NCBI GenBank assembly: GCA_001662655.1
Contig: KV460276.1
Direction: 5' to 3' (one strand)
Length of the DNA stretch: 64,000 bases
DNA from: Pseudogymnoascus verrucosus
Lineage: Eukaryota
Shown here: positions 1 through 64,000 of the stretch, one piece after another
Position numbering within the stretch: the stretch's first letter is position 1
Layout of the letters: every line of letters starts with the position of its first letter
Notes under the pieces: generated by a model
Databases searched by the model: none
The model's input: only the letters and a program-made list of their open reading frames with translations
What the model was told of the DNA's origin: nothing
Program-made: the position numbers and the translations under genes

Positions 1-330
1 AGTCTAAAGCGTTTATAAGTAGTATATAATATAAGGGATATAGACATTCCTTTTTTATACTAGTCTTAAGGTACTTATTAATATAATTAAGTAGTATAGA
101 TTTCATTATCTATTACTATATCCTTTATAATAGAGAAAGTCTCTTATTACCTATATAGTATAGATAGTAACCTATAATAGTAAGCGTGTAGCAAAAAGTA
201 AGGAGCCTACATCTCATTATTAGATTTTTAAGATTCTATTTATAATAGTTGCTCTAGTCATCTTTACTACAACTAAAATTGCAACATGCATAATAGTACT
301 TAGCAAATGGGAGCTTTCGGTTCTAAAGCC
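1..330 (-). pseudogene. Heavily RIP-mutated fragment resembling the Cys/His-rich C-terminal region of a DUF3435 (Starship captain, FluG-domain-annotated) tyrosine recombinase
   Basis: Very AT- and TpA-rich. One minus frame reads FAKYYYACCNFSCSKDD*SNYYK*NLKNLIMRCRLLTFCYTLTIIGYYLYYIGNKRLSLL*RI***IMKSILLNYINKYLKTSIKKECLYPLY. Reversing C>T/G>A changes gives FAEYCYACC..WSNHC...L..GYCPYCMG..RMQQW..LLNHINKHL..CPHPLC. This matches, from memory, the FAE.C..C/W..HC/GYCPFCLG/RM.Q/CPHP.C pattern of captain C-termini. Runs off the window edge. Confidence 0.5.
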
Positions 331-2063
331 GGCGGGAGTACGAGCTAGGTTGTTAACTGTAGGTATCTCGTAGCTTAAGCCCTTCTCACCGTTTAGTATC
401 ACACCTTAGGACTCGAGACTCATTATGGGAATGCCTAGTTGAAAGATCTTCTAAGCGAGATCTCACTTTTCTCTCCGACCGCCTTATAGCTTTGGATGGA
501 GTTAAGAGTGAACTACAAAAAAAGATGAGGTTGAAGGATATCGCCTATGCATATGGCTTGTGGGAGAATGGGCTTCTACGTAATCTACTATGGTTTGTAA
601 AGTCCTAGGCCAATCGAAGTTCCATGCCGCTGCGAATACCGTTCTAGTCTTGGGCATCGACAGCCGGAGCAGTAAAATTCATTCCTTACGTAAAGGAAGA
701 TAAGGAGGGACTTTCCTGCATAACCAGCTTCACCGGTGGCAAGAGCCTTCTTGTAGAGGGCCGCGTTAGAGAAGTGTCGCAAATCGGTGATCTCGCTCAA
801 CCTGCAAACGTGGATTCCATAAGGAAGAGTCTTACGAGCAGTGTATCTTTATTTTTCGGCTCGTGTGCACATTTGATATGTGATGACCGACATGAGCCCA
901 TCGGTTTCGCAGCGCTCGATGAGTACCACAGACCTAGCGATGGCCCTGTTTATTGTCTTGCTGTTACGTGCGAAACCTTCCAGTTCGAATCTCCGCTTCA
1001 CAATGGGCATACTTTCTTTGTCCTGCTGTTACAGACTCTGCCCGGTCGCGTTAATACCTTTACGCGCATAGGGATGGGTAGGAAATCTCCTCCATTTTGG
1101 TTTGAAGACACGCTTCCACGTCAGATTAGCGTTATATAATTCAAGTTTATAAAGCATAAGTTACTAGTTGTCTTTCGTTTCATAATCTCGGGGCTTTCTC
1201 GTTGCGTGGATAACATAATGGAATATCAAGCAGGTCAATCGGCTGGTTAGGAGTTATTTCTGAAACTAACCATCAATCGGTCTCCAGTCTGGCGGGGTAT
1301 CAGTTGGAGGATCAGCTCATCCCGGGTTTGCGCATCTTATGCAAAGCGGTCAAGTCTCGCTCTGCAGAAGCAATGAAAGAGTATACAGCGCAAGAAGATA
1401 ATTTGCTGATGCGCCTCGTAGTTGCGCCATTGTCCTTCCTTGTTGGCTTTTCAAACCAGCAACATAATTAATGACATTCCTGTCTAACTTAGACCCTATG
1501 CGGCTTCGATAACCTGAAATCTAAACCAGATATTGAGAATACTGTGGACTGTTGGAAGTTCGTCAACTGCAAAATCTAGACATGGCGGGAGCGTCCCTTT
1601 TATACCATTTTCAAGCTCACCCACGCTCACCCTCGCTCACCCAGGTCACCTAAACCACCCGATGATCCGTGGGCATCTAAAATTGCGGTGCATCGCATCC
1701 ATCGCGTTTCAATACGAGACCCACATCTTGCGTTGTCGAGGTGGTCCCCATCACATAATTGAGGTGGCTCGTATAGCCTCAATATTTTGAGGCAGCGACA
1801 CTCACCCACTAGTCCCGATGTCACCGACCAACCTAAAATGCAAGTGAAAGCTTGCGTATCCTCTGGATAATAGTCTCATTCGTGCCAATAGGAATAGCGC
1901 AGAATCGGGATCCCTTGCCGCCTAAAGGGTGAGACAGGGGCGTAGCAGGGTGAGTAGGGGGTAACCATGCACTGAACGTATATGTGCGCTACTGTCTCAT
2001 GGACAACTTGAAAAGCAAGCTTTGTTCTCTTAATTAGAAGTCGACGAAATAGCCTGCTATGTG

Positions 2064-2932
2064 CTATTTGATAGTCTGAATAAATTCCTTAATTAGTTCT
2101 TTGACATCATCTGGTGCCTCCACGCAATGCCAATGACCAATCCCACTCAAATCCTTAGTCGACTTTTCAGTCTTCTTGGTCCCATATTTCTCCAAAATCT
2201 CCTTCGGGCCAGATAGAGGGGAAGTTACATCATCTGATCCCGTAATTATCAACAAGGGGACATTGATAGCTCCGTAATCTGGCGGCTGAGCAGTGGCAAG
2301 TGCATGACAAAGAGACATGTAACCCTCGGGAGATGTGCTCAAAACCAATGCTCGAACAAAAGCACGCTGAAGACTGCCAGCCTTCTCTCCCGTAGCAGTT
2401 AGAGGAATTTTCTTAGCTAGCGTCTCAAGACTGTCTATTTAAAAGTCAGCATTTTCTGTCAAAAAGCTAAACTAGATGGAGTCAGAAAGAGCAGCTAACA
2501 CTTACCGCTCTGGATAACCTCAATCCTCTGCTCGAAAACAGGCACAATGGCAAATTCAGGATTCACCGGCCCAAGCAACACAACCGCCCTCACTCGATCC
2601 GGATATGTAGCAGCCAAAAAATTTACCACAGTACTGCCTACTGAATGTCCAACCACAATAACGCTCTCCTTGATATTGAGAGTGTCTAAAAGCCCTATGA
2701 CGTCTTCTGCGATAGTAGCGATGCTTTGCTCTGACTTGCCAAGCTCCGACAGCCCGGAACCTGGAGTATCAAGTGCGATGCAGCGAGTGGATGATTTTAG
2801 ACCAGGAATTATTGTATGGTAAAAGCAGGACGAAGAGCCAAGGCCGTGGATGAAGACAGTTGTGGTCTTAGTTGTAGAGTCTCCGTCGACTGTGTAGAAG
2901 AGGCATTTGCCATTGACTTCAACGGAAGGCAT
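2064..2932 (-). CDS. Alpha/beta hydrolase (3-oxoadipate enol-lactonase-like), 2 exons
   Basis: ATG at 2932 (MPSVEVNGK); HGLGSS oxyanion motif, GHSVG nucleophile elbow, GSDD acid, GHWHCVE histidine; GT-AG intron 2505-2435 joins ORFs 2495..3121 and 2064..2348. Confidence 0.85.
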
Positions 2933-3555
2933 TTTTAATATAGTTCTTAAGACACAATACCCAAGGTGATAACGCGCAATTAATAGGAGCTGAATAGATT
3001 CAGGTGGTAGTGGATCACTGCAGGTTAGAATGACGTCGCGATGACGGATGAGGTATGAGTTAGAAAGAAAGCTACTATCGAGGTGACGTGACGAAAAGAA
3101 GGAAAAGAAGATGGATGACACGCAAAGGTGAGGAAAATCAAAATAAGACCATAGAATATATTTTGAAGAAGATTAAGTAGTTTGTACAATTAACCCTCTT
3201 AGCCTCTTTCGCAATAGCCTCGTTGATGGCAGCCTACGTGCGTCTCTCCCCGTCTTGCTCTTCGCGCATCTGCAGTTCGGCTTGCAACTGCGCGGCTTGT
3301 TGCTGACCCGCTGCAACTTGTCCTTGATATGCCATGTCATGTCTAGCAGCTGACCGCGATGCTCCAATAACTACAGCCGTGCCTAGTAATGGCCTTCTGC
3401 GACGTCCAAACATATCGGTGTCTATAATTCAGATGGTCTGATCTAGGTGTGGATTTCTCTCGTGTGCCAGGAACTTTGAAGTAATGTGTTATTCGTTCCA
3501 CCCTTTAATTGGTAGGTAGTCTTAGGGAAGAAGCAAATGAAGAATAATACTTACA

Positions 3556-5288
3556 CTATAAAGAATTTTGAAGCTGTGATGTAATAGCTAAAAACTGCTG
3601 CGTAGTCAGCGTGCAAGAGAGGCCTGCTCCTTTATCGCCTTCTGAACCATGTCTGTGGATGAGAACCCCATTGCTCATTATGAGCCGGCGGTGCTGCTTT
3701 AGGTCCTTGAAATTTACGTCAATGGTAAAGGACTCCGCTTGAGCGCGGGGCCCATCAATTCGTATGGCAATAGATACCTATAACTGATTTAGCGAGAGGG
3801 CGGCTGTCATTCCCTCGTTACTTGTATCAAACGAGACCGGATAGAGCTTGCCACGAAGCTCGTCTGCACTGGTGAGGTAACAATTCCGCCAAGGCCCGTT
3901 CTCAGCACCGTAACCTAGTTTCTCAAATACTAATGCCAGCGCCTGTTTAGCTTCGTCGTGCTTTGAATCTGCGAAGACCACGTGGCTAAGCAAGGTCGCT
4001 GCAAAGCGGAGGTCGCCATTCTCGACATAAGTTTGGGCCATACAGACGACCGCGTCGGCGCCTCCCATACAGAACACATAGCGTCGGCCTTCCTCTGCCG
4101 GGGGGTGCTCCCAAAGATGAGCTGGATTGCCATCGTACCATCCCATATATCGTTGGTAGATTGCTTTCACATTGTGGCTGATGGATCCGTAATAACCCTG
4201 TGCGTGCCAGGCCCTCTGGAGCGTATGTGGGAGAACGAAAGACTCGGCTATCTCGATCCCTGTCTGGCCCTGGTTTATCATACGAACCGTTTGGTCGTGT
4301 AAGTATGCGTAGAGGTCTCACTGCTCTGAGAGATATTGGGTAATTGCTTCGCGACCCCAAGTAGGCCAGTGGTGCGAGGCGAAGGAGACGTCTGCATCAT
4401 GGGCAAAAAGAACAATAGCCTCATCTAAGTAGCTCGACCAGGCCTGGGCATCACGGACCACTGCCCCTCGTAGAGTTAAGATGTTATGGAGGTTATGAGT
4501 AGCATTTTCAGCCATACATAGAGCCTTGCGTTCGGGAATATAGAAGTTCATCTCGGAAGGCGCTTCCGTTCCTGGTGTGATCTGAAATATGAAACGCACG
4601 CCATCAACAACCTCTTCCTGACCAGTCTTAGTAATTTCTAGAGTTGGCGGAATCAGTGTAGTTGTGCCGGTGGATATGGTGCTGCCAAGCCCTGTGGAGA
4701 TCTGGCCCTCTGGTCCTTTCTTGAGCTCATTCCCATACATATACACTGCACGGCGAGCCATCGCGTTGCCGACAAAGATATTCTCCCCTACAGCATGTTC
4801 CACAAAGCCTTTAGGGGCTAGTATCGTGACTTTTTTGCTTGTTTCCTGTAGCACACCACGGGACCACCAAAATGGTCGCCATGCGGGTGCGTGTAGAGCA
4901 ATCCAGTGACGGGTCGGTTTCCACGGTGTTCGCGGTAGAGTTTGAGACCAGCTGCCGCACACTCCACAGAGATTAGAGGGTCAATGACAATTATACCTTG
5001 TTTTCCTTCGATAACCGTCATGTTGGACAGATCAAATCCACGGATTTGGTAGATACCGTCTGTGACTTGGTAGAGGCCCTGCTGACGACAAAGTTGGGCT
5101 TGGCGCCAGAGGCTCGGGTTGGCTGATGGCGGGCACGAACCTTTGAGAAAGTCGTATTCCTCATTGTTCCAGATAACGTGGTCCTCGTGATTTCTGACTA
5201 TGCAGGGTTCAAGAGCAGCGATAAAGCCTCGACTCGCATTATCGAAATCAGTAGTGTCAGTAAACGAAGAAGAGGTAACTTTAGACAT
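3556..5288 (-). pseudogene. Alkyl/aryl sulfatase (SdsA1/BDS1 family, metallo-beta-lactamase fold) pseudogene
   Basis: Motifs NPSLWRQAQL, YQIRGFDLSNMT, HPHGDHFGG, TPGTEAPSEMNFY, HNILTLRGAVVRD, HHWPTWG, GYYGSISHNVKAIYQRYMGWYDGNPAHL. Broken by a 1-nt frameshift near 4862 (HFGG/ARGVL), TGA at 4318-4320 in EQ*DLYAYLHDQT, and TAG at 3778-3780. The 3' end is approximate. Confidence 0.9.
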
Positions 5289-5652
5289 AGTTAACTAGCA
5301 GGCTTGTTTTCATGCGAACTGCAGAGCATAGCTGAAGCTTGTACCAATATTTAAGTAAAATTTTGCAAGGAAGAATAAAAAGAGGTCATGCTAGTAGTAT
5401 ATGTTGCAAGACGTATCACTAACGTACTTTCCGCGTTATTATCCACTTGCCCGCTAAGTATGATGCATAGGTGACGTACATAAGATGAGGACATGTCTAC
5501 TATAGATATTAAGCCTCTATATTATTAAGGATTAGAAAATCACTGGTCAAGGTGGTCGAGGTGGTCCCGATTACAAAATAAGGGCAAGGGGCAGCAAGGC
5601 TCACCCGCTGCTAGGCCAGATGGCACCGATTTAACTATTATCTAGAGGATAT

Positions 5653-5715
5653 GCTTGAGATCGGTGGATTAGTAGTTGGGTGGGTGACCACCAGCGAATA
5701 CCCACTGTTGTATGT
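5653..5715 (+). rRNA. 3' half of a 5S rRNA gene (5' half absent)
   Basis: GCTTGAGATCGGTGGATTAGTAGTTGGGTGGGTGACCACCAGCGAATACCCACTGTTGTATGT followed by T-rich sequence matches the ascomycete 5S 3' half. The upstream sequence shows no ACATACGACCAT...CCCGTCCGCTC 5' half. Confidence 0.9.
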
Positions 5716-5959
5716 TTATGGTCTTTTTATACCATCTATCTACCTTCTTCTCCTTGATGGATGGGTTGGCAGGTTTGCCATGCCCACTTTTTTTTTCTTC
5801 GCTAGGAGGCATGACTTTAAACCCAACCTGAACCTTGAAAGTGTAGGGGTCTATCGGTACAGTACAGTCTACATACAGTATAATGTTAAATCATAGTAAG
5901 GAGCTTTATTGCACTATAGCTGCATCGACTAGTAGGTATTTCTTCGACTGACACGTTCC

Positions 5960-6891
5960 CAGCATCTGTGTTGATTTACAGGACGCAAGAAAGGATTGTC
6001 CGAGTTGGCCATCCGCAAGGAAAACCGGGCATCATCGAGCAATTCTACGCACAAGTCATCTCTTCAGATGATGAACTCAAGAAGCTTTGGAAGGAGCGGC
6101 CTGATTGCTTGAACGCTGATATGCCTGTTCGGCATGATTGGCCTCTTGGGATCATTCATCAAAGGCGAATATTCATCTTGTCATTTGCTCATAAGGTTTG
6201 TATACTCTAATGAAAGTTACCGTTACGTCCAAAAAAATACACATCAGCTGTTTACCATCCACCGACATTTCCATATCTAAAGTTTCAGAAATTTACAATT
6301 CGTATATACTAAGGTTTGCAACATTGGCTTGACGTACATCCAAATACTAAATACTGACATTTGGGCCAACAGATTACCTGCCTAGCCGCTGCTCGAAATA
6401 GTCTTCGAACCTTTATCGACTGGCCTGACGACGACCTCTCTGAAATCTACAAACGGGCCTGAACAACCAGCACGCATGTTCTAGCCGCAGCAGTAATGCT
6501 CCTTTTCGGGATCCTGCTTTCATCCGAAGACGAAAATGGGCTCTTCGAACTCTCTGAGATGTGGAATTTGGTTCGTGAATGCGTTCCTCCGCTTCAAAAG
6601 CTCGTGAAGTACAGCACGGTAGCGGCGCGAGACGTCAAGGTGATTAGTATTATGCTGGATTATGATGCAAAGATACAGCGGAGCGAGTGGAAGAGACTTC
6701 AGATTGTCGATGTTGTAGCGCGTGTGCTCCAATGGGAGGGAATCGAAAGGAACGTAGGGCCTGAGGGATACCCGGGCATCCCAGAGATAGGGATTGAGGA
6801 GGTGGATATCATAAGTAGTGAGTCTTTGAAAGAGATGCTAGCCTATATAGGCAATGAGTTGGACATTGCGCGTGGGCCGAGAGATTTCTGA
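5960..6891 (+). pseudogene. C-terminal remnant of a fungal-specific (Zn2Cys6-type) transcription factor
   Basis: Spliced reading HQRRIFILSFAHK/LFTIHRHFHI*SFRN..YTK/ITCLAAARNSLRTF..KRA*TTSTHVLAAAVML resembles the fungal transcription factor middle-homology region. Stops at 6278-6280 (TAA) and 6460-6462 (TGA); no N-terminal zinc cluster seen. Confidence 0.6.
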
Positions 6892-7106
6892 TTTAAGAGA
6901 GGTAGCGGTCCTCTCGAGTGCTACTTATGTACACTAATACTGCTACTAAGCTGCTATCTTGCACCAGCTGTTAAGTAGATGAGAGACTGGGTGTCCTGAG
7001 CTTTTTCGTTCAAGGCTAAGAAAACTAAGCAGATCGTCACGATTTCTTTATAAGTCATAATCATATTATTTTTGTATAACTCGAGACTGATTAAATTTTC
7101 TTAATT

Positions 7107-8336
7107 TCAGGTGCCCACCGCCTGCTTAGACATATTTAAGCTATCTTTGAAGCTTTTTGCCTAAGCATACGCCTTTACATACTCAGCATTATAGATTTCG
7201 GACACCGTCTGTGGCGAATATTTCACTACCGACCCTTTCTCCTCACATCCTGGCAAGCAATCAATAACAAAATCGGGATTGCCGTTTATGCAAAGAGGAA
7301 TTGAATACCGCTCTTTTCCCGATTTGTTAATGACGCGGTGTAGGTTTGAGTTATATTGATCGTTTGACCTATGCCACCATTAGTTCAGGCGTAAAGACTA
7401 CCTTTTAACCCCTCAAGTCGTCGACATAGAGAGCGGCTGCAGACAGACCTACCATCGCATTAACATATTGCCAATGTTGACCACATAAGCACCCTTCACC
7501 AGCACAACATCTAACTAAGCCTCGGTCACATTGTCCCACACCTGTAGCCCATCAACCTCTCCCTGCAACAGCAGCGTAATCGCGCCCCAGTCTGTATGGG
7601 CGCCAATCCCTCTCGCCAGCCTATCCTCGGAATCCTTCTCCTGTGGGGGGTAATGGAGGTACTTTAAAAGCGGCACTGCACCTGTCTTAAAAGCGTTGAA
7701 ATAATCCTCACTCAGCCCTAAAGTTAAAGCGAGGGCCTTGAGAAGATCACTAGCAAGTTCGCGAATGGCAGACAAGTACTCCGTGGATGTGACTTTGAAG
7801 TCTGAGGCGCCAGCCATGGTGCTAGCTTTGGGCCAGACGTTAGGTCCAGATTGCATCTTTTTGTTGACGAAGTACGGGTGTGTCGTAGGAATGTCGTCGC
7901 CGAGGAAGAAGCCTTCGTTCATTTCGGGCTTAGTGCCGGGTTCGAGCATCTGCACACCATAGGGCGAATAGCCGCGGCCCCAGGAGGTAAGGGCTATATA
8001 TCATATTAGTGTGTGAAAGGCATTAGGGTGCGAAGATGGGCGTCGTATTTCATTTTCTCTTCTATGGGGAGGTCAAAAAACTCCTTTGACACGTTGAATG
8101 TCCGCTCTTGGAGCTCCGCGCCGACTTTGTGCCCTACAATCTGGAAGAAACCGTCGTGCAGGCAGCACGACCGGATGTCGTCGACTAGTTGCTGCTTCTT
8201 GGTAGCACCGTCGCTATAGAAAGCTGTGAGTCATAAGCATTTATCGTCATTCAAGAATCTCCATAGATGGACGTCGGAGGAGTACACAGAACCACTTACC
8301 AGAAAAGTCAAGGATAGGTGGACCTGAGCCAACCAT
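7107..8336 (-). pseudogene. 2-oxoglutarate/Fe(II) dioxygenase (IPNS-like, DIOX_N plus 2OG-FeII_Oxy) pseudogene
   Basis: MVGSGPPILDFS, GFFQIVGH, RGYSPYG, LHYPP, GIGAHTDWGAITLLLQ, VVNIGNML, SNLHRVIN, RYSIP. TAG at 7515-7517 where W is expected (EA*LDV), a second TAG near 7161, and no GT donor visible for the intron near 8040-7995. Confidence 0.85.
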
Positions 8337-8589
8337 TCTGGGCTACGAAGTCTGAGTCGAGCTAATGAGAGTGGCTTCCCTCGCAGTGTTCGCAATATAT
8401 ACCCGGCTTCACTGCAGATTTGTGACGCCGTTGAAGGTCGGGGATCTTCGTGTTGCGTAGCTTAGTACTAAAGGTCGATCGGGCCGCGGGCGAGTCTCAC
8501 CGTCCCGGGCCAGTCGCAATGTGGTCCTGCCAGCGAATCTTTTATCACCAATACTATTGTAGCAAGGGAGAAATCGAATCAACTGGCAC

Positions 8590-8685
8590 AAAGGACATCC
8601 TTGTGACCCTTACGAGCGGCCATGTGTAATGGTGTTCGATTTTTATCATCCATCACGTCAACAGCGGCTCCATGAGCTAATTTTT
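8590..8685 (-). pseudogene. Isolated ankyrin-repeat fragment
   Basis: LAHGAAVDVMDDKNRTPLHMAARKGHKDVL is one canonical ankyrin unit with no coherent surrounding gene. Confidence 0.65.
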
Positions 8686-10089
8686 GGTGGATGCCGGCGA
8701 CCCGAAAGGCAATGATAGAGACCGAGGAGGAACTCCCGGTTCGCCCCCCGCCACGTAGCTTATTGTCCATGGCTGTGGCAAGCTTCAAGCCTCCTCTGCC
8801 GCCTCCTCCGCCGTGTGATGGGCGTGTCGCCGAGAAGGAGCTCATCGCGGATCCAACAGATGGCGCAGGAGAGTTTCGAAGAACCGAACCCGTCTCGTCG
8901 TCACTCCTCCGCCGTAAGGCACGTGCAAGGGCTCAGGCTCACCGGCCCCGAGCACAGTCGCCAAAGAAATGAGGATTGATATGGGTTTAGGTCCTCGCTA
9001 TACTCCGCCAATGATCTCGCCTGTTAGGGTCGAGCTGTCTCAGACCCCAGTTAGGAGCGTATTGTGGATGGGAAAGCCGGCTGCGCGAACAAACAGGGGG
9101 TGATCCGGCCTGCACAGGACCCTGCTCGGCACATTTTAAGGTACGACCCGGCAGCGGATCCACATGGCCAGGCCAACCATGGGGCGCTGCTTGAGACATG
9201 TCATTTCGGCTCCCTATCCTAGTTCAGGGGTTTTCCAGGGCACCACTGTCTTAAGACGATGGCTCTCACTTTGACCCATAGATCAAGAAAGGGCGAGTCG
9301 ACGTGCTGTGCTGTTTCCTTCGGCATCATGTCTAGGCTCTTCCAAGAGGCCTATCTCGACGGTAGTCAACTCGACGGCTATCTGATTGACGACAAGCTCC
9401 GACCTCAACGGTGCCAGCCAGGCACCCGAAGATTCTCGTTCTCGGGGAGTATCTGGAGACTATGAGCTTCCCGTGCTCCCTGGGTTGACGGAACGAGAAC
9501 GACTCGAGAGCCCTTCCGTAGCGACCGATGACGGCCACCGAGCCCCCCTCCGATAATGACTATGGCCTCTTTGCGGGAGCCGACTCCGAGACCGAGCTTG
9601 AAATGGAGGAAGAGGATTCTGATGCTGGTGATGCCGGTGACGAAAACACGGCTACTATTGTCTTTCCTAACATACCTTCTATACCGTACTTAATAAGTAA
9701 GCCTACTATTCTAGCTTAATGCGCGAATCTAGATTGATTTTGTTAGCATATCTATTCTAGTCAGCATTCACGTTGGGAGTAGCTCTAAAGCTCTAGATAT
9801 TGTACCGAGGAACTCCGATACTTACCGAACCGGAGAATGGCAAATTTTGGGGGTTTTGCTGACTTCTAGCGGCTACTCTACCGCATTAAGTGAAACTGCT
9901 GTTACTGCTGTTCCCACATCTAACAATTCTAGCACTATAGCGTTCTCAGCCGGTCAAAGCAAAGTCTACATCGACGACATGTTTGTTGCGGGGCAATAAT
10001 AAAGGCTTATGCGTTTATTTACGAAGATTATATATACTGATAGCCCAATATGAACGTCAATATTGTCTTTTGCTACTATATGCTATAGC

Positions 10090-11312
10090 CTAGATTGAAA
10101 GAGTGGCACCTGCAACGCCAACTACGGCGCTGCGCACATTTGCAGATCCGAGCAAGCTGTATGTATACGGCATGCTAGATGGAGTAAGAGTGCCAACAGG
10201 TGCTGTATTAGATCCGATTCCGAGATCATTATCGAAGGCGTTCGCGTAACTATAATTGTCAGTGATGTTATATTTCCAGTTTATCATAGTGATGAGCCAC
10301 TCACCCTGTTTTATCACTGTATAATGCAGCAATTGGCTCCGTGCAGTTAACAAAGACGTTGCTCTGAACCAAGATTTGGGCTCCATCTCGGGTGTCGATT
10401 CCGGTATTCATACTGTCGAAGTACGAGTTGTAGACGTGGCCAGTGCCGTATCTCAAGCTAGGAGTTCGGCTGCCGATGTTGAACCAGTGGTTGTTGTGTT
10501 GAGTGACGTGGAGATGTCCGGTATCTTCTGCTGCATTATTGTCGCTGTGGCCGATGAGGGATGCTTTCCAGTGGTCATGAAGGTAGACGTTTGAAATGGT
10601 GACCCATTCTGAAGCGTGTGTAACATCAATCAACCCGTCATAGTAATCCTTGCCGTGGGAGAGGTCAGAATAGAACTCGCTGATACCGTAAGTAGACGAA
10701 TGATAAGATTGTTATGGATTACAAACCAATGGTCAACCCAGACATTGCTAGATGCCTGAATTCCAAGCCCATCACCAGAACTAGCTAGCACGTTCTCGCT
10801 GATGATGTTGCGGATGATAACGTTTTTTTGCTTCCATATATAGAGGCCGACTCCGCTAAGTTCTAGTAATTGTTATTGTAGCTCTTCCACAACAAGATCT
10901 AGATATGCATACTGGCACCGGGGAGGCCAATGATTGATTTGTTGGAACCAATTCTTACTTGGACATCACCGGTAATTGTACCTTTAACCACAATGATGAG
11001 AGGAGTTGCATCGTTGTTTTTAGAGTTGTCGGCAATAGCTGTGAACTGGGCGAGAGTAGACACTGTAGTGACCGTTCCACCTTTGCCCCCTGTTGTTCTA
11101 TTATGCACATACATTTAGTATATGTATAGCATTACAGTAGTGTCCACTTACCCTCCATTCTGAGTAGCAAATCCGGTGTCAGCAACGTCAGTAATAGTTG
11201 CTCTTTTTACAATGTTTGCGCGCTCGACGGTAGAGTCTTCAGTCGGAGTAGGAACAGCCACTACAAGTGGAGCTACAATGGCAAGGCCAAGTGAAACAAT
11301 TGAACACCTCAT
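10090..11312 (-). CDS. Secreted pectate lyase, family PL1, 5 exons
   Basis: Signal peptide MRCSIVSLGLAIVAPLVVA, KR propeptide site, GFATQNGG/TTGGKGG, NVIIRN, NVWVDH/CEF, YDGLIDVTH, SRTPSLRYG; four GT-AG introns restore the frame. Confidence 0.93.
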
Positions 11313-12657
11313 CTTGAAAGCGGTTATATGCCAATATAGAGAAGATTGAATTGAGAGTAGTGAGAAGGAATAATTGGAGATTTCGTGTCCTTCTTATATA
11401 AAATTATGGACAGCTGCCCTGTAAGTTAATGGCGCCTAATGAGGTCACAGCCCCGAATCCCTTCTACATAATTGCTCTTAAAAGCTTAGCATGGCAGGGA
11501 AGGTTTGCGAGGTGCCGAAGATAAAAGAGTTTCTCCGGTCTGGTATCTTGTGACCCCTAGCGTGAAAAGCTTAGTATCGATCTCCCCGAGGCTTAGCATA
11601 GCACGGGAAGTTAATCAAGAAGCCAAAGATTGGAGAGTTTCTCCGACACGGGAGCCCGGGACCCCTCTCATCGAAAAGCCTAACGTAACTACTCAAAATT
11701 TATACACGGCAGGGTCATTTTCCACGAATGAAACCGAACTACCCCACGTTATGCACAATCTATCGTATAGAGAGTGCAATGTAAGTAACATGCACAGAAA
11801 CAATACAATTCATAGCTCTCTAGAATTGCTAGATTCGGATCAGAGATAATTATTCCAAGGAAGCGGCCCCTGTCTCGGCATAGTTTGTTTCCAGCACAAA
11901 ATATGACGCCTTTACGTCGAGAGTGCAGGTTGACAATTTAAACCACATACCAGAAAATGCGTGTAATGACGTATATCTTTGCGATAGGGTGTCACGTATT
12001 CTTGTTGCGATTTAATAATTGGGTTAAGTTCTCTTAAGTCTATAGCCGTATCTAACAAGATATATGCTACAATGAGAACTGTAATCTAATACTAGCAATA
12101 AGCACAGAAGGCAGCCACTTATTCTCGACGGTCACCTTCAGTATAGTAGTGCGTTTCGAACAAGATACCTTAGATAAATTTGCCGAATTCCGGATTCCAA
12201 GGACATGATTCTCTGCACCCCGCGTTTTATGCAGCTTAGATATTAAATACAGCGCATGGTTCATCCAAGCTGTCGCAGCTTAACCATAATCTCTTAATTT
12301 TCCACCTCTTAAAAGCTCCAGTTCTATTAATAATAGATTTTAAACGAAACAGGCCGTTTACATAGGACACATGATTCGCGGAAAGAAAAATAAGCATTGG
12401 CCGTGTGGAAATCAAACTTGTCCAACCTAATTTACAATATTAGTTCACACACGCGACGAAGCTTGTCCAAAATTAAGCTTTGCCCTAGTAATGCTTCTTA
12501 CACGAGTAATTAGTTATGAATGTATACGTACATTCATGTACTCAGTCGCGAGTCTGTGAGTAATAGTATAAGAGGAGGCGGTAATCCAAAGGACTTTCCT
12601 TTTGTCTCCTTACCTTCATCAAACTTCTCTAAGTGTGCGTTCTAGCTGATATTCAGC

Positions 12658-14211
12658 ATGAAGTTTCTCATCTTTGCCACTCTTCTTCCATTGGTGCTGG
12701 CTTGTACCAATCCAAACTCAGATGCTTGTGCCTCTGCAGTCAGTGTGTTAGGGCAGGCCTTCTGTGCTACATATACCACAAAAGTCAACACAGCCACGAC
12801 ATCGCTGCCAGCATGGGCAAGCGCCTGCTCGAATAAGCCCACCAAGATCTCCAGTGTGTGTACTTGCTTCGCGACGGCAACTGCACCGGCAACCGCAACT
12901 GTACGTATGATCACCTTGTAATGAGCTCTACTTTGCTAATGCTCAGCATAGCCAACGACATTAAAAACTAGTACGACGGCAACAAAGGTCACAACGACGA
13001 CATCAGCCCCTGGTGGTGGTGGTGGAACTGCTTGCACTGTGACCGCTTATGCTTCAATCTCCGCTGCCGTTGCATCATGCTCAAACATTGTTTTATCCGG
13101 AATTTCTGCTCCCGCCTCTAGCTCAATTGATTTATCAAAGTTGAAGACTGGTGCGGCAGTTACCTTCTCTGGCACAACTGTACGTATGATTAATCGTGAC
13201 ATATAAACTGGATTGCTAACTGTGGAAGACCTTTGGGAAAACGTCAAGCAATGACTTCAACCCCATCGTTATTTCTGGTACCGATATTACCATCACGGGA
13301 TCAGCTGGCCATGTTATTGATGGAAACGGCCTGGCGTACTGGGATGGTCAGGGTTCAAATGGAGGTGTCGCAAAGTACGTCTGAAATATTTTCCATATAA
13401 TAGGAATACTAATTCGTGTGTTAGGCCAGACCATTTTATTGTCGCAAAAAACTTGAAGAACGCAGTATTTTCTAACTTAAACATTAAAAACTGGCCAGTC
13501 CACTGCTTTGATATCACCGGTGGAGACACTATTACGCTAAGCAACATTCATCTTGATAACACGGCGGGAAATGCTGCAAATTCTGCAAGTGGCGGCCTTC
13601 CTGCCGCTCACAACTCGGATGGATTCGATATTTCGGGAACATCTAATCTCATCTTGGAGAATTCGTATGTTAATAACCAAGATGACTGTGTAGCTGTCAC
13701 CAGTGGAACCAACATCCTTGTGTCGGGAATGACCTGCATTGGTGGTCACGGACTGAGTATTGGGTCCATCGGAGGGAAGAGCAACAATGTAGTAGATGGA
13801 GTGACGTTCCAAGATTCGACCATTTCTAATAGTCAGAATGGATGTCGAATCAAGTCTAACTCTGGCACGACTGGAGCTGTAAGTTTAATTTCGCGCTACG
13901 GCAGAAACCCGTTAACATTTTCGCAGGTCAACAACGTCACATATAGCAACATTATACTGTCGGGGATTACCTCATATGGTATTGATGTGCAGCAGGATTA
14001 TTTGAACGGTGGGCCGACGGGTGACCCAACAAACGGTGTCACTATTTCCAACATAAAATTCATCAACGTGAAAGGCACCGTGAGTTCGAGTGCGTATAAT
14101 TATTATATCCTCTGTGGCTCTGGAAGTTGCTCTGGCTTTACTTTTACTAGTGACAGCATTACTGGTGGTAAGACGAGTTGCAACTATCCTTCATCTGGAT
14201 GCCCTAGTTAG
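12658..14211 (+). CDS. Secreted endopolygalacturonase, family GH28, with Cys-rich N-terminal module and Thr/Gly linker, 5 exons
   Basis: Signal peptide; YWDGQGSNGG; catalytic motifs HNSDGFD, NQDDC, GGHGLSIGS, RIK; canonical introns (first 12901-12951). Confidence 0.95.
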
Positions 14212-14264
14212 GTATTATGAGGAATGCATGCTATATTTTAGATTATAATGTCACGTAAATCTAT

Positions 14265-14400
14265 CCGTGTTCGGCACGGATGCTGATATACCCGTGATAT
14301 CCAGGTATATCCTCGAGTATATACCTACCCTTTGATTTTTGAAAAGTATCCGGGGTATCCAGATACTTCAGGGATATATACGGATACATGCCAAGCATAG
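14265..14400. mobile_element. Small degenerate inverted-repeat element (MITE-like)
   Basis: Left arm ccgtgttcggcacggatgctgatatacccg versus reverse complement of the right arm ctatgcttggcatgtatccgtatatatccc; terminal mismatches are mostly transitions; no clear target-site duplication. Confidence 0.4.
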
Positions 14401-14649
14401 CTAAGAATAGCCAAGGCCCATTTTTACAAACGCCGTAAGACCTGTCTTTATACTGTATATAGTGATAAATATCCTTAGAATGAGTGACTCTTCGTTATTA
14501 GATATACCAACAGAGCTTAAGGGCTATAGTAGCTATGTTACTTATGCTAAGCCAAGCTTACCAACGCTGTCTACCCCTACTCTACGGCCTAATGATGCTA
14601 CACTGCTCTAGCTCTAGTCTCTAGGACTAATGCTACTACTAACGACATC

Positions 14650-17150
14650 TATACTATTTACAAAGCAATCATTCAGCCCTCTACTGAACTGCATATCATG
14701 GACTCGTTGCTCATCATAACTCAGTAAAAAGTCCCTTAAAACCAAAGCAAGATGCTTCTAAAGAGGCATTCTCTCCAGCTCTTCCGGCTCGTCTGGCACA
14801 AGCCACCCCCAGGTCTTCCTCTGCCTCCCCATCATTCTCATACTTCTGGTTATCTATCACGAGTACAGCTTTAGCAAGCGCAACCTAGGCTACTCTTTCT
14901 TTACCTACAGTCTTTCGCAAAAAGAGAAGGTAAACCCACCCCATACCGGGAACTTAGCCAAGCACTACTGTAATCACAGTTATAGGATACGTATTTGTGT
15001 CATCAGCTATCCAGTCTCTTGCACCAGGTTTACTATGGGTACGACTTAAGGTAACCTATCTTATTGAGAACTACCAACTAATCGTATCTCACAGGCAGTT
15101 GCACATCTAAGCATGCTATCCAACTCTCGCTTCTGAGTCTGAAGGGTAGCACTGCCCTAGATATTATCAGCGATCTTGCCAGTACGTCTCGCCCTATGAG
15201 ATTCCCCTTCCCAGCAGCATCCTCCCTGTTTCACCAATTCGTTATGCGCAACCTTGTCCAAGGTTGTGCATAAAGAATTGGTGAGTTCGCATGGGATTGG
15301 AGTCGTACCGGTGAGGATAAAGATGCCCCAAGTACGGAGGGCAGAGTCTATTTTGGAGATTGTGGCAAGAGATTCGGAAGAGGAGAGGGAATCGGAGGCG
15401 AAGAGAGAAGTGCAGTCGATGATATCTTATTGCAGCATAGTGAGTAGAACTTTAAATAAACCACGGTTGCGACACAACATGCTGCACTCCAAAAGCCATT
15501 GACTGGGTACTTTACCCCGCATTATATTTAGTCAGCTGTAGCTATTTGGCAGGAGTACCGTCTTTCGTCCACAGAAATTAACTGCCCGCTCTCTAGTAAA
15601 AATTGAAGAGACCTCACATATGATGGATCGATCGAGCGCTAGATTTTCGAGGCCCTCATTATCGAAACAGTACGTCTTTGCTACATCGAAAGACGCCTTC
15701 GTCTGCGAGTAGAACTGACTGTAGGCTAGACCATCCACCAGCTCTCGGTTAGTTGCTGTGAGAGTCATCCCGATCGAGTCTCTCATACTTAGTGTGGCTC
15801 CGTGAAAATTCGAGAAGGCTTCGTTTCCTGCGATAAATCTGAGGACACGGGACTAGATTCCCTCAAGCTTATCTGCCTGCAAGCTGTACCGGATTAGCTG
15901 TTGCCGTGACTAGTGCAGGTTACGGTCCCTGACAAGTCTTTCAGTGCCGGTTGCAGTAGTATTTGCCTTCGCAGCACTATGTGAGCAGCTGCGTCACTGC
16001 TGCCATGTCCTGACATTCTTCGTAGATTGCGGGTAGGAAAATTCCATCCAGCCAGGTGCTTTCTTGCTCGTCGGTGAGATAACTATTGCGATCTTCTTTC
16101 GCAAACGACCACATGTGGGGAAAGAAGACGTAGATGTTGACCTTCTCCCATTAAGCGACGTGTCCTAGGCAGTAATGCGGCACCTTGGGAAGTGGTCGAC
16201 TGATGATTCGTTCGGTATCTAATGCGTCAAAGTATCGCGTGTTGATGTTTAAGTGAATAGCTGCGCTGAGGTTTGGCATCACATGAGAGACAGGATTCTA
16301 CTCAATTCCTGACTTAGCGACAGCTAAGCTAGACGTATATGCGCAGAAACTGTCGATGTCAAAGGTGACTTGAGTAGGACGCTGTAGTCGACTGCAACTA
16401 TTCTCAGAGAGACACAAGTTGTGGGGTAAAGGAGTATCGTTGTCGGAATTGGGCTTGGGAATGCCTGTAAAGATCTCTCGCAAGTGCCGATTTCCATCAA
16501 TGTATTGTGCTGGCATGAAAGGATCGCTCGAAATGATGTTTGGGATCTCGTCTGCAAATTCTCCTTCGGGGTCTTGGAGCCGGGCAATACTCTGAAGCGA
16601 TTTATAGGTGTTTGAGGCATCTGATTGTTCATGGTTACTCAGACGCTCAGCATGGAGAAAGTTGTGCTCCTCTTCCTAGCAGCTCTGAAAATGCCGCAAC
16701 TGCAGCGCAAGTTTCCGAGCAACAGAAGGGTCTTCATCGACAACATTCTCGCCTTCGCAGATATCTTCAATTAATGGCGAATCCGTTGCATTGCCATGAT
16801 ACGCTTCTTCATTTTCGAGTTGTGGATATTGTTCTTGCAACATTGCGGAGTTGGCTTCCTGTTCATTGCAGAGTCGCCGACCTGCTGCCTGTGTAGAAAT
16901 ATCGCGTGTATCATTGAGATCCTCGTCATCATCACCGTTATCGTCACCGTCATCGTCATCGAAAATCGCTATGTTGTAGTCGTCCCCCATATGATACATA
17001 GACTCGGAAAAAGAGCCTGGTTCGACATCATTTGGTTCGTGATCTAATCGCGGTAGCCCTAAAGCTTTGTCTTAGAGGGGCGGTAGGGATGTGTCTGCTG
17101 GAGACGTTGATCCTGACTGTTGTCTAATATCTCCGTCTCTAGAATCGTGC
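14650..17150 (-). pseudogene. Decayed long gene of an uncharacterised fungal family
   Basis: Read-through of stops: ARKLALQLRHFQSC*..VTFDIDSFCAYTSSLAVAKSGIE*NPVSH..VPHYCLGHVA*WEKVNIYVFFPHM..WLDGIFLPAIYEEC, frameshift, SRQQLIRYSLQADKLEGI*SRV..GLAYSQFYSQTKASFDVAKTYCFDNEGLENLALD. Stops fall where TGG/CAA/CAG would be expected. Both ends are approximate. Confidence 0.6.
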
Positions 17151-17526
17151 CTTGCGTCGATGATTGCTCCCGTGAAAGGCTGGACAGATGTGGGTTAGCA
17201 TATGCGAATGAGGTTCTAGAAGTCTTTGAGAAGGGACGTACTTGAAGTCCTTCAGAGTCTCTGGCAACTAAAATTATATTTGCTCCTTCGTTCTAATGCG
17301 CCTCATTTGTAGGTCTGCGTATCAGCTTTGCTTCCCCTGTTGCCTTTGCACGTCTCCTTGCTCTATGAGCAGCACTGCGTACGGCTGCTTTCTTGCGATT
17401 TGCTCGATTGAGTCGAGTCTAGACAGATACTTTAGGGGCCGTCCCCTACGGTGTATATTTTAGGTCTACAATGCATTTAAAAGGGTTCCTGTGGCCGGAC
17501 ATCCTTATCGGCGCATCAGGACAAAG

Positions 17527-18075
17527 AGTTTGATTTATTAATCCTTCCTCTAGGTTAGGGGTAGTTTGATTTAAACACCTTAGGTAGGAATAGTTTAATT
17601 TAATCGCCTTAGGCGGGAATAGTTTGATTTAATCATCCTTAGGCATAAAACTACAACTTAATTACTTCTCTATAATAGATGGTTTATAACTTTAGATGCT
17701 ACGATCCATTACATAATGATTCTAGGTGTAAGTAGTATAAGGATACCTCCTTACTTAGGTTAGTTATAGCTGTTATATAGCGCCCTTAAGACTTGGGGCT
17801 GTTATAGTTTAATTACAACTATAAGCCTTAGGCATATAGCATAAGGAAGCCTTAGGCAAATAGGGAGTTAGTAGAGTTAGAGGGGTTTTAGGTATTTAAG
17901 GAAATAGGAATAGAGGGTTATACCTTTATCTTTTTTATATCCTTTATAGTAGACCTATAGGATAGAGTATAGCATTACCTCTAACTTATACTCCTATATA
18001 CACTTATAAAGAGCTGTATTCCCTATAGAAAATTACTTTAGCATCCTATTAGAGTACGCTAGTACTCTTTTAAAA
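17527..18075. repeat. AT-rich RIP-like block starting with ~29-bp tandem repeats
   Basis: Units TAGTTTRATTTAA...CCTTAGG at 17562, 17591 and 17620 plus a degenerate copy at 17527; the following ~400 bp is TpA-rich and ORF-free. Confidence 0.65.
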
Positions 18076-18142
18076 AACAGGCCGTTGGTAGTAAGGGAGG
18101 TACGTACTAACGTAGGGTAGACGGGGCGGGCCGCTACCCGTA

Positions 18143-18190
18143 ACTGCAACTGCGACTACAACTGCAACCACAACAGCGACCGCGACCGCT
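18143..18190 (+). repeat. Degenerate hexamer microsatellite, 8 units
   Basis: actgca actgcg actaca actgca accaca acagcg accgcg accgct. Confidence 0.7.
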
Positions 18191-18667
18191 ACTTACGACC
18201 TGCTACCTCGAACCACCGCGCATTAAATATCAATTACATTGTTAAAGCTAAAACCTCGAAAACAACTCCATCTAATGCGCACGCATTGATAGTGCCTACG
18301 TATAAACTCTTATAATTTTAAAATCGCTCCTTATAGACAATGTACTCCCCTCCTCTTAGCGTCGCACGTTAATCCTAAAACCGACGGCAAACGATTCGCA
18401 TGTACTCTCCTACAAATATGTATAATTTTAAAATCGCTCGTCGTACTCCTATAACGTCACATATAATCATAGCAAACTGTTCGCACACGTCGAAGATACC
18501 CTCTACGAATTTGCGCAATTTTAAAATCGCTCGTCGTCGCGTTGGCAACGCCCATTTCCGCGTTATGGAGATCGCGCCAAGACCATCTATATCATCAAAA
18601 CCCCCTATAATTTTCGCAATTAGCCTCTCCCCTACGTTACACCCGTTACACCCCTATAAACCACAAA

Positions 18668-20059
18668 ATGGCCTCCGACGATGTATACCCCCTCTTTATG
18701 CTTGACGACAACAAAATCCTCCATGGTATCGTCGTTACATGGACCCTCCGCTTCAACGACCTTCTCGACGCCGACCGCCTCCACACCTCCCTCTGCCGCC
18801 TCCTCTCGATCGGCGACTGGAGAAAGGTCGGCGGACGCCTAGTCCGAAAGGTATCCCCTACCTCCCTCGAAATTCACGTCCCCCCTCAGTTCACCCCCGC
18901 ACGCCCCGCCCTCACCTACTCCCACACGGCCAACCCCTCTGACATCGACGACCACCCCCTCGCTAAGACCCTCCCAAAGGCCACGCCCACCCCCTCCATC
19001 CAGCGCGGCTCCAACGAATTCCGCGACTTTGAATGCCGTAAAGACGCTCCTGCCACCCTCGAGGACTACCTCATCAACGACACGCCCATCCTCTCCCTCC
19101 ACATCACCTCCTTTAATGACGCCACCATAATCGGCCTAACATGGCCGCACGTCCTCATGGACGTCATGGGCCAGCAGGCTCTCCTGCGCGGCTGGTCGCT
19201 CGTCCTAGCAGGAAAGGAGTCGGAAGTCCCAGCCCTCCTCGGCGCACGTGAGGACGCCCTCTTATTCCCCGACAACCAAGAAGTCTACCATCCCCAACGC
19301 CTTCAAGGATTCGGCATGTTCAAGTTCGGACTGCGATTTGTCGCCGACCTCCTCTGGAATCGCGTCGTCGAGACACGCACAATCTTCCTGCCAAAGGCGG
19401 CCGTGGCCAAACTACAACTCCAAGCCCAAGAAGACCTCTCCGGCGAGTTCGTCAGCGAAGGCGACGTTCTAACAGCATGGGCGACGCGTGCTGTGGCCTC
19501 ATCCATGCCACCTCGTCCCATAACCGCCCTACACCCCCTTAACCTGCGATTCCGTCTTCCATCCCTCATCGAGGCTCCCGGCGTCTTCGTGCAGAACATG
19601 GCCGTCTCAGCCTTCTCGCTCTTCACGCCTGAACTCCTCCGAGGACCCCTCGGACCCATTGCGCTCGAGAATCGGCGCCAGCTGATGGAGCAGGCGACAG
19701 AGCCTCAATTGCTCGCCTTGTTACGCGAGATGAGACAGAGCTACACGCCTGGCAGCGACACAACCGTTCTCTGCGGCGAGTCGCATGCCCTGCTGATGCC
19801 GTTTACGAACTGGACCCGAGCAAACGTCTATCAGGCGGCTGATTTTAGCTCAGCAGTCGTACGCGCTGGTGAGGGAGACTCGAGGAACAACCCGCCCGGC
19901 ACCATTGTGTACCAGCACGCCAATTCAATGCGATCGAGCCCGACGATGCGAAATGTCGTTGTCATACATGGCAAGGACCACGGTGACAACTACTGGCTGA
20001 CCGCGCTTCTGCTCCCGGCCGCTTGGGCGAAGATTGAGGAGGAGATTAAGAAGTTGTAG
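18668..20059 (+). CDS. CoA-dependent acyltransferase-like protein (CAT-like/BAHD-type fold), intronless
   Basis: 463-aa ORF with WRKVGGRL, PILSLHITSFNDATIIGLTWPHVLMD (HxxxD) and VSEGDVLTAW; substrate unknown. Confidence 0.75.
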   Translation: MASDDVYPLFMLDDNKILHGIVVTWTLRFNDLLDADRLHTSLCRLLSIGDWRKVGGRLVRKVSPTSLEIHVPPQFTPARPALTYSHTANPSDIDDHPLAKTLPKATPTPSIQRGSNEFRDFECRKDAPATLEDYLINDTPILSLHITSFNDATIIGLTWPHVLMDVMGQQALLRGWSLVLAGKESEVPALLGAREDALLFPDNQEVYHPQRLQGFGMFKFGLRFVADLLWNRVVETRTIFLPKAAVAKLQLQAQEDLSGEFVSEGDVLTAWATRAVASSMPPRPITALHPLNLRFRLPSLIEAPGVFVQNMAVSAFSLFTPELLRGPLGPIALENRRQLMEQATEPQLLALLREMRQSYTPGSDTTVLCGESHALLMPFTNWTRANVYQAADFSSAVVRAGEGDSRNNPPGTIVYQHANSMRSSPTMRNVVVIHGKDHGDNYWLTALLLPAAWAKIEEEIKKL

Positions 20060-20460
20060 GCGGGATCTGTTCGTTCGCCGCCGATTCCATTTCTCCGCGT
20101 TACCGAGAGCATCTAGTGTAGGTGGACATCTGTCCGTTTGTCGCCGATTCTATTTCTCCACGACACTGAAAACGATACTGAGAGCATTTAGAGTTGGAAT
20201 CAGAGAGATGTGTTTTAGCCCCTGCTATCGAGGACGAGTGTTTGGCTTTTAGATCGACGGGATATGCTTCGGCTCCTAATATCGAAGAGTGCGTCGACGC
20301 CGAAATGGACTCGGCAGGTTAATTCTAAATCTCTGTGCATAATCATAGAATCGTTTCTGTTTTTTAGACTAGACTAATAATTTATACTTCTATTTTCCGT
20401 ATTTCACGCCGCTCTATTCGGACGTTCAACTACCCCTTACTCACCCGCCCTTCGCCCCCG

Positions 20461-21567
20461 TTAAACCTTCAACCACGGCAACTCCTCCTTCGAATACCTA
20501 TACGCCCTAAACAGCGCATTCGACTCGCCAGGAAAGATCCCCCTCGTGATATCATCCTTGTACTCTGCAAAATGCGGCACAATATACTCCCAAACCAACA
20601 CCCCCTTCACCGTCACCTCGAAGATCCTGCCAAACGCGCTCTCGCAGATGAGCGTATTCCCATTCGCCAACCTCTGCGCGCTCCCCATAAACGGAGTGAA
20701 AAAGGTATTCCACTGCGACGGGTCCCTATACTGCCACACAATTTCTTTCGTCCTGCGGTCCACCTCAATAACCCTGCTATATGTGTTCGACTCGCCCGTG
20801 CGGTATGCGCCGTTGTCGAAGATCAGGATATTTCCGTTCTCGAGCTCCGTCGCACAATGCTGCTGTGCAATAACGTCCGACTTCAAACTCCAGATGATGT
20901 TTCCAGTCGCCCGCTCAATGATGAGCACAGCAGAAATCGATCGCATAGAACACAGAATATTTCCATCCTTCAACGGAAGAACACTGTTAATTAGAGGATA
21001 GTGCTCCCTCCCGTAATGTGACTGCAGAGGAAACTCCTCCCTTGGCAACCGCTCGCTGACTTTCCACTCAAAGGTCACCTTTCCTTTAGGGTCAATCTCC
21101 TTGATGATGTCCGCATACGTCACGCCGTCAATCTCCGAACCTGGAATCCCGCCAACAACCTTGGCCGAGTCTTCCTTCGAAAGCGCCTCCAAACTCGTAT
21201 ACAGGAAACCTCCATCCCCATAATGGAACTGGTCGTGATGGCCCAGAGGATCCTTGACCTGCCTGACAACATTCCCGGCTGGATCCAACTCGCTCATAAC
21301 ACCCCCGCCATATTTATGGATGAAGGGGAAGATGTCGGGCGTCTCCGGGTTGATAGTGTTGATGGCGAGATTTCCGTTGGGGAGAATCCGCGCGTGTCGT
21401 CCAGTTCGGCCAGGCAATTGCCAGCGATGAACTTCCTTTCCGTCGATATCAACGAGGTATGCAATATCCCCGGCTAGAGGCGCAAAAAGAGTGTATCCTC
21501 CAAAAGTCTGCTCCTTGTCAACGCCCCTTAGGCCGACCCCGCCTCTTTTGATGGTGTTTTGCTCCAT
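20461..21567 (-). CDS. Arylsulfate sulfotransferase (ASST)-like beta-propeller protein, intronless, no signal peptide
   Basis: First ATG at 21567 (368 aa). GYTLFAP, AYLVDIDGKEVHRW, ILPNGN, GHHD, LINSV..DGNILCSMRS, QQHCATELENGNILIFDNG, SRVIEVD..IVWQY, GSAQRLANGNTLICES..GRIFEVT..VWEY, FRAYRYS. Confidence 0.85.
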   Translation of the reverse strand: MEQNTIKRGGVGLRGVDKEQTFGGYTLFAPLAGDIAYLVDIDGKEVHRWQLPGRTGRHARILPNGNLAINTINPETPDIFPFIHKYGGGVMSELDPAGNVVRQVKDPLGHHDQFHYGDGGFLYTSLEALSKEDSAKVVGGIPGSEIDGVTYADIIKEIDPKGKVTFEWKVSERLPREEFPLQSHYGREHYPLINSVLPLKDGNILCSMRSISAVLIIERATGNIIWSLKSDVIAQQHCATELENGNILIFDNGAYRTGESNTYSRVIEVDRRTKEIVWQYRDPSQWNTFFTPFMGSAQRLANGNTLICESAFGRIFEVTVKGVLVWEYIVPHFAEYKDDITRGIFPGESNALFRAYRYSKEELPWLKV

Positions 21568-21803
21568 TTTGTCCGAATTGTCAGTCAATTGAAAACGGGA
21601 AACACCCCTTCTTATCTCTTCCAGCCTCTAAACATAACCCCGCTATCATTTTGGCGCCGTTACCGGCGATCAGGAACCCCCACGATGAATCTCTAACAAT
21701 TGACCTAGATTTCGGTGACCGGCGACGACCGGGTAGTCCCCACCACGTGCAATCGCGTGCCGCCAACTTCATTCCCCGCGTAAGCCAATAAGCTTCTCTC
21801 CGC

Positions 21804-21844
21804 ATGTTGCCATTTCTAGGGTAAATCAACTTAAATGGCGTCTT
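21804..21844. promoter_or_regulatory. Two near-consensus CYS-3/MetR sulfur-regulator sites in the ASST/MFS divergent promoter
   Basis: ATGTTGCCAT (21804-21813) and ATGGCGTCTT (21835-21844) each match ATGRYRYCAT at 9 of 10 positions. Confidence 0.35.
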
Positions 21845-22295
21845 CACGCCTTCGTGAGTATTTTTTAACTTTTGCCATATAAATCGTTCAAATTCGTCGT
21901 GTTTGAATGTTTTCTTTTACGGTGGTATACGGCTCTCTGCTCCTTTTTAAATGCGACGGATTGAATAATGCTGGCTGTCGACCCCATGCATTCAAACTCT
22001 TATGAAGAGTGCATACGTCAGCTCAGAATCTCCTCTCATTGGGCTAATAGATAAGGTATACCGAAGATGATCAAGCCACAAACGTGGTTGGGACGTTGAC
22101 TTATTGGTCGGATATGGCGTATCTTCCCATCACCCTGCTCTACTTATCTCCGTAATGGCCAGTGCTGATAGCGACGGGGTTGTAACGATGTCGGAATCCA
22201 GCGCGCCATGGGATATGAGATGAGATGCCTCTTAGATACAAATATAGGGCCCTGCCGAGAGAATGTCATTCATTTCAGAACCCCCATAGTCTAAA

Positions 22296-23953
22296 ATGGC
22301 CTCCCCTGCATTGCCCGTGGCAGAAATAACGACCCAACTAGCATCTTCTCACCTCGAAAAGAAAGAAGATGCCACTCCCCTCCAGCTGCTGGAAATCCCC
22401 GGCTATGACCAAGACCTAAGCTGGTCCATCCACGAGGAGCGTGTTGCGGTCCGCAAGGTCGACCTCTGTATCCTCACCTTCATCGTCCTGCTCTTCACAT
22501 TCATGCAATTCGATCGAACCAACATCTCCGCCGCTCTCACAGACACCCTTCGCACCGACATCAATGTAAACACGTCTCAGATCAACACTGCCCAGACTCT
22601 CTTCATCTTGGGCTTCATTCTCACCGAAATCCCATTCAACATCATTACGAAGAAGATAGGGGCCGAGACATGGCTACCCATCACCATGTTCCTCTGGGGT
22701 GTGTGCACATGGTGCCAGATCTTCATGAAGAGCGCTAGTGGCCTATTTGCCTTGAGGTTCTTCATAGGTGCTATGGAGGGCGGATATATTCCTGGTACAT
22801 ACCTACGTCCACTCTCACATTCGTCCCTAACTTTATAGGAATGGCACTTTACATCTCCCGCTACTACACCAACCCTGAACTTGGCCTCCGCTTCGCCCTG
22901 TTCTGGGCCAGCAACGCAGTCGCAGGTTCCCTGTCCGGGCCCCTTTCTCTCGGCCTTCTCTCCCTCAGCGGCACCCACGGACTGAAGGGCTGGCAATGGC
23001 TGTTCCTTATCGAGGGCGCCGTCACCTGCTTCCTGGCTGTCGTGGCATACCTCTACCTGCCTCATTCAGCTCCCAAACCAAAGTCGTTCTTCGGAAAGAG
23101 CTGGAACATCTTCACCGAGCGAGAAGCGGCCATCTTGACCACCCGAGTTCTGAGAGACGACGCAACTAAGGGGTACACCCAAGGCAAGTCGGTCCAGATT
23201 CAAGACTTGAAAGATACGTTCATGGATTGGAAAATCTATGGACACGTTGTGTCTGCGTTCCTGTCAATGTAAGCATTCCACCCCGACGACAAGTCCAAGT
23301 CTAACTCTCACAGGCTTATGATCTATCCCATCAACACCTACGCACCGTCGCTCATAAAATCCCTCGGATTCGGTGGCTACAACGCCAATGGCCTCAACTC
23401 AGTCGGCTCTGTCGTCTCTCTCATAATCTCCATCTCAATTGCATGGAATAGTGACCGTACCCAAGAGCGTGGTTTCCACATTGCCTTTGGATTCTGTGTC
23501 GGCATTGCGGGTCTGTTGTGGACTGCCCTGGCGCCAGTTTCCTCTTCGAAATGGGTTGTTTATGGTGAGTCTAGTCTTCCCAACTCGCAGTAATAAACTA
23601 ACCAGATAGGTGGAATCGTCCTCACCCAAGCTGGCATGGGTTCGACGCAAGCGCTCAACGCAGCGTGGCTTTCGAGTGTAGTAGACGACAGAAAACGACC
23701 TATTGCATTGGCAATGTACGTTATGGGCATCCAGCTCGCTGGCTTCCCTGGAAATCAGCTATTCCGACAGCAAGATGCTCCGAGATACAGCAGAGGCTTG
23801 ATCATTGCTGCAGCCTGTGCAGCCGCCGGAGCGGTGATCGTGTTGGTATGGAAGGGGATTTATGCATTTGTGGAGAGACGACAAAATAGGAGCCCTGTGA
23901 ATGTCACAGAAAGCCCTCGCAGTGAAGAGAGCGCGTGGGGCGAGAAGAAGTGA
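22296..23953 (+). CDS. MFS transporter, anion:cation symporter/DAL5 family (SOA1/AstA-like candidate), 4 exons
   Basis: VRKVDLCIL, QFDRTNISAAL, EIPFNII, RFFIGAMEGGYIPG, YYT..ELGLRFALFW, GLKGWQWLFLIEG, DAPRYSRG; first intron 22795-22838. Confidence 0.88.
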
Positions 23954-24226
23954 AGACTGCTTGTATAATATGATATCTCTAGAATGCCTCTTTAGCGACA
24001 AGAACCAAACATAGGATTAGATAGAACGATGCAAATCCCTTACCACGACGCCGCCTGTTTTGGTGAAATGACCTTGTTTCTTCTAAATATTGCGTTACGC
24101 TCCGTTCAACATCCCTCTCAAACTTCATTGTTTACAAAACGTGCAAATAGATGGCAAATTATATGTCATTTTTAAATATAGACAATAATAACTTTGGCAG
24201 CTCTACTGTGCACCATTATCACCCCC

Positions 24227-25464
24227 CTAACAGCTGCTAGAGATAGATCCCTTGCAGTAGGTTCCGTCAAATCCTGACCCAATCTTTGGGGGCTCAGCTC
24301 CACTGGCGTTGCCCGTATATCTATCGCAGCCCTTGCCACTGTTTTGGCAAGAGTTCGTGATTGTGCAAGTGTCGCCATAGTTGGTGTTGATGCCGCAGAT
24401 GACTCCGCCGTTGATGGCCATGATATTGTCGAAAATAAAATTGCGAGGGCCACCATTGCCGCTGCAGTTGCCGCAGCTTCGAGCAACCTTTCCATAGTCG
24501 TTGGCGTAGAAGTTCTTCACGGAGACCGTTCCGCGGCCGTTGAATTGGATGATTTTGTCAGAGGCCTTGAATGCACCTCCTCCGTTGATGTAGGATGTGC
24601 CGCTAGCCTGCTTGAATGTGCTATTCACAGTTATAAGGGGTGTTAGGCATAAAAGTCGGCATCACTTACATGGCATCCTCACAGACGTCAGACCACCAGA
24701 CGTTATTGATTGTGCTAAAAAATGTCAGCTTCCAAATATTAGAGGCAAGTCGGATCTTTGACATACCACTTTCCCTTGCAGTGGACACCCTCAGCTTGGT
24801 TTGGACCAATTATAACGTTGGAGAGCGTGGCACCATCCTCAAGGATGAACATGGCATCCGCCTCACCAGTCTCCGTCTGTCCAGCACAAACCGCGGCTGT
24901 ATGTTGTTAGAGCCGTGAATACACGCCAAGGGGCGAGGACCACACTTACGGCTTCGGTCGTACATCTTCATGCCACCATCGAAGCTACCGGTGACGGCAA
25001 TAGCCTTGTTAGTGGCAACTATCACAGGTCAGCTATGCCATAAACGAATGCAGAATGCTACACACCAGCGCCCGAGGACTTGGGCAAGGTCGTGGTAAGG
25101 CCAGTCGGTGTGGCGCCGCCGCTGCCGCCACCAGCTGCCGTAGTCGTTGGCACGAGTGTGGTTGCTGGTGCACCTCCTGCTCCAGTCCTAAACTTTGTCA
25201 GCGACTCCCCGCAAAACGATACGTTCGCCCTCACCAGTAGCATGAGCACTCCTTGCTGATCTGGCTAGGCTTGCTGTCGCAGTTGGTGGCCCATGCAGGC
25301 AGGCCAGTGGTGGCAGTGACGACTTTCGTTGTGAACGTGCCGCAGTATGGCGAAGCAACAGCCTGGTTCGACTTGATATAGCTGGCGCATGAGTTGGTGT
25401 CTGGGTTGGAGCATCCCAGAACAACGGGGATCAGGCCCAGGATGGCGTAGCGGAAGTTCGTCAT
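24227..25464 (-). CDS. Secreted pectate lyase, family PL3, with Cys-rich N-terminal module and Thr/Gly linker, 6 exons
   Basis: Signal peptide [94 protein letters not shown]; five GT-AG introns restore the frame. Confidence 0.93.
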
Positions 25465-25635
25465 GGCTAGATCTTTCTGTGCAAAGAATTGATAGACAGT
25501 GTAATGCAATTGGAGCGTCTAATCCTTGTATGAACCTTGCTGAGAGGATGAGGTGATCGCCCGCAGCTCTTATAGTTCGGCGTTTTCAAGCATCGCTATA
25601 GAGAACATTACAAGGAAAAGAATGCCCCGTTCATT

Positions 25636-25956
25636 CCCACCAATTGATGGAGGTTGTCCATGATAGAGTTTGTGCTAAAGACCTGACAGATTAACGTCGA
25701 TCAATGGAAGAGTCGGGATTCACTACTCAAGGCACGAACTGTAGAGCCAAGACGCGATTCTTGAAGCCAAGTTGGCCGACTATATAGCCAAGAGAACATT
25801 AATTACTCTGAGGTTGGCATATAAAGGCCACCAATCGAATAGACCCTTCGTTTACTTCCATGCGCGACTCCGAGCAGCTCCGGCAGCTCGTGCAGTGGCT
25901 CATGCACCCCAGATGTAACGGCAATATCAAAGTTAATATCTGGAAGGGGGCTTGGC
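25636..25956. promoter_or_regulatory. PL3 promoter with PacC-type and GaaR-type sites
   Basis: GCCAAG at 25746, 25766 and 25787 and CTTGGC at 25951 (PacC GCCARG); CCACCAAT at 25637 and 25828 (GARE CCNCCAA). Confidence 0.5.
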
Positions 25957-26535
25957 TCTTTGGCATGGTCTGCCCGTCTATCCGCTATCCGCTGAGAATT
26001 CTCCGAAATGGCGGGGGAGTCACTTGACTTCAACGACGGTGTATGACGATATTTTAATTATTCCGTTCACAGGCAAGATATCGTCGGTCATTGAAGCCGT
26101 TGAAGTCGATGAAGTCGGGCATCGAGGCGCATTCAATCGTCGTATACAAATCAGTTCTCCACAGCCCTCAGTCTATTTCCATCCAGCTTCTCGTGTCCGA
26201 GCGGTGATGAGACCCACGCCCAAATTATATTGGCCTCGATAGCTGTAAAAACATATCCACTCACGTTTCACTAGATGTTCTAGGCCCACGGAAAGAAATG
26301 CAAAGTCAATGCCAATAAAATCAAATCATAAAATATAAAATCGCTTCAGGTTCGCTTCTACCATCTCATTTGATCTTACAAAATACACATCATCATGACG
26401 CCCCGCCGGTGGACCGTGGCCGTCTCAAAACCATGTCGGCACAGAAATACAGTCCAAAGCCCCGTCTATTCGCAACCTCATACCAAAACTGCCAACCCCA
26501 TCATACATGCCTAGGCATGGCCAAAGTGAACGCGC

Positions 26536-28522
26536 TTAATCAATCTTAATCGATCCGTAAATCTTCTGTACGAACATCCAGCTTGCAAAGAAGCCAATGG
26601 TGCCTGTCGAGTTAGCTTTAGTCACAAGAAGGAGAAAGTCAGGACATACCGGTGAGAATAAAAAACAAAAAGCTGATCAAAGCACTGTATCCCAAGTAAA
26701 GAACCCCACCTGTCAACCCTCCCAGCTGCAACTTCGTCACCCAATACGCAACCGCGTGCAAGAACACGTAAAATGCGCTCGTGCCGGCAGCAAGGAACGC
26801 GCGCCAGTGCCAGTGGTAGTTCTCTGAGCACAACAGGAAATACACCAAAAGGATCGTGACCGCAGCGCACGTGACAATCATAAGCCCATAACAGAGGAAA
26901 AGGAAACCAAACATGTAGTAGACCTTGCTGAACCAGATGGACGACATGATGAAGAAGAGCTCCACAAAGATAGCGGCAAACGGCAACAGACCAACAAGAA
27001 GCATGCTGGGAATAGGGCGCAGCCATGTGGTTCCTGGAGGGATCTGGCGGGGAATCTGGTTCGTCCGCACAGGAGCAGCAACGGCCTGCTGTCTAAATCC
27101 AACCCAGGATCCGGCGAAAGACAATGGTACAGAAATCACAAACCAAATCGCCACGACGACGACCATGGTTGTGAATGGAACAGCACCGCTCGACCCATTA
27201 ACCCAGAGGAAAAAGTTGAGGAGGAAGAAGGTGCAGAAGACGAGTCCAGGAACGAGGAGGGGCGTCAGTCCGATGTTGAGTTTCCATGCCTCCCCACCAA
27301 AAGACTTGTAGACTCGAGCAGAGGCGTAGCCGCCAATGAATCCGAACAGGGTGTAGAGAATGATCATGACGGAGCCGAGCGAGCCGCGGTTGGAAGGAGA
27401 CAAAAATCCCAAAAGCGCAAAGGCAATCGTGGCGCCGGTCATCACAAATAGCTGCGCCCCATTTCCGAGGAAGACTGACAGCATTAGGGAGTACTTTGGA
27501 GCGCGGAAAACATCGCCATGCACTAGCTTCCACCCAGAGTCCTCCTGCACACCGTCCTCAAGAGCGGCCGAGGTTCCCGAGAAGTCCTCGAGATCAATAG
27601 AGTCAAGGCGGTTGTAACGTGCAATATCCTTCTTCAGGGCACGGTACAGGATGGACACAACCGTCAGGGACAGGAAGACGAGGATGATGGCGGAGTTGAT
27701 GAGAGAGAACCAGTGGATCTTCGGATCAAAAACGTGCAGATACTTGTCCCATCGTGTGCCCCATGCTGTTGGCGACGGACGCCAGTACACACCATATGTC
27801 CAGGTCACAGTCGTCTCGTGGTCCGTTGCCAATTGCATTGGCGTTGACGCATCACCACAGTCAGGGGTCCCGTCGTGCACACCTGAATTGGCTCTTGACG
27901 ACGGCTGGACGAGCACACCGACAACTCGGAACTGGCCCGTCGTAGACTCATGGTAGTCTATGAGGATATCGTAATGGTTGTTTAGTGCCGGTGGGCTAAT
28001 TTCTGAGTTCCCAAGCTTAAAGCCCTGGCTATAGAATTGGGTCTTCGTTTTGTCGACCTCCAACAACTGCCCCGCTGGCAATCCATCCACCAGCCAGTTG
28101 AGATCGAAATCTCTAAATATCTTATCATTCGTAAAAGCTGCCGACCCCACGTCGAATTTTACAGGATTGCAGGCTGCCTTGCACGTTTCATTCACTCCCA
28201 TCTTCAGCTCAAAAGGGGACGTCTTGATTCTGTCGCCAAATATGATGCTGCCCAAACTTTCCGGTCGGTCTTCGGGTTCTGGGTCTGGCCGGCAGAATTG
28301 GAACATTGGGTGGTAATAGTCATACGGCACAATAGACCGTAGTGCGCCATCCTTCTGTGAAGCTGAAGCTGTCAAAGCATTGACATATAGCGGGACACTG
28401 TCGCCTTCGGCGTATGATGTTGGTGCGACTCCAGGAAGATAAAATGCTGAGGAGAGCTGAGGCGCAGCAGCAAGAAGTGTCGCCAGCAGCGCATGCGAGG
28501 GTGAGAGGTCTCGCAACAGCAT
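26536..28522 (-). CDS. EMP70: Nonaspanin/TM9SF endomembrane protein 70, 2 exons
   Basis: FYLPGVAPTSY, ESLGSIIFGDRI, IHWFSLINS, GWKLVHGDVFR, PVRTNQIPRQIP; last exon ends KIYGSIKID. Confidence 0.92.
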
Positions 28523-28879
28523 GATTGCGGATGTCCGAATCTGTAATTTGCCGTTGTCAGTAAGAGTTGCGTCCGGTGTCTGCCGGTGTCGCAGGATTGA
28601 TGGTTTAAAATTGAAAACACTCACAAGCTTCAATCCTGAATTTGTTATTCTCCCATCCACTCACTTTGTAGACTGTTGTTGTCGTGAACGACGATGAGAG
28701 CTTGTGAAGTCGAAGCAACCTGTCTCCTTGCCAAAACAACTGGGTACCTATCTCAGGAACATCCATCCGTACTTTAGACAGGGGTCGGCTAAACTATTAT
28801 CCGTCCGCGACAATCCTTATCGCAACAAAATGCTTTGAACATTTTTTTACAGCACCAGATTTCACGTCTCATCGCAACC

Positions 28880-29971
28880 ATGGCGCTCGACAACTCCCTG
28901 CCTTCATTGTTGGCAACCCTCACACAGGCGCTCGTATCCTCCGAACAGTCTGCGCCCGAATTGGACTCTATTGCCCCCCCGAAAGATGGCATCTCCCTCC
29001 TCGATGTCAAGAATGAACTTTTACTGTCATACCTTCAAAACCTCGTCTTCTTGATCCTCATCAAACTGCGCGACTACAACAGCGACGAGTCAGATGATGA
29101 AGAGGCGCAGAGCATTGACGATGAGGTCGTTCAAAAGCTGGTTGAGACCAGGGTTTATCTGGAAAAGGGCGTCAGGCCGCTCGAGGCGCGACTGAAGTAC
29201 CAGATCGACAAGGTTCTTCGCGCCGCCGACGATGCAACGAGGGCCAATCTCCCAGCGTCGAGAGGACCGTCGAACGCTATCACGAGAGACTCGGATGTAT
29301 CCGACGATTCAGATGTTGAGGAAGACGCTGGAGGTGTCGAGGCGCAGGCGGCTCAGATCGACGACCTGCAATACCGACCAAACCCCGCAGGGCTCGTGCG
29401 ACCCGCAGACTCTGGTCTCGAATCTCATAGCGCAAAGGATATGGATGGCGTCTATAAACCTCCTCGAATCAACCCCACAGTCATGCCTACCACCGGTCCA
29501 CGGGAGAAGGCAGACAAGAGGCCCCAGAAGTCCGCAACTTTGGACGAGTTTATCAGCACAGAGTTGTCCGAGACGCCATTCGCGGAGCCCAGTATTGGAA
29601 GTCAGATCATCGCTGGTGGACGACGCTCGCGATCCGACAAGGAGCGCAAGGAAGCCGAGGAGCGCAAGGAGTACGAAGAGAAGAATTATACCCGTCTGCC
29701 CAAAGAGAGCAAGAAAGAGCGTGCCAAGAAGGGAGGAGTCAAGGATGCTGGCTACGGTGGCGAGGAGTGGAGAGGTTTGGGCGAGGGTATTGACCGCATT
29801 GAGCGGCTCACAAACAGGACATCCAGCTCTACCAGGACCGCCTTGGAGAAGAGCAGAAAGCGTGCCGTGGAGGATGGACCCCGAGCTAGTGGCGGCGTGG
29901 AGGTTGGAGAGAAGTTCCAGAAGAGACTCAAGACTCTGGATGGAGGACGAAGGGATAGGGGACGGAGATAG
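28880..29971 (+). CDS. LCP5: U3 snoRNP/SSU processome protein Lcp5 (Sas10/Utp3/C1D family, neuroguidin)
   Basis: GISLLDVKNELLLSYLQNL, RVYLEKGVRPLEARLKYQIDK, GVYKPPRI, EYEEKNYTRLP. Confidence 0.88.
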   Translation: MALDNSLPSLLATLTQALVSSEQSAPELDSIAPPKDGISLLDVKNELLLSYLQNLVFLILIKLRDYNSDESDDEEAQSIDDEVVQKLVETRVYLEKGVRPLEARLKYQIDKVLRAADDATRANLPASRGPSNAITRDSDVSDDSDVEEDAGGVEAQAAQIDDLQYRPNPAGLVRPADSGLESHSAKDMDGVYKPPRINPTVMPTTGPREKADKRPQKSATLDEFISTELSETPFAEPSIGSQIIAGGRRSRSDKERKEAEERKEYEEKNYTRLPKESKKERAKKGGVKDAGYGGEEWRGLGEGIDRIERLTNRTSSSTRTALEKSRKRAVEDGPRASGGVEVGEKFQKRLKTLDGGRRDRGRR

Positions 29972-30092
29972 GCTGTTGTGGGTAGATATAAATGTTACAA
30001 AAGCATCCCAACATGGACGCACGATTCATAAGCTGAACTGTCGATCTCATCATGTGATTCCACCCAACGAGTTTGCGCTCCTATATAAACCT

Positions 30093-31039
30093 CTATTCAT
30101 CATCGTCATCCATATCATCCAACAGATCCAATCCAGTAAAAACCTTTGGCTTCTCCTCCACCCTCTGGCCAGCTGCACCCATGGCCTCCCTCCGTGCGTG
30201 TTCCTCCCGCATACGCTGCTCTTGCCTTGCTCTCTCTGCTTCCTGCTGCTCCTCCTTCGCTCGCTCGGCCTCCTCCTCCAATCTCTTCCGTGACGCCTCC
30301 AGCTCTGCACTGCGTTCTGGATCAAACGTTGCCGGGTCTTCACCCTGGTCAATGAGAACCTGTATGCTCGCTAGCGCACCTCGACGAATCGTCTCTTCGG
30401 TGGGCCACGGAACGAAGCCCGGCGCAGAATTATGAGGATTCAGCCATTCTGCAATTTGGGGCGGTAAAGAGGTTTTATCGGTGTCGGCTTGAATGGGCGT
30501 GACTGGCAGTTCTGCGACATTCACGACAGCGCCATTCGATGGGGCAGTGGGTGTGACGGTACCGTTTGTCTGGGTGCCAGTGCCTTCGGGTTCGGGAGTT
30601 GGCTGTGCCTCACGGTATGTAGGTGGGAGCGTGAACTTGCTGATCCTACGCGCGTACGAGAGAAGATCGGTGTAGGAGACCGAGGTTGTGGTGCTTGGGA
30701 ACGTCGTTGCGGGGGTGGAGAGCAGCTCAGAGCGCGTGGATGAAAGGAGCTGGAGGGATCCCTTTATCTGCGCGTCAAGGTCGGAAGAGGTATTCTTGAG
30801 GGATTGGATGCGTGCATAGTTGGCTTGATGTGTTGCTACTGCAGACTTGTTAGATTCGGTGGCTTCAACAGCGAAATGGGGCAGATCATACAGTCGGCCA
30901 AGCCATGGCTCAGTTCTTGATCGGCAGCAACGAGATCGTGGGCCAAGACGGGATTGGGATTGTATGTCGAGATGGAAGCAACGAGAGTAGCCAAGGCCTT
31001 CTCTACCCGCAAAAACTGCGCGTCCACGGTTTTATCCAT
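30093..31039 (-). CDS. MED4: Mediator subunit Med4, 2 exons
   Basis: RVEKALATLVASISTYNP, HQANYARI, LLSYARRISKFT, PWPTEETIRRG, acidic C-terminus. Confidence 0.85.
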
Positions 31040-31849
31040 CTGGAGATAGCGTGTTGGAACTTTCTGGGTGAATTATGGTGATAGGACGAGGACTGAGAGA
31101 CTCAAAGAGAGCTTTGACGAATAACAACACTGGACTGGAAGCTTAGCCACAATCACATCACGTGACTGTCTCCCATTCCTTATCCTCCGTCCTCCGTCCT
31201 CTGGTGTTCCAGACACAAAATAGCAGGTGGCACTTCTGATAAATTGCACAGCCTCAATACGGTGACCTAGAGTGAGCAGCAGTGCAGCCTGTGGGGCTTT
31301 TCCCCCTCCATTGTGCTCTCTTGTGCCTGGCTTGCCTCGTCGTCATTGCCTGGAGGGCTCTCCCCTCACCTACATATATGCTCTTATAAATCGTGATATT
31401 TCTGTACATTTCCACAGCTGCTCTTAAAACAAACATTCACGCTTTGATAGACCCCTTAAAAATCCTCAAATTATCTCCGCACGACATCGCCGCTCGTACG
31501 TCTTACAAAGTTGTTTCAGGGTCTATAAACTGCGACAGGCGCTTATTTCGACGTCACCCCGCCATCATCCCGAAGGGCAGTAAGCGACACGACACGAACG
31601 AAGCCAACACTGCACTGTAAACTCTTGCCGTGGCACTTCCTCCTCTATAACAACGACCAACGCGCCTGCTTGTCTGGCTCTTTCTGACATTCAAAACCAA
31701 CTGGCGACCATTCACAAGCTCGCTCTAGCCAACTCTCCAATTGACGTGAGCGGTGGATTGCAAGGCCTAGCCCTGTGCCTTCCGAGGACCGTCAAACAGA
31801 CATAACTGCGAAACAACACGCTGAGCTCGCCTGAATCCAGCTACGAGAT

Positions 31850-32660
31850 ATGGGGAAATCGTAAGTGTCTCTCTCAGGGTGTAGCACTAGTCAAAACGGT
31901 TTGGTCTCGAGTGATCTGGCAGGAGAGGGCGACAAGTGGCTGCGACCACAGCTCAAGGACACGCGGTTTCTGTTCGACTGCTAACACATCCCTCCAGGCA
32001 GTCGAAGCTGTCCCAAGAGCAGCTCTCGGAGTTGCAGCGTTCTACCCATTTCGACAAGAAGGAGCTCCAGCAATGGTATAAGGGTTAGCAGAATCTCCCG
32101 GCTGGCACACCACATGGTTATAACTGTCCATAGGCTTCCTCAAGGATTGTCCCTCGGGCATGCTCACAAAGGAGGAGTTCCAAAAGATCTACCGCCAATT
32201 CTTTCCATTTGGGGATCCATCCTCCTTTGCAGACTATGTTTTCAATGTCTTCGACAGCGATAGATCTGGCTCCATTGATTTCAAGGAGTTCATTTGTGCT
32301 CTGAGCGTCACCAGCAGAGGCAAGATGGAAGACAAGCTCGACTGGGCCTTCCAGCTGTACGATATCGACGGAGATGGAAAGATCAGTTACGACGAGATGC
32401 TGGCGATTGTAGAGGCGATATATAAGATGGTAGGCACCTTTCCGCTAATCATACGAGAATTTATGAATAACCCTCCCCAGGTTGGCTCCATGGTAAAGCT
32501 TCCAGATGATGAGGACACGCCAGAAAAGAGAGTCAAGAAGATCTTTCGCACGATGGACAAGGATGAGAATGGAAGCCTGGATATTGAAGAGTTCAAGGAG
32601 GGCAGCAAGCGCGATGAGACCATCGTTTCTGCTCTATCTCTTTACGATGGACTTGTTTAG
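31850..32660 (+). CDS. FRQ1: Neuronal calcium sensor-1/frequenin, 4 exons
   Basis: MGKS myristoylation start, [24 protein letters not shown]-hands [25 protein letters not shown] and [13 protein letters not shown], ends LSLYDGLV. Confidence 0.96.
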
Positions 32661-33139
32661 AAAGATATGAGTGAGCGGGATACAAGTGTATTATGCCATT
32701 ATGACCACTGCGTGCCCCAATGCGTTTTTATGTCCTCAACCAGGTGCAGTTCCCTGGCGTCACGCGGATTTCTAGGGAGACTTGAATATCCAATATTTTT
32801 GTAGCGGCCTATCGTTTGTCCTCCATTTCGCTATGTCTGAAGTGAATTCATAGTGACCTGTTTTGCATCCACTCGAGTGAGCCTTAGTCTGGACTCACCT
32901 CTAAAACACTCTTCCTTTAGTAATATAATCCCAACGTACAATCCAAACACAACTCTTTTCTTTATCATTTGACTGCTTCTGCTCAAAGCTTCGACCGTCC
33001 CCAAACTTCGATCTTGAACAATCAAACAAAGATTGCTTATCTCTCCACAACACGCGTCTCGTCTGCTTCTCGCCTCGATCACCTCACAACAACACCCCGA
33101 ACCCCAAAATCCGCAAACATAGGTCATATCTGTAGTCCG

Positions 33140-36100
33140 ATGACGAAACAAGATAAAGACCCAGATGGCCTCGAGCCTGTCGAACCTCGCCCTCGTGGAC
33201 CTCCACCTCAAACCAGGTCGCAACGCCCAAGTGGAGATCCAAGCCCGTCAGGCTCAACCAAAACAGCTCCCGTCACACCTGCAGCCCAGTCAGCTCACAA
33301 GCCGGAAATAACTAGTGGACTGGGAACAGCTGGTAAACAGGATAACCCAAACATCATCGCACAACAATCTCCCACGTCCACACAGCATCTTCACAGGGCT
33401 TTGCAACAACCTGCTCCCGATCAAGCAAAGCATGGCTCATCTTCTCAACAACCTCCGCCACCCCCGCCACCCCCAAACGTCATCTTCGACGACGAATTCA
33501 GGGAAGCACAGGATATCACGTATGAGAAACTATGTGAAATGGTAAAGGATTCGGATCTGGACTCATTCCTCGCGTTCAGAGACCAATTGTTGGCGGTGGA
33601 GGAAAGCCTTGGCCCTGGTTCCAACTATTTACCTCTAAAACAAAGCCTTTACAGGATAGAGCTCGCCATACGAGGGGCTAACATTCTCAAATCCAATCGA
33701 GAGACTGCTGCTGCTTCTCAAGTGTCTAGCACTGAACTCAACGTCCCTGAGGTGGGAACTTCGGCCACTGTTGAAGCCGAACCATCAAAGAAGAGAAGGA
33801 AAAGGAAGAAAAGGACGGGTCACGAGGTCGTGATCGCAGATTCAACAGACGGCGAGACCGCATCCGCTGATACAGCAAAGATCAATATTCACAATGACCC
33901 TTGGCCCTGGGAAGATAATGACGCGGATCTCGAGCAGACCAATCGAATTGAATCCTCCCTAGCCGAACTTCAAAGTGCTCCCGATTCAGCTGCACAGCTC
34001 GAGGAAGACTTAGAAACGGAGGAATTACTTCCCCCAGGTGATGCAGAAGCTCCAAAGAAGAAAGGCAAGAAGAGAAGAGGCAAGAAGAAAGCTCAAGGCG
34101 GCATCGATAAAGGGAAACAATTGGCAGAAGATAAAAGTCCCGCCGCAACTGCATCTTCTTATTCGCCCAACCTCCCAACTGCTGCCCAAGCCAGTGCTGA
34201 GCATACATGTGACCACAAGCAACACTCACGATGCAGCCATACCACCTGGAAGAACGACGATACAACCTTCAGCAAGGTCCTAGCAGAAACCATCCGTGAG
34301 CTGCTTTCGGACACGCCGCTGGATTCAAAGCTCAAACTCGAGCTACATGTGGATATGAACAAGGTCAAAAGGCGAGTGGACGAGATTGAAGCTGCAGATG
34401 GCGATGCCACCATATTGCGCACCAAAAAACCGCTGTCCACTGTCAGTAATAAGGCCCCTTTCTCGGCATTTGGAAAAGTGGCCACCCCAAAAGAGCAGCG
34501 AGCCGCGGCAATTCACCTATTATCATCGCCGAAATACTACAACGCATTCCTCGATTACATAGAACACCTCAATTACCTCGTTGCATGCGGAGATGAGAAG
34601 GCGGCGGCCATGGCAGATGAAGCCGACTTGGTTTACAATGTTGTCACAAAGGTCTACAAGGAAGTGAGCGACAATACGCGATCTAAAGTCGACGATACAC
34701 CTCTCGTCGAGAGCGCGACCCATGCCAGACGTCTTGCAGAGTCGGCCAAGAAAATGAAAGAACTACAGGAGCTTGAACAAGGGATACGCCAGCCTGATGA
34801 TCCTACTCCAGCCACTGAGAGTCCCCGTCCAGTATCCGCTCAAACGATCAAAGACAATACACCTTCATCAGCTGAACTGGAAACCAAGGCTATGTCTCTC
34901 ATTAAGCAGCCACCAGTGTTGCGTCGCTTTGTTGCCGATTATAATGCGATGAGAACGAACTCGGATGCCTACGGTTCGTTTTGGGACAGGAATCGCACCT
35001 TTTATATCAGAAGCTGGTGGATATGAAAGCTGTGCCGAAGCTCCAGAAGCAACCTTTCAGTCTAGTTGGTCGCAAAGCGCCATCGATGCACCCTGTGGCG
35101 AATTTTGAAAAGGAATCGTCGAGTAAAGGCAGTCGCAAAGCGCCATCGGTGCGCCCTGCGCCGAATCTTGAGAAGGAATTTCCCAGTAACGGTACCCCCA
35201 AAGAGCCATTGACCCCCAAACGTGCTGTCTACGCCCTGGCCAAATCTACTTCAGGCGAGGAAGCCTTCAGCATTATCTCTGAATATTTTGCATCGCACAC
35301 AGTTAACCCTGAGTCCCGGAAAACTGTGGCTTCGTATTACGTCTTTGACGACGCGAAAATGTCAGCTTATTTACTAAAAAAGGCGGAAATCGAAGAACGG
35401 TTCACCTCTAGTAACAATGCGGAGTTGGCAAGAGTGAAGGACGAGATAGAAAAACTCTGGAAATGCATTGTGGAGGAGCGAAAGGCCAGAGAGCTCAAAG
35501 ATTCTGAAGAGGTTGAAGGTGAATCCGGGCCTATAATCTGCAATCCCTCCAAAACAAAGGATTTTGTAGATAAAGTTATGAGGAAAATGGTCAAACAATT
35601 TGCCAGATCACCAACTGGCGTTCTGAGGTTCTTATGGCCGCTCAAGTTCATCGCAGAGCATCCTTCCATCCAAGAGAAGACGAGGGCAGCATCGGTATGT
35701 GTCTTGACTGATCTGACCCAGCTCTCTCGATATGAGCCATATCTTCGAAAGGCAAAGGACATGCCATGGAACCAACCGACATTGAGCAATCTTAGTGCTC
35801 AGCAGCATGTACAACTCTTCATGAATGCTGTGAGTTCCATGAAAACAGCGCTTGAGAGCGCACCACCCTGTGTTTTACGATGCAATGCCAACAGTAACCC
35901 ATCCATCCTTCCACTCACCAAAAGGGTGGGTCTTCCAATAAAGGCGCAAATATTGTATAACATTCGGGACTACGAGAGCGCCTATACCGCTACATTGGAT
36001 GATGAAGGCAGGGCATCTGTCAATATGGATTTCCGCCTTCCAGCTATTGATTGTCCAAATTATTTCCGAGAGACAGCCAAGGAACTCTATGAAGATGCTG

Positions 36101-39100
36101 TAGGCTATGCTGCGTTCATAGAGCAGAAAAACAAGTTGGCAAATCTGCCAGCATGCTTCGGGGATTCTGAAGTTCGCCAGTCTCTTGTTGCCAGCGCGCT
36201 TCTGCTTCACTCTGCTCTCGCTGAGTTGGATGACTCTTATCCGCATGAACGCCTCCGGATCATGGAAGTTGTGGCCGCCTCTAGATCATATGCAATACTA
36301 CCCCCGGCGATGGGGTCTGTTGCCATATGTAGAGATGCGGTTACCAGTTACCTTTCGGCCGTACTGAAAGTTGAGACCAACTTTGTGCGTGAGGATATCC
36401 ATTATCAAGCTGCGGCTGACAAATCGGGTGATGAGAGTGCAGGCTCCAAGGGAGTCGGAGTTCACTCAAAGGAGCATGTGCCATATGTTCTAGGCCATTG
36501 GGTGCCAGATGCAATGGCGGGGGAACAGATCCCAGGTAAACCATCTGTCGCCGAAGAGCTAGTGCAGCCCTTACAGACCACCTCTATTCGAATTCTAGAG
36601 GCGACCGGCGACCCTCCTGAAGAATTGGCCCCTTCTCAAAAGAAGCTCAAAAAAGAACTCATTGCAGCAAATTATAGAAAGCAACAAACGGTTCCTCTCA
36701 CACAGCATGAGGTCCAGGCCAGAGCAAGGCGCATAGTCTCAGATTCCAGTATGCTCTCTTCATTCAACAAGTCGAAGGAAGCCATGGAATATGATACTGG
36801 CTTCGAGGACAACGCAGATGAGAAGTTTTTCAAGAATGAGATAAAAAGAATCTATGCAGAGATAAAGAAGGTCATGGATGCAGAGATTGGGCTACAAGAG
36901 CCAGCCAGTCCAGTATCGTCTTTCATGCCGCCACATACAGCTCAACCTTCCGCCCCGAAAGAAGTTGATGATGCCACACACCTGCCAAATTCTTCTGTTA
37001 CCCTGATTCCATCCAAAAGTTTCATTAAATCGCCAGTAGACTGCGTCAGCGTGCATCACCTCGATTTCCAAACCAATCTGGACAAAATAACCACAGCAGC
37101 TCTTACGCTTGTTCCGACTCCAATAATCCCCCATAACCAAGTTGTCGTCTATTCACCTCTAGGCCTGCCAGCGCATTTTGATACTTCTCTCCGGCCCAAT
37201 GCTGCTCCGCTGCCATCTGACCCCGAACTGGCGAAAGAATGTATCATTTTCGAGACAGCAAGAGAGCAGCGAAAGTCCCTAGCTGCATATTTTGCAAAAT
37301 CCTTTCACGGTTATGCATATTTCCTCGAGTTCAAAACCGAAGCGGAAGAGGCCGTCGTGGCGACTGTTCTAACCAACGAGGAAGGTTCCAGGGCAAGACA
37401 GATACTCAGCGTACTGGACAATGTGGATTCAATGGTACAAATGCTAAGAGTCGGCGCAAGAAGAGATGCAGGCAAAGATAACGAACATATTCGAGCGGCT
37501 GCAGCGGATTTAGTTTCAGTCCTGGACGATCGCCCGAGGCTTATGATTACGATGGAGGCAATCGAACAACTGTTTGACAACGAATCTAGGCACAGGAATC
37601 CAACTTTCAGCTCTTTGATGGGTCTAAAGCTTTCCAAGAGATTTGACGAAATGGTTACTGCAGTATGCTATGGTCTGTTTGTCCCCGAAGCAATTGAAGA
37701 CGGGAAAATGAGCAGTCAAGAGCAAGAGCCAACAGCGAAGCACGTTCCAAAAATACCACCACCAGGGTCTATCATTGACAACAAGGTCCGTCCTTTCATT
37801 GGCCAAGGGAGTAAAAGGATGCCGAAGTTCACAGATCCGGCCGATGTCCTCGTATTCGCAACGGATATGTATCCAGGACTGTCTGATCTACTCTCGGGCG
37901 CCACCCCACTATCCAGCTGCGGCAAGAGTGACACTACAAAGTTGTCCGAGATGGAAATCGAAAAGGTCCTTGGGGGACTAGATTCAATGCCGGTTCCGCC
38001 TCAGGCTGTCGCCGATCTTTACAAGTCTAGGCCGCCAGTGCCATTGTCCAAGGTCCCACGTTTCACTGACGCCGACGAGGCCGTGGCATATATGCAATCA
38101 CATATGGAAGGTGCCACAGCTCCCATATCAGTATCGGTGGCTCCTAATCTTTCTCATTCTGATATACAAGACAGTAAAGAGGCGGGTTCATCACTTGCCA
38201 TTGAGAAATATGGAGTCTCTATACCCGATGAATATACGGTTGTCCCTGATTCCACGCCAGAAGGTCGGGCATTGGGCAAGGCAATGGAAGACATACAGCT
38301 TTCAGCCTGCAAAGGAGATGTTCCGACTGACTATCAAATGGCTGCCCTTGGAAAGGCACGACGAGAGTTATATAACAGTCGACTTGCAAAGGCTCCAGCT
38401 TCAACAGGCAATCCCAACACAGCAAAGCGTCATCATCCAACCAGTCTATCAGTTTCGGCTCGGGCTGAAAATCGTGCCGCAGCCAATTTGTTGGCGAGAT
38501 CCGAGGCAATGACGCTCGTGGGTACCAGATACTTTCCCAATGCCCAATATGCCGCTCCGTCTCTGAAACCACAGCAAATATCGTTCTCGCCGGCAGGCTT
38601 TGCGCTCCCGCGGCCCGCCCCCTTTAAGAGTCCATCAGCACCAAGCAATAATAAGCCAGATGCATTACTAGTGTCCCTCCGAACACCCATTACTGAGAAG
38701 CCTCTCATTGCCGCGCCCATTACAGTGGAAGGGGTCCACCACGAAATTAGCAAACTCTACGCCAGTATCAACAAAAGCAGCGACTTCCATGAATGCCGTA
38801 CCTCATTGCGCATCCCAGATCCCACCAGCGTGGAATTCCAACCCTTACTCGACCTGAACATGATTTTTGCCACCTACAAGGCCATCCAAGTGATTGAGGA
38901 CCGGCGGATTGATGTCCTCTTGGAAAGCGCTGAGGAGTATCAGAGTAGCATCGAACATACCATAAAAGTTACGAGACTTTGGAACGAAGGGCTCGATGCA
39001 GCCTTGGACACTGCTAAAGAGTACAGACTATTCAACAAGAGAGCAATTGCCGCAATGAATGGGGAGTATGATGAGATGTGTCAGAGCCCCAAACGCAGGA

Positions 39101-39237
39101 GCCGGAAGTCGGAGAAACGAAGGAAGGGGATGGGGAAAAAGCTGGGTGCCCATCGCAAGAGCATTATCGAGGATTTCGAGGCTCCAGAGGAATTTCATGG
39201 TGATGGCCCGAAACTGGGATCTTTCCGCGTTCGGTAG
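33140..39237 (+). CDS. Very large uncharacterised protein (~2,030 codons) interrupted by a single frameshift near 35006
   Basis: ORFs 32969..35026 (first ATG 33140) and 34981..39237 overlap; deleting AT at 35006-35007 fuses them (RNRTFY-QKLVDMK). Lys/Arg-rich NLS-like tracts; no domain recognised. Confidence 0.6.
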
Positions 39238-39461
39238 ATAACCCAGGAAAGATGTCGGAGTCTCTAACTTGACTGTACGTATATTGGAGACAGATTTGTA
39301 GAAATAAATGTTCATCCCATACTTTCCAGCAGAATGCTTGACAAATCCCAAGTCGGCTAATGAACATGAACGTATTTTTTGTCATCCAAAAGGCTACTCG
39401 TGAAGACATTCATCAAATTCGCTATTCGCTTAAAATACACTCATCTATGATATAAATAACA

Positions 39462-40700
39462 TTACAGAGCCTCCATATAACTCCCAGCCGCCCAGGCCAT
39501 TCCAAGGCCTCCCAATACCCACGCACCAACGAATTTTTTACCCCACCAGCCCTCGTCTTCCGAGACTTTCGCCGCACGTATCCTCACCTGGCCGGGTTTT
39601 TGGACCGTCTTCGCCTCCGGTGCTGCCGTTGGCTCCTCAGTAGCCTTCTCGTGTCGGCTTGTTTCCGCCTCTCGGCTTAATTTGTCCGCCGCTTCTTGGG
39701 CATCAGCCAACTCTCTAATCTTCTTGCCCAGTGACAACAAATCTTCCTTCCACTCCGCTTCCTCCGTGCTATTAGGCCTTCGCCCCAAGTTCTCTTCTGG
39801 CTCGCCAACCTCTACACCTTGGACGTTTCCGAAGAAGTCCATAATCAAGCGTTTTCGGCCCTCTTCCTCGTCTCCAGGGAACAGATCCCAGCGGAAGCCA
39901 GGTTGTGAATGAATTTTGCTCTCGTCGTACGAGTCAAACAGGTCGCCGAGCGTCTTTTTAGATGATGTTTCGCGGACTTGCGTCTCCAAGAAGTCGAGGT
40001 TGTAGTATGTGTACCTGTCTATGACGGCAACTCCGACGTCGTTATCGGCGTGGTGGGAGTAACTGGACTGGCCGATCTCCGAGGAGCCAGTCGCGATGAT
40101 ATTGGGAGAGTAGAACTTCGAATACATGGTGTTCGCCTGACAGGTATCGATCATGAAGAGGATTTCGTGGTAGCGCCTCTTCTCCCACATCTGCTCAAAG
40201 GCGTCTGCGAGGTCGAATGCGCTGATCTCTTCGGCATCCTGAAACTTGAGGAACTCGTCACCCCCGTGGCCGGTCATGTATATGAGGATATTGGAGTTCT
40301 CGTCTGTGAGCAGGCGCTTGCTGCGCGGCATCTCTTCGCCCACGCGATCGGTGAGCAGGCGGATGAAGTTTTCGACCGTCACTTCGTAGCCACGGTAGTC
40401 CACCTCGATGTTGGTGCCGTAGAGGTCGACAGCGCGGTCGGAATTGGAGTATACGGTCCCCGGGAACGCGTTGCGTGGGTTGCAGGCCATGTCATCGGGA
40501 AGCATGAGAATGATCTGGGAGTCTGGGATGCCCAGGCGCTTCACTGTGCGGTAGAGGGAGAGGACATTGGCGAGATGGCGGTAGTTGAACCAGAAGCGCG
40601 AGGTTCCCACGAGGACGGCCCAGTTGGAGGTGTGTTCTGCGGAGACGGCGGGGAGGAGGGAGATGGCGACGGGGAGCAGTAGGGATAGTGAGAGCTTCAT
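39462..40700 (-). CDS. GPI8: GPI-anchor transamidase catalytic subunit (peptidase C13)
   Basis: HTSNWAVLV.TSRFWFNYRH, YMTGHGG, IDTCQANT; signal peptide and C-terminal hydrophobic segment. Confidence 0.96.
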   Translation of the reverse strand: MKLSLSLLLPVAISLLPAVSAEHTSNWAVLVGTSRFWFNYRHLANVLSLYRTVKRLGIPDSQIILMLPDDMACNPRNAFPGTVYSNSDRAVDLYGTNIEVDYRGYEVTVENFIRLLTDRVGEEMPRSKRLLTDENSNILIYMTGHGGDEFLKFQDAEEISAFDLADAFEQMWEKRRYHEILFMIDTCQANTMYSKFYSPNIIATGSSEIGQSSYSHHADNDVGVAVIDRYTYYNLDFLETQVRETSSKKTLGDLFDSYDESKIHSQPGFRWDLFPGDEEEGRKRLIMDFFGNVQGVEVGEPEENLGRRPNSTEEAEWKEDLLSLGKKIRELADAQEAADKLSREAETSRHEKATEEPTAAPEAKTVQKPGQVRIRAAKVSEDEGWWGKKFVGAWVLGGLGMAWAAGSYMEAL

Positions 40701-41748
40701 GGCGAGGAGTTGAGGGGGCGTATGAATTGGAGAGTCGTGGGGGGGGAGGAGTTGGAGTGTCGAGGTGGTTCGAGGGAGGGGAGACCTATCAGGCCACGGG
40801 CGTTTCCATGGACAGGGCGGCTATGTTCGTGTTATAGCGGTGGGATTATATGATTGTTGAAGCGGCTGTAGATGTGTATAATTTCGTAAATGCGCCGTGT
40901 TACTGTACAATCTGGACTGATATATCGGGGATATTTACTCTATTTACTGTATCCTTATGGCTCGGAGGGTCGCGCGGTTTGACAGGCTTACATAATCACG
41001 AGTGTACCTGCACTCACCTGCACTCACCTGCACTGTACGGTGGAGCAAGTACCACCAGAAGTACCAGATTACGTAATTTACTACATACGGCGGGGTGGAT
41101 CGACCAGAGCGCAGCACAGTACGTACACGATGCAAGACTAACTGTAAGAGGCTAAAGTACCTTGAGGTCCCCAAGTGTGCATAATCTGATGTACGAACAC
41201 TGGGAATCACTGGAAAATCAATAAAAGGCATTACAAACATTAAAAAATCGTTAGAAACATTGAAAAAAAAGGTTCCTGAAAATATTCAAATAAATATACA
41301 AAATATTCCGTCAATTTTAGCAATTTTTTAGGGTCCTGCACGGTGCCGTATAAAGGGTCATCTCTGTTAGATGCTGGAAATGCGAATTCCCATAGAAACA
41401 CAGGGCGGATATAGAGATAAACATGATATAAAATATACATCCTCCTCCTCCTCTCGCCTCTACGTATTCTCTCTCTTATTTCTTCCTCGTTCGTTGCCTC
41501 ATTATTTTCTGACGGTGATTCTACTGGTAATCACATAATCACATGAAAGCCGCCTCTCTCTCCGTTCTCCGCTCTCCGCTCCTACGTAGTTGCTGGGCCC
41601 CGTCGATAGTGCTGGCCGTGTCCTGTCATGCCCCCGCTTAATTCTCCAACTCGACGACTTATTTATTGCGCCCCCAGAAACCACGATACCCTCCTTCGCC
41701 CAAACCTTCCCTCGCTCGATGTGAGATATCCGACGACGGCATAGAGCT

Positions 41749-43882
41749 ATGGCTGGCCCACCTGCTGTGCTCATTGTTGTGAGGTTAGTGCTCTGCTCGT
41801 CATTCCCTCCCTTGACCTCTCTGCTTTTGACGCGGCGGCGGCCTGGGCGCGGGGTCGCCGCCACGGCTGTGAGCAATGTGAGCGATTAATACCTACGAAC
41901 CCGGAAAGCTGACTGTTTCTGTCTATCACAGGCACGGAGCTCGTTTGGATGCTGCAGACAAGCAGTGGCATCTCAATTCTCCGACACCCTACGACCCGCC
42001 ACTCACCTACGGAGGATGGACACAGTCAAGAGCTCTGGGCGCGAGGATAGGCAATCTTCTCAACGCCAGAGAGGCTGGCCTGCAAACGACGACGACGGAC
42101 GAAAATAAGGATAGCAGGCCAGAGGCAGCCAAGCCGAAGAAAAAACAGCGCGTCGTAATACACACCTCGCCTTTCCTTCGATGTGTGCAGACCTCCGTGG
42201 CCATCGCATCCGGCATCGCCCAGAACCCAGCGCGCAACCAGCCACGGCAGCCAACCGCGACACAGCTTTCAGATGCTCCAGTATTCCAGTCGACCTCGGT
42301 TTTCCAGTCATCTCCAAGAATCAGACCCAAAATCAAGACTGATTCTCCGAGGCTGGAGCCTATATTTGAACCAGTGCCACCCGTTGCCACCAAGGACGCC
42401 CCAACAATCAGCAAGGCTACACTGCGCGTCGACGCATTTCTCGGGGAGTGGTTGTCTCCCGATTACTTTGAGCAAATCACCCCTCCTCCAAGCTCGGTGT
42501 TGATGGTTGCGGGCGCGAAGGCAGATCTCCTGCGCCGAGAGGATTATTCAAGCATCACTCCCAGAGAGGCGACGGCCACTAGCGGGTTTCCAGGCGGATG
42601 GGGAAGCCCGATCATTGCCCCTGATAGCGACAAGGAAGATGCCATGATATCTCCCAGACAACCTGCCCCTCGAGACCGTACCAACAGTGTGAGCAGCGTC
42701 AATTCCACTACGAGCCGGATCAGTGGAAGGCCAAACGCCAAGTTGTCAAGCCCGCAGAATGGAGAGAATGCTGCATATGTCCCTCCGATTCCCCACTACG
42801 CCGTGTCTGGGTCAGATCCTATTCCATCTGGCTACGTCGCACATGGCAAGGATGCTTGTGTTGACATCGACTTCCAATGGGACAGTATGAGGGAGCCGCA
42901 GAACTGGGGAAACGGAGGTGAATACGGCGAAGAATGGAGCTCTATGCACAAGCGCTTCCGCAGAGGCCTCGCCCTGCTTGTCGATTGGTACCGCCAGAAT
43001 GACGAACCCAAAAGACGAACGTCAAGGCCCTCGACCAGCCAAGGTCCCACTGATAGCCCAACTGAAACCACAGCCGATCAAGACACGGAACTCGTCATTA
43101 TACTGGTCACCCACGGCGCAGGCTGCAATGCTCTCATCGGCGCCATGACCAATCAACCAGCCCTCCTCGATGTCGGAATGGCATCCCTAACTATGGCCGT
43201 ATTGAAGCCCACACCTCAGAACACACCGGCCTCGACGCCTGGCGTTACACCTGCGCACTCTCGTACGTCGTCTAGAACTACAACCCTCTACGACGAATAC
43301 GACATCAAACTTATTAATTCAACTGAACATATTCGCCGGACGTCCAATGCGTCGGCGTCGAGCTCGCGCACACCATCTGTGAGCGCACTACCCTTCCGTC
43401 CACCCAACCGATACAACGCAAATGGTTCTCTTGCAAATCCTTTCGTGGAGCCGATCAACCTCGGCGAACCTGTTCGCGCGATACCACAGTCCGGGAACTT
43501 TGGGAGCATCAGGCGGGCAGCGAGTGTGGCGTCGAGCTCACTTCACAAGAGTTATACGCCGGTTGTGAGAGGAAGCATTGGGCTTTGGTCCGCACCCACC
43601 AGGGCTGATGAAGAGGCTGTCGAGGAAGGAGGTGAAGGCGATGATATGGTACTTAATTTCGGAGACATGGCTATATCGCCTTCCTCCTACCCGGTGCAGT
43701 TCACAGAGCCGAAGCCGGTGAGGAGACTGTCCAGCAACCACGGCGAGTCACGAGATGAGGTGGCCCCATTGAGCGGCGGACTCTGGGGAGCACCACGGGC
43801 GCCAGCAGATGCAGGCGTCGTCCCGGAGAGAGACCATAGCGCAAAGAGACGCTGGACGATCAACGAGAAGAGCACATTATAG
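41749..43882 (+). CDS. Histidine phosphatase (phosphoglycerate mutase-like) family protein, 2 exons
   Basis: Short exon 1 MAGPPAVLIVVR spliced to HGARLDAADKQW restores the RHG motif; DPPLT, TSPFLRCVQT, LGEW, LVTHGAGCNAL. Confidence 0.85.
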
Positions 43883-44319
43883 CGAACGTGAGAACAGAAA
43901 ACATGGGCAGGGCAGTGTTTATGGCTTTAGCAGGGCGATTATGGCGTACATGGTAATGGGAACTCAACTCTGGGAGACATGGGAAACCTAAATAGCATTT
44001 CTGGGCGATTGTGAAGGTGGAATGTGGGACTTGGTAATTAGCAACGCCGACGCGGCTCAAGCCATAGCGCGGGTAAATACCAATATTTGTGTCTCAAGTC
44101 CCGTTTGAATCATTTTAGTGTTTATATTTGATTCAGCTCTTCTACTCTATATGTGATATATGGCAGGCCGTAAATAGCAGACTTCATCCCTGGAGCCATA
44201 AACCCCGCATTACTTTTTTACACCTCCCTTTCGTCCATCAATCATAACCAGTCGACGCCTTCCAATACACCACTCTCCGTCCCAATCTCTTCGGCAAGTC
44301 ACTTTTCTTCATCAAACTC

Positions 44320-45902
44320 TCAAATTCCCATCCCCTCATCCCTGCCCTTAACACCATTCGTCAACCCCAACTTCTCCCTCACCCTATCCTCCACCTCCAC
44401 AACGCCAACTGGTCCCTCTCGCCCAATTCCAAAGAACACAAACAAGGCCCACTTCCAGCGGAACGGGTTAATAGCAACACAGAACACAAACCACCACACC
44501 AGCTCAAGATACGTGAAGAAGTCAAACGCTCCCGTCGGGCTGAAATGCTTCAGCAGCCTCGTCATATCGATCCAGCACTTTGTCCACCACGGGCGCGGTC
44601 GCGTCATCGGATCCAGGAGGAACATCAACAGGATGCGGGTGTAGATTCCGATGTGCCAGTTGCCCACGGAGCCGATGGCGTTGATGTACGTGCAGTTCGT
44701 GGCGCAGACGCTCGGGTGCTGGGGCGGGAAGGTCTGGAGGTACCAGTTGGGGGGTCCGTAGGGGGCCTCGAAGGTTTCGCTCGGAAGGAAGGAGAGAGAG
44801 GGGCGGTCGAAGCCGGTTGCGAGGATGACGATGTCGGCGTCGACGTTGACAGTCTTTCCTGGGCCACGCTTTGGAACGCCCTTAGCGCGCTGGTTGAATT
44901 TCAGGCCGTTCTCGGTGAAGGAGAGGATGTCGCCGCGGAGCCACTCGGCGTCGCCGGAGCGGATCAGGTCAAAGATGTCGGAGTTGACCATGGGTGTTCC
45001 TTCGAAGATGCCCTTGTCGGTTGGGGCCAGGTCTGAGAGGTCACGGTAGAAGAATTTGCGGAGCAGGAATTCGGGGATGAAGCTGAGGAAGGTCTCCTGG
45101 CCGAAGATGTTGAAGGAGAGGAGGACATTGACGATTGGGTTACGGGGAATGATCCATTTGTCGCTGCGAGCGAGAATTGTGGTGTGCTCTGCGTGGGAGT
45201 TTGTGGCGAACTCGAGAGCTTCAACAGCAGAGGCGCCTCCGCCAATGATAACAACTTTCTTGCCCTTGGCTTCCTTGCCGGTCAATTGGCTGCTGTGGTA
45301 GACTTCGCCCTTGAAGGCTTGCTGGTTGTTGATGCGCGGGGTGCTGGGGTCTCCACAAGTGCCCACAGCGGCGATGATACCATCAAATTTGCCGTTAGAT
45401 TCGCTGTTGACGATCCAGCGTCCCTCTGAGTCCTGGGTCACCTTGTCGACTGAAGTGTTGAAGGTGGTACGTGAGTCAAGGCCATAGCGTTTCCAGAGCT
45501 CAGTTACTTGCTCGACAATTTGTTCTTTGTTTGGGTATCCGCGAGCCCATTGAACAGACGGGTGGAAGCGGTACATCATCGAATGGATCTGGAGGCCAGA
45601 GGTATTGTTCACTCTCTAAAATCCTGTCAGCTCAATGTCTCAATTTGTCAAAAAGTATCACTCACACTCCAAATTCCTCCAAGTCCGTCTCGTCCCTCCT
45701 TCTCAAAAAGCTGGACGTCGAACCCATGACCGATACAGTGAGCCGCGCTGGACACTCCGGTGATACCTGCGCCAATAATGGCGATACGTGGGCGGCTCAG
45801 TTTAGAATTCGGCGGCGGGGGAGTTGGGGACAGAAGCTTATCAGCTATCCATTGAAATAACTGGTATAGAAATAGAAACGGGTGAAGCAGAAGGTTATCC
45901 AT
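44320..45902 (-). CDS. Flavin-containing monooxygenase-like protein, 2 exons
   Basis: IAIIGAGITG (FAD), GGIW, FKGEVYHSSQL, IIGGGASAVE (NADPH), ATGF. Confidence 0.9.
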
Positions 45903-46948
45903 TTTGCTAGATATATTCTCCTACCCTTACAGGAAACGGAGACGATGATAATATGTTATAGACAACAGAAGAAAGAAAGGAAAGGAAAAAAACTCGGCGG
46001 AATTGAAATGGCTATATAAGTAACTCACCGAGCTCCACTTGCAAGGTTCAATGGAGGATTTCCATGTGCCTGGAAAGTTATAGCCAGTCGTTTTTCGCCG
46101 TGGGAAGGGGAATGGCGGGAGGACCGGCGAGAAAGCGATGACGTAGTTCCTCGAGAAAGCTGCCAAGTCTTGATTTCGCATGTGAAGTGTCTAGACCCAG
46201 TCAACAACCAAACCAGCATTGAGCCTCATAGAATAGAGATAGAAATAATAGTAACAGTAATAGAAGACTAATTCTAGCTCTTTAGATCTCCAGTTAGGCA
46301 AACGACCGCAAGGTTTTGGGTGAAATGAGAATAATTTTCTGATATTTTAGGTTAAATTTAGAAACTGTTTAGGAGTTATCACCAATTTATATTAACGAAA
46401 GCCCTCAAGTTCAACGGCCCCATATTTATAAACTGCACATACGGCAAAGTCTTGATATAAGAATACCATCGGGCTAGATATCGACCCTTCTGTCGAAGAA
46501 TCTCTGTGCAAAGTCCCCTTAACACTGCATAGATGGACATCATGTCACGCTTCTACTAACACATAATATTTGTTGCCAAAGCTAAGGAATATAAATCTTA
46601 ACCGTATAACTCAATTGACCGACCGACTCCAATCCCAAGCACCTTGCGGCATCCCCATGCCTCTCCATACAGTTACACGCGGAAGCAAAGCCATTGCTCC
46701 AAGCAAATGCATAGTCAGCTATTCCCATTCTCGATGTATTCTTTCCACCTCTGATCATGGCGATTTTTTCCCATAGTCGTACTCTTCCCACCTCTGATCA
46801 GAGCTTCTCCCAGCTGCCCGTCAACTCAGCTCCAAGACATAAAAGCATTCCAAGCAGCCATCATTGCTTTCGTTTGCCTGGCAGCCATTCCTATCCCCAA
46901 AGCATTCTTTTCACCCCCATCCTACTGCTGACTGCCGCCAACGTAATC

Positions 46949-48118
46949 TCATTTTCCACTCATCTCCGGACGTAAAAGCATTCGAAACAACGACTTCTGC
47001 TTTCGCTCTTCCACCAGTCGCGCGTCTCCTTTAGCACCCTTCTTCAGACACTCACGTCGCTCCATCTCATCCGGCACGTCAGAGAAGAGTTCGCAGTTGT
47101 GGGTCACGCCACCATACACCATAGAATTGCAGAATCTCTCGTCATCCTCCATCTTTTCCGTGATAGCATCATTGGTGATGACGTCAAAATGGCAGCCGAG
47201 AACAAATTTGAATGGGGCGTCCGCGGGCCATCTTCTGTCCAGGTAGCGCTTGAAGCCCACGAGATTTTTCGATAGCGCGCGGCGCTCGAACCACCACGAG
47301 ACAAGAAGAAAATACGTGCCGTCAGGATGAAGCCGGCAGTCCAAGACCTTGGCGGGCTCGTTATGAGGTTTCCCATTCTCCGGGCTGACAAGGGTGACCA
47401 TGATATTGTCGAATCCCCCGATTTTGACGGCTGGATCCTCTGGGAGTGGCACAGTCGTAATTTCCATGTCTGTCCACGGCATCTCGCCACTGTTTTCAGG
47501 CCTAGGAACTGGCCTAACAGTGCCTTGCAAGTGGTCAGGGACAGCATAGAGGCGTTTATCCGGAGGAACCTCATCTGAGCTGTCATCATCTGAGTCACTA
47601 GACTCGGAGTTGACACTTTGAGATGGTGCTCTCTTCCTGCGAGACCTGTGACCAGCTTCAGACGCAGGAGTTGATGCAGGGCTTGGCTGCTGGTGCGGTG
47701 TCGCCTTCTGGGAAAGGTGTTAAAACGAGACTCGAATGGCCTTTACGGGGTCATAACTTACCTTGCCTCTCCTAACTGCCCTCTCTTTCCTCAGCTTTTC
47801 CATTTTCTCCCTCCCCCTCGCTGAAACATTCCTCGGTTTGGCGTCTGCCGAGGAAACCTTGACATCCTCGCCTCTCGACAATCTGACCTTTGCCGTAGCT
47901 TTTTTCGGCCGTTTTGAGACTCTTTCCGATTTTTCTGCCTTTTCTGCTTTTTGCGGGCCGTTGCCATAAATCGGTGGCGGATTTACTACTTCATCTCTGT
48001 AGAGATATGTGTTTGTCTTCTCGTTCCATCCGCACACTAAGCGGAGAACATCTTTTGGCCTCGAGTTTGGCGGCTCAGCAGTGGGAATCTCGGATTCTGA
48101 TTGAGCGGGCTGTGCCAT
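46949..48118 (-). CDS. Uncharacterised basic, probably nuclear protein with a divergent BAH-like domain, 2 exons (~371 aa)
   Basis: GT-AG intron 47761-47708 joins the ORF at 48118 in frame to ORF 46949..47530. AKVLDCR..YFLLVSWWFERRAL..WP..FVLGCHFDVITNDAITEK resembles the BAH core. Confidence 0.65.
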
Positions 48119-51100
48119 GTTGACAGAGGGCAGCCCACCCAGCGTACTGACGAGGTTTGAGGAAGCCCAAGAGTAAGTTTCTTTGATGATAGTCCCGTGA
48201 CTGTCTGTCCGGTGATGGACCAGGGAGTTAGCGTATACAGGAGACGCGAAAGACCCGTAGATAACGCGACAGTGGATAAAATATTAAGGTTATTGAAACC
48301 GGAAGGATTTTGTATGAAATGTTTGATGGATTTTGATGTGAAAAGTGAAAGGAACACGAGAGATGATTGATGGCGGATGGAAAATGTGATCGATCACCGT
48401 GCAATCCCGTGTAATACCACGTAAGATGATGCGCTTGTTGTTCGGGCGGCCGTGCCGCGCTTAAGATTTTCTCAACCAAGGAAACCACCAAGACGTGTCT
48501 TGTCTCTTTGAGAAGGAAGCAAGGGTCAAGACACAAAGATCACCCGCGCAATTCATCAAAGGCACTCTGATATCACTTTGAGATAGAAGCAATGAATTCT
48601 AATAAATGCGATAACCGCGACTTACTATTCGTTTCCCGCTTTAGGCGTGGTGCAATTGTACTAATCACGTGACCTCGCTCTCCCTTTTCGGCACTTATCA
48701 AATTGAGAAGATTATGAATGGAGCGGAATGGAATAGAAGCCTTCGTGAGTCGTTGAAGAGATCAGACAATATTTTGCTTTGCACCATTCTTGGGCAGTGT
48801 GGTCAAGTGATGCCAAGCTCAGATCTTAGTGACTAATCTAAAGACAAAATTGTGGCGTACCCTCCGTCTTTAGATCAGTTACAGGAATCTTGATCTAAAG
48901 ATGAAGATTGTGGCGTACCAAGAAGAGCTGGGCCGCTGTCTGACTTACATATTCAAGATGAGGCGCTTTCCGTGGCAATGGCTGACCGTGACTAAGTAAT
49001 ACCGTGATCGATATGCAAGCATAAGCTTAACAAGTGAGTTCAGCCCGCCAGAGCGGGACGGAAGCAGATCATCATGGTCGTATTACAGTACGCCGGGGGA
49101 ACATCAATGCCGATGGAATTGAACCGCAAACCTCCCATTGTACGGGCAGCCACTCCATTATCATCTTTATTCTCTTGGACCGTCCTATATTCTAACTCGT
49201 GCGGTAGATCTCCATGCACATAAATGCCTGAGGATAAACAGCACTAAGCCGGGAGAAATGACGAGAGAAATGACGGGAGAAGAAACGGGGGAAAGAACAA
49301 AAGGAAGATCGTGAGATTAGGGTGTTGGAACACTCTTCATCTTTCTGTGTTGTTCTAGAGAGAGGTTTGCATGGCCAGTGATAATGGGGATGCCTGACAG
49401 GTCCACAGCAGTACGCTGCCAACACGTGCTTAAAGGAGGACAGACTTGAAAGGGAGTCGATGACCGCGTCGGTACATGTGCCTCCGGGATTTTTACTGGA
49501 GCTTCTAACTTTCTTGCTTTATGGATTTCTGGTCTGCATATGGCATTCATTAGGTGCATTAAGCAGCGGGCGGGGGCACGAAGACGCGTACGGTTCAAGT
49601 ACAGCAGATACAACAAACGTGAAACTGAAGCTCCATATTCGTCCTTCGTTGCTTACCTCCTTCGTCTCCCTTTTTTTCTATCTCTTGATTTCCCTCCTCA
49701 TCTTCCCTCTCCACCGAAGCTCAATGCCAGACGTTCTAACGTATCACGTTACTTTAATCTAGCCGAGGCTGGATATAATACGGATACGGATATGGATACT
49801 CGACACCGCGTACAAGAAGTGCATTCGTAGTGTGGTATGTGATAGAGTAGAGAGAATGGAGCAGATGGAGCAAAAGTATGCACCAAGCACGGAGTTGAGG
49901 TCTCAGGAGAAAGGAGTACATCGTTTACCTTATCCAATACGCGCTAAATATAAGTACCTTCTTGGCTTTTCCATCCAACCCCTTTACCCTGTCATTACCC
50001 TGTCGCCGTCGGGCGCCGATTGTCTCCGTGTTGGGAATATGCCGGTCATGGAGTGCCGGAGTGACGGACCGCACGCTTAAATCCTTCCTTAATCCTTCCC
50101 TCATCGCTCTATTTTCCGCATTTACCCTCCTTAATAAACTCACTAGAGTAATCACTACTTAACCATCTCTCAGCCCCATGGAGAGCGAATCGCTGCCGCC
50201 ATGGCCGCCGATCTCTACTCGATCACTCCCGAGTTGTGTCCACAAACAATCAATCCAATGCAACCTACTGTAGGGGTGGTGCCTTGCGAGAGACGCGCCA
50301 GTAGCAGGTACAGTATGGGGCATACCCGGATTAATTGCACCCGCCAACAACACGAATCCTAGCTGACAGTCGTCCAGGAGAAACCTTGTTCCAATGGGGG
50401 GAAAACTACCCTCAATTATCCTGGCTTCATTCTTCCTTCTTCCGCGATCGTCCTTCATGCTCCTTAATCCTTCGTAGCACAGTGTCTGTTGGTCTCCACT
50501 CAAATGCGGGGCGTCACGTTTGCTCGAAAGCTTCTCTGTGTGTTTTGTATACGCATAGCTGTGATCTCACGCTCTTCCATCTGGCCTCGTTGTCGTCCAT
50601 ATGCTGTAGCCGCTGTTGAAGTCCAAACAAGGCTGCTAATCCACCCGCAATGCAGCCCTGCCAGCCACCAACAGACTGCCAGAGAGGAGGCGCACCACTG
50701 CCGGATTAACGTGGATGCGGTCCATGCGGCGGGGGTGGAGTTGAACAGGCGCAATCAGCCAGTAACGGCCACGATAAACATTTATCCCGTCCCCCAGATT
50801 TTGGTCAGGGTTCTTTGACAGGCATTCCCCGCAACAGCTGAAGCATGGTGGCGCCGCTATCATTGAGGGTTGGCATCTGGTGACTTCAAACCTCCCCAAC
50901 TTCAATTTGGGAATGCTTGCGTGGCCATGAATTGAGTCCAGTCGGAGTCGATGGCACCCTACGATAATTCTACCTCTTCTCTCGGAACTCGGTCGGTAGA
51001 GGAGAACCGATCTCAGATTCGGATGTGTCTCCAAATATACCCAGAGAGACTCACAAAATTATAACATTCTCAACGTCAGGCGCCTTTAGGAGCCGTAGTT

Positions 51101-51906
51101 TCGTCTCAATGATATTCTGCTCTATACTATGACTTCCCTCCAGTGCTCTCGTTAATGGGTGTCATTAACCACGGACAACGAGCCGCTGTACCGCATTCTC
51201 CATCTTATTCTGGCAACAGTATACCAAAGAGTGGATACTCCACCTGTGGAAGACTACTGTTTATACTTCCATGCAGATACTAAAGATCTTGGTTCTCCAA
51301 TACCGGTTAGCATAGCCCTGACGCGCACCAAAGCGGCGCCAATATGGTAACTCTCCTTGACCAACGCGGGGTCGTCAGCGAATCCGAGCTATTAATCCGA
51401 AGCGCCCTGTTCTCAATCTATATGTTTCGTACATCTTGACCTGTTTTTGGATGAAGCCTCTGACGTCGCGTCTGCATCCTTGCCATGCACCTCTTTCTTC
51501 CATACTTCGGCAGAAGCTTTTGTGGGTTTCTAGTCTGCGAAACACAACCTTCCATCCGCTTTGATAGGCCACTGTTTAGCTAAGAGCAGGGGTGACGGCC
51601 GTATACAACAATTAACTTCGCGGAGATTGAGGGGCGAGAATGGTTGAGATGTCTCATGATGAACTTTAGATTGCCAACCAAGCTGGGGATATGTCCATCA
51701 TCTTTCAGGCATTATGCATCAGGTAAAATAGTGACGATCTATCAACCGACCCTGCGGCGTTCACGGCCCTGATGTCCACGTCCGAGCCTTTGCCCAAGGT
51801 CAACTCGCTACGAGCTGATGCTCAGAGAGATATAAAGAGAAGAAGATTTCCCACAATATTCTAATCATCACCTCACTCAACAACACATCCACAACCATCT
51901 TTCAAA

Positions 51907-53325
51907 ATGATCAGCAAGCTTGCCCTCGCCACCTTCACTCTTCTGGCCGCCGTCAGCGGCCAGCAAGTTGGTACTCTCGAAGCTGAGACTCACCCTTCCA
52001 TGTCTATGCAGACTTGCACCAGCGGAGGAGCTTGCACCAAGAAGGACACCAAGATCGTTCTTGATTCCAACTGGAGATGGCTGCACTCTACTGACGGCTA
52101 CACCAACTGCTACACCGGCAACGAGTGGGACGCAACTCTGTGCCCAGACCCAGAGACTTGCGCCACCAACTGCGCTCTCGACGGTGCTGACTACGAGGGT
52201 GTTTACGGTATCAAGGCTGGCGGCGATTCGCTGACCCTCACATTCGTCACTGGTGCCAACGTTGGATCGCGTGTCTACCTTTTGGCAGATGACAGCACCT
52301 ACCAGGGCTTCAACCTGAAGAACAACGAGTTCACCTTCGATGTTGACATGTCCAACCTCCCCTGCGGACTCAACGGTGCCCTCTACTTCTCCCAGATGGA
52401 CCTTGACGGTGGATTGGCCAACCACGCTGGCAACAAGGCCGGTGCCGCGTACGGAACCGGATACTGTGATGCTCAGTGCCCCCACGACATGAAGTTCATC
52501 AATGGCGAGGTAAGAGAAGCGGTCTACAGACCCTTTAATTTTCCGACTAACACATCATAGGCCAACACCATTGACTGGACCCCATCTGACAGCGACATCA
52601 ACGCTGGCAGCGGAAAGTTCGGAACCTGCTGCACAGAGATGGACATCTGGGAGGCTAACCAGGCCGCCTCCGCCTACACCCCCCACGCATGCAAGGGCCA
52701 AGGCCTCACCCGCTGCGAGGGAACCGACTGTGGTGATGGAGATGACCGCTACTCCGGCGTCTGCGACAAGGACGGATGTGACTTCAACAGCTACCGCATG
52801 GGCGACCCATCCTTCCTCGGTGTCGGCAGGACCGTCGACACCTCCAAGGTCATCACCGTGATCACCCAGTTCGTGACCGCCGACGGCACCGAGTCCGGCG
52901 CTCTCACCTCCATCAAGCGCATCTACGTCCAGGGCGGCAAGACCATCGCCAACTCCGAGAGCAAGATCGATGGCGTTGACGCCACCAACGAGATCACCGA
53001 TGCCTTCTGCGACCAGCAGAAGACTGCCTTCTCCGACAACAACTACTTCAAGACCCTCGGCGGCATGTCTGGCTTCAGCACCGCCCTCGACTCCCCCATG
53101 GTCCTCTCCATGTCCATCTGGGACGACCACGCAGCCTCCATGAACTGGCTCGACTCCACCTACCCCGTCGGCGGCACCGCCCCTGGCAACCTCCGTGGTG
53201 ACTGCGCCGCTACTGATGGCGACCCAGCTACCGTAGAGGCCGCCCACCCAGGCGCCACCGTCACCTTCTCCAACATCAAGTTCGGTCCCATTGGCTCGAC
53301 CTTCGATGCTGGCGCAACCGCATAA
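51907..53325 (+). CDS. cbh1: Secreted GH7 cellobiohydrolase I-like enzyme without CBM1, 2 exons
   Basis: [42 protein letters not shown], catalytic [24 protein letters not shown]; intron 52510-52560. Confidence 0.93.
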
Positions 53326-53979
53326 ATCATAGATTAGATGAATGGGTTAGATGGCTGGGTGCTCAAATTCGTACCTGTACAAATTTTTATTTCTGGGGAA
53401 GACACTGCTGTACATAGAACTTGGTGTAGAAAGGGAAACTATATAAAGAGTGGGTTTAGTGGGATTCTAGACTTCTAGGATAATACAATCATTTGCTCTG
53501 ATATATCACTGACTGATCTGAAATGAGCATTTCGTCTATGAGAATCTAAGATGTGCACGTCGTCTGTGAGATACTTTTATTTCCTGATTATATCCCGATT
53601 ATTCAAAAACAATGCCGTTGAATTAGGAATGACTATTTTCCCCTCCGACGTTGCAGTGCATCTCCATTGCATTTCGACGATGTGACGTTGGGGCAATTAA
53701 TATATCACCGTGTCCTTTCAGCACAACCCAAAGTAGCCCCTCAAATAAACAACCCCACTAGACACGGCAGGAAATTCATCATGCATCTTAGTATTGAGAT
53801 CAGTGTTTGTTATTTCCAGAATCCTACATGACAGTGATATTACGCGTGTTGCAAATCACAACCGCACCCCATTCCGATAAAACACAACCCTAGATAAAAT
53901 GAAAAGAAGAATGGTCCCAGCCCAGCCACAACCAAAATGAACCCCACGGTCGAATTATGCTTTTCCTCCACTATAGTTC

Positions 53980-55695
53980 TCAAGCTTTAACATTGACTCC
54001 ATCGACTCTCGCCCTCCACACCTCTCCCGTCCCAGGCTGATACCCATCGGCAACACTAACAGACTCCTCACTATCCGCGTACCCCGGCAGAGTCTCCGAA
54101 CCCATCTTCGAGTCCGTCTCCTCTGCGGTATACTCCGGAAGAGTCTCCATCGTATCCGCGCTTCCGCGTCTGGCGTACCTAGATCCCTCAGAGGACTGCG
54201 AGACTATATCTTCAACAGCCTCTGCTGCATGCCTCAGATCCGCGATCTCTGTGGCAATGTGGCTAGGCGAAGAGTACGCAGGATGTGGCTCAGTGCTGGG
54301 TAGCATCTCGTCCTTCTCGCTGTACTCGCGCTTCCCTCTGCATCTGCGACGACGCCAGCCACCGCAGCGACGGCGTCTCCTTGGGGACTCGTCGCGGCCA
54401 CAGCCGGAAGCCTCGCGGGCAGCTGCGCGTCTGGCGCGGTGGATGCGGCGGCGGATGTGGAACATTAGGATGGCGAAGAAGAGGACGGTGAAGACGATGA
54501 GAGTAGGGTGGACTGCCTTACGGGCGTGGTGCCACTTGCCTCTGTGACCGTGGTGGCCGTGGTGAGGTCGGTGATGAGGACGGTGATGTGGTCTGTCTTC
54601 GTCATGATGATGGCGGTCGTCAGGGGGTCCCTCCTCGTGTCCAGGTCTCATACGGTGCCTGTCATCATCGTGGTGCTTTCCTCCGTGGCGGTCGTCAGAG
54701 GGTCTCTCTTCGTGCCCAGGTCTCATAGGGTGCCTATCATCATCACTGTGCTCCTCGTGGTGCTTGCCTCCATGGCGGTCGGGTTGGTTGTACTTTCCTG
54801 GATGGAGCTTGCCGGGCTTTTTGTCACAAAAGATGGACTTCACCTTGGACGTGAGGTGCTTCGCGGTTTCCTTGGTGTTGTGGACGGCGATCATAAAGAC
54901 GCACTTCACCGAGTCGCAGAGTGCGATGCCTTGGACCGCATCCACATCATCAGCGACGGGCTTCTCACTGATTGGAGCCTGTTCCCCATGAGGTACAGGG
55001 TGAGCAGCTCCAGTCTCTGAGTCTTCCTCGGGCTTCTGGCCCTTGAATGTATGGGACGCCTGAGACGAGGAAACAGCCAGGTAGATGGGCTTCGGGTTTT
55101 TGCTATACTTTTTGATGTCTAGGATCTCGAGCGATGTATCGTCATGAGAATAAAGAACCGTCAGGCCGAGATCGTTGACAGGCTCGCCGTTGACATTCTT
55201 CACTGCGAATTCAAGGGTGCGCGTCAACGGGCCACAGGTGAGAGACCATTGCATCAGTATGTTATTTAACCCAAGGTATTCTGCGAATTCAAGTGCACCG
55301 ATCGTGCCGTAAGACACGGGGATTCCATTGACGACGAGATCTCCCGATCCACACTCAGGACCCGACCGAGAGAGGTCAATTCTAAAACCCTAGAGTCATG
55401 TCAGTAACCATACGCGCGACAAGCTATAGAATAACGGCTGCGTACCAGTACAGAGTTTGATACTGGGTCGTCCGGTGTGGTAGTTACGATTGGGATAGAT
55501 AGGTGAACGACATGGGAGATTTCGGCTGGGCAACGGTTAGATGCGACGACGGCGACAGGGACAAATTAAGCCTGGAGCAGCTCGAAACTTACTATGAGTT
55601 GCAGAGGCAACATGAACACCATCCCAGGTATTGGGAACAACGAGGGCAGATGCCAACGCTGGCGCCAAGAGCGCGGTTGCCAGGAGGCCACGCAT
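53980..55695 (-). CDS. Uncharacterised type-I membrane protein with a His-rich repeat region, 3 exons
   Basis: Signal peptide MRGLLATALLAPALASA (ATG 55695), two GT-AG introns, His/Asp/Arg-rich repeats, TM segment PTLIVFTVLFFAILMFHI, basic tract, LPEY/LPGY tail motifs. Confidence 0.7.
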
Positions 55696-56397
55696 CACCG
55701 GCAGGCAGCGACGATAACGCCGCGCGGATGGGGCGGGATAAGAGAATAGAGGGACAATAAGAGGGACGATTAGGTAGAAAAGAAGAAGAAGAGATGGAAA
55801 GAAAGGGAACCGAAAGAGTGGCGATAAATAGATGAAGGAATTGGGAGGGATTATTGGTAGAAGAGAGAGGTTGTTGAGGTTTGGTTGAATGAATTATCCT
55901 CCCATTATTTGTCCAACGGTGGGCTGAGGGTGAGAGAGAGGCGGAGGGAGGGGAGATGCGGATGTGATGGGTGATGGAGAGCCAAAATGGCCGCGTAAGT
56001 CTTTTCTTGGAGTACACAGCCTCACTCACCATTGGCTTGTGGTCCCAGATGTACACAGTAATACAGCTAACGCGTTGTGCAACTTGGTGTAATTATAACA
56101 GAAAATAGAAAACAGCTCTAGGATAAAGCTTTAGTATATTCCGCCAGCAATAAATCATTATTATTGTCTATATGGACCGTGGAATCTAGATGAGACAAGA
56201 GCTTTCTTGTAACCTTGAGAGTCCCAATCTTCAGCGGGCGGTGAATATACTATGATCACGTGAGTAACCATCACTATGGCGGTCGGGACACACCTAAACC
56301 GCTATCTGTCATGAGATGATGGTCCAAGCAAGCATCACCACCACGTCTCTCAGCCTCATCTACTCACCACAGTGAAGCTATCCACAACAGGCCAACC

Positions 56398-57047
56398 ATG
56401 GTCCGTACACCCTGCTCCGACCCTGCTTTCGCCTACTGCTTTGATGCGCCGCATTTGGTAGTGCTATCGAGACATACTAACGCGTTTTCCAGCTTCCATT
56501 GGGCCTCCTCACTGCCGCCCAAGGGCATCCCATGCTCGTGGAGCTCAAGAATGGAGAGACGCTGAACGGACATCTCGTGTCATGCGATACCTGGATGAAC
56601 CTCACCCTGAAGGAGGTCGTGCAGACTAGCCCTGTACGTCTACGCATCCCCAGACCATCCTGTCGTCTGCCCCGCGCCATTCAGTTCCATGGCAACAGCT
56701 ATGCGCCGACTCCGTTGACACCCCCAAAACGTACTATGGCTAATTTATATGCGTTTTATAGGAAGGCGACAAGTTCTTCAGACTGGCAGAAGTATATGTT
56801 AAGGGAAACAATGTATGTTTGGGCTCCTAGCACTACCGGCTGTTACAAATGCTAACAATCCCAGATCAAATTCCTCCGCGTACCAGACGAGATTATAGAT
56901 TTGGTCAAGGACCAACAACAAGGACAGCACGGCGGTGGCTACAGGGGAGGGCGCGGAGGCTCAAGAGGAGACCGTGGTGGAAGAGGGGACAGAGGACGTG
57001 GGGGCAGGGGTGGGGGCGGTGGCAGAGGGAGGGGGAGAGGGCAATGA
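56398..57047 (+). CDS. LSM4: U6 snRNA-associated Sm-like protein Lsm4, 4 exons
   Basis: ATG-only exon 1, [60 protein letters not shown] tail. Confidence 0.95.
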
Positions 57048-57434
57048 AAGATTGCTTGACGACACTCGAGGCGGGAGACCTCGCCAGCGGAATTGAGGAC
57101 TGATGCCAGACTACATTGGATGACGCATAGCTTGGCTGGAGTCCGTCAGGATTCAACGGCGCATCAGGAATGCAATCTCCACCACAAGTGGCTGGGCAGG
57201 AATGAGAAAAACGTCCAGCTATGGCATAAGTTGGAGCTGTATAATCATCATATAGAATCCACAGAGCAGTAATTTATCAATCTGCCTCAATCCCGCTTCC
57301 CTCGCGCTCTCCATGAATATAAGAAATATATGAGCCCACAGTGCACGTGACATGTTTAGCGCAAGGCTGACAATAGAGGTTCAACTTCTTGATGCGCCGT
57401 CACTGGGAAATTCGACGACGAAATCCCAACGCCA

Positions 57435-59559
57435 ATGTCAGCTCCGCGGATTGCAGTCGACGGGCTATGGCGCTGCCTCTGTCCTTCATTTGATTCAATT
57501 GTACTCTCTAGAGCCCGATTGCCTGTTTCGAGGGCAAGTTATCGACCATACGTGCCCCGGAGAATACTGAGGCCTTCCAGCTTGAAGCTCTCAATAGCAG
57601 CTTCTCGACGCCAGAATTCCACTCTTGCGAAATCAGTCAACATATCGAATGATAGAAATTTTGCAAATGAGGCATTGGACGCCGCGGAACCCAGCTCCGA
57701 AACCCCTCCGCCGGAAAACTGGGGTGCACTTTCTGTCGTGGAGCTCCACGACATTCTTCGCACAGTGCGAGACGAGAGCGGCTCATACCAGAAAACGATC
57801 AACCTAGTTCAGTATCTGATTAAGAACAGAGGAGAAAGACCAAATGTGCGGCACTTCGATGCACTTATTCGGGCGAATGCCGATGCAGAGAGGGGGAGTG
57901 CGGAAGAGGTCGAGGGGTTGCTGAAGGAGATGGACAAGCAAGGAATCATCGGGGATTCGAGCCTATATCATAGCGTTCTGATGGTATGTTCATTTTCCGC
58001 CTTGCCACAATGTTACAGTACACTGACAGTTCACGTAGACTCTCGCCGTACACCCCAACCATCTTCTCCGGGCGGAAATCCTAACAGAGATGAAAGCCCG
58101 CTGGATCTCTCTCTCCCCACTCGGCTACCACCACCTCATCATCTCTCACCTTCGCGACCGCGAGTACGAACTAGCTCTATCCGTATTCTACTCCCTCCAC
58201 CATCGCCATATACCAGTGGAACCATGGCTTTACGATATCTTAATCTACGTTTTCTCAGAAGCCGGCGAGCTTCCTACGGCTCTCTCCATCCTCCAATCCC
58301 GCGCCGAAGACCCAGACCGCAATCCTTTATACCCAGATCCGCAGGATGTTAGCCCGGGTGTCTGGCCATACTTTCTCGATACTTGTGCTGCGGCATATGA
58401 TTACGCGGGCGTGTTATACGTGTGGCGGAAGCGTGTGGAAATTGATTATTTAAGACCGAGCGACGGCACATTGGCAAATGTCCTCAACACTGCGGCGCTG
58501 GCTGGTGATCCCGCGCTAGCGACCAGTGCCCTGAAAATGTTGGCGGATAGGAAAGGGGAACTGCCTACCAGCAGCTACGAGGCCATGTTGGAGGCGTATG
58601 CGACAGCTAAGGATGTGACGAATGCGTTTCGCGTGCTGTGCATTATGGGCAAGGCGGGCGGAGAAAGCACGAGCAAAACACCTAGCTCGGCAACTACAAG
58701 GCCTCTATTCAAGCTTCTACGAGACGAAGGGTCAGAAGGGATCCAAGATGCATGGAAGGCTTTGAAACCATTACAGGACGAGGGGAAAGAGATTCCTATT
58801 GCTGCTGTAAATGTTATCCTGGAAGCCGCCGCGTCGTCCGGAGAATTGGCGCTTGCAATGCGTCTCTACAAGGAGCTGGTTAGCTCCCAATCCTCCCCCG
58901 CCCCGAAGACAGAGCAACCAGATAGCTCCATAGTCGAGGGAACTTCACCCAATATTCGATACAAGACATCACGGAAAGCCCTGCGTGTCCACCCCGACAC
59001 AACAACGATCAACGTCCTCCTCCAAGGCTGCACGAAGATCCGCAGCTCAGCCAGCCCCAAACGAATGGCAATGTACCTCGCGTCAGAGATGGCGCGCCAA
59101 GGCATCCGACCTGACGAGCTGACCTACGACCGACTCATCCTGGTGTGTCTACACGAGGGACAACAGGATTACGAGGACGCGTTCCGGTATCTGGAAGAGA
59201 TGACGGCGATGGGGTGGCAGGGGAGGGTGAGGAATGGGACGTGGCATGCGCTTGCGCGGCGATGTGCGAGTGAGCGGGATGGGCGTGTGGATACGGTTTT
59301 GGAGATGATGGAGGGGTTGGGGTTGGAGACGGGGAAGTTGAGGGGTGTGGTGAGGGAGTTGTGGGAGGCTGGGCCGGGGGAGAGGCGTAGTGCGGGTCAG
59401 GAGGAGGTTGAAGGCGGTGAGGATGATGGGATGGCGGTGGATGTGGAGGTTGGAGATGGCGTGGAAGGTGGTACGGGAGAGACTGGCAATGAGACCCAGA
59501 CGCCACAGGATGAACAACCTGTCTGGGGCAACCTGCGGAGGAAGCATGGCTCATCATGA
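57435..59559 (+). CDS. Pentatricopeptide-repeat protein, probably mitochondrial, 2 exons
   Basis: N-terminal VDGLWRCLCPSF with an Arg/Ser-rich leader; PPR-like units PNVRHFDALIRAN, PDTTTINVLLQGC, GIRPDELTYDRLILVC; intron ~57984-58039. Confidence 0.82.
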
Positions 59560-60152
59560 TTTAGAGATAATCTACCCGTGCGGTTCAAACTTGACGGGGG
59601 CACTGTATATATTAGCCACCCAGATCTTACGAACGGCTTGTATAATTTATTGGCGGTTTGATTGTTCACATACAGTCTCTATTGGGGCGTATGCTCTAGA
59701 CGAGTACGTTGTATTGATGGTTACAAATATATAACACAAGTAAATATTCTAGATGTAACAGAATTCATCTTCCGTCAGAGTTCTCCCACTTGTTCCTTCA
59801 TTTGATGCCATCATGGTTCATACATGGAACCAACCAGCACAAGCCATCTACTCCACTGACCAGCTTCTAGACAGCCATGCAATATGGCTTGGTTGGGCTG
59901 GGCGTGTGGCTATGAGGACGTCCGGCAAGAACCTCTGAGATAATATCGGCAGAGTAACTCTCCTTCGCTGGCTTTTGACTCTGTTCTGTCTCATGCGCCC
60001 GCCGGATCTTCAACGGAGTATGTGGGCAGTTCTGGCGTAGCCCGGCAAACCTCCTCGATAGTGGCCAGCCCTCTACACACTGATCTCAGCTCACGCTGCG
60101 ATACACAGCTATTTCTGGCACCGCCATCATACACTAGGCCCCATCTTGCCTC

Positions 60153-61448
60153 TCAGGTCTTCTTCTCCGCAGCCTTCTTCATCTTGAAATCCGCCACCCA
60201 CTCTGCTGCTTTCTGCTTCGGAACCACAAACACCCTCACAACCTCATCCACCACCTCCACCGATCCACTCGTAAGAAGTTTCAGCAACGTCACCTTCGGT
60301 CCCACCTTAATAAGCCCGCCTGTCATAGTCTCCGCGTAGCACTCCACGCCCCTCGGGGTATACTCATGCTGCCTATCCCACGGCGCCTGCTCATCAAGGA
60401 TATACCCTAACCTCTCACCCACTGTCTCAGTCTCGCCAAACTCCTTGATAAAATCACTCTGCAAGACGAGCGGGTACAGAAGCACAGTAGGGAAGACCAA
60501 CGAACTCGTCGGGTCCACAGGATCCGGCACGAGTCGCACCTTCGCATCCTCCATCTCCGGTGGCTGCTCCGTAGTACGCATGCGGATCCCCCGTGCCTTC
60601 AGCGCGGCTTTTAAGACATATGCTTCCTGCTTCACGCGTAGCGCAGCAGCCTCCTCTTTCCGCCTCTTCGCGTCGACTATCTCCGCCTTCTCAATAATTT
60701 GCTGGGCGAGGAGCTTGAGGTCCTTGTGTTCTGGGTCAAGCGCTAGACCGTGCGCGCAGGCGTCGTCTGCTTCACGGATCTTGGAGAGAGCGAGAAGGGC
60801 AACTCCAGAGCGGTAGAAGGCTTTGATGTTCTTGGGGTTTAGGCGGATGACTTGCGCGCAGTCGAGGGTGGCGGATCGGTAGTTCTTGAGCTGGACGTGG
60901 CAGGCTGAGCGGTTGCCGAGGCAGGCTTCGAGGAGCTTTAGTTGTTCTTTTATCTCGGCTTCGTCCTCGGCGCTCAGGGTGGGTGGTGCGGTTCTGTCGG
61001 CTTGTGGTGATGCTTCTTGTAGGGTCTTCTCTTGGGCTCGCTTTCGTTGCTCAGCCTGTAGTACTGTTATAGCTTTAGAGTAGAACTCTTTCGCGTCGGC
61101 CCAGCTCCGTAATTTGAAGACGTCGTTGCCCTGCTCCTTGAAGTTCTGGGAGACCTCGCTCGGTGTGCCCTCGTAGGCAAGTGCTTTGAAGGCCTCGATT
61201 TCGTCGTTGTCCTCCAGCTCGGTCATGAACAGGGGAGTCTTATTTAAATCGGCGAGGATCTCGGCGGAGGAGAGGTTGCGGTAGGCATCCATGGACGGTG
61301 GGAGCTGGGGCGCCGTTGTGGACGAGGCGGGGTTGGTGGTGGGGGCCTTGCCCATAGAGTATGACTTGATGGCATCCGCGATCATGTCTGGGGTCGGTTC
61401 TGTGGGGGCGGGATGGTCGACGACCTCGTTTTCTTCGATGAAGCCCAT
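60153..61448 (-). CDS. CNS1: Hsp70/Hsp90 TPR co-chaperone Cns1 (TTC4 family)
   Basis: LNKTPLFMTEL, ALAYEGTP.EV.QNFKEQGN, TPR motifs, LVFPTVLLYP..QSDFI, GGLIKVG. Confidence 0.92.
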   Translation of the reverse strand: MGFIEENEVVDHPAPTEPTPDMIADAIKSYSMGKAPTTNPASSTTAPQLPPSMDAYRNLSSAEILADLNKTPLFMTELEDNDEIEAFKALAYEGTPSEVSQNFKEQGNDVFKLRSWADAKEFYSKAITVLQAEQRKRAQEKTLQEASPQADRTAPPTLSAEDEAEIKEQLKLLEACLGNRSACHVQLKNYRSATLDCAQVIRLNPKNIKAFYRSGVALLALSKIREADDACAHGLALDPEHKDLKLLAQQIIEKAEIVDAKRRKEEAAALRVKQEAYVLKAALKARGIRMRTTEQPPEMEDAKVRLVPDPVDPTSSLVFPTVLLYPLVLQSDFIKEFGETETVGERLGYILDEQAPWDRQHEYTPRGVECYAETMTGGLIKVGPKVTLLKLLTSGSVEVVDEVVRVFVVPKQKAAEWVADFKMKKAAEKKT

Positions 61449-61791
61449 GGCGAGTGGTTTATACGCCTAGTGGTTTCTCGACGGTGATGACGATCATGGT
61501 AGTATTTCAAAAGTTAAAAAAATTACGGCGGGGCAGATGGCTTGAGCGGGACAGGACTAGCGTTCTTCCGTCGATGGCATCGAATGCTAGTGGGCCTTTC
61601 GCGGCAATCACCACCCTAAACTATTCCTTCATGATAAATGGCTAAGCAAAGACCACATGCACAATGGCTTATATGGCCTTTATGCGCTCCTTTAAAGCTA
61701 TGGATCCGTCATTCACATGCTAAATCAGATTAGAAACACACAGTCATTTTGTTGGCTTTTCCTAGCCACTTCTAGAAAGGGGACTTGTATC

Positions 61792-62780
61792 TTAGACAAA
61801 GGTACTTTGAACCAAAGAAACCGTCTTCTCAGCCAACAACTTTGCATCGCCAGGGAACCTCGCACTAATATAATTATACTTCTCATCCTCGATAACAAAT
61901 CTATGAGACGTAAGTTTAATCTCAGATGCTTTGTATAGGGGCAAGATCAATGACTTACGCTCCTATTCCAATACTGTTCTTGTACTGCTTGTCCGGATTA
62001 TCCAAAACTTTCCGGACCTAACCTCCAGTTAGCACCTAGACTAATATTCGAACACATCAAACTCACTGCTTCCTCAACATTCTCACTCGCAGCCCCATAC
62101 GTCTTATAATAATCACCTAAAAATGCTCTCGTACCCCAATATGCCACCTGTTCAAACAGTGCAGGCAGGGCCGTTGTGTCGCATTCATGTATGACACTCT
62201 TCCCCTCCATATCCTTTGTCTTCGAAAGCACCATGACGCCATGGCACACAGCAGCCACACTCCTCTTGCTCGGCTTCATCGTGCTAGAGAAATATGCAGC
62301 GATGTGTCTCTGCATTATATGCGAGTCAATTAATTGTCGCACTCCTTTTTCGTGGCCACCAGGGAGGAAGATCAGGTTGTAGGTGTCGAGGGAGAAATCG
62401 GAGGAGGACCAGGAGAGGGGGTTCTGAAATTCAGGTTGCGTGGACATGGAGTTATAGGCCTCAACTGCTAAACCTGTTGCTCCCTTGGGTTAGGTCAATT
62501 AGCTTGTATAATAGCTAGATAGGCATGAAGGGGTATTTAGTACTAGGAGTTTCTGGGTGATACCCTTCAACATCTTTTTGTCGCATTCCGGAGTCTTGCC
62601 CTTCTCCGTTGCGAAATGGACTTCGAATCCGGCTTTCTTGAATTCGGTATAGGGAACAGCGGTCTCTAGAGAATTCACATCATTACTAGCACGTTATGTT
62701 CCTGCAAAGATGTAGGAATGGGTACCTGTTGGATCATGTCCATAATCGGACATTGGTATGAGAACTTTGGCGGTCGTCAT
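61792..62780 (-). CDS. DJ-1/PfpI (class I glutamine amidotransferase-like) protein, multi-exon
   Basis: KVLIPMSDYGHDPT/ETAVPY, LIFLPGGH, AAVCHG nucleophile elbow, YISARFPGDA. Confidence 0.88.
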
Positions 62781-63181
62781 GGTGAAAATATTTTGTTATC
62801 CAGCTGGAAATTGTAATTGAGTTAGTATCAGAGCAAGTAGAATGAGGTAGCGAAGGGGATGTAGGTATTTATCGTTGTTGACGTCGTCCGTGTTCGTCCG
62901 GGCTTTATGAGGACAATGTGACATAGTGACTCTAAAATTAGCTGGAGGTTCTAAGATTTTAATTTGCAAAGTAACCTCGGCTGTATGGTGCATACGCAGT
63001 AAGCGTCAGCAACTAAGCTTCTCGTTCAGCTTCATGTTAAGAAACCGGTAGTTGGAGATAATACAATTGAGATGGCTACAGATTAAAGTATAAAAGCGGC
63101 TATATATCTCTTGGTTTCTAATTTCAATAACCCACTTCTACATCACTCCTCTCGATCGCATCGCTTCCCAAATCTACAGCC

Positions 63182-63655
63182 ATGAAGTCCTCCATCATCA
63201 TCTCTGGTCTCCCACTCCTCGTCCTTGCTCTAGTTTCTAATGCTACTTGCTTTACAACAGGTCCAGATGGCGACTGAACAACGGGACACGATAAAATCTC
63301 CCGGATGTATGACTACCTAGCTGGCGACTATGCACCCGGTCAAGCAAAACACTACGCTTTTACGTATAGTTAATGAGACTAACATGTGAAGCGCTTCTTG
63401 GTCGACGGGCCGTGCCACAGACCTACGCCACCAGGACATAGGCGGCAGTTGTTCCTGCCAACAAATAAATAAATGGCATATTTTGCACTCTATTGTAGGT
63501 TGCTGGCTAGGAGAGAAGAGGAGCAGAAATTCAAGTTAATCAAATATGAATTTGATTCTGTGACCATGCTATTTTTTGTACGCTCGCTCGCAGCTGGGAA
63601 TGGTGAGGACCTGGAATATCAAACAGGAGGTTTCCGCCAAAGCATTCTCATTTAG
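63182..63655 (+). pseudogene. Possible remnant of a small secreted protein gene
   Basis: MKSSIIISGLPLLVLALVSNATCFTTGPDGD* is a signal peptide followed by an early TGA; TATA-like sequence upstream; downstream reading fragmentary and end approximate. Confidence 0.35.
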
Positions 63656-64000
63656 GGCCCTGAGCACATAGCTTTCATTGTGGGCGATTAAAGTTAATCA
63701 ACTTGGTTTTTTTTACAGGCGATGGGTCCAATTATTGCTAAGTAGTCACTCAGCGTCATTCATCGTTGGTTTTACGAGAGTTACCATTGGCACTTTATGA
63801 GACGTATTTGAGTTCACTTGATGGTGTTTCCCTGTAGCTGCATTCAGAACGGTTTCATTCATTCTTCTCTCAGTATAGCGAGGAGTGGAAGATATTTGAG
63901 CCGATTATCTTCTTTGTTAGTGCATGCTATCGCGGGAGGCTTGACAGGACAACAACATTAGCCCTGCCCACTTCCCTCGTCCAATACAAAGGCGTTAGAT

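What the first reader, a model, noticed from the sequence alone, without database searches (positions are those of the whole stretch)
5560..5730. Half a 5S rRNA gene: possible boundary of a 5S-targeting giant transposon (Starship)
Seen: a clean 3' half of 5S starts abruptly at ~5653, and the 5' half is replaced by unrelated sequence (...ttaactattatctagaggatat). Known: dispersed 5S genes are a described insertion target of some Starship families, which leaves split 5S halves at the element ends. Inference: everything left of 5652 (sulfatase, hydrolase, captain-like remnant) may lie inside an inserted element, with the matching 5' half beyond the left window edge.
Basis: partly seen in the sequence, partly recalled or inferred. 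Interest (0 to 1): 0.75.

Follow-up and report, generated by a model that had tools for sequence, protein, structure and literature searches.

The report
Small Starship relics splitting 5S genes
The half 5S gene is real and marks one end of a small (3.8 kb) gene-carrying relic of a fungal "Starship" transposon that has lost its recombinase; dozens of such ends cut this fungus's 5S genes at the same base, mostly around inserts too small for current Starship surveys to keep.

Summary
Confirmed: window 5653-5716 is 5S nt 57-120, identical to intact copies. What replaces the 5' half is an element end. Such ends abut 27 of 35 lone 3' halves in the genome, always at the same GCTTG, and 0 of 40 intact genes. 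The element touching the half is not giant. Its other end is at about 1851, giving 3.8 kb with a direct repeat, 17-bp inverted arms, an intact hydrolase, a broken alkyl sulfatase and no recombinase. A second element with a gutted captain sits in tandem to the left and runs off the contig start. Three sister elements keep full but stop-riddled captains, whose nearest catalogued relatives are Enterprise-family; the target register equals that of Osiris. Fourteen elements with matching ends span 3.0-14.4 kb, below the 15-kb survey cut-off, each with different cargo. Each copy has its own breakpoint, no intact captain of this lineage was found, and no empty site appeared in four other runs. Best reading: immobile relics of small 5S-targeting Starships (0.6). 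Rival: captainless shuttles moved in trans (0.3). Four of 33 intact 5S genes examined look restored by the element's end.

The parts
2..376 (-). C-terminal remnant of a DUF3435-type captain of the left tandem element; AT-rich, RIP-like; cut by the contig start
   Evidence: tblastn to residues 608-732 of RDL31538.1, 46%, E 4e-27; 76% DNA match to the same part of the C52 captain region; GC 0.31 and TpA/ApT 1.62 over 1-400
394..1516 (.). Sequence that replaces the middle of the left element's captain; holds a 163-aa open frame (648-1139, +) of no Pfam family
   Evidence: DNA similarity to the captain region breaks off at both sides; no Pfam hit; 825-1284 is 78% like C39:174339-174798
1517..1576 (-). 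Short N-terminal-region stub of the same captain
   Evidence: Residues 90-109 of RDL31538.1, 60%, E 3e-5; DNA match to C27 and C52 captains
1583..1849 (-). Captain-side end of the left element (end type C) with CTCACC repeats
   Evidence: 71% to the type B end of C13; 72% to an end that abuts a 5S 3' part at C2:230 kb; its arm is the inverse of type C cargo-side arms
1848..1854 (+). Target core AAGCTTG (5S nt 55-61) at the tandem junction; left direct-repeat copy for the 3.8-kb element
   Evidence: Read directly; at other loci the same end follows a 5S 5' half ending in this core
1855..1965 (+). Cargo-side end (type A) of the 3.8-kb element; 17-bp arm at 1858-1874, then GGTGAG repeats
   Evidence: 85% to the C63 end; arm is 16 of 17 complementary to 5634-5650
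2067..2932 (-). Cargo 1: alpha/beta hydrolase, two exons (2932-2507 and 2435-2067), apparently intact, no second DNA copy found in the genome
   Evidence: PF00561, E 4e-20; 90-93% to a 265-aa Pseudogymnoascus australis protein over its whole length; no other DNA match among 40 of 57 candidates scored
3574..5288 (-). Cargo 2: alkyl sulfatase (metallo-beta-lactamase fold), broken by a frameshift near 4833-4872 and a stop at 4318-4320
   Evidence: PF14863 and PF00753; 83-89% to a 609-aa homolog in two frames; three other runs read another base at 4320
5544..5652 (-). Captain-side end (type A) of the 3.8-kb element; 17-bp arm at 5634-5650; only about 108 bp of the parent end remain and no captain sequence follows
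   Evidence: in C27, C52 and C25 a captain starts 350-365 bp inside the equivalent end
5653..5716 (+). 3' part of a dispersed 5S rRNA gene (nt 57-120); 5653-5657 (GCTTG) is the right direct-repeat copy
   Evidence: 64 of 64 identical to intact copies
5717..5730 (+). Decayed T-rich terminator tract of the former 5S gene
   Evidence: Intact copies are followed by T runs at the same place

Best explanation
The half 5S is the scar of site-specific integration by a lineage of small, 5S-targeting Enterprise-family Starships; the adjoining 3.8-kb insert is an immobile relic that lost its captain. SHOWN: one fixed cut point in 5S (core AAGCTTG, GCTTG repeated at both ends); a fixed orientation, with the captain antisense to 5S and next to the 3' half; 17-bp inverted arms in three end types; broken captains or captain stubs behind the same ends; different cargo in each element. 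INFERRED from Starship biology: the captain tyrosine recombinase joins the two ends into a circle, whose junction is two 17-bp arms around a 9-bp spacer holding the core. It recombines that junction with the 5S core. The cargo-side arm resembles the 5S stretch just 3' of the core, so the captain probably recognises the same motif in the target and in its own ends. Each insertion rebuilds the core, so later elements can stack in tandem, as at window 1850. INFERRED from the pattern of decay: the captain is the one long sequence shared by all copies, so RIP mutated it. It was then deleted separately in each copy, leaving short ends and single-copy cargo. The parent elements were probably modest in size too: the one complete captain-bearing copy is 13 kb.
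For: Census: 40 intact 5S genes, 43 lone 5' and 35 lone 3' halves; an end abuts 27 of 35 lone 3' halves and 0 of 40 intact genes. Full-length captains with many TAG/TAA stops start 350-365 bp inside this end at C27, C52 and C25; inward-pointing stubs lie at six more ends. Three of the five nearest captain homologs are in the starfish table and all three are fam06 = Enterprise. The Osiris direct repeat lies in the same 5S register. Similarity to the captain-bearing parents stops at scattered places, from about 50 bp to over 2 kb, among the 37 ends compared. No two of 18 interiors share more than 92 bp of DNA. In the DNA fetched, 25 of 42 cargo-side ends and 20 of 37 captain-side ends have no partner. 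Runs X2, X3 and X5 hold the same two elements. Derelict Starships are described (passages of PMC11623301 and PMC11162782).
Against: Fourteen elements keep both ends with matching arms, and their interiors are mostly free of RIP-like debris (0 of 24 windows in this element), which is tidier than random erosion would suggest. Seven of 42 cargo-side ends sit in exact tandem junctions. Three 5S loci with different upstream flanks share one T-tract plus end variant, so end variants did spread by movement. Some unpaired ends may be long elements broken by the assembly (151 contigs), and only 1-16 kb was read behind each. The family call rests on homolog look-up at 47-67% identity, not on a tree or the starfish models. 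No empty site was found for this locus.
Confidence: 0.6

Rival explanations
1. Natural non-autonomous mini-Starships. The captain was lost before the last move. Ends of 50-600 bp suffice, a captain elsewhere in the genome or in a mating partner moved them, and short ends plus unique cargo let them escape RIP. They act as one-to-four-gene shuttles into 5S sites.
For: 14 elements of 3.0-14.4 kb (median 5.0 kb) keep both ends of one type; arms match within an element better than between elements overall (p 1.7e-4); exact tandem junctions; mostly clean interiors with long open frames. A captain works in trans on an engineered mini-Hephaestus (passage of PMC10104507). Homologs of the broken captains are annotated as proteins in other Pseudogymnoascus strains. 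The need of RIP for a few hundred bases of shared sequence is recalled, not tested.
Against: No cargo shared between two sites; scattered breakpoints, so no burst from one mini parent; arm matching is not significant within a type (p 0.15 and 0.75) and the end cores barely co-vary (Mantel r 0.14, p 0.055); no intact captain of this lineage among 35 candidates scored; the locus is shared by three other runs.
Confidence: 0.3
2. Some 'elements' are composites: ends from separate insertions brought together by deletion or by recombination between 5S sites, trapping resident host genes.
For: Three of 17 pairs have unlike end types (C9, C57, C32); the C9 interior has ordinary GC; the window's hydrolase has relatives across Leotiomycetes and no second copy here; about half of all ends are unpaired.
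Against: 14 of 17 pairs match in type; the window's own arms are 16 of 17 complementary; several interiors hold NLR-like genes, which are described Starship cargo, and none holds an obvious housekeeping gene among the 67 frames scanned.
Confidence: 0.07
3. Not Starship-related: another small-RNA-targeting element (Dada-like DDE transposon or a 5S-derived SINE; both recalled from memory), or a plain truncated 5S pseudogene.
For: The window's 3.8-kb element has no recombinase of its own; target-like ends are recalled as a Dada trait.
Against: DUF3435 captains sit at a fixed distance and orientation behind the same ends; both 5S halves flank paired elements, with locus-specific outer flanks; 27 junctions at one site.
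Confidence: 0.03

Closest known systems
Osiris (Enterprise-family Starship of Aspergillus fumigatus; PMC12153272 Tables S3 and S4)
   Same: Targets 5S; its direct repeat (aagcc / ttaagccac) lies in the same register, with ttaagccac ending 11 bases before TTAGTAGT as GCTTG does here; short inverted arms; captain family 6.
   Different: The 17 curated Osiris copies are 11.7-139.6 kb, 16 of them above 27 kb, and strains hold 0-11 high-confidence Starships in all. Here 14 paired elements are 3.0-14.4 kb, 13 of them lack a full captain, and lone 5S halves are as numerous as intact genes.
Voyager (Macrophomina phaseolina; 10.1101/2021.12.13.472469)
   Same: Always inserts into dispersed 5S genes, several sites per genome.
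   Different: Inserts 20 bp from the 5S start, is 74-124 kb long and belongs to family 10.
Derelict or degraded Starships (PMC11623301, PMC11162782, PMC13486527)
   Same: RIP-mutated captains, immobile copies, surviving cargo genes.
   Different: In the passages read, derelicts are single large regions. A genome-wide series of compact captainless inserts with both ends kept, stacked in tandem at one target, was not described there.
Engineered mini-Hephaestus and starmids (PMC10104507; 10.64898/2026.09.21.753150)
   Same: Show that a small element moves, that the captain acts in trans, and that a circle is the intermediate.
   Different: Laboratory constructs of another family, with kilobases of end sequence and a non-5S target.
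Pack-type non-autonomous DNA transposons, and bacterial integrative elements that restore their tRNA target (both recalled, no call)
   Same: Short ends around captured genes; carriage of the target's 3' part so that the gene is rebuilt.
   Different: No donor copy of the window's cargo was found; the restoring form is seen at 4 of 33 intact 5S genes only and is not shown to move.

Membership tests
Starship superfamily | DUF3435 tyrosine-recombinase captain at the 5' end, pointing inward | tested here: not met
   No captain in window 1851-5652. Met, but broken, in sister elements with the same end types at C27, C52 and C25. The window element is therefore filed as a captainless derivative, not as a Starship proper.
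Starship superfamily | Short direct repeats at both ends that match the target | tested here: met
   GCTTG at 1850-1854 and 5653-5657; the same core at most paired loci.
Starship superfamily | Short terminal inverted repeats (optional) | tested here: met
   Arms 16 of 17 complementary in the window element; mean 12.6 of 17 over 17 pairs against 10.5 for shuffled pairs.
Starship superfamily | Cargo of protein-coding genes | tested here: met
   Hydrolase and sulfatase; NACHT-like ankyrin, AAA/NB-ARC-like, GH18 with LysM, MFS and GMC genes in sister elements.
Starship superfamily | Large size (published pipelines drop elements under 15 kb) | tested here: not met
   3.8 kb; all 14 type-matched pairs are under 15 kb; cut-off quoted.
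Starship superfamily | Empty site in another strain | tested here: inconclusive
   4 runs laid: three cover all 30 bins, one covers 22; no contig showed an intact 5S joined to this right flank.
Starship superfamily | Captain-dependent movement through a circle | not testable with these tools
   Needs raw deep reads or an excision assay; only assembled contigs were available.
Enterprise family (starfish family 6) | Captain falls in family 6 | tested here: met
   Indirect and for the sister captain at C52 only: 3 of its 5 homologs are listed in Table S4 and all 3 are fam06; no tree or family model was run.
Enterprise family (starfish family 6) | 5S target site as in Osiris | tested here: met
   Same distance to the conserved TTAGTAGT stretch. 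Figure 5C and Table S13 of PMC11162782 were not seen.
Voyager (family 10) | Insertion 20 bp from the 5S start | tested here: not met
   The cut is at nt 57-61.
Dada-like DDE transposons (recalled) | DDE transposase encoded between the ends | tested here: not met
   The recombinase found behind the ends is DUF3435; no transposase family among 67 cargo frames scanned. No genome-wide DDE search was made.
5S-derived SINE (recalled) | 5S-derived head travels as part of the element | tested here: not met
   The 5S is split around the insert, with different outer flanks at each locus.

The most novel reading that the evidence does not exclude
Starships have a natural non-autonomous class that size filters and captain-first searches have hidden. 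These are 3-15 kb captainless shuttles, moved in trans into dispersed 5S genes, that capture and deliver one to four genes each (here including a sulfatase whose nearest named relatives outside the genus are actinobacterial). They escape RIP by sharing only short ends. Their arms copy the host's own 5S sequence, and a sub-lineage carries the 5S 3' half and terminator so that insertion rebuilds the gene it cuts, as bacterial integrative elements do with tRNA genes.
Probability: 0.3. Interest if true: 0.75.

Novelty: new variant of a known kind. Interest (0 to 1): 0.55.

Why it matters
Starship surveys start from the captain and discard anything under 15 kb, so this whole layer is invisible to them. 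Split 5S halves give a captain-free way to count past and present insertions. Here they show that one lineage has cut roughly as many 5S loci as remain intact and left dozens of accessory genes behind. The many aligned junctions define a candidate recombination site (two 17-bp arms, a 9-bp spacer, an arm that resembles 5S). That makes the open question of how captains choose 5S directly testable, and suggests minimal ends of about 50-110 bp. If the small forms move in trans, or rebuild their target, eukaryotic Starships would mirror the mobilisable and target-restoring islands of bacteria.

Tried and rejected
Rfam at its cut-off finds nothing in the window; only the relaxed scan does. A lone 5' half upstream on the contig is impossible, since the window starts the contig. 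Partner for the left element: C4 has a type C cargo-side end 24 kb from its end and finishes in about 10 kb of AT-rich retroelement-like DNA, but shows no captain match and no overlap, so the join is unproven. Empty site: none among 4 runs from 3 studies; no contig bridges the 5652/5653 junction by 31 letters on both sides (X2 reaches 5681). X6 has no single-copy cover from about 3586 to 8900 and one contig runs on into other sequence after 3585; a hole in contigs proves nothing, so this is not used. Donor copies of the window's cargo: none. Shared cargo between elements: none beyond 92 bp of DNA and one protein-level chitinase match. Co-variation of ends within a type: not significant. A metagenome scan for the junction gave one 2.9-kb contig with a type A end and a 5S half, too short to show cargo. 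Other DUF3435 matches (C44, C26, C20, C46, C61, C15, C18) have no such ends within the stretches read and are distant from this captain. Hairpins at the ends: no folding signal. The repeat finder did not list the arm pair among the 25 of 27 pairs shown; it was measured by script. The direct repeat was not found as a Starship repeat in the held part of the starfish supplement, which is cut. A first two-type sorting of ends (16 of 17 matched) was replaced by three types (14 of 17); one further pair with another end nested inside was left out, and one type C call (C63) was a pattern error and is type A. C27 and C53 carry a 100% identical end at contig tips and are probably one locus, which would make the count 26 of 34.

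Full report
1. Observation. The window is bases 1-64000 of contig C71 of a 30.2-Mb assembly in 151 contigs. Positions 5653-5716 are identical to nt 57-120 of the genome's dispersed 5S genes, and the match ends exactly at 5653. Rfam scores the half below its cut-off. Because the window opens the contig, no 5' half can be sought upstream on it.

2. The replacing sequence is an element end. A search with 5250-5760 returned many loci that share the 110-170 bases before the half as well as the half itself. Patterns for the two halves of 5S gave 83 and 75 matches: 40 intact genes, 43 lone 5' halves and 35 lone 3' halves. An end of this kind abuts 27 of the 35 lone 3' halves and none of the 40 intact genes; a second kind of end follows 20 of the 43 lone 5' halves. 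That last figure is a lower bound, since 40 of 71 candidates were scored. 5' halves run to nt 61 and 3' halves start at nt 57, so GCTTG, inside AAGCTTG, is repeated at both sides.

3. Layout in the window. The second kind of end occurs at 1851-1965, so the element that touches the 5S half spans about 1851-5652 (3.8 kb). It has GCTTG at both sides and 17-bp arms that are 16 of 17 complementary. It carries an apparently intact two-exon hydrolase and an alkyl sulfatase with a frameshift and a stop; three other runs read another base in that stop. It has no captain: only about 108 bp of the parent end remain. Directly left, at 1583-1849, is the captain-side end of another element of a different type. 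That element keeps a captain stub (1517-1576) and the captain's C-terminal part (2-376), with about 1.1 kb of other sequence between, and runs off the contig. Seven of 42 cargo-side ends in the DNA fetched sit in such tandem junctions.

4. Link to Starships. DUF3435 gave 19 matches in the genome. At C27, C52 and C25 a captain begins 350-365 bp inside the end that abuts the 5S 3' half and points inward; all three carry many TAG and TAA stops. Inward-pointing stubs lie behind six more such ends. No uninterrupted captain of this lineage appeared among the 35 candidates scored. A segment of the C52 captain, read with X at stops, found five homologs at 47-67% identity from Pseudogymnoascus species and Venustampulla. 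Three are in Table S4 of PMC11162782, all as fam06, which Table 1 names Enterprise. The Enterprise-family element Osiris has a direct repeat in the same 5S register. The host is probably in or near Pseudogymnoascus; that is inferred from named protein hits.

5. The series. In the stretches fetched around hits (not the whole genome) I found 42 cargo-side and 37 captain-side ends (plus the window's own). Seventeen pairs lie within 40 kb without another end between. Arms fall into three types; 14 of 17 pairs match (9 A, 5 B). These 14 span 2,982-14,398 bp, median 5,008; only C52 (13 kb) has a full captain. Published pipelines remove elements under 15 kb. Cargo differs in every case: MFS transporters, HeLo with NACHT-like ankyrin, AAA/NB-ARC-like, GMC oxidoreductase, GH18 with LysM, dehydrogenase and others. 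No two of 18 interiors share more than 92 bp of DNA. Results against a tidy mobile family: about half of all ends have no partner in the 1-16 kb read; similarity to the captain-bearing parents stops at scattered points among the 37 ends; arm matching is significant across types (p 1.7e-4) but not within them (p 0.15 and 0.75); three other runs carry the same two elements here and none shows an empty site.

6. Mechanism. Shown: fixed site, fixed orientation, direct repeat, arms, captains behind the ends, tandem stacking. Inferred from published work (circle intermediate; captain needed and active in trans): excision joins the ends into a circle. Reading the junctions, that circle would hold two 17-bp inverted arms around a 9-bp spacer with the core, in both type A and type B. 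The majority cargo-side arm matches 5S nt 63-80 at 13 of 18 bases for the non-A ends (chance about 3e-5 per position tried) and 10 of 18 for type A (about 5e-3), one base out of register. At C53 a 5S runs through that stretch straight into the end. I infer that the captain binds this motif in both target and ends; this is untested. Loss of captains by RIP and deletion is inferred from stop types, low GC and scattered breakpoints. Whether the loss came before or after the last move is open; I put it at 0.6 after and 0.3 before.

7. A target-restoring form. Four of 33 intact 5S genes examined are followed directly by a T-tract and a cargo-side end (C22, C17, C6, C1); the opposite strand, as control, gave no hit. 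Three share an arm variant and a similar T-tract but have different upstream flanks. At C17 a captain-side end and a second 5S 3' half follow 5.2 kb on. This is what a circle carrying the 5S 3' half and terminator would leave on insertion. Repair by gene conversion, or insertion at a second site past the terminator, is not excluded.

8. What is known. 5S-targeting Starships, the Enterprise link and derelict copies are published. I ran nine searches of the held library. Their listings, and the passages read, showed no report of natural captainless Starships with both ends, of tandem stacking at 5S, or of target restoration. The library lacks most subscription papers. Seen: PMC11162782, passages, section 23 and supplement searches (the supplement is cut, so Table S13 of curated repeats was not seen); 10.1101/2021.12.13.472469, passages; 10.1101/2024.06.28.601215, passages, and its journal version PMC12153272, a supplement search and Table S3; 10.64898/2026.09.21.753150, first quarter and passages; PMC12506042, PMC11623301, PMC10104507 and PMC13486527, passages. 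Preprint supplements were not seen. Earlier AI notes from other genomes report similar small captainless inserts in 5S; they are unchecked leads and suggest the pattern is not peculiar to this genome.

9. Verdict. A real feature: a captainless 3.8-kb derivative of a 5S-targeting Enterprise-family lineage, in tandem with a second relic, and one of dozens in the genome. It is a new variant of a known kind, of interest for the load on 5S genes, the size class that surveys discard, the readable recombination site and the possible restoring form. Interest 0.55.

Noticed in passing
G000:C22:445389, C17:225005, C6:550016, C1:1197784 (L020, L015, L007, L003): Intact 5S genes followed at once by a T-tract and an element end; three share a variant. 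Possible target-restoring form. Runs X2, X3 and X5 show a like join of 5S end, T-tract and type A end.
   Followed up: partly
window 3574-5288 (-): The cargo sulfatase shows no intron in the alignment, and outside Pseudogymnoascus most named top hits are actinobacterial (about 60-67%), with three other fungi at 62-63% among 120 listed. A bacterial origin is possible; no tree was made.
   Followed up: partly
G000:C15:256.9 kb (L046) and C57:47.0 kb (L100): Two loci share a similar stretch of 5S 3' half, spacer of about 115 bases, 5S 5' half and type B end, as if a whole 5S junction had been copied or carried. C63:161.9 kb has a like arrangement with type A.
   Followed up: no
G000:C13:434184, C13:439939, C15:256812, C52:120545: Several 5S 5' halves followed by type B or C ends have similar bases just upstream, ending in (C/T)TATC; a target preference or co-carried flank is possible.
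   Followed up: no
G000:C53:121656 (L125): 5S sequence runs to about nt 80 and passes straight into the cargo-side end core, in the stretch where arm and 5S resemble each other.
   Followed up: partly
G000:C8:403-417 kb and C63:149-162 kb: Two elements carry separate GH18 chitinase plus LysM gene groups, alike only at protein level.
   Followed up: no
G000:C25:6300-6400 and C57:43970-44020: Two loci share the same T-tract and following bases after a 5S 3' end; at C25 a decayed cargo-side end follows.
   Followed up: partly
G000:C2:279641-279738 (L140) and window 5285-5384: 100 bases upstream of the sulfatase recur at 88% about 120 bases behind a short 5S fragment (nt 20-50) on C2.
   Followed up: partly
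G000:C2:388.3-379.3 kb (L110); C1:1207.3-1207.5 kb (L041): Inverted pieces of an end or of a captain stub lie inside these elements, a sign of internal rearrangement.
   Followed up: no
window 3207-3210: Runs X3, X5 and X6 carry about 220 extra bases here, between the two cargo genes.
   Followed up: no
G000:C44, C26, C20, C46, C61, C15, C18 (L061-L069, L074, L078, L079): Other, distant DUF3435 captains not tied to these ends; some segments at C46 and C61 have no stop. Other Starship lineages are present.
   Followed up: partly
window 8800-9600 and 17730-17963: Repeated sequence: depth rises at 8800-9600 in two runs, and 17730-17963 is 77% like DNA near the 5S gene at C19.
   Followed up: no
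G000:C111-size fragments aside, C20:317.6 kb (L111) and C44:66.9 kb (L130): 5S copies that begin at nt 16 rather than nt 57, so a second cut point near the 5S start may exist.
   Followed up: no

Follow-up and report, generated by a model that had tools for sequence, protein, structure and literature searches.

A six-cysteine module shared by fungal pectinases of the GH28, PL1 and PL3 families: a conserved accessory domain and candidate targeting module

Two pectin-degrading enzymes of different catalytic families, a GH28 polygalacturonase and a PL3 pectate lyase encoded in a 64,000-nucleotide stretch of the Pseudogymnoascus verrucosus genome (GenBank assembly GCA_001662655.1, contig KV460276.1; this whole stretch is referred to here as the window), begin with closely similar cysteine-rich segments, raising the question of whether the segment is a domain in its own right and, if so, what it does on a pectinase. 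A preliminary description, made from the sequence alone, had pointed out both copies and proposed a mobile, disulfide-bonded module serving to target the enzymes to pectin or the cell wall, with conserved aromatic residues as its binding face, or serving as a shield against plant inhibitors. The checks that it suggested included a Pfam search, in which a match to a defined domain would remove the novelty, an HMM with a list of the fusion partners, and a structure prediction. We found that the six-cysteine module is a real, conserved and discrete domain family, unannotated as judged by Pfam-A and PDB, and that a CBM-like targeting role is the favored reading of its function.

The positions of the features are collected in Table 1. 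In the GH28 gene, the segment from the first Cys through the CTC motif of the module occupies positions 12703-12867 (+), directly after a signal peptide of 15 residues, and the peptide quoted for this segment in the preliminary description was reproduced from the translation. The second copy, said to lie on a PL3 lyase about 12 kb off, was found on the minus strand 12.4 kb away. A single BLASTP comparison of the two modules gave 27/57 identities and 41/57 positives (E 6e-18) and paired each of the six Cys, a similarity far beyond chance and in good agreement with the approximately 28 identical columns of about 58, including the six Cys, that had been counted by eye. In both gene models the module, 56-59 residues long in the window, precedes a Thr/Ala/Ser/Gly linker that leads to the catalytic domain, confirming the order of signal peptide, module, linker and catalytic domain that had been read from the sequence. 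A six-frame motif scan found no third copy of the module in the window; in the PL1 gene next to GH28, the N-terminal exon encodes a signal peptide that runs straight into the catalytic part.

Table 1. Positions of the pectinase genes and their parts in the window
Feature	Position	Strand	Details and basis
PL1 pectate or pectin lyase gene beside GH28, without module	10090..11312	-	PF00544, E 2.8e-27
GH28 polygalacturonase gene	12658-14211	+	5 exons, 451 aa model
GH28 exons	12658-12900, 12952-13179, 13229-13374, 13425-13878, 13927-14211	+	
GH28 signal peptide, residues 1-15, VLA just before Cys16	12658..12702	+	hydrophobic N-terminus in translation
GH28 six-Cys module, residues 16-71, type A, GH28 subtype	12703..12870	+	alignment with PL3 copy, AlphaFold2 model
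GH28 Thr/Ala/Pro/Gly-rich linker, residues 72-107, split by intron 1 (12901-12951)	12871..13029	+	
GH28 endopolygalacturonase catalytic domain and stop codon	13030..14211	+	PF00295, E 7.3e-49 (Pfam)
Introns inside GH28 catalytic part	13180-13228, 13375-13424, 13879-13926	+	
PL3 pectate lyase gene	25464-24227	-	6 exons, 329 aa model
PL3 signal peptide, residues 1-17	25414..25464	-	
PL3 six-Cys module, residues 18-76, type A, PL subtype	25237..25413	-	alignment, AlphaFold2
PL3 Gly/Thr/Ala/Pro-rich linker (end of exon 1 and exon 2), intron 25234-25188	25066..25236	-	gene model
PL3 catalytic domain, exons 3-6 with introns, and stop codon	24227..25018	-	PF03211 on last exon, E 2.5e-40

Both gene models are sound when compared with proteins of other Pseudogymnoascus. 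Specifically, the GH28 model is equal in length to the NCBI protein P0001 (annotated as hypothetical, from Pseudogymnoascus sp. VKM F-103), from which it differs only close to the C-terminus, at one residue that is K in the window but E in P0001, with exon 1 being 100% identical, and the PL3 model shares 94.5% identity over 328 aa with P0004 from another Pseudogymnoascus. In addition, we aligned contigs from four public sequencing runs, the type of which is not on record, to the GH28 gene. The GT..AG joints in these contigs, present in two runs from two studies, coincided exactly with all four predicted introns (12900>12952, 13179>13229, 13374>13425 and 13878>13927); the joint 12900>12952, which ties together the exons of the module and the linker, is bridged by one contig, while a separate contig covers the module itself (12696-12889). 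These intron-less contigs are most simply explained as transcript-derived, and, since they join the module exon to the remaining GH28 sequence, the module is expressed together with the enzyme.

Searches for known domains and folds gave no relative of the module. Neither window copy had a match in Pfam-A at E<=10, and the 25 aligned members, when searched singly at the same threshold, returned isolated noise (best E 0.078) with no family matched by more than one member. For example, PF00734 (CBM1) and PF05730 (CFEM) matched neither window module nor any of the 25 aligned members at E<=10, and PF00187 (CBM18/hevein) and PF01476 (LysM) did not match the modules in the Pfam-A search at E<=10; LysM is detectable by this search, the same tool having found it elsewhere in the protein P0165. 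Among 147 proteins from the profile search described below, no Pfam model lay over the module in any. The suggestion that the Cys spacing is unlike that of CBM1, CBM18, LysM and CFEM was thus upheld by the absence of a Pfam-A match to these or to any other defined domain. A sequence search of PDB gave 0 matches with a single-sequence query and, with a profile query, one nanobody at E 0.8 and nothing below that value. Foldseek comparison of the two predicted models, both small and helical, with PDB gave 0 matches at E<=10, and VIA-align of the two models against 48,161 chains gave best Z values of 2.9 and 3.0 with none at Z>=5, the top matches being TetR, Myb and FF-like three-helix motifs, which we regard as a generic arrangement. 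The best match in the ESM Atlas, an Ascomycota cluster with a score of 0.79, was too low for a lead. Fold searches with such small helical predicted models neither establish a new fold nor tie the module to any family. In the published full text we found no account of the module or of a CBM specific to pectin in fungi, and none of an N-terminal domain in pgaD, BcPG3 or MfPG3, the texts covered being other than the original Bcpg3 cloning paper, which may mention the extension. With Pfam-A, PDB and the full-text literature as the yardstick, it is the module family itself that is new, and its kind, an accessory module on CAZymes, is known.

We then asked how far the family extends. A profile of 25 sequences, run against 1.84 billion representative proteins, retrieved 202 clusters in all at E<=1e-3, of which 61 reached E<=1e-10; the analysis covered the best 150. 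The named family members were all from Ascomycota, including an Aspergillus alliaceus GH28 that is called "Pectinase D" in UniRef, and the domain is 56-61 residues long. Two types were distinguished by the spacing of the first two Cys. In type A, the form present in the window, these are 7-9 residues apart (Cx7-9C), and the module is single and N-terminal: it starts at residue 15-22 in 97 of the 124 Met-started proteins of the protein pool and was duplicated in 0 of 129 proteins. The 30 residues that follow it consist of 28% T, 17% A, 12% S and 9% G, and the flexible linker has a length of 25-105 residues. In type B, the first two Cys are four apart (Cx4C), a CxxDNCLR-like motif is present, and 1-9 copies occur in secreted Ser/Thr-rich proteins without a catalytic domain. 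Multiple copies (2-9), separated by spacers rich in Ser, Thr, Pro, Gly and Ala, were found in 37 of 102 non-type-A proteins. Type B is also present at the N-terminus of one GH28 cluster (Hyaloscypha), and one copy is C-terminal on a chitinase, after GH18 and four LysM.

Overlooked in the preliminary description was the extent of the family, in which the module of the window represents a single branch and which also forms tandem arrays in non-catalytic Ser/Thr-rich proteins. In a FastTree phylogeny of 208 module instances, type B, the type A of GH28 and the type A of the PL families separate, and the PL1 modules are scattered among those of PL3 (as read from the leaf order), giving a weak indication that the module may have been shuffled repeatedly. 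The two window copies fall in different subtypes of this tree, and a recent local or intragenomic duplication was therefore rejected as their origin. Simple exon shuffling was also given less weight, the intron after the module differing in position and phase between GH28 and PL3.

The catalytic partners of type A were called by comparing the downstream sequence with reference catalytic domains. A partner was readable in 93 of 133 type-A proteins, and all 93 were pectinases (38 GH28, 14 PL1 and 41 PL3), a biased census in that the protein pool came partly from searches seeded with pectinase N-termini. The remaining 40 have no more than 98 residues past the module and are truncated ORFs, several of which visibly pass from the linker into the start of GH28 or PL1 before the mis-called end. 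Pfam was consistent with the partner calls on the subsets scored. Of the word-based searches with the first exons of the two window genes, one gave three matches, all of them GH28, and the other gave 45, comprising 27 PL3, 5 PL1 and 13 with no Pfam domain. The module occurs on GH28 in Pseudogymnoascus and Oidiodendron, on PL3 in many Sordariomycetes, Orbiliomycetes and Leotiomycetes, and on PL1 in Zalerion, Dactylellina, Stachybotrys and Nemania. When the 147 proteins among the best 150 profile matches were scored with Pfam, PL3 was found in 6, PL1 in 2, GH28 in 4, DUF7908 in 2 and DUF7029 in 1, one protein had four LysM and a weak GH18, two showed sub-threshold oddities and 129 were without any domain. 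The idea of a mobile Cys-rich module common to unrelated pectinase families was therefore borne out by GH28 and PL3 and enlarged by PL1 in other fungi. As judged from these partner calls, the apparent restriction of the N-terminal form to pectinases (93/93 readable partners, counted in a biased pool) is striking, and type B is mostly on non-catalytic proteins.

The family includes enzymes that have been characterized. All 17 matches to the N-terminal 90 residues of the "endopolygalacturonase 3" of Sclerotinia borealis were GH28 proteins from Sclerotiniaceae and other Helotiales, and a cluster look-up showed that they include BcPG3 from Botrytis cinerea B05.10 and, from Monilinia fructicola, polygalacturonase 3 (MfPG3). 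The module HMM matched residues 17-75 of BcPG3 and 17-77 of MfPG3. Both resemble the window GH28 in having a type-A module, then an Ala/Ser/Thr/Val-rich linker and then GH28, but differ from it in belonging to a CDNPD subtype, in having F for W38 and in the length of the linker, about 100 residues. MfPG3 has a mass of 50.1 kDa, compared with 35-37 kDa for its paralogues, and the domain goes unmentioned in the available part of that paper (PMC4488289); likewise, neither "CBM" nor "cysteine" occurs in the main text of a review of the GH28 family (PMC8952511). BcPG3 is recognized by a plant receptor, as stated in part of another article (PMC8960721). Although the carriers include the plant pathogens Botrytis, Monilinia, Sclerotinia and Colletotrichum, the module is no less frequent among saprotrophic, soil-dwelling or nematode-trapping fungi (Pseudogymnoascus, Orbilia, Chaetomium and Oidiodendron).

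Structure prediction with AlphaFold2 gave three helices for the GH28 copy (pLDDT 73.9, on the 25-sequence alignment). For the PL3 copy, with an alignment of 66 sequences, it gave a model of pLDDT 83.8 (78-84 over five models), in which the helices cover residues 8-15, 17-27, 40-45 and 49-58. The predicted layout is the same in both copies: helix 1 is long, a loop of 12 residues separates it from a short helix, and a further helix lies at the C-terminus, suggesting that the module is a compact three-helix bundle that would fold autonomously, its six Cys presumably forming three disulfides. In the 66-sequence alignment, five of the six Cys and one Ser are invariant, the first Cys being at a position that shifts between types A and B. 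The family pattern is C-x(4 or 7-9)-C ... F-C-x-T-[YF]-T ... T-x-T-T-x-L-P-x-[WFY] ... C ... S-x-x-C-x-C, and both window copies fit it over its full length, with the six Cys and F20, T23, T25, T30, L35, P36 and S50. Conservation outside the Cys is highest at F20, T23, Y/F24 and T25 beside Cys3, in the Thr-rich loop T30-A-T-T-x-L-P, and at S50. The earlier proposal that conserved aromatics form the binding face fits these data poorly: the Tyr/Phe after Cys2-Ala-Ser (the ASY position) is absent from the window GH28 copy; W38, although present in every PL-type module, is replaced by F in 74% of those of the GH28 type and by Y, F or an aliphatic residue in type B; and F20 and Y/F24, on either side of a Cys in helix 1, look like core residues. 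As judged by conservation, the Thr-rich loop may be the first candidate for a putative binding surface.

Among known systems, the module has several partial likenesses. CBM1, with approximately 36 residues, four Cys and a small beta fold, is likewise a small disulfide-bonded terminal module on secreted fungal CAZymes, attached by a Ser/Thr-rich linker and shuffled among catalytic families, but the six-cysteine module differs in having 56-61 residues, six Cys, a predicted helical fold and pectinases as its type-A partners. CFEM is a fungal-specific, extracellular, helical domain, often N-terminal with a Ser/Thr-rich tail and sometimes in multiple copies, which forms a larger basket with eight Cys and binds haem. 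The module resembles CFEM in being fungal, extracellular, Cys-rich, (by prediction) helical, often N-terminal before a Ser/Thr-rich stretch and repeatable, but differs in having six Cys with another spacing and no match to PF05730, and CFEM is not known to be fused to pectinases. With LysM and CBM18 it shares the occurrence both as tandem modules in secreted non-catalytic proteins and on enzymes, a dual use evident in type B, one copy of which stands beside four LysM; it is unlike them in having no sequence match and a different predicted fold. Almost all CBM folds are beta-rich, unlike the predicted helical module. On GH28, PL1 and PL3 the module agrees with the structural half of the CAZy definition of a CBM, being a contiguous segment with a discrete fold (predicted, pLDDT 83.8) inside a CAZyme; the other half of that definition is demonstrated carbohydrate-binding activity. 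CBM1, a cellulose binder, is also fused to PL1 enzymes, according to the part of the source available (PMC6223089), and a pectinase-borne module need therefore not bind pectin.

We favor a targeting role, seeing about an even chance that the module is a new CBM-like unit by which homogalacturonan-degrading enzymes dock onto the wall or onto pectin. It is favored because the module is N-terminal, would fold autonomously, is followed by a flexible linker, has been swapped among homogalacturonan enzymes and, in type B, forms tandem arrays. The type-A module would come first in the mature chain, joined to the GH28, PL1 or PL3 domain by a flexible Thr/Ala/Ser/Gly linker that is probably O-glycosylated, and would dock the enzyme onto a polymer of the plant wall, with the pectin network as the likeliest target. 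Docking may raise the local concentration of enzyme on the insoluble substrate, with the linker letting the catalytic domain reach nearby chains, and the tandem arrays of type B may use the same fold for multivalent binding. The predicted helical fold, the variation of the aromatics between subtypes and the near-neutral charge (mean net charge -0.11 in GH28-type, +0.67 in PL1-type and +0.90 in PL3-type modules) count against targeting; with a net charge near zero there is no obvious electrostatic grip on polyanionic pectate. A more specific version, in which the module would found a new carbohydrate-binding family with a three-disulfide, three-helix fold, type A being the first dedicated homogalacturonan/pectin module of fungal pectinases, so far overlooked on textbook enzymes such as BcPG3, and type B comprising multivalent wall binders, is put forward tentatively and is in our estimate somewhat doubtful.

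The alternative that survives best, although we consider it unlikely, is retention or adhesion: the module would keep the pectinases at the hyphal surface by attaching to glucan, chitin, galactomannan or a matrix glycoprotein in the wall or extracellular matrix of the fungus itself, and the same six-cysteine unit would be the building block of the tandem type-B proteins, taken in this view as glycoproteins of the wall or matrix. The 1-9 copies of type B in secreted, non-catalytic Ser/Thr-rich proteins are typical of wall or adhesin-like proteins, one type-B copy is on a chitin-directed enzyme with GH18 and four LysM, and the near-neutral charge gives no pointer to pectate. A general hyphal anchor, however, would be expected on cellulases, xylanases and proteases as well, whereas every readable type-A partner in the biased pool (93/93) was GH28, PL1 or PL3, and the multi-copy proteins inspected mostly had no obvious C-terminal GPI-like tail.

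Two further explanations appear improbable, and to the same degree. One is a domain binding a small ligand or ion (haem, sterol, lipid or cation) and supplying or sensing a cofactor near the enzyme. A predicted disulfide-stapled helical bundle, rather than a beta-sandwich, would suit such a role, and a helical Cys-rich domain before a Ser/Thr-rich region resembles CFEM proteins. A three-helix bundle of 56 residues, on the other hand, has little cavity space, Pfam gave no likeness to CFEM, and the alignment contained no conserved acidic cluster and no His/Cys metal motif beyond the six structural Cys; moreover, GH28 hydrolases need no metal and the PL lyases are Ca-dependent, yet both bear the module. 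The other is an intramolecular helper, that is, a domain for folding, secretion or stability or a removable inhibitory pro-domain, as might be proposed from the constant position of type A at the far N-terminus of the mature chain and from GH28, PL1 and PL3 all being right-handed beta-helix enzymes. KR or RR is present within 60 residues past the module in only 12 of 129 type-A proteins, making regular Kex2-type removal unlikely, and the removable propeptide was down-weighted on account of these few dibasic sites. A long flexible linker is ill suited to a domain that caps or inhibits the enzyme, the fold recurs in the enzyme-free tandem arrays of type B, and BcPG3 is reportedly made in active form.

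A role as a shield from plant inhibitors or immune receptors, or as a decoy for them, raised in the preliminary description with regard to inhibitors, seems very improbable indeed: several carriers are from plant pathogens and BcPG3 is recognized by a plant receptor, but the module is equally common in saprotrophic, nematode-trapping and soil fungi, the flexible linker of 25-105 residues rules out, at its upper lengths of about 100, a fixed cover of the catalytic face, and the module is equally on lyases, which to our knowledge PGIPs do not inhibit.

Fungal pectinases are usually handled as single-domain enzymes. We have described here a conserved accessory module on three of their families, including the much-studied, virulence-associated BcPG3, and the module merits a family entry even if its ligand proves to be another. 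If wall targeting is the correct reading, the kinetics, processivity and localization of these pectinases would be read differently, and approximately 200 clusters of anonymous secreted fungal proteins would gain a function. The module would then also provide a new pectin probe for cell walls and a portable tag for the engineering of industrial pectinases.

Within the window, a span of 15.4 kb holds three homogalacturonan-degrading genes, PL1, GH28 and PL3, and the six-cysteine N-terminal module is present on only two of them (GH28 and PL3), the PL1 product running from its signal peptide directly into the catalytic part with no module between. Flanking the pectinase genes are an alkyl-sulfatase dimerisation domain (3778-4317, minus strand; E 8.6e-61) and an arylsulfotransferase-like ORF (20461-21627, minus strand; E 5.3e-21). 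PL3 is immediately preceded by an MFS transporter (22290-23272, plus strand), and a GH7 cellobiohydrolase-like exon is found at 51865-52560 (plus strand; PF00840, E 6.5e-87). At the second intron of GH28 (window 13175-13232), one contig of the public run X4 has a non-canonical joint, AA..CC, with seven other letters separating its two sides, and several mismatches; its likely source is a diverged relative, and alternative splicing is the less probable reading.

Positions of the pectinase genes (window nucleotides) and of the second Cys-rich stretch (protein residues)
Feature	Position	Strand	Module
PL1 gene	10090-11312	-	no
GH28 gene	12658-14211	+	yes
PL3 gene	24227-25464	-	yes
Second Cys-rich stretch, P0050	~330-410		
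Second Cys-rich stretch, P0065	~30-115		

Type-B modules (Cx4C) were found joined to DUF domains. Among the best 150 of the 202 profile-search clusters, P0049 (1118 aa) is Ser/Thr-rich, with nine such modules in tandem and a DUF7908 domain at its end, and P0108 (459 aa) combines DUF7908 with two modules; P0069 carries DUF7029 and two modules. All three are unnamed or annotated as 'hypothetical', and a full-text search of the literature found no mention of DUF7908. In P0050 and P0065, module carriers that look unrelated to each other, the type-B modules adjoin a second, distinct Cys-rich stretch of the pattern CPNP...C...C.C, which had no Pfam match.

A divergent type-A module (Cx7-9C) occurs in P0162/P0243, a GH28 of the Eurotiomycete Aspergillus alliaceus bearing the UniRef name 'Pectinase D'; P0162 has SYL in place of the final CxC. 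The presence of the module on this GH28 suggests that the domain is carried by the Aspergillus PGD lineage.

Follow-up and report, generated by a model that had tools for sequence, protein, structure and literature searches.

The canonical periplasmic arylsulfotransferases (ASSTs) are linked to DsbL/DsbI, and loci of the ats/sft type of Pseudomonas serve bacterial scavenging of sulfate esters. Work on ASSTs has treated them as bacterial enzymes of the periplasm and as biocatalysts, and the available part of one paper describes their natural roles as mostly unknown (PMC13426309). The sulfuryl-carrier histidine is His436 in the E. coli enzyme and His350 in the Desulfitobacterium enzyme Dh_ASST_6. 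A second histidine (E. coli His356, Dh His283) is proposed as acid/base in the accessible portion of a 2026 preprint (10.64898/2026.10.08.757636). For fungi, a 2018 review names three families of sulfate-ester enzymes, and its available text does not contain the word 'sulfotransferase' (PMC5857272). According to the accessible sections of that review and a related paper, Bds1 is a precedent for a bacterially derived sulfate-ester enzyme in a fungus; the Soa1 and AstA sulfonate-sulfate carriers and the yeast BDS1-SOA2 neighbourhood may resemble the present locus by family, through MFS proteins of the Dal5/ACS type, of which the carrier here is a candidate member (PMC5303821; PMC5857272). Arylsulfotransferases are merely named among the sulfur genes of Raffaelea (PMC7441637), and bacterial ASSTs are only cited in another study (PMC12142624). 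In literature searches, arylsulfotransferase paired with sulfur starvation, MetR, CYS-3, ssuD or tauD returned nothing on the subfamily described below, orthologues of which may be listed in supplementary tables, and a search for 'PQQ enzyme repeat' with Cryptococcus found nothing.

The window analysed here is a stretch of 64,000 nucleotides from contig KV460276.1 of Pseudogymnoascus verrucosus (assembly GCA_001662655.1). It contains two divergent genes, one for an ASST-fold protein and one for an ACS-like MFS carrier, flanking a common promoter (Table 1). The ASST-fold gene has a single open frame and is judged to be intronless because residues 1-367 of its product align end to end with bacterial homologues. 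The alignment and the AF2 model reveal neither a hydrophobic leader nor an N-terminal extension beyond the propeller, the first strands of which are already formed by residues 25-30. An earlier note on this DNA had described an intronless ASST-like gene lacking a signal peptide and sharing a divergent promoter of ~730 bp, and in all three respects it was accurate. The MFS gene has three GT..AG introns of 44, 45 and 45 nt, and its product is identical, without gaps, at 506/507 positions to a 507-aa protein of Pseudogymnoascus sp. VKM F-103 (P0270). With P0270 as a stand-in, the carrier scores 139.5 bits against Pfam MFS_1. The top NCBIfam model is TIGR00893 (E 9.1e-48), a bacterial model whose cut-off of 395 bits is above the 163 bits obtained; its label, 2A0114, presumably denotes the anion:cation symporter (ACS, TC 2.A.1.14) family. 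Homologues are named in their sources as NMN permease, vitamin H transporter or tartrate transporter, and an Atlas look-up gave generic MFS clusters only. Contigs from runs X1-X3, which are RNA only by guess, overlap the enzyme CDS and parts of the MFS exons without joints, and are not counted as evidence.

Table 1. Features of the divergent gene pair (positions in the 64,000-nt window).
Feature	Position	Strand	Basis or remark
ASST-fold CDS, intronless, 368 aa; predicted cytosolic beta-propeller of the 'relocated-His' subfamily	20461..21567	-	ORF, Pfam, AF2, Foldseek
Codons Q235-Q236-H237; H237 = E. coli ASST sulfuryl-carrier His436	20857..20865	-	profile alignment, codons checked
Codons S207-M208-R209; R209 = Arg374	20941..20949	-	alignment, codons checked
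Codons R187-S195 (REHYPLINS), subfamily signature	20983..21009	-	alignment, codons checked
Codons H110-H111-D112; H111 = His252	21232..21240	-	alignment, codons checked
Divergent promoter, 728 bp	21568..22295		common to both genes
9/10 match to ATGRYRYCAT, ATGTTGCCAT	21804..21813	+	chance level
9/10 match to ATGRYRYCAT, ATGGCGTCTT	21835..21844	+	chance level
MFS exon 1	22296..22794	+	gene model; P0270 identity
MFS exon 2	22839..23268	+	gene model
MFS exon 3	23314..23564	+	gene model
MFS exon 4, including stop codon	23610..23953	+	gene model; total product 507 aa

The enzyme scores 75.9 bits against PF14269 (cut-off 27) and 69.9 bits against PF05935 (cut-off 24.2), and no NCBIfam family matches it. 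The AF2 model (pLDDT 95.0, pTM 0.93) finds its best fold matches in Cpz4, an actinobacterial protein from caprazamycin biosynthesis in Streptomyces (9kf4/9kf6; Foldseek E 8.8e-19 to 1.2e-18, TMq 0.64-0.68), and in E. coli ASST (E about 1e-11 to 2e-12, TMq 0.63-0.66). With E. coli ASST (3ELQ) and Dh_ASST_6 it shares the beta-propeller, both Pfam families, the carrier histidine and the equivalents of His252, Asn358 and Arg374. However, it is only 14% identical to the E. coli enzyme, is much shorter than the latter's length of about 570 residues, and lacks the signal peptide and the extra N- and C-terminal domains of these bacterial ASSTs. Cpz4, which likewise has low similarity to classical ASSTs, is also the top sequence match among solved structures (E 1.5e-7; 7e-22 with a profile). 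It differs in its length of 472 aa, in an identity of 22-23%, and in its W/Y-x-H-x-N-S motif, which retains the histidine (VHINS), whereas the window protein reads PLINS.

Residue equivalences were taken from profile alignments with 3elq and with chain 4p04, an H436N variant that indeed has Asn in the H237 column; the list of active-site residues follows the available part of PMC13426309. Four of the six ASST-type residues are kept (H237, H111, N194 and R209), N194 corresponding to Asn358. The earlier note had picked out HHD, SMR and QQH as possible catalytic equivalents, a suggestion borne out at sequence level by their alignment with His252, Arg374 and His436, and the alignment likewise confirms the likeness it saw between this N-terminus and bacterial homologues. 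H237 is conserved in 21/21 close and 28/34 distant homologues. The remaining two positions have changed: Leu192 occupies the column of the canonical His356 (Dh His283), and Met294 that of Thr501. Leu fills the former column in 21/21 close sequences, as opposed to His in 24/34 distant ones, and REHYPLINS contains a new invariant histidine, His189. L192, H189, Q235 and M294 are remodelled throughout the subfamily. A signature of the form R.H[YW]P[LM][IV]N is found in 119/120 and 107/120 subfamily matches but in just 10/149 family representatives. By this signature (R-x-H-[YW]-P-[LM]-[IV]-N) together with QQH, the enzyme is a member of a distinct subfamily. Since the canonical second histidine has become Leu192, with His189 three residues earlier, the second half-reaction has probably changed. 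Sulfuryl transfer as it is known may not occur, because the proposed acceptor-activating residue of canonical ASSTs is missing.

The enzyme gene is genetically fixed to a carrier gene. Among 13 fungal metagenome loci encoding enzymes 69-75% identical to that of the window, 11 have the MFS gene upstream in opposite orientation; L086 and L088, the remaining two, extend only 706 and 208 bp upstream, so that the count with enough flank is 11/11. Intergenic distances in the orthologous loci are 411-804 bp. Enzyme and carrier have adjacent locus tags in Claussenomyces, Knufia peltigerae, Purpureocillium takamizusanense, Conoideocrella luteorostrata and Fusarium nematophilum, and tags two apart in Cladosporium sp. 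NU13. The pair thus spans four ascomycete classes (class membership was checked), as expected of the functional unit that the note had proposed. In a second fungal clade, an NCS1 permease (PF02133; assigned by NCBIfam at family level only) is present in all 16/16 loci that have 1200 bp or more of upstream sequence. Actinomycetes have a same-strand NCS2 permease (PF00860; TIGR03173, 303 bits) in 74/75 loci with room and an XRE-cupin regulator in 79/80, although these 80 loci are not independent because 75 are titled Streptomyces. These linkages set the subfamily apart from the Dsb-linked canonical ASSTs and from Cpz4, the gene of which lies within an antibiotic cluster.

Other bacterial relatives resemble ssu/tau scavenging loci. 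In 11 bacterial metagenome loci an SsuA-type binding protein gene lies 67-85 bp upstream of the enzyme gene, an arrangement seen in proteobacterial and other relatives. TonB receptor, ABC, TauD-like or SsuD-like genes also adjoin it, with ABC permeases in L152-L154 and L157. Binding proteins exceed the 163.5-bit cut-off of TIGR01728 (SsuA_fam), at 199.5 and 186.8 bits in L135 and 183.8 bits in L144. The TauD, SsuD and SfnB assignments fall below their cut-offs. In L157, a TauD-like gene follows the binding-protein and ABC genes (E 1.2e-74; 251 bits, cut-off 313). In L125, the enzyme gene is flanked by an SsuD-like monooxygenase (E 1.2e-63; 215 bits, cut-off 518) and an SfnB/DszC-like protein (E 1.3e-68; SfnB 232 bits, cut-off 431). 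Neighbours of the sulfur-scavenging type occur in three bacterial lineages, and some members of the SsuA, TauD and luciferase-like families act on non-sulfur substrates. Unlike in known ssu/tau loci, the place expected for a sulfatase or oxygenase is taken by the ASST-fold protein, the regulators are of the AraC/DJ-1, LacI or XRE-cupin type, and the fungal and actinomycete carriers are MFS, NCS1 and NCS2 proteins. Judged by its gene neighbours, every lineage pairs the enzyme with a predicted importer and a substrate-type regulator. The regulator types are Zn2Cys6, XRE-cupin, AraC/DJ-1 and LacI, none of them a global sulfur regulator.

The fungal relatives also resemble Zn2Cys6 catabolic clusters, in which regulator, transporter and enzyme lie together with CGG/CCG palindromes in the divergent promoter. 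A Zn_clus (PF00172) gene lies beyond the MFS gene in eight clade-1 loci (L082-L084, L089-L092 and L122), and a Zn2Cys6 regulator gene lies near the enzyme in 15/20 clade-2 loci with room. The motif CCGNCGG has 28 matches in 11/12 orthologous promoters, against 1.9 expected. Allowing one mismatch, GGCATGCC has 29 matches in 11/12 of these promoters and 46 in 19/19 clade-2 promoters. The strongly conserved promoter elements of the relatives are, by sequence, CGG/CCG palindromes matched by an adjoining Zn2Cys6 regulator gene. The present clusters differ from the catabolic ones in having a single enzyme and in swapping the transporter by clade (MFS vs NCS1), and the window differs in having neither regulator gene nor palindromes. 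CCGNCGG and GGCATGCC are both at zero in the window promoter, CGGCATGCCG with up to one mismatch is at zero in all 64 kb, the window gave no match to a Zn2Cys6 regulator gene at E<1e-3, and a search for a regulator remnant downstream of the MFS gene (23900-26700) gave chance-level matches only. Because regulator gene and palindromes are missing from the window, control at this Pseudogymnoascus-like locus may differ.

We tentatively read the pair, with a probability of about 0.4, as a scavenging module that imports and processes one compound, probably a sulfated one; its substrate and chemistry are inferred. The ACS-like carrier would import a small, probably anionic (hetero)aromatic organosulfate. 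The conserved residues suggest that in the cytosol His237 would accept the sulfuryl group, with the sulfate held by His111, Asn194 and Arg209, and then pass it to water or a cytosolic acceptor. The carbon skeleton would thereby be freed and the sulfur made usable. Comparison of clade-1 and clade-2 loci found no further conserved enzyme gene in the fungal clusters, which fits a one-step release reaction. In most fungi, the neighbouring Zn2Cys6 regulator may activate the module by binding palindromes of the CGGCATGCCG type. The organosulfate scavenging proposed by the earlier note thus finds its support in bacterial relatives only, from SsuA-family proteins above the cut-off and from ABC, TauD, SsuD-like and SfnB-like neighbours; the fungal loci do not add to it. 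Against an organosulfate stand the NCS1, NCS2 and Dal5/ACS-like partners, the substrate-sensing regulators, a CYS-3 motif at chance level, and the sub-cut-off TauD, SsuD and SfnB scores. A bolder and improbable extension is that the subfamily forms a new class of cofactor-free cytosolic sulfohydrolase, in which the ASST fold has become that of a hydrolase. Here an imported (hetero)aromatic sulfate ester or sulfamate would lose its sulfuryl group to His237, and a His189-positioned water would release sulfate. Passed from actinobacteria to fungi, it would be the missing enzyme of fungi that grow on sulfate esters or sulfamates without the three known sulfatase types.

A rather unlikely, though substantial, competitor is that the pair salvages or catabolises an N-heterocycle free of sulfur, similar to a nucleobase, ureide or vitamin, with the His/Arg pocket reused for some other one-step conversion and sulfuryl chemistry abandoned. 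NCS1, NCS2 and Dal5-type carriers serve nucleobases, ureides and vitamins and are not known to carry sulfate esters; the partners here come from three unrelated families, NCS1, NCS2 and a Dal5/ACS-like MFS group. Because the partners in sister lineages are nucleobase-type permeases (NCS1, NCS2), a hetero-aromatic substrate is argued for and a non-sulfur role is possible. Substrate-type regulators, a palindrome of the Zn2Cys6 type, subfamily-wide remodelling of the active site, and the failure to find a global sulfur motif in the window or the orthologous promoters all agree with this alternative. It does not readily explain why 21/21 close sequences retain the sulfuryl-carrier His together with the Arg, Asn and His that hold the sulfate, why the bacterial neighbours include SsuA-family, TauD-like, SsuD-like and SfnB-like proteins, or why the clusters lack additional ring-opening enzymes.

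Taken in full, the earlier note would place the pair in the CYS-3/MetR sulfur-starvation regulon, activated through two sites like ATGRYRYCAT. Both sites are present, yet the motif, at up to one mismatch, has 27 matches in the window against 24.96 expected (37/100 shuffles reach 27). Two matches per 728 bp have a Poisson P of 0.0385, so that a 64-kb window should contain ~3.4 bins of this kind by chance. Twelve orthologous promoters give a weak excess, 8 against 4.1 expected and in only 5/12 (20/300 shuffles reach 8). The DAP-seq motif core RCGCCAT, given in the available part of PMC8550094, is more favourable: it occurs three times in the window promoter and, with 8 against 2.4 expected, in 6/12 orthologous promoters (1/300 shuffles reaches 8), but such partial matches are inflated by the GC-rich CGG elements. 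Some other regulator would have to act at the window promoter, where Zn2Cys6-type elements are missing. CYS-3/MetR control is nevertheless an unlikely account. Far less probable, and already disfavoured, is a Cpz4-like tailoring sulfotransferase in a secondary-metabolite cluster, with the MFS protein as exporter and additional tailoring by the neighbouring BAHD-like acyltransferase (18668-20059). No solved structure is closer than Cpz4, and the PF02458 transferase gene is convergent at 400 bp. However, the identity to Cpz4 is low, the enzyme is elsewhere partnered by importers with binding proteins, the Pfam survey of the window has no core biosynthetic gene, and, of the 14 largest gene groups in 11 related fungal loci, the window has only the enzyme and the MFS gene. 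The BAHD-like transferase was rejected as a cluster member, as it is not common to the related loci.

The newly defined subfamily is large and uncharacterised, and covers bacteria of several phyla as well as fungi. Without a signal peptide, with a rebuilt catalytic centre, and genetically fixed to importers of four families, it suggests a concrete physiological role that can be tested, and amounts to a natural experiment on the job of the second catalytic histidine. For fungal biology it provides either a candidate fourth way of using organic sulfur or a new step in heterocycle salvage. The Zn2Cys6 regulator and its CGGCATGCCG palindrome form a putative compact regulon, the inducer of which would name the substrate.

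The subfamily also adds an old bacteria-to-fungi gene transfer. In the tree, all sampled fungi form a single clade (support 100/96), and this clade joins the actinobacteria with support 100/99. The bacterial-type enzyme of horizontal origin that the note had postulated agrees with this topology, which places the transfer as ancient and fungus-wide rather than recent in the window genome. An early fungus may have acquired the enzyme gene from an actinobacterium-like donor. The Cys+Met content, considered as a possible sign of sulfur sparing but not counted as evidence, is 1.63% in the window protein, with a median of about 1.36% among the bacterial members.

The enzyme gene of the window encodes an ASST-like protein that scores over the cut-off of both Pfam ASST families (PF14269, 75.9 bits; PF05935, 69.9 bits). 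It is intronless, as residues 1-367 align with bacterial proteins, and by the bacterial alignment and the structure model it has no leader peptide. Its closest protein match, at 97% identity, comes from Pseudogymnoascus sp. 03VT05, of a genus placed in Leotiomycetes by a taxonomy check. The enzyme gene shares a 728-bp promoter with a divergent MFS carrier gene, which contains three GT..AG introns of 44, 45 and 45 nt. The 507-aa carrier is identical at 506/507 positions to P0270 from Pseudogymnoascus sp. VKM F-103. Its top NCBIfam model is TIGR00893 (E 9.1e-48, score under the curated cut-off), whose label 2A0114 denotes the ACS family. The two genes are best read as an import-and-process module of bacterial origin, with a probability of about 0.85.

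Positions of the gene pair and of other features detected in the window
Feature	Position	Strand	Remarks
Alkyl-sulfatase dimerisation domain	3778-4317	-	PF14863, E 8.6e-61
Frame adjoining the preceding	4318-4980	-	No Pfam match
2OG-Fe(II) oxygenase	7515-8000	-	Pfam survey
GH28 pectinase	13321-14211	+	Pfam survey
BAHD-like acyltransferase	18668-20059	+	463 aa; PF02458, E 3.9e-8; convergent with enzyme gene
ASST-like enzyme gene	20461-21567	-	Single open frame, 368 aa
MFS exon 1	22296-22794	+	
MFS exon 2	22839-23268	+	
MFS exon 3	23314-23564	+	
MFS exon 4	23610-23953	+	
FMO-like monooxygenase	44320-45615	-	Pfam survey
GH7 cellulase	51865-52560	+	Pfam survey
ThiJ/DJ-1-like protein	61998-62489	-	Pfam survey

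That these genes form a unit, as the earlier note supposed, is supported by conservation of the pair across fungi. A metagenome scan returned 80 loci, 13 of them with an enzyme 69-75% identical to the window's; the MFS gene lies upstream on the opposite strand in 11 of the 13, and the remaining two contigs reach only 706 and 208 bp beyond the enzyme gene on that side. Locus tags of the pair are adjacent in Claussenomyces (M1818_002729/30), Knufia peltigerae (H2204_008439/40), Purpureocillium takamizusanense (JDV02_010689/90), Conoideocrella luteorostrata (QQS21_000059/60) and Fusarium nematophilum (ACJZ2D_008900/01), and two apart in Cladosporium sp. NU13. These genomes span four ascomycete classes: Leotiomycetes, Eurotiomycetes, Sordariomycetes and Dothideomycetes (taxonomy check). 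Eight loci carry a Zn2Cys6-domain gene (PF00172) on the far side of the MFS gene; this accounts for the excess length of the fused MFS models P0305 and P0316. The window has no Zn2Cys6 gene at E<1e-3 and no remnant of one within 23900-26700.

Twelve divergent promoters of 411-804 bp were compared, from the window and 11 related fungal loci, some closely related to one another. CCGNCGG occurs 28 times in 11/12 promoters against 1.9 expected, a count reached by 0/300 shuffles; GGCATGCC with at most one mismatch gives 29 matches in 11/12, and CGG-N4-CCG 24 matches in 10/12. The window promoter is the sole one of the 12 devoid of all three CGG-type elements. The palindrome CGGCATGCCG is conserved in the promoters of metagenome loci L082-L084, L089-L092 and L122 and of 19 loci from a second fungal clade, often between CCGNCGG units at a spacing of ~11 bp. 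We infer that the adjoining Zn2Cys6 regulator probably binds there. Across the 64-kb window CGGCATGCCG has 0 occurrences at up to one mismatch, so that the missing regulator gene and the missing presumed sites are consistent with each other. In the Aureobasidium-like locus L087 the promoter keeps CCGNCGG and the regulator gene is absent within ~4 kb beyond the MFS gene; the regulator can therefore be located elsewhere in some genomes. The divergent promoter of another locus, L085, contains tandem ~45-bp units with GAGTGGTTGT, ~100-210 bp upstream of the enzyme gene.

The second clade comprises a further 29 low-GC metagenome loci with enzymes 48-64% identical to the window's, taken as fungal because of their GC content, adjoining Zn_clus genes and tree position amid named fungi. 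The divergent neighbour here is an NCS1 permease (PF02133), in 16/16 loci with at least 1200 bp upstream, and a homologue of the Zn2Cys6 regulator is present in 15 of the 20 loci with room. GGCATGCC with at most one mismatch gives 46 matches in 19/19 promoters against 5.9 expected (reached by 0/200 shuffles). The palindrome is thus common to two fungal clades with different carriers, MFS and NCS1.

The earlier note had pointed to two ATGRYRYCAT-like promoter sites and to CYS-3/MetR as controlling sulfur-starvation genes. Both 9/10 matches are present, at 21804 and 21835, but the total for the window is 27, with 24.96 expected, and 37/100 shuffles have at least 27. Two matches per 728 bp have a P of 0.0385, and a window should contain ~3.4 bins of this kind by chance. 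Matches to the CYS-3 footprint motif number 8 over the 12 promoters, in 5/12, against 4.1 expected, with at least 8 in 20/300 shuffles. RCGCCAT, the core of the DAP-seq CYS-3 motif (PMC8550094), shows a mild enrichment (8 matches, 2.4 expected; 3 of the 8 in the window promoter), a count confounded by the GC-rich CGG elements. Direct CYS-3/MetR control, which would be compatible with a sulfated substrate, is unsupported and improbable.

The suspicion of a bacterial source for the enzyme is upheld by phylogeny. A quick tree of 111 rows and a careful one of 72 rows, from which 39 near-duplicate or long-branch rows were omitted, were concordant. All fungal rows, including Umbelopsis, Basidiobolus, Cryptococcus and both ascomycete clades, form a single clade (100/96) that joins the actinobacteria (100/99), with proteobacteria, cyanobacteria and others as sister. 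The fungi adjoin the Amycolatopsis/Saccharopolyspora group (98/96). Since constraining actinobacteria to one clade was not rejected (AU p 0.175), the fungal clade is sister to, or within, the actinobacterial members. Branching in the MFS-linked clade departs from class order, with low support there.

The AlphaFold model of the enzyme (pLDDT 95.0, pTM 0.93) has Cpz4 (9KF4/9KF6) and E. coli ASST (EcASST) as its nearest solved structures. Residues were mapped by profile alignment to PDB chains and compared with the active-site list of a 2026 review (PMC13426309). The HHD, SMR and QQH motifs, already proposed to hold the catalytic His/Arg equivalents, supply H111 (EcASST His252), R209 (Arg374) and H237 (the carrier, His436); N194 (Asn358) is also kept, and L192 (His356) and M294 (Thr501) are replacements. 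The His356 equivalent (Dh His283) is proposed as acid/base of a two-histidine mechanism in a 2026 preprint, where it is reported to be conserved in a 100-sequence alignment (10.64898/2026.10.08.757636). Close sequences from fungi and actinobacteria have L192 and H189 in 21/21 cases and Q235 in 20/21; among 34 distant homologues, the same columns hold His (24/34), Glu (19/34) and His (21/34), respectively. The signature R.H[YWF]P[LIVMF][IVLM]N is found in 119/120 and 107/120 sequences of two subfamily search sets and in 10/149 family representatives, of which 77/149 have the canonical W-x-H-x-N. By these residue states and this distribution, the enzyme belongs to a separate subfamily in which a histidine is relocated, and it is not classed as a canonical ASST. 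Literature searches turned up no account of the subfamily or of the cluster in fungi.

Other domain arrangements occur among the comparison proteins. P0121 (760 aa) and P0122 (815 aa) have two ASST-like propellers in tandem. P0123 (889 aa) is a natural fusion in which an ASST-like domain (48% identity with the window protein, residues 2-366) is joined to a group II PLP decarboxylase; the best models for the latter, PanP-type aspartate decarboxylase and diaminobutyrate decarboxylase, are both under cut-off. This fusion could hint at an amino-acid-like substrate.

Bacterial neighbourhoods bear on what the module processes. A sulfated substrate with a sulfo-His step is tentatively favoured, because the carrier His and sulfate-binding residues are kept and ssu/tau-type genes are neighbours of bacterial relatives, which databases name 'aryl-sulfate sulfotransferase' (Pseudomonas, Nostoc, Rhizobium, others). 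At least one ssu/tau-like neighbour occurs in 18/38 bacterial metagenome loci. In 11/38 the gene 67-85 bp upstream encodes an SsuA-family binding protein, and these loci frequently have an AraC/DJ-1 regulator and a TonB receptor as well; TIGR01728 was over cut-off in all three binding proteins tested (L135 twice, L144). Locus L157 has the order LacI, enzyme, binding protein, ABC, TauD-like (E 1.2e-74). The enzyme gene and that of an ABC permease share 6 bp in L152 and L153. In L125 the enzyme gene stands between an SsuD-like monooxygenase gene, 6 bp upstream of it, and SfnB/DszC-like genes on its downstream side. TauD, SsuD and SfnB model scores for these neighbours are under curated cut-offs.

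A role in handling a sulfur-free heterocycle, which is possible if doubtful, draws on nucleobase-type carriers, regulators of substrate type and the lost acid/base His. A genome scan found relatives in 351 species genomes. In the best 80 of the 351, of which 75 are titled Streptomyces, the enzyme gene is followed by an NCS2 permease gene (PF00860) in the same orientation in 74 of 75 loci with enough flanking sequence, and an XRE-cupin regulator lies upstream of it in 79/80. The actinomycete permease scores 303 bits against TIGR03173 (cut-off 414). A sulfated hetero-aromatic is one substrate class that would reconcile the sulfur and heterocycle evidence. A biosynthetic role is very unlikely.

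In L134 and L138 the enzyme gene is followed by genes for a DAO-type FAD oxidase, an XRE-cupin regulator and a glutamine-synthetase-like protein, which look like an amine-utilisation set. Within the window, the BAHD-like acyltransferase is absent from the related fungal loci compared. The PF14863 match identifies a Bds1/SdsA-type sulfatase gene ~16 kb from the pair, the window's second bacterial-type sulfate-ester enzyme.
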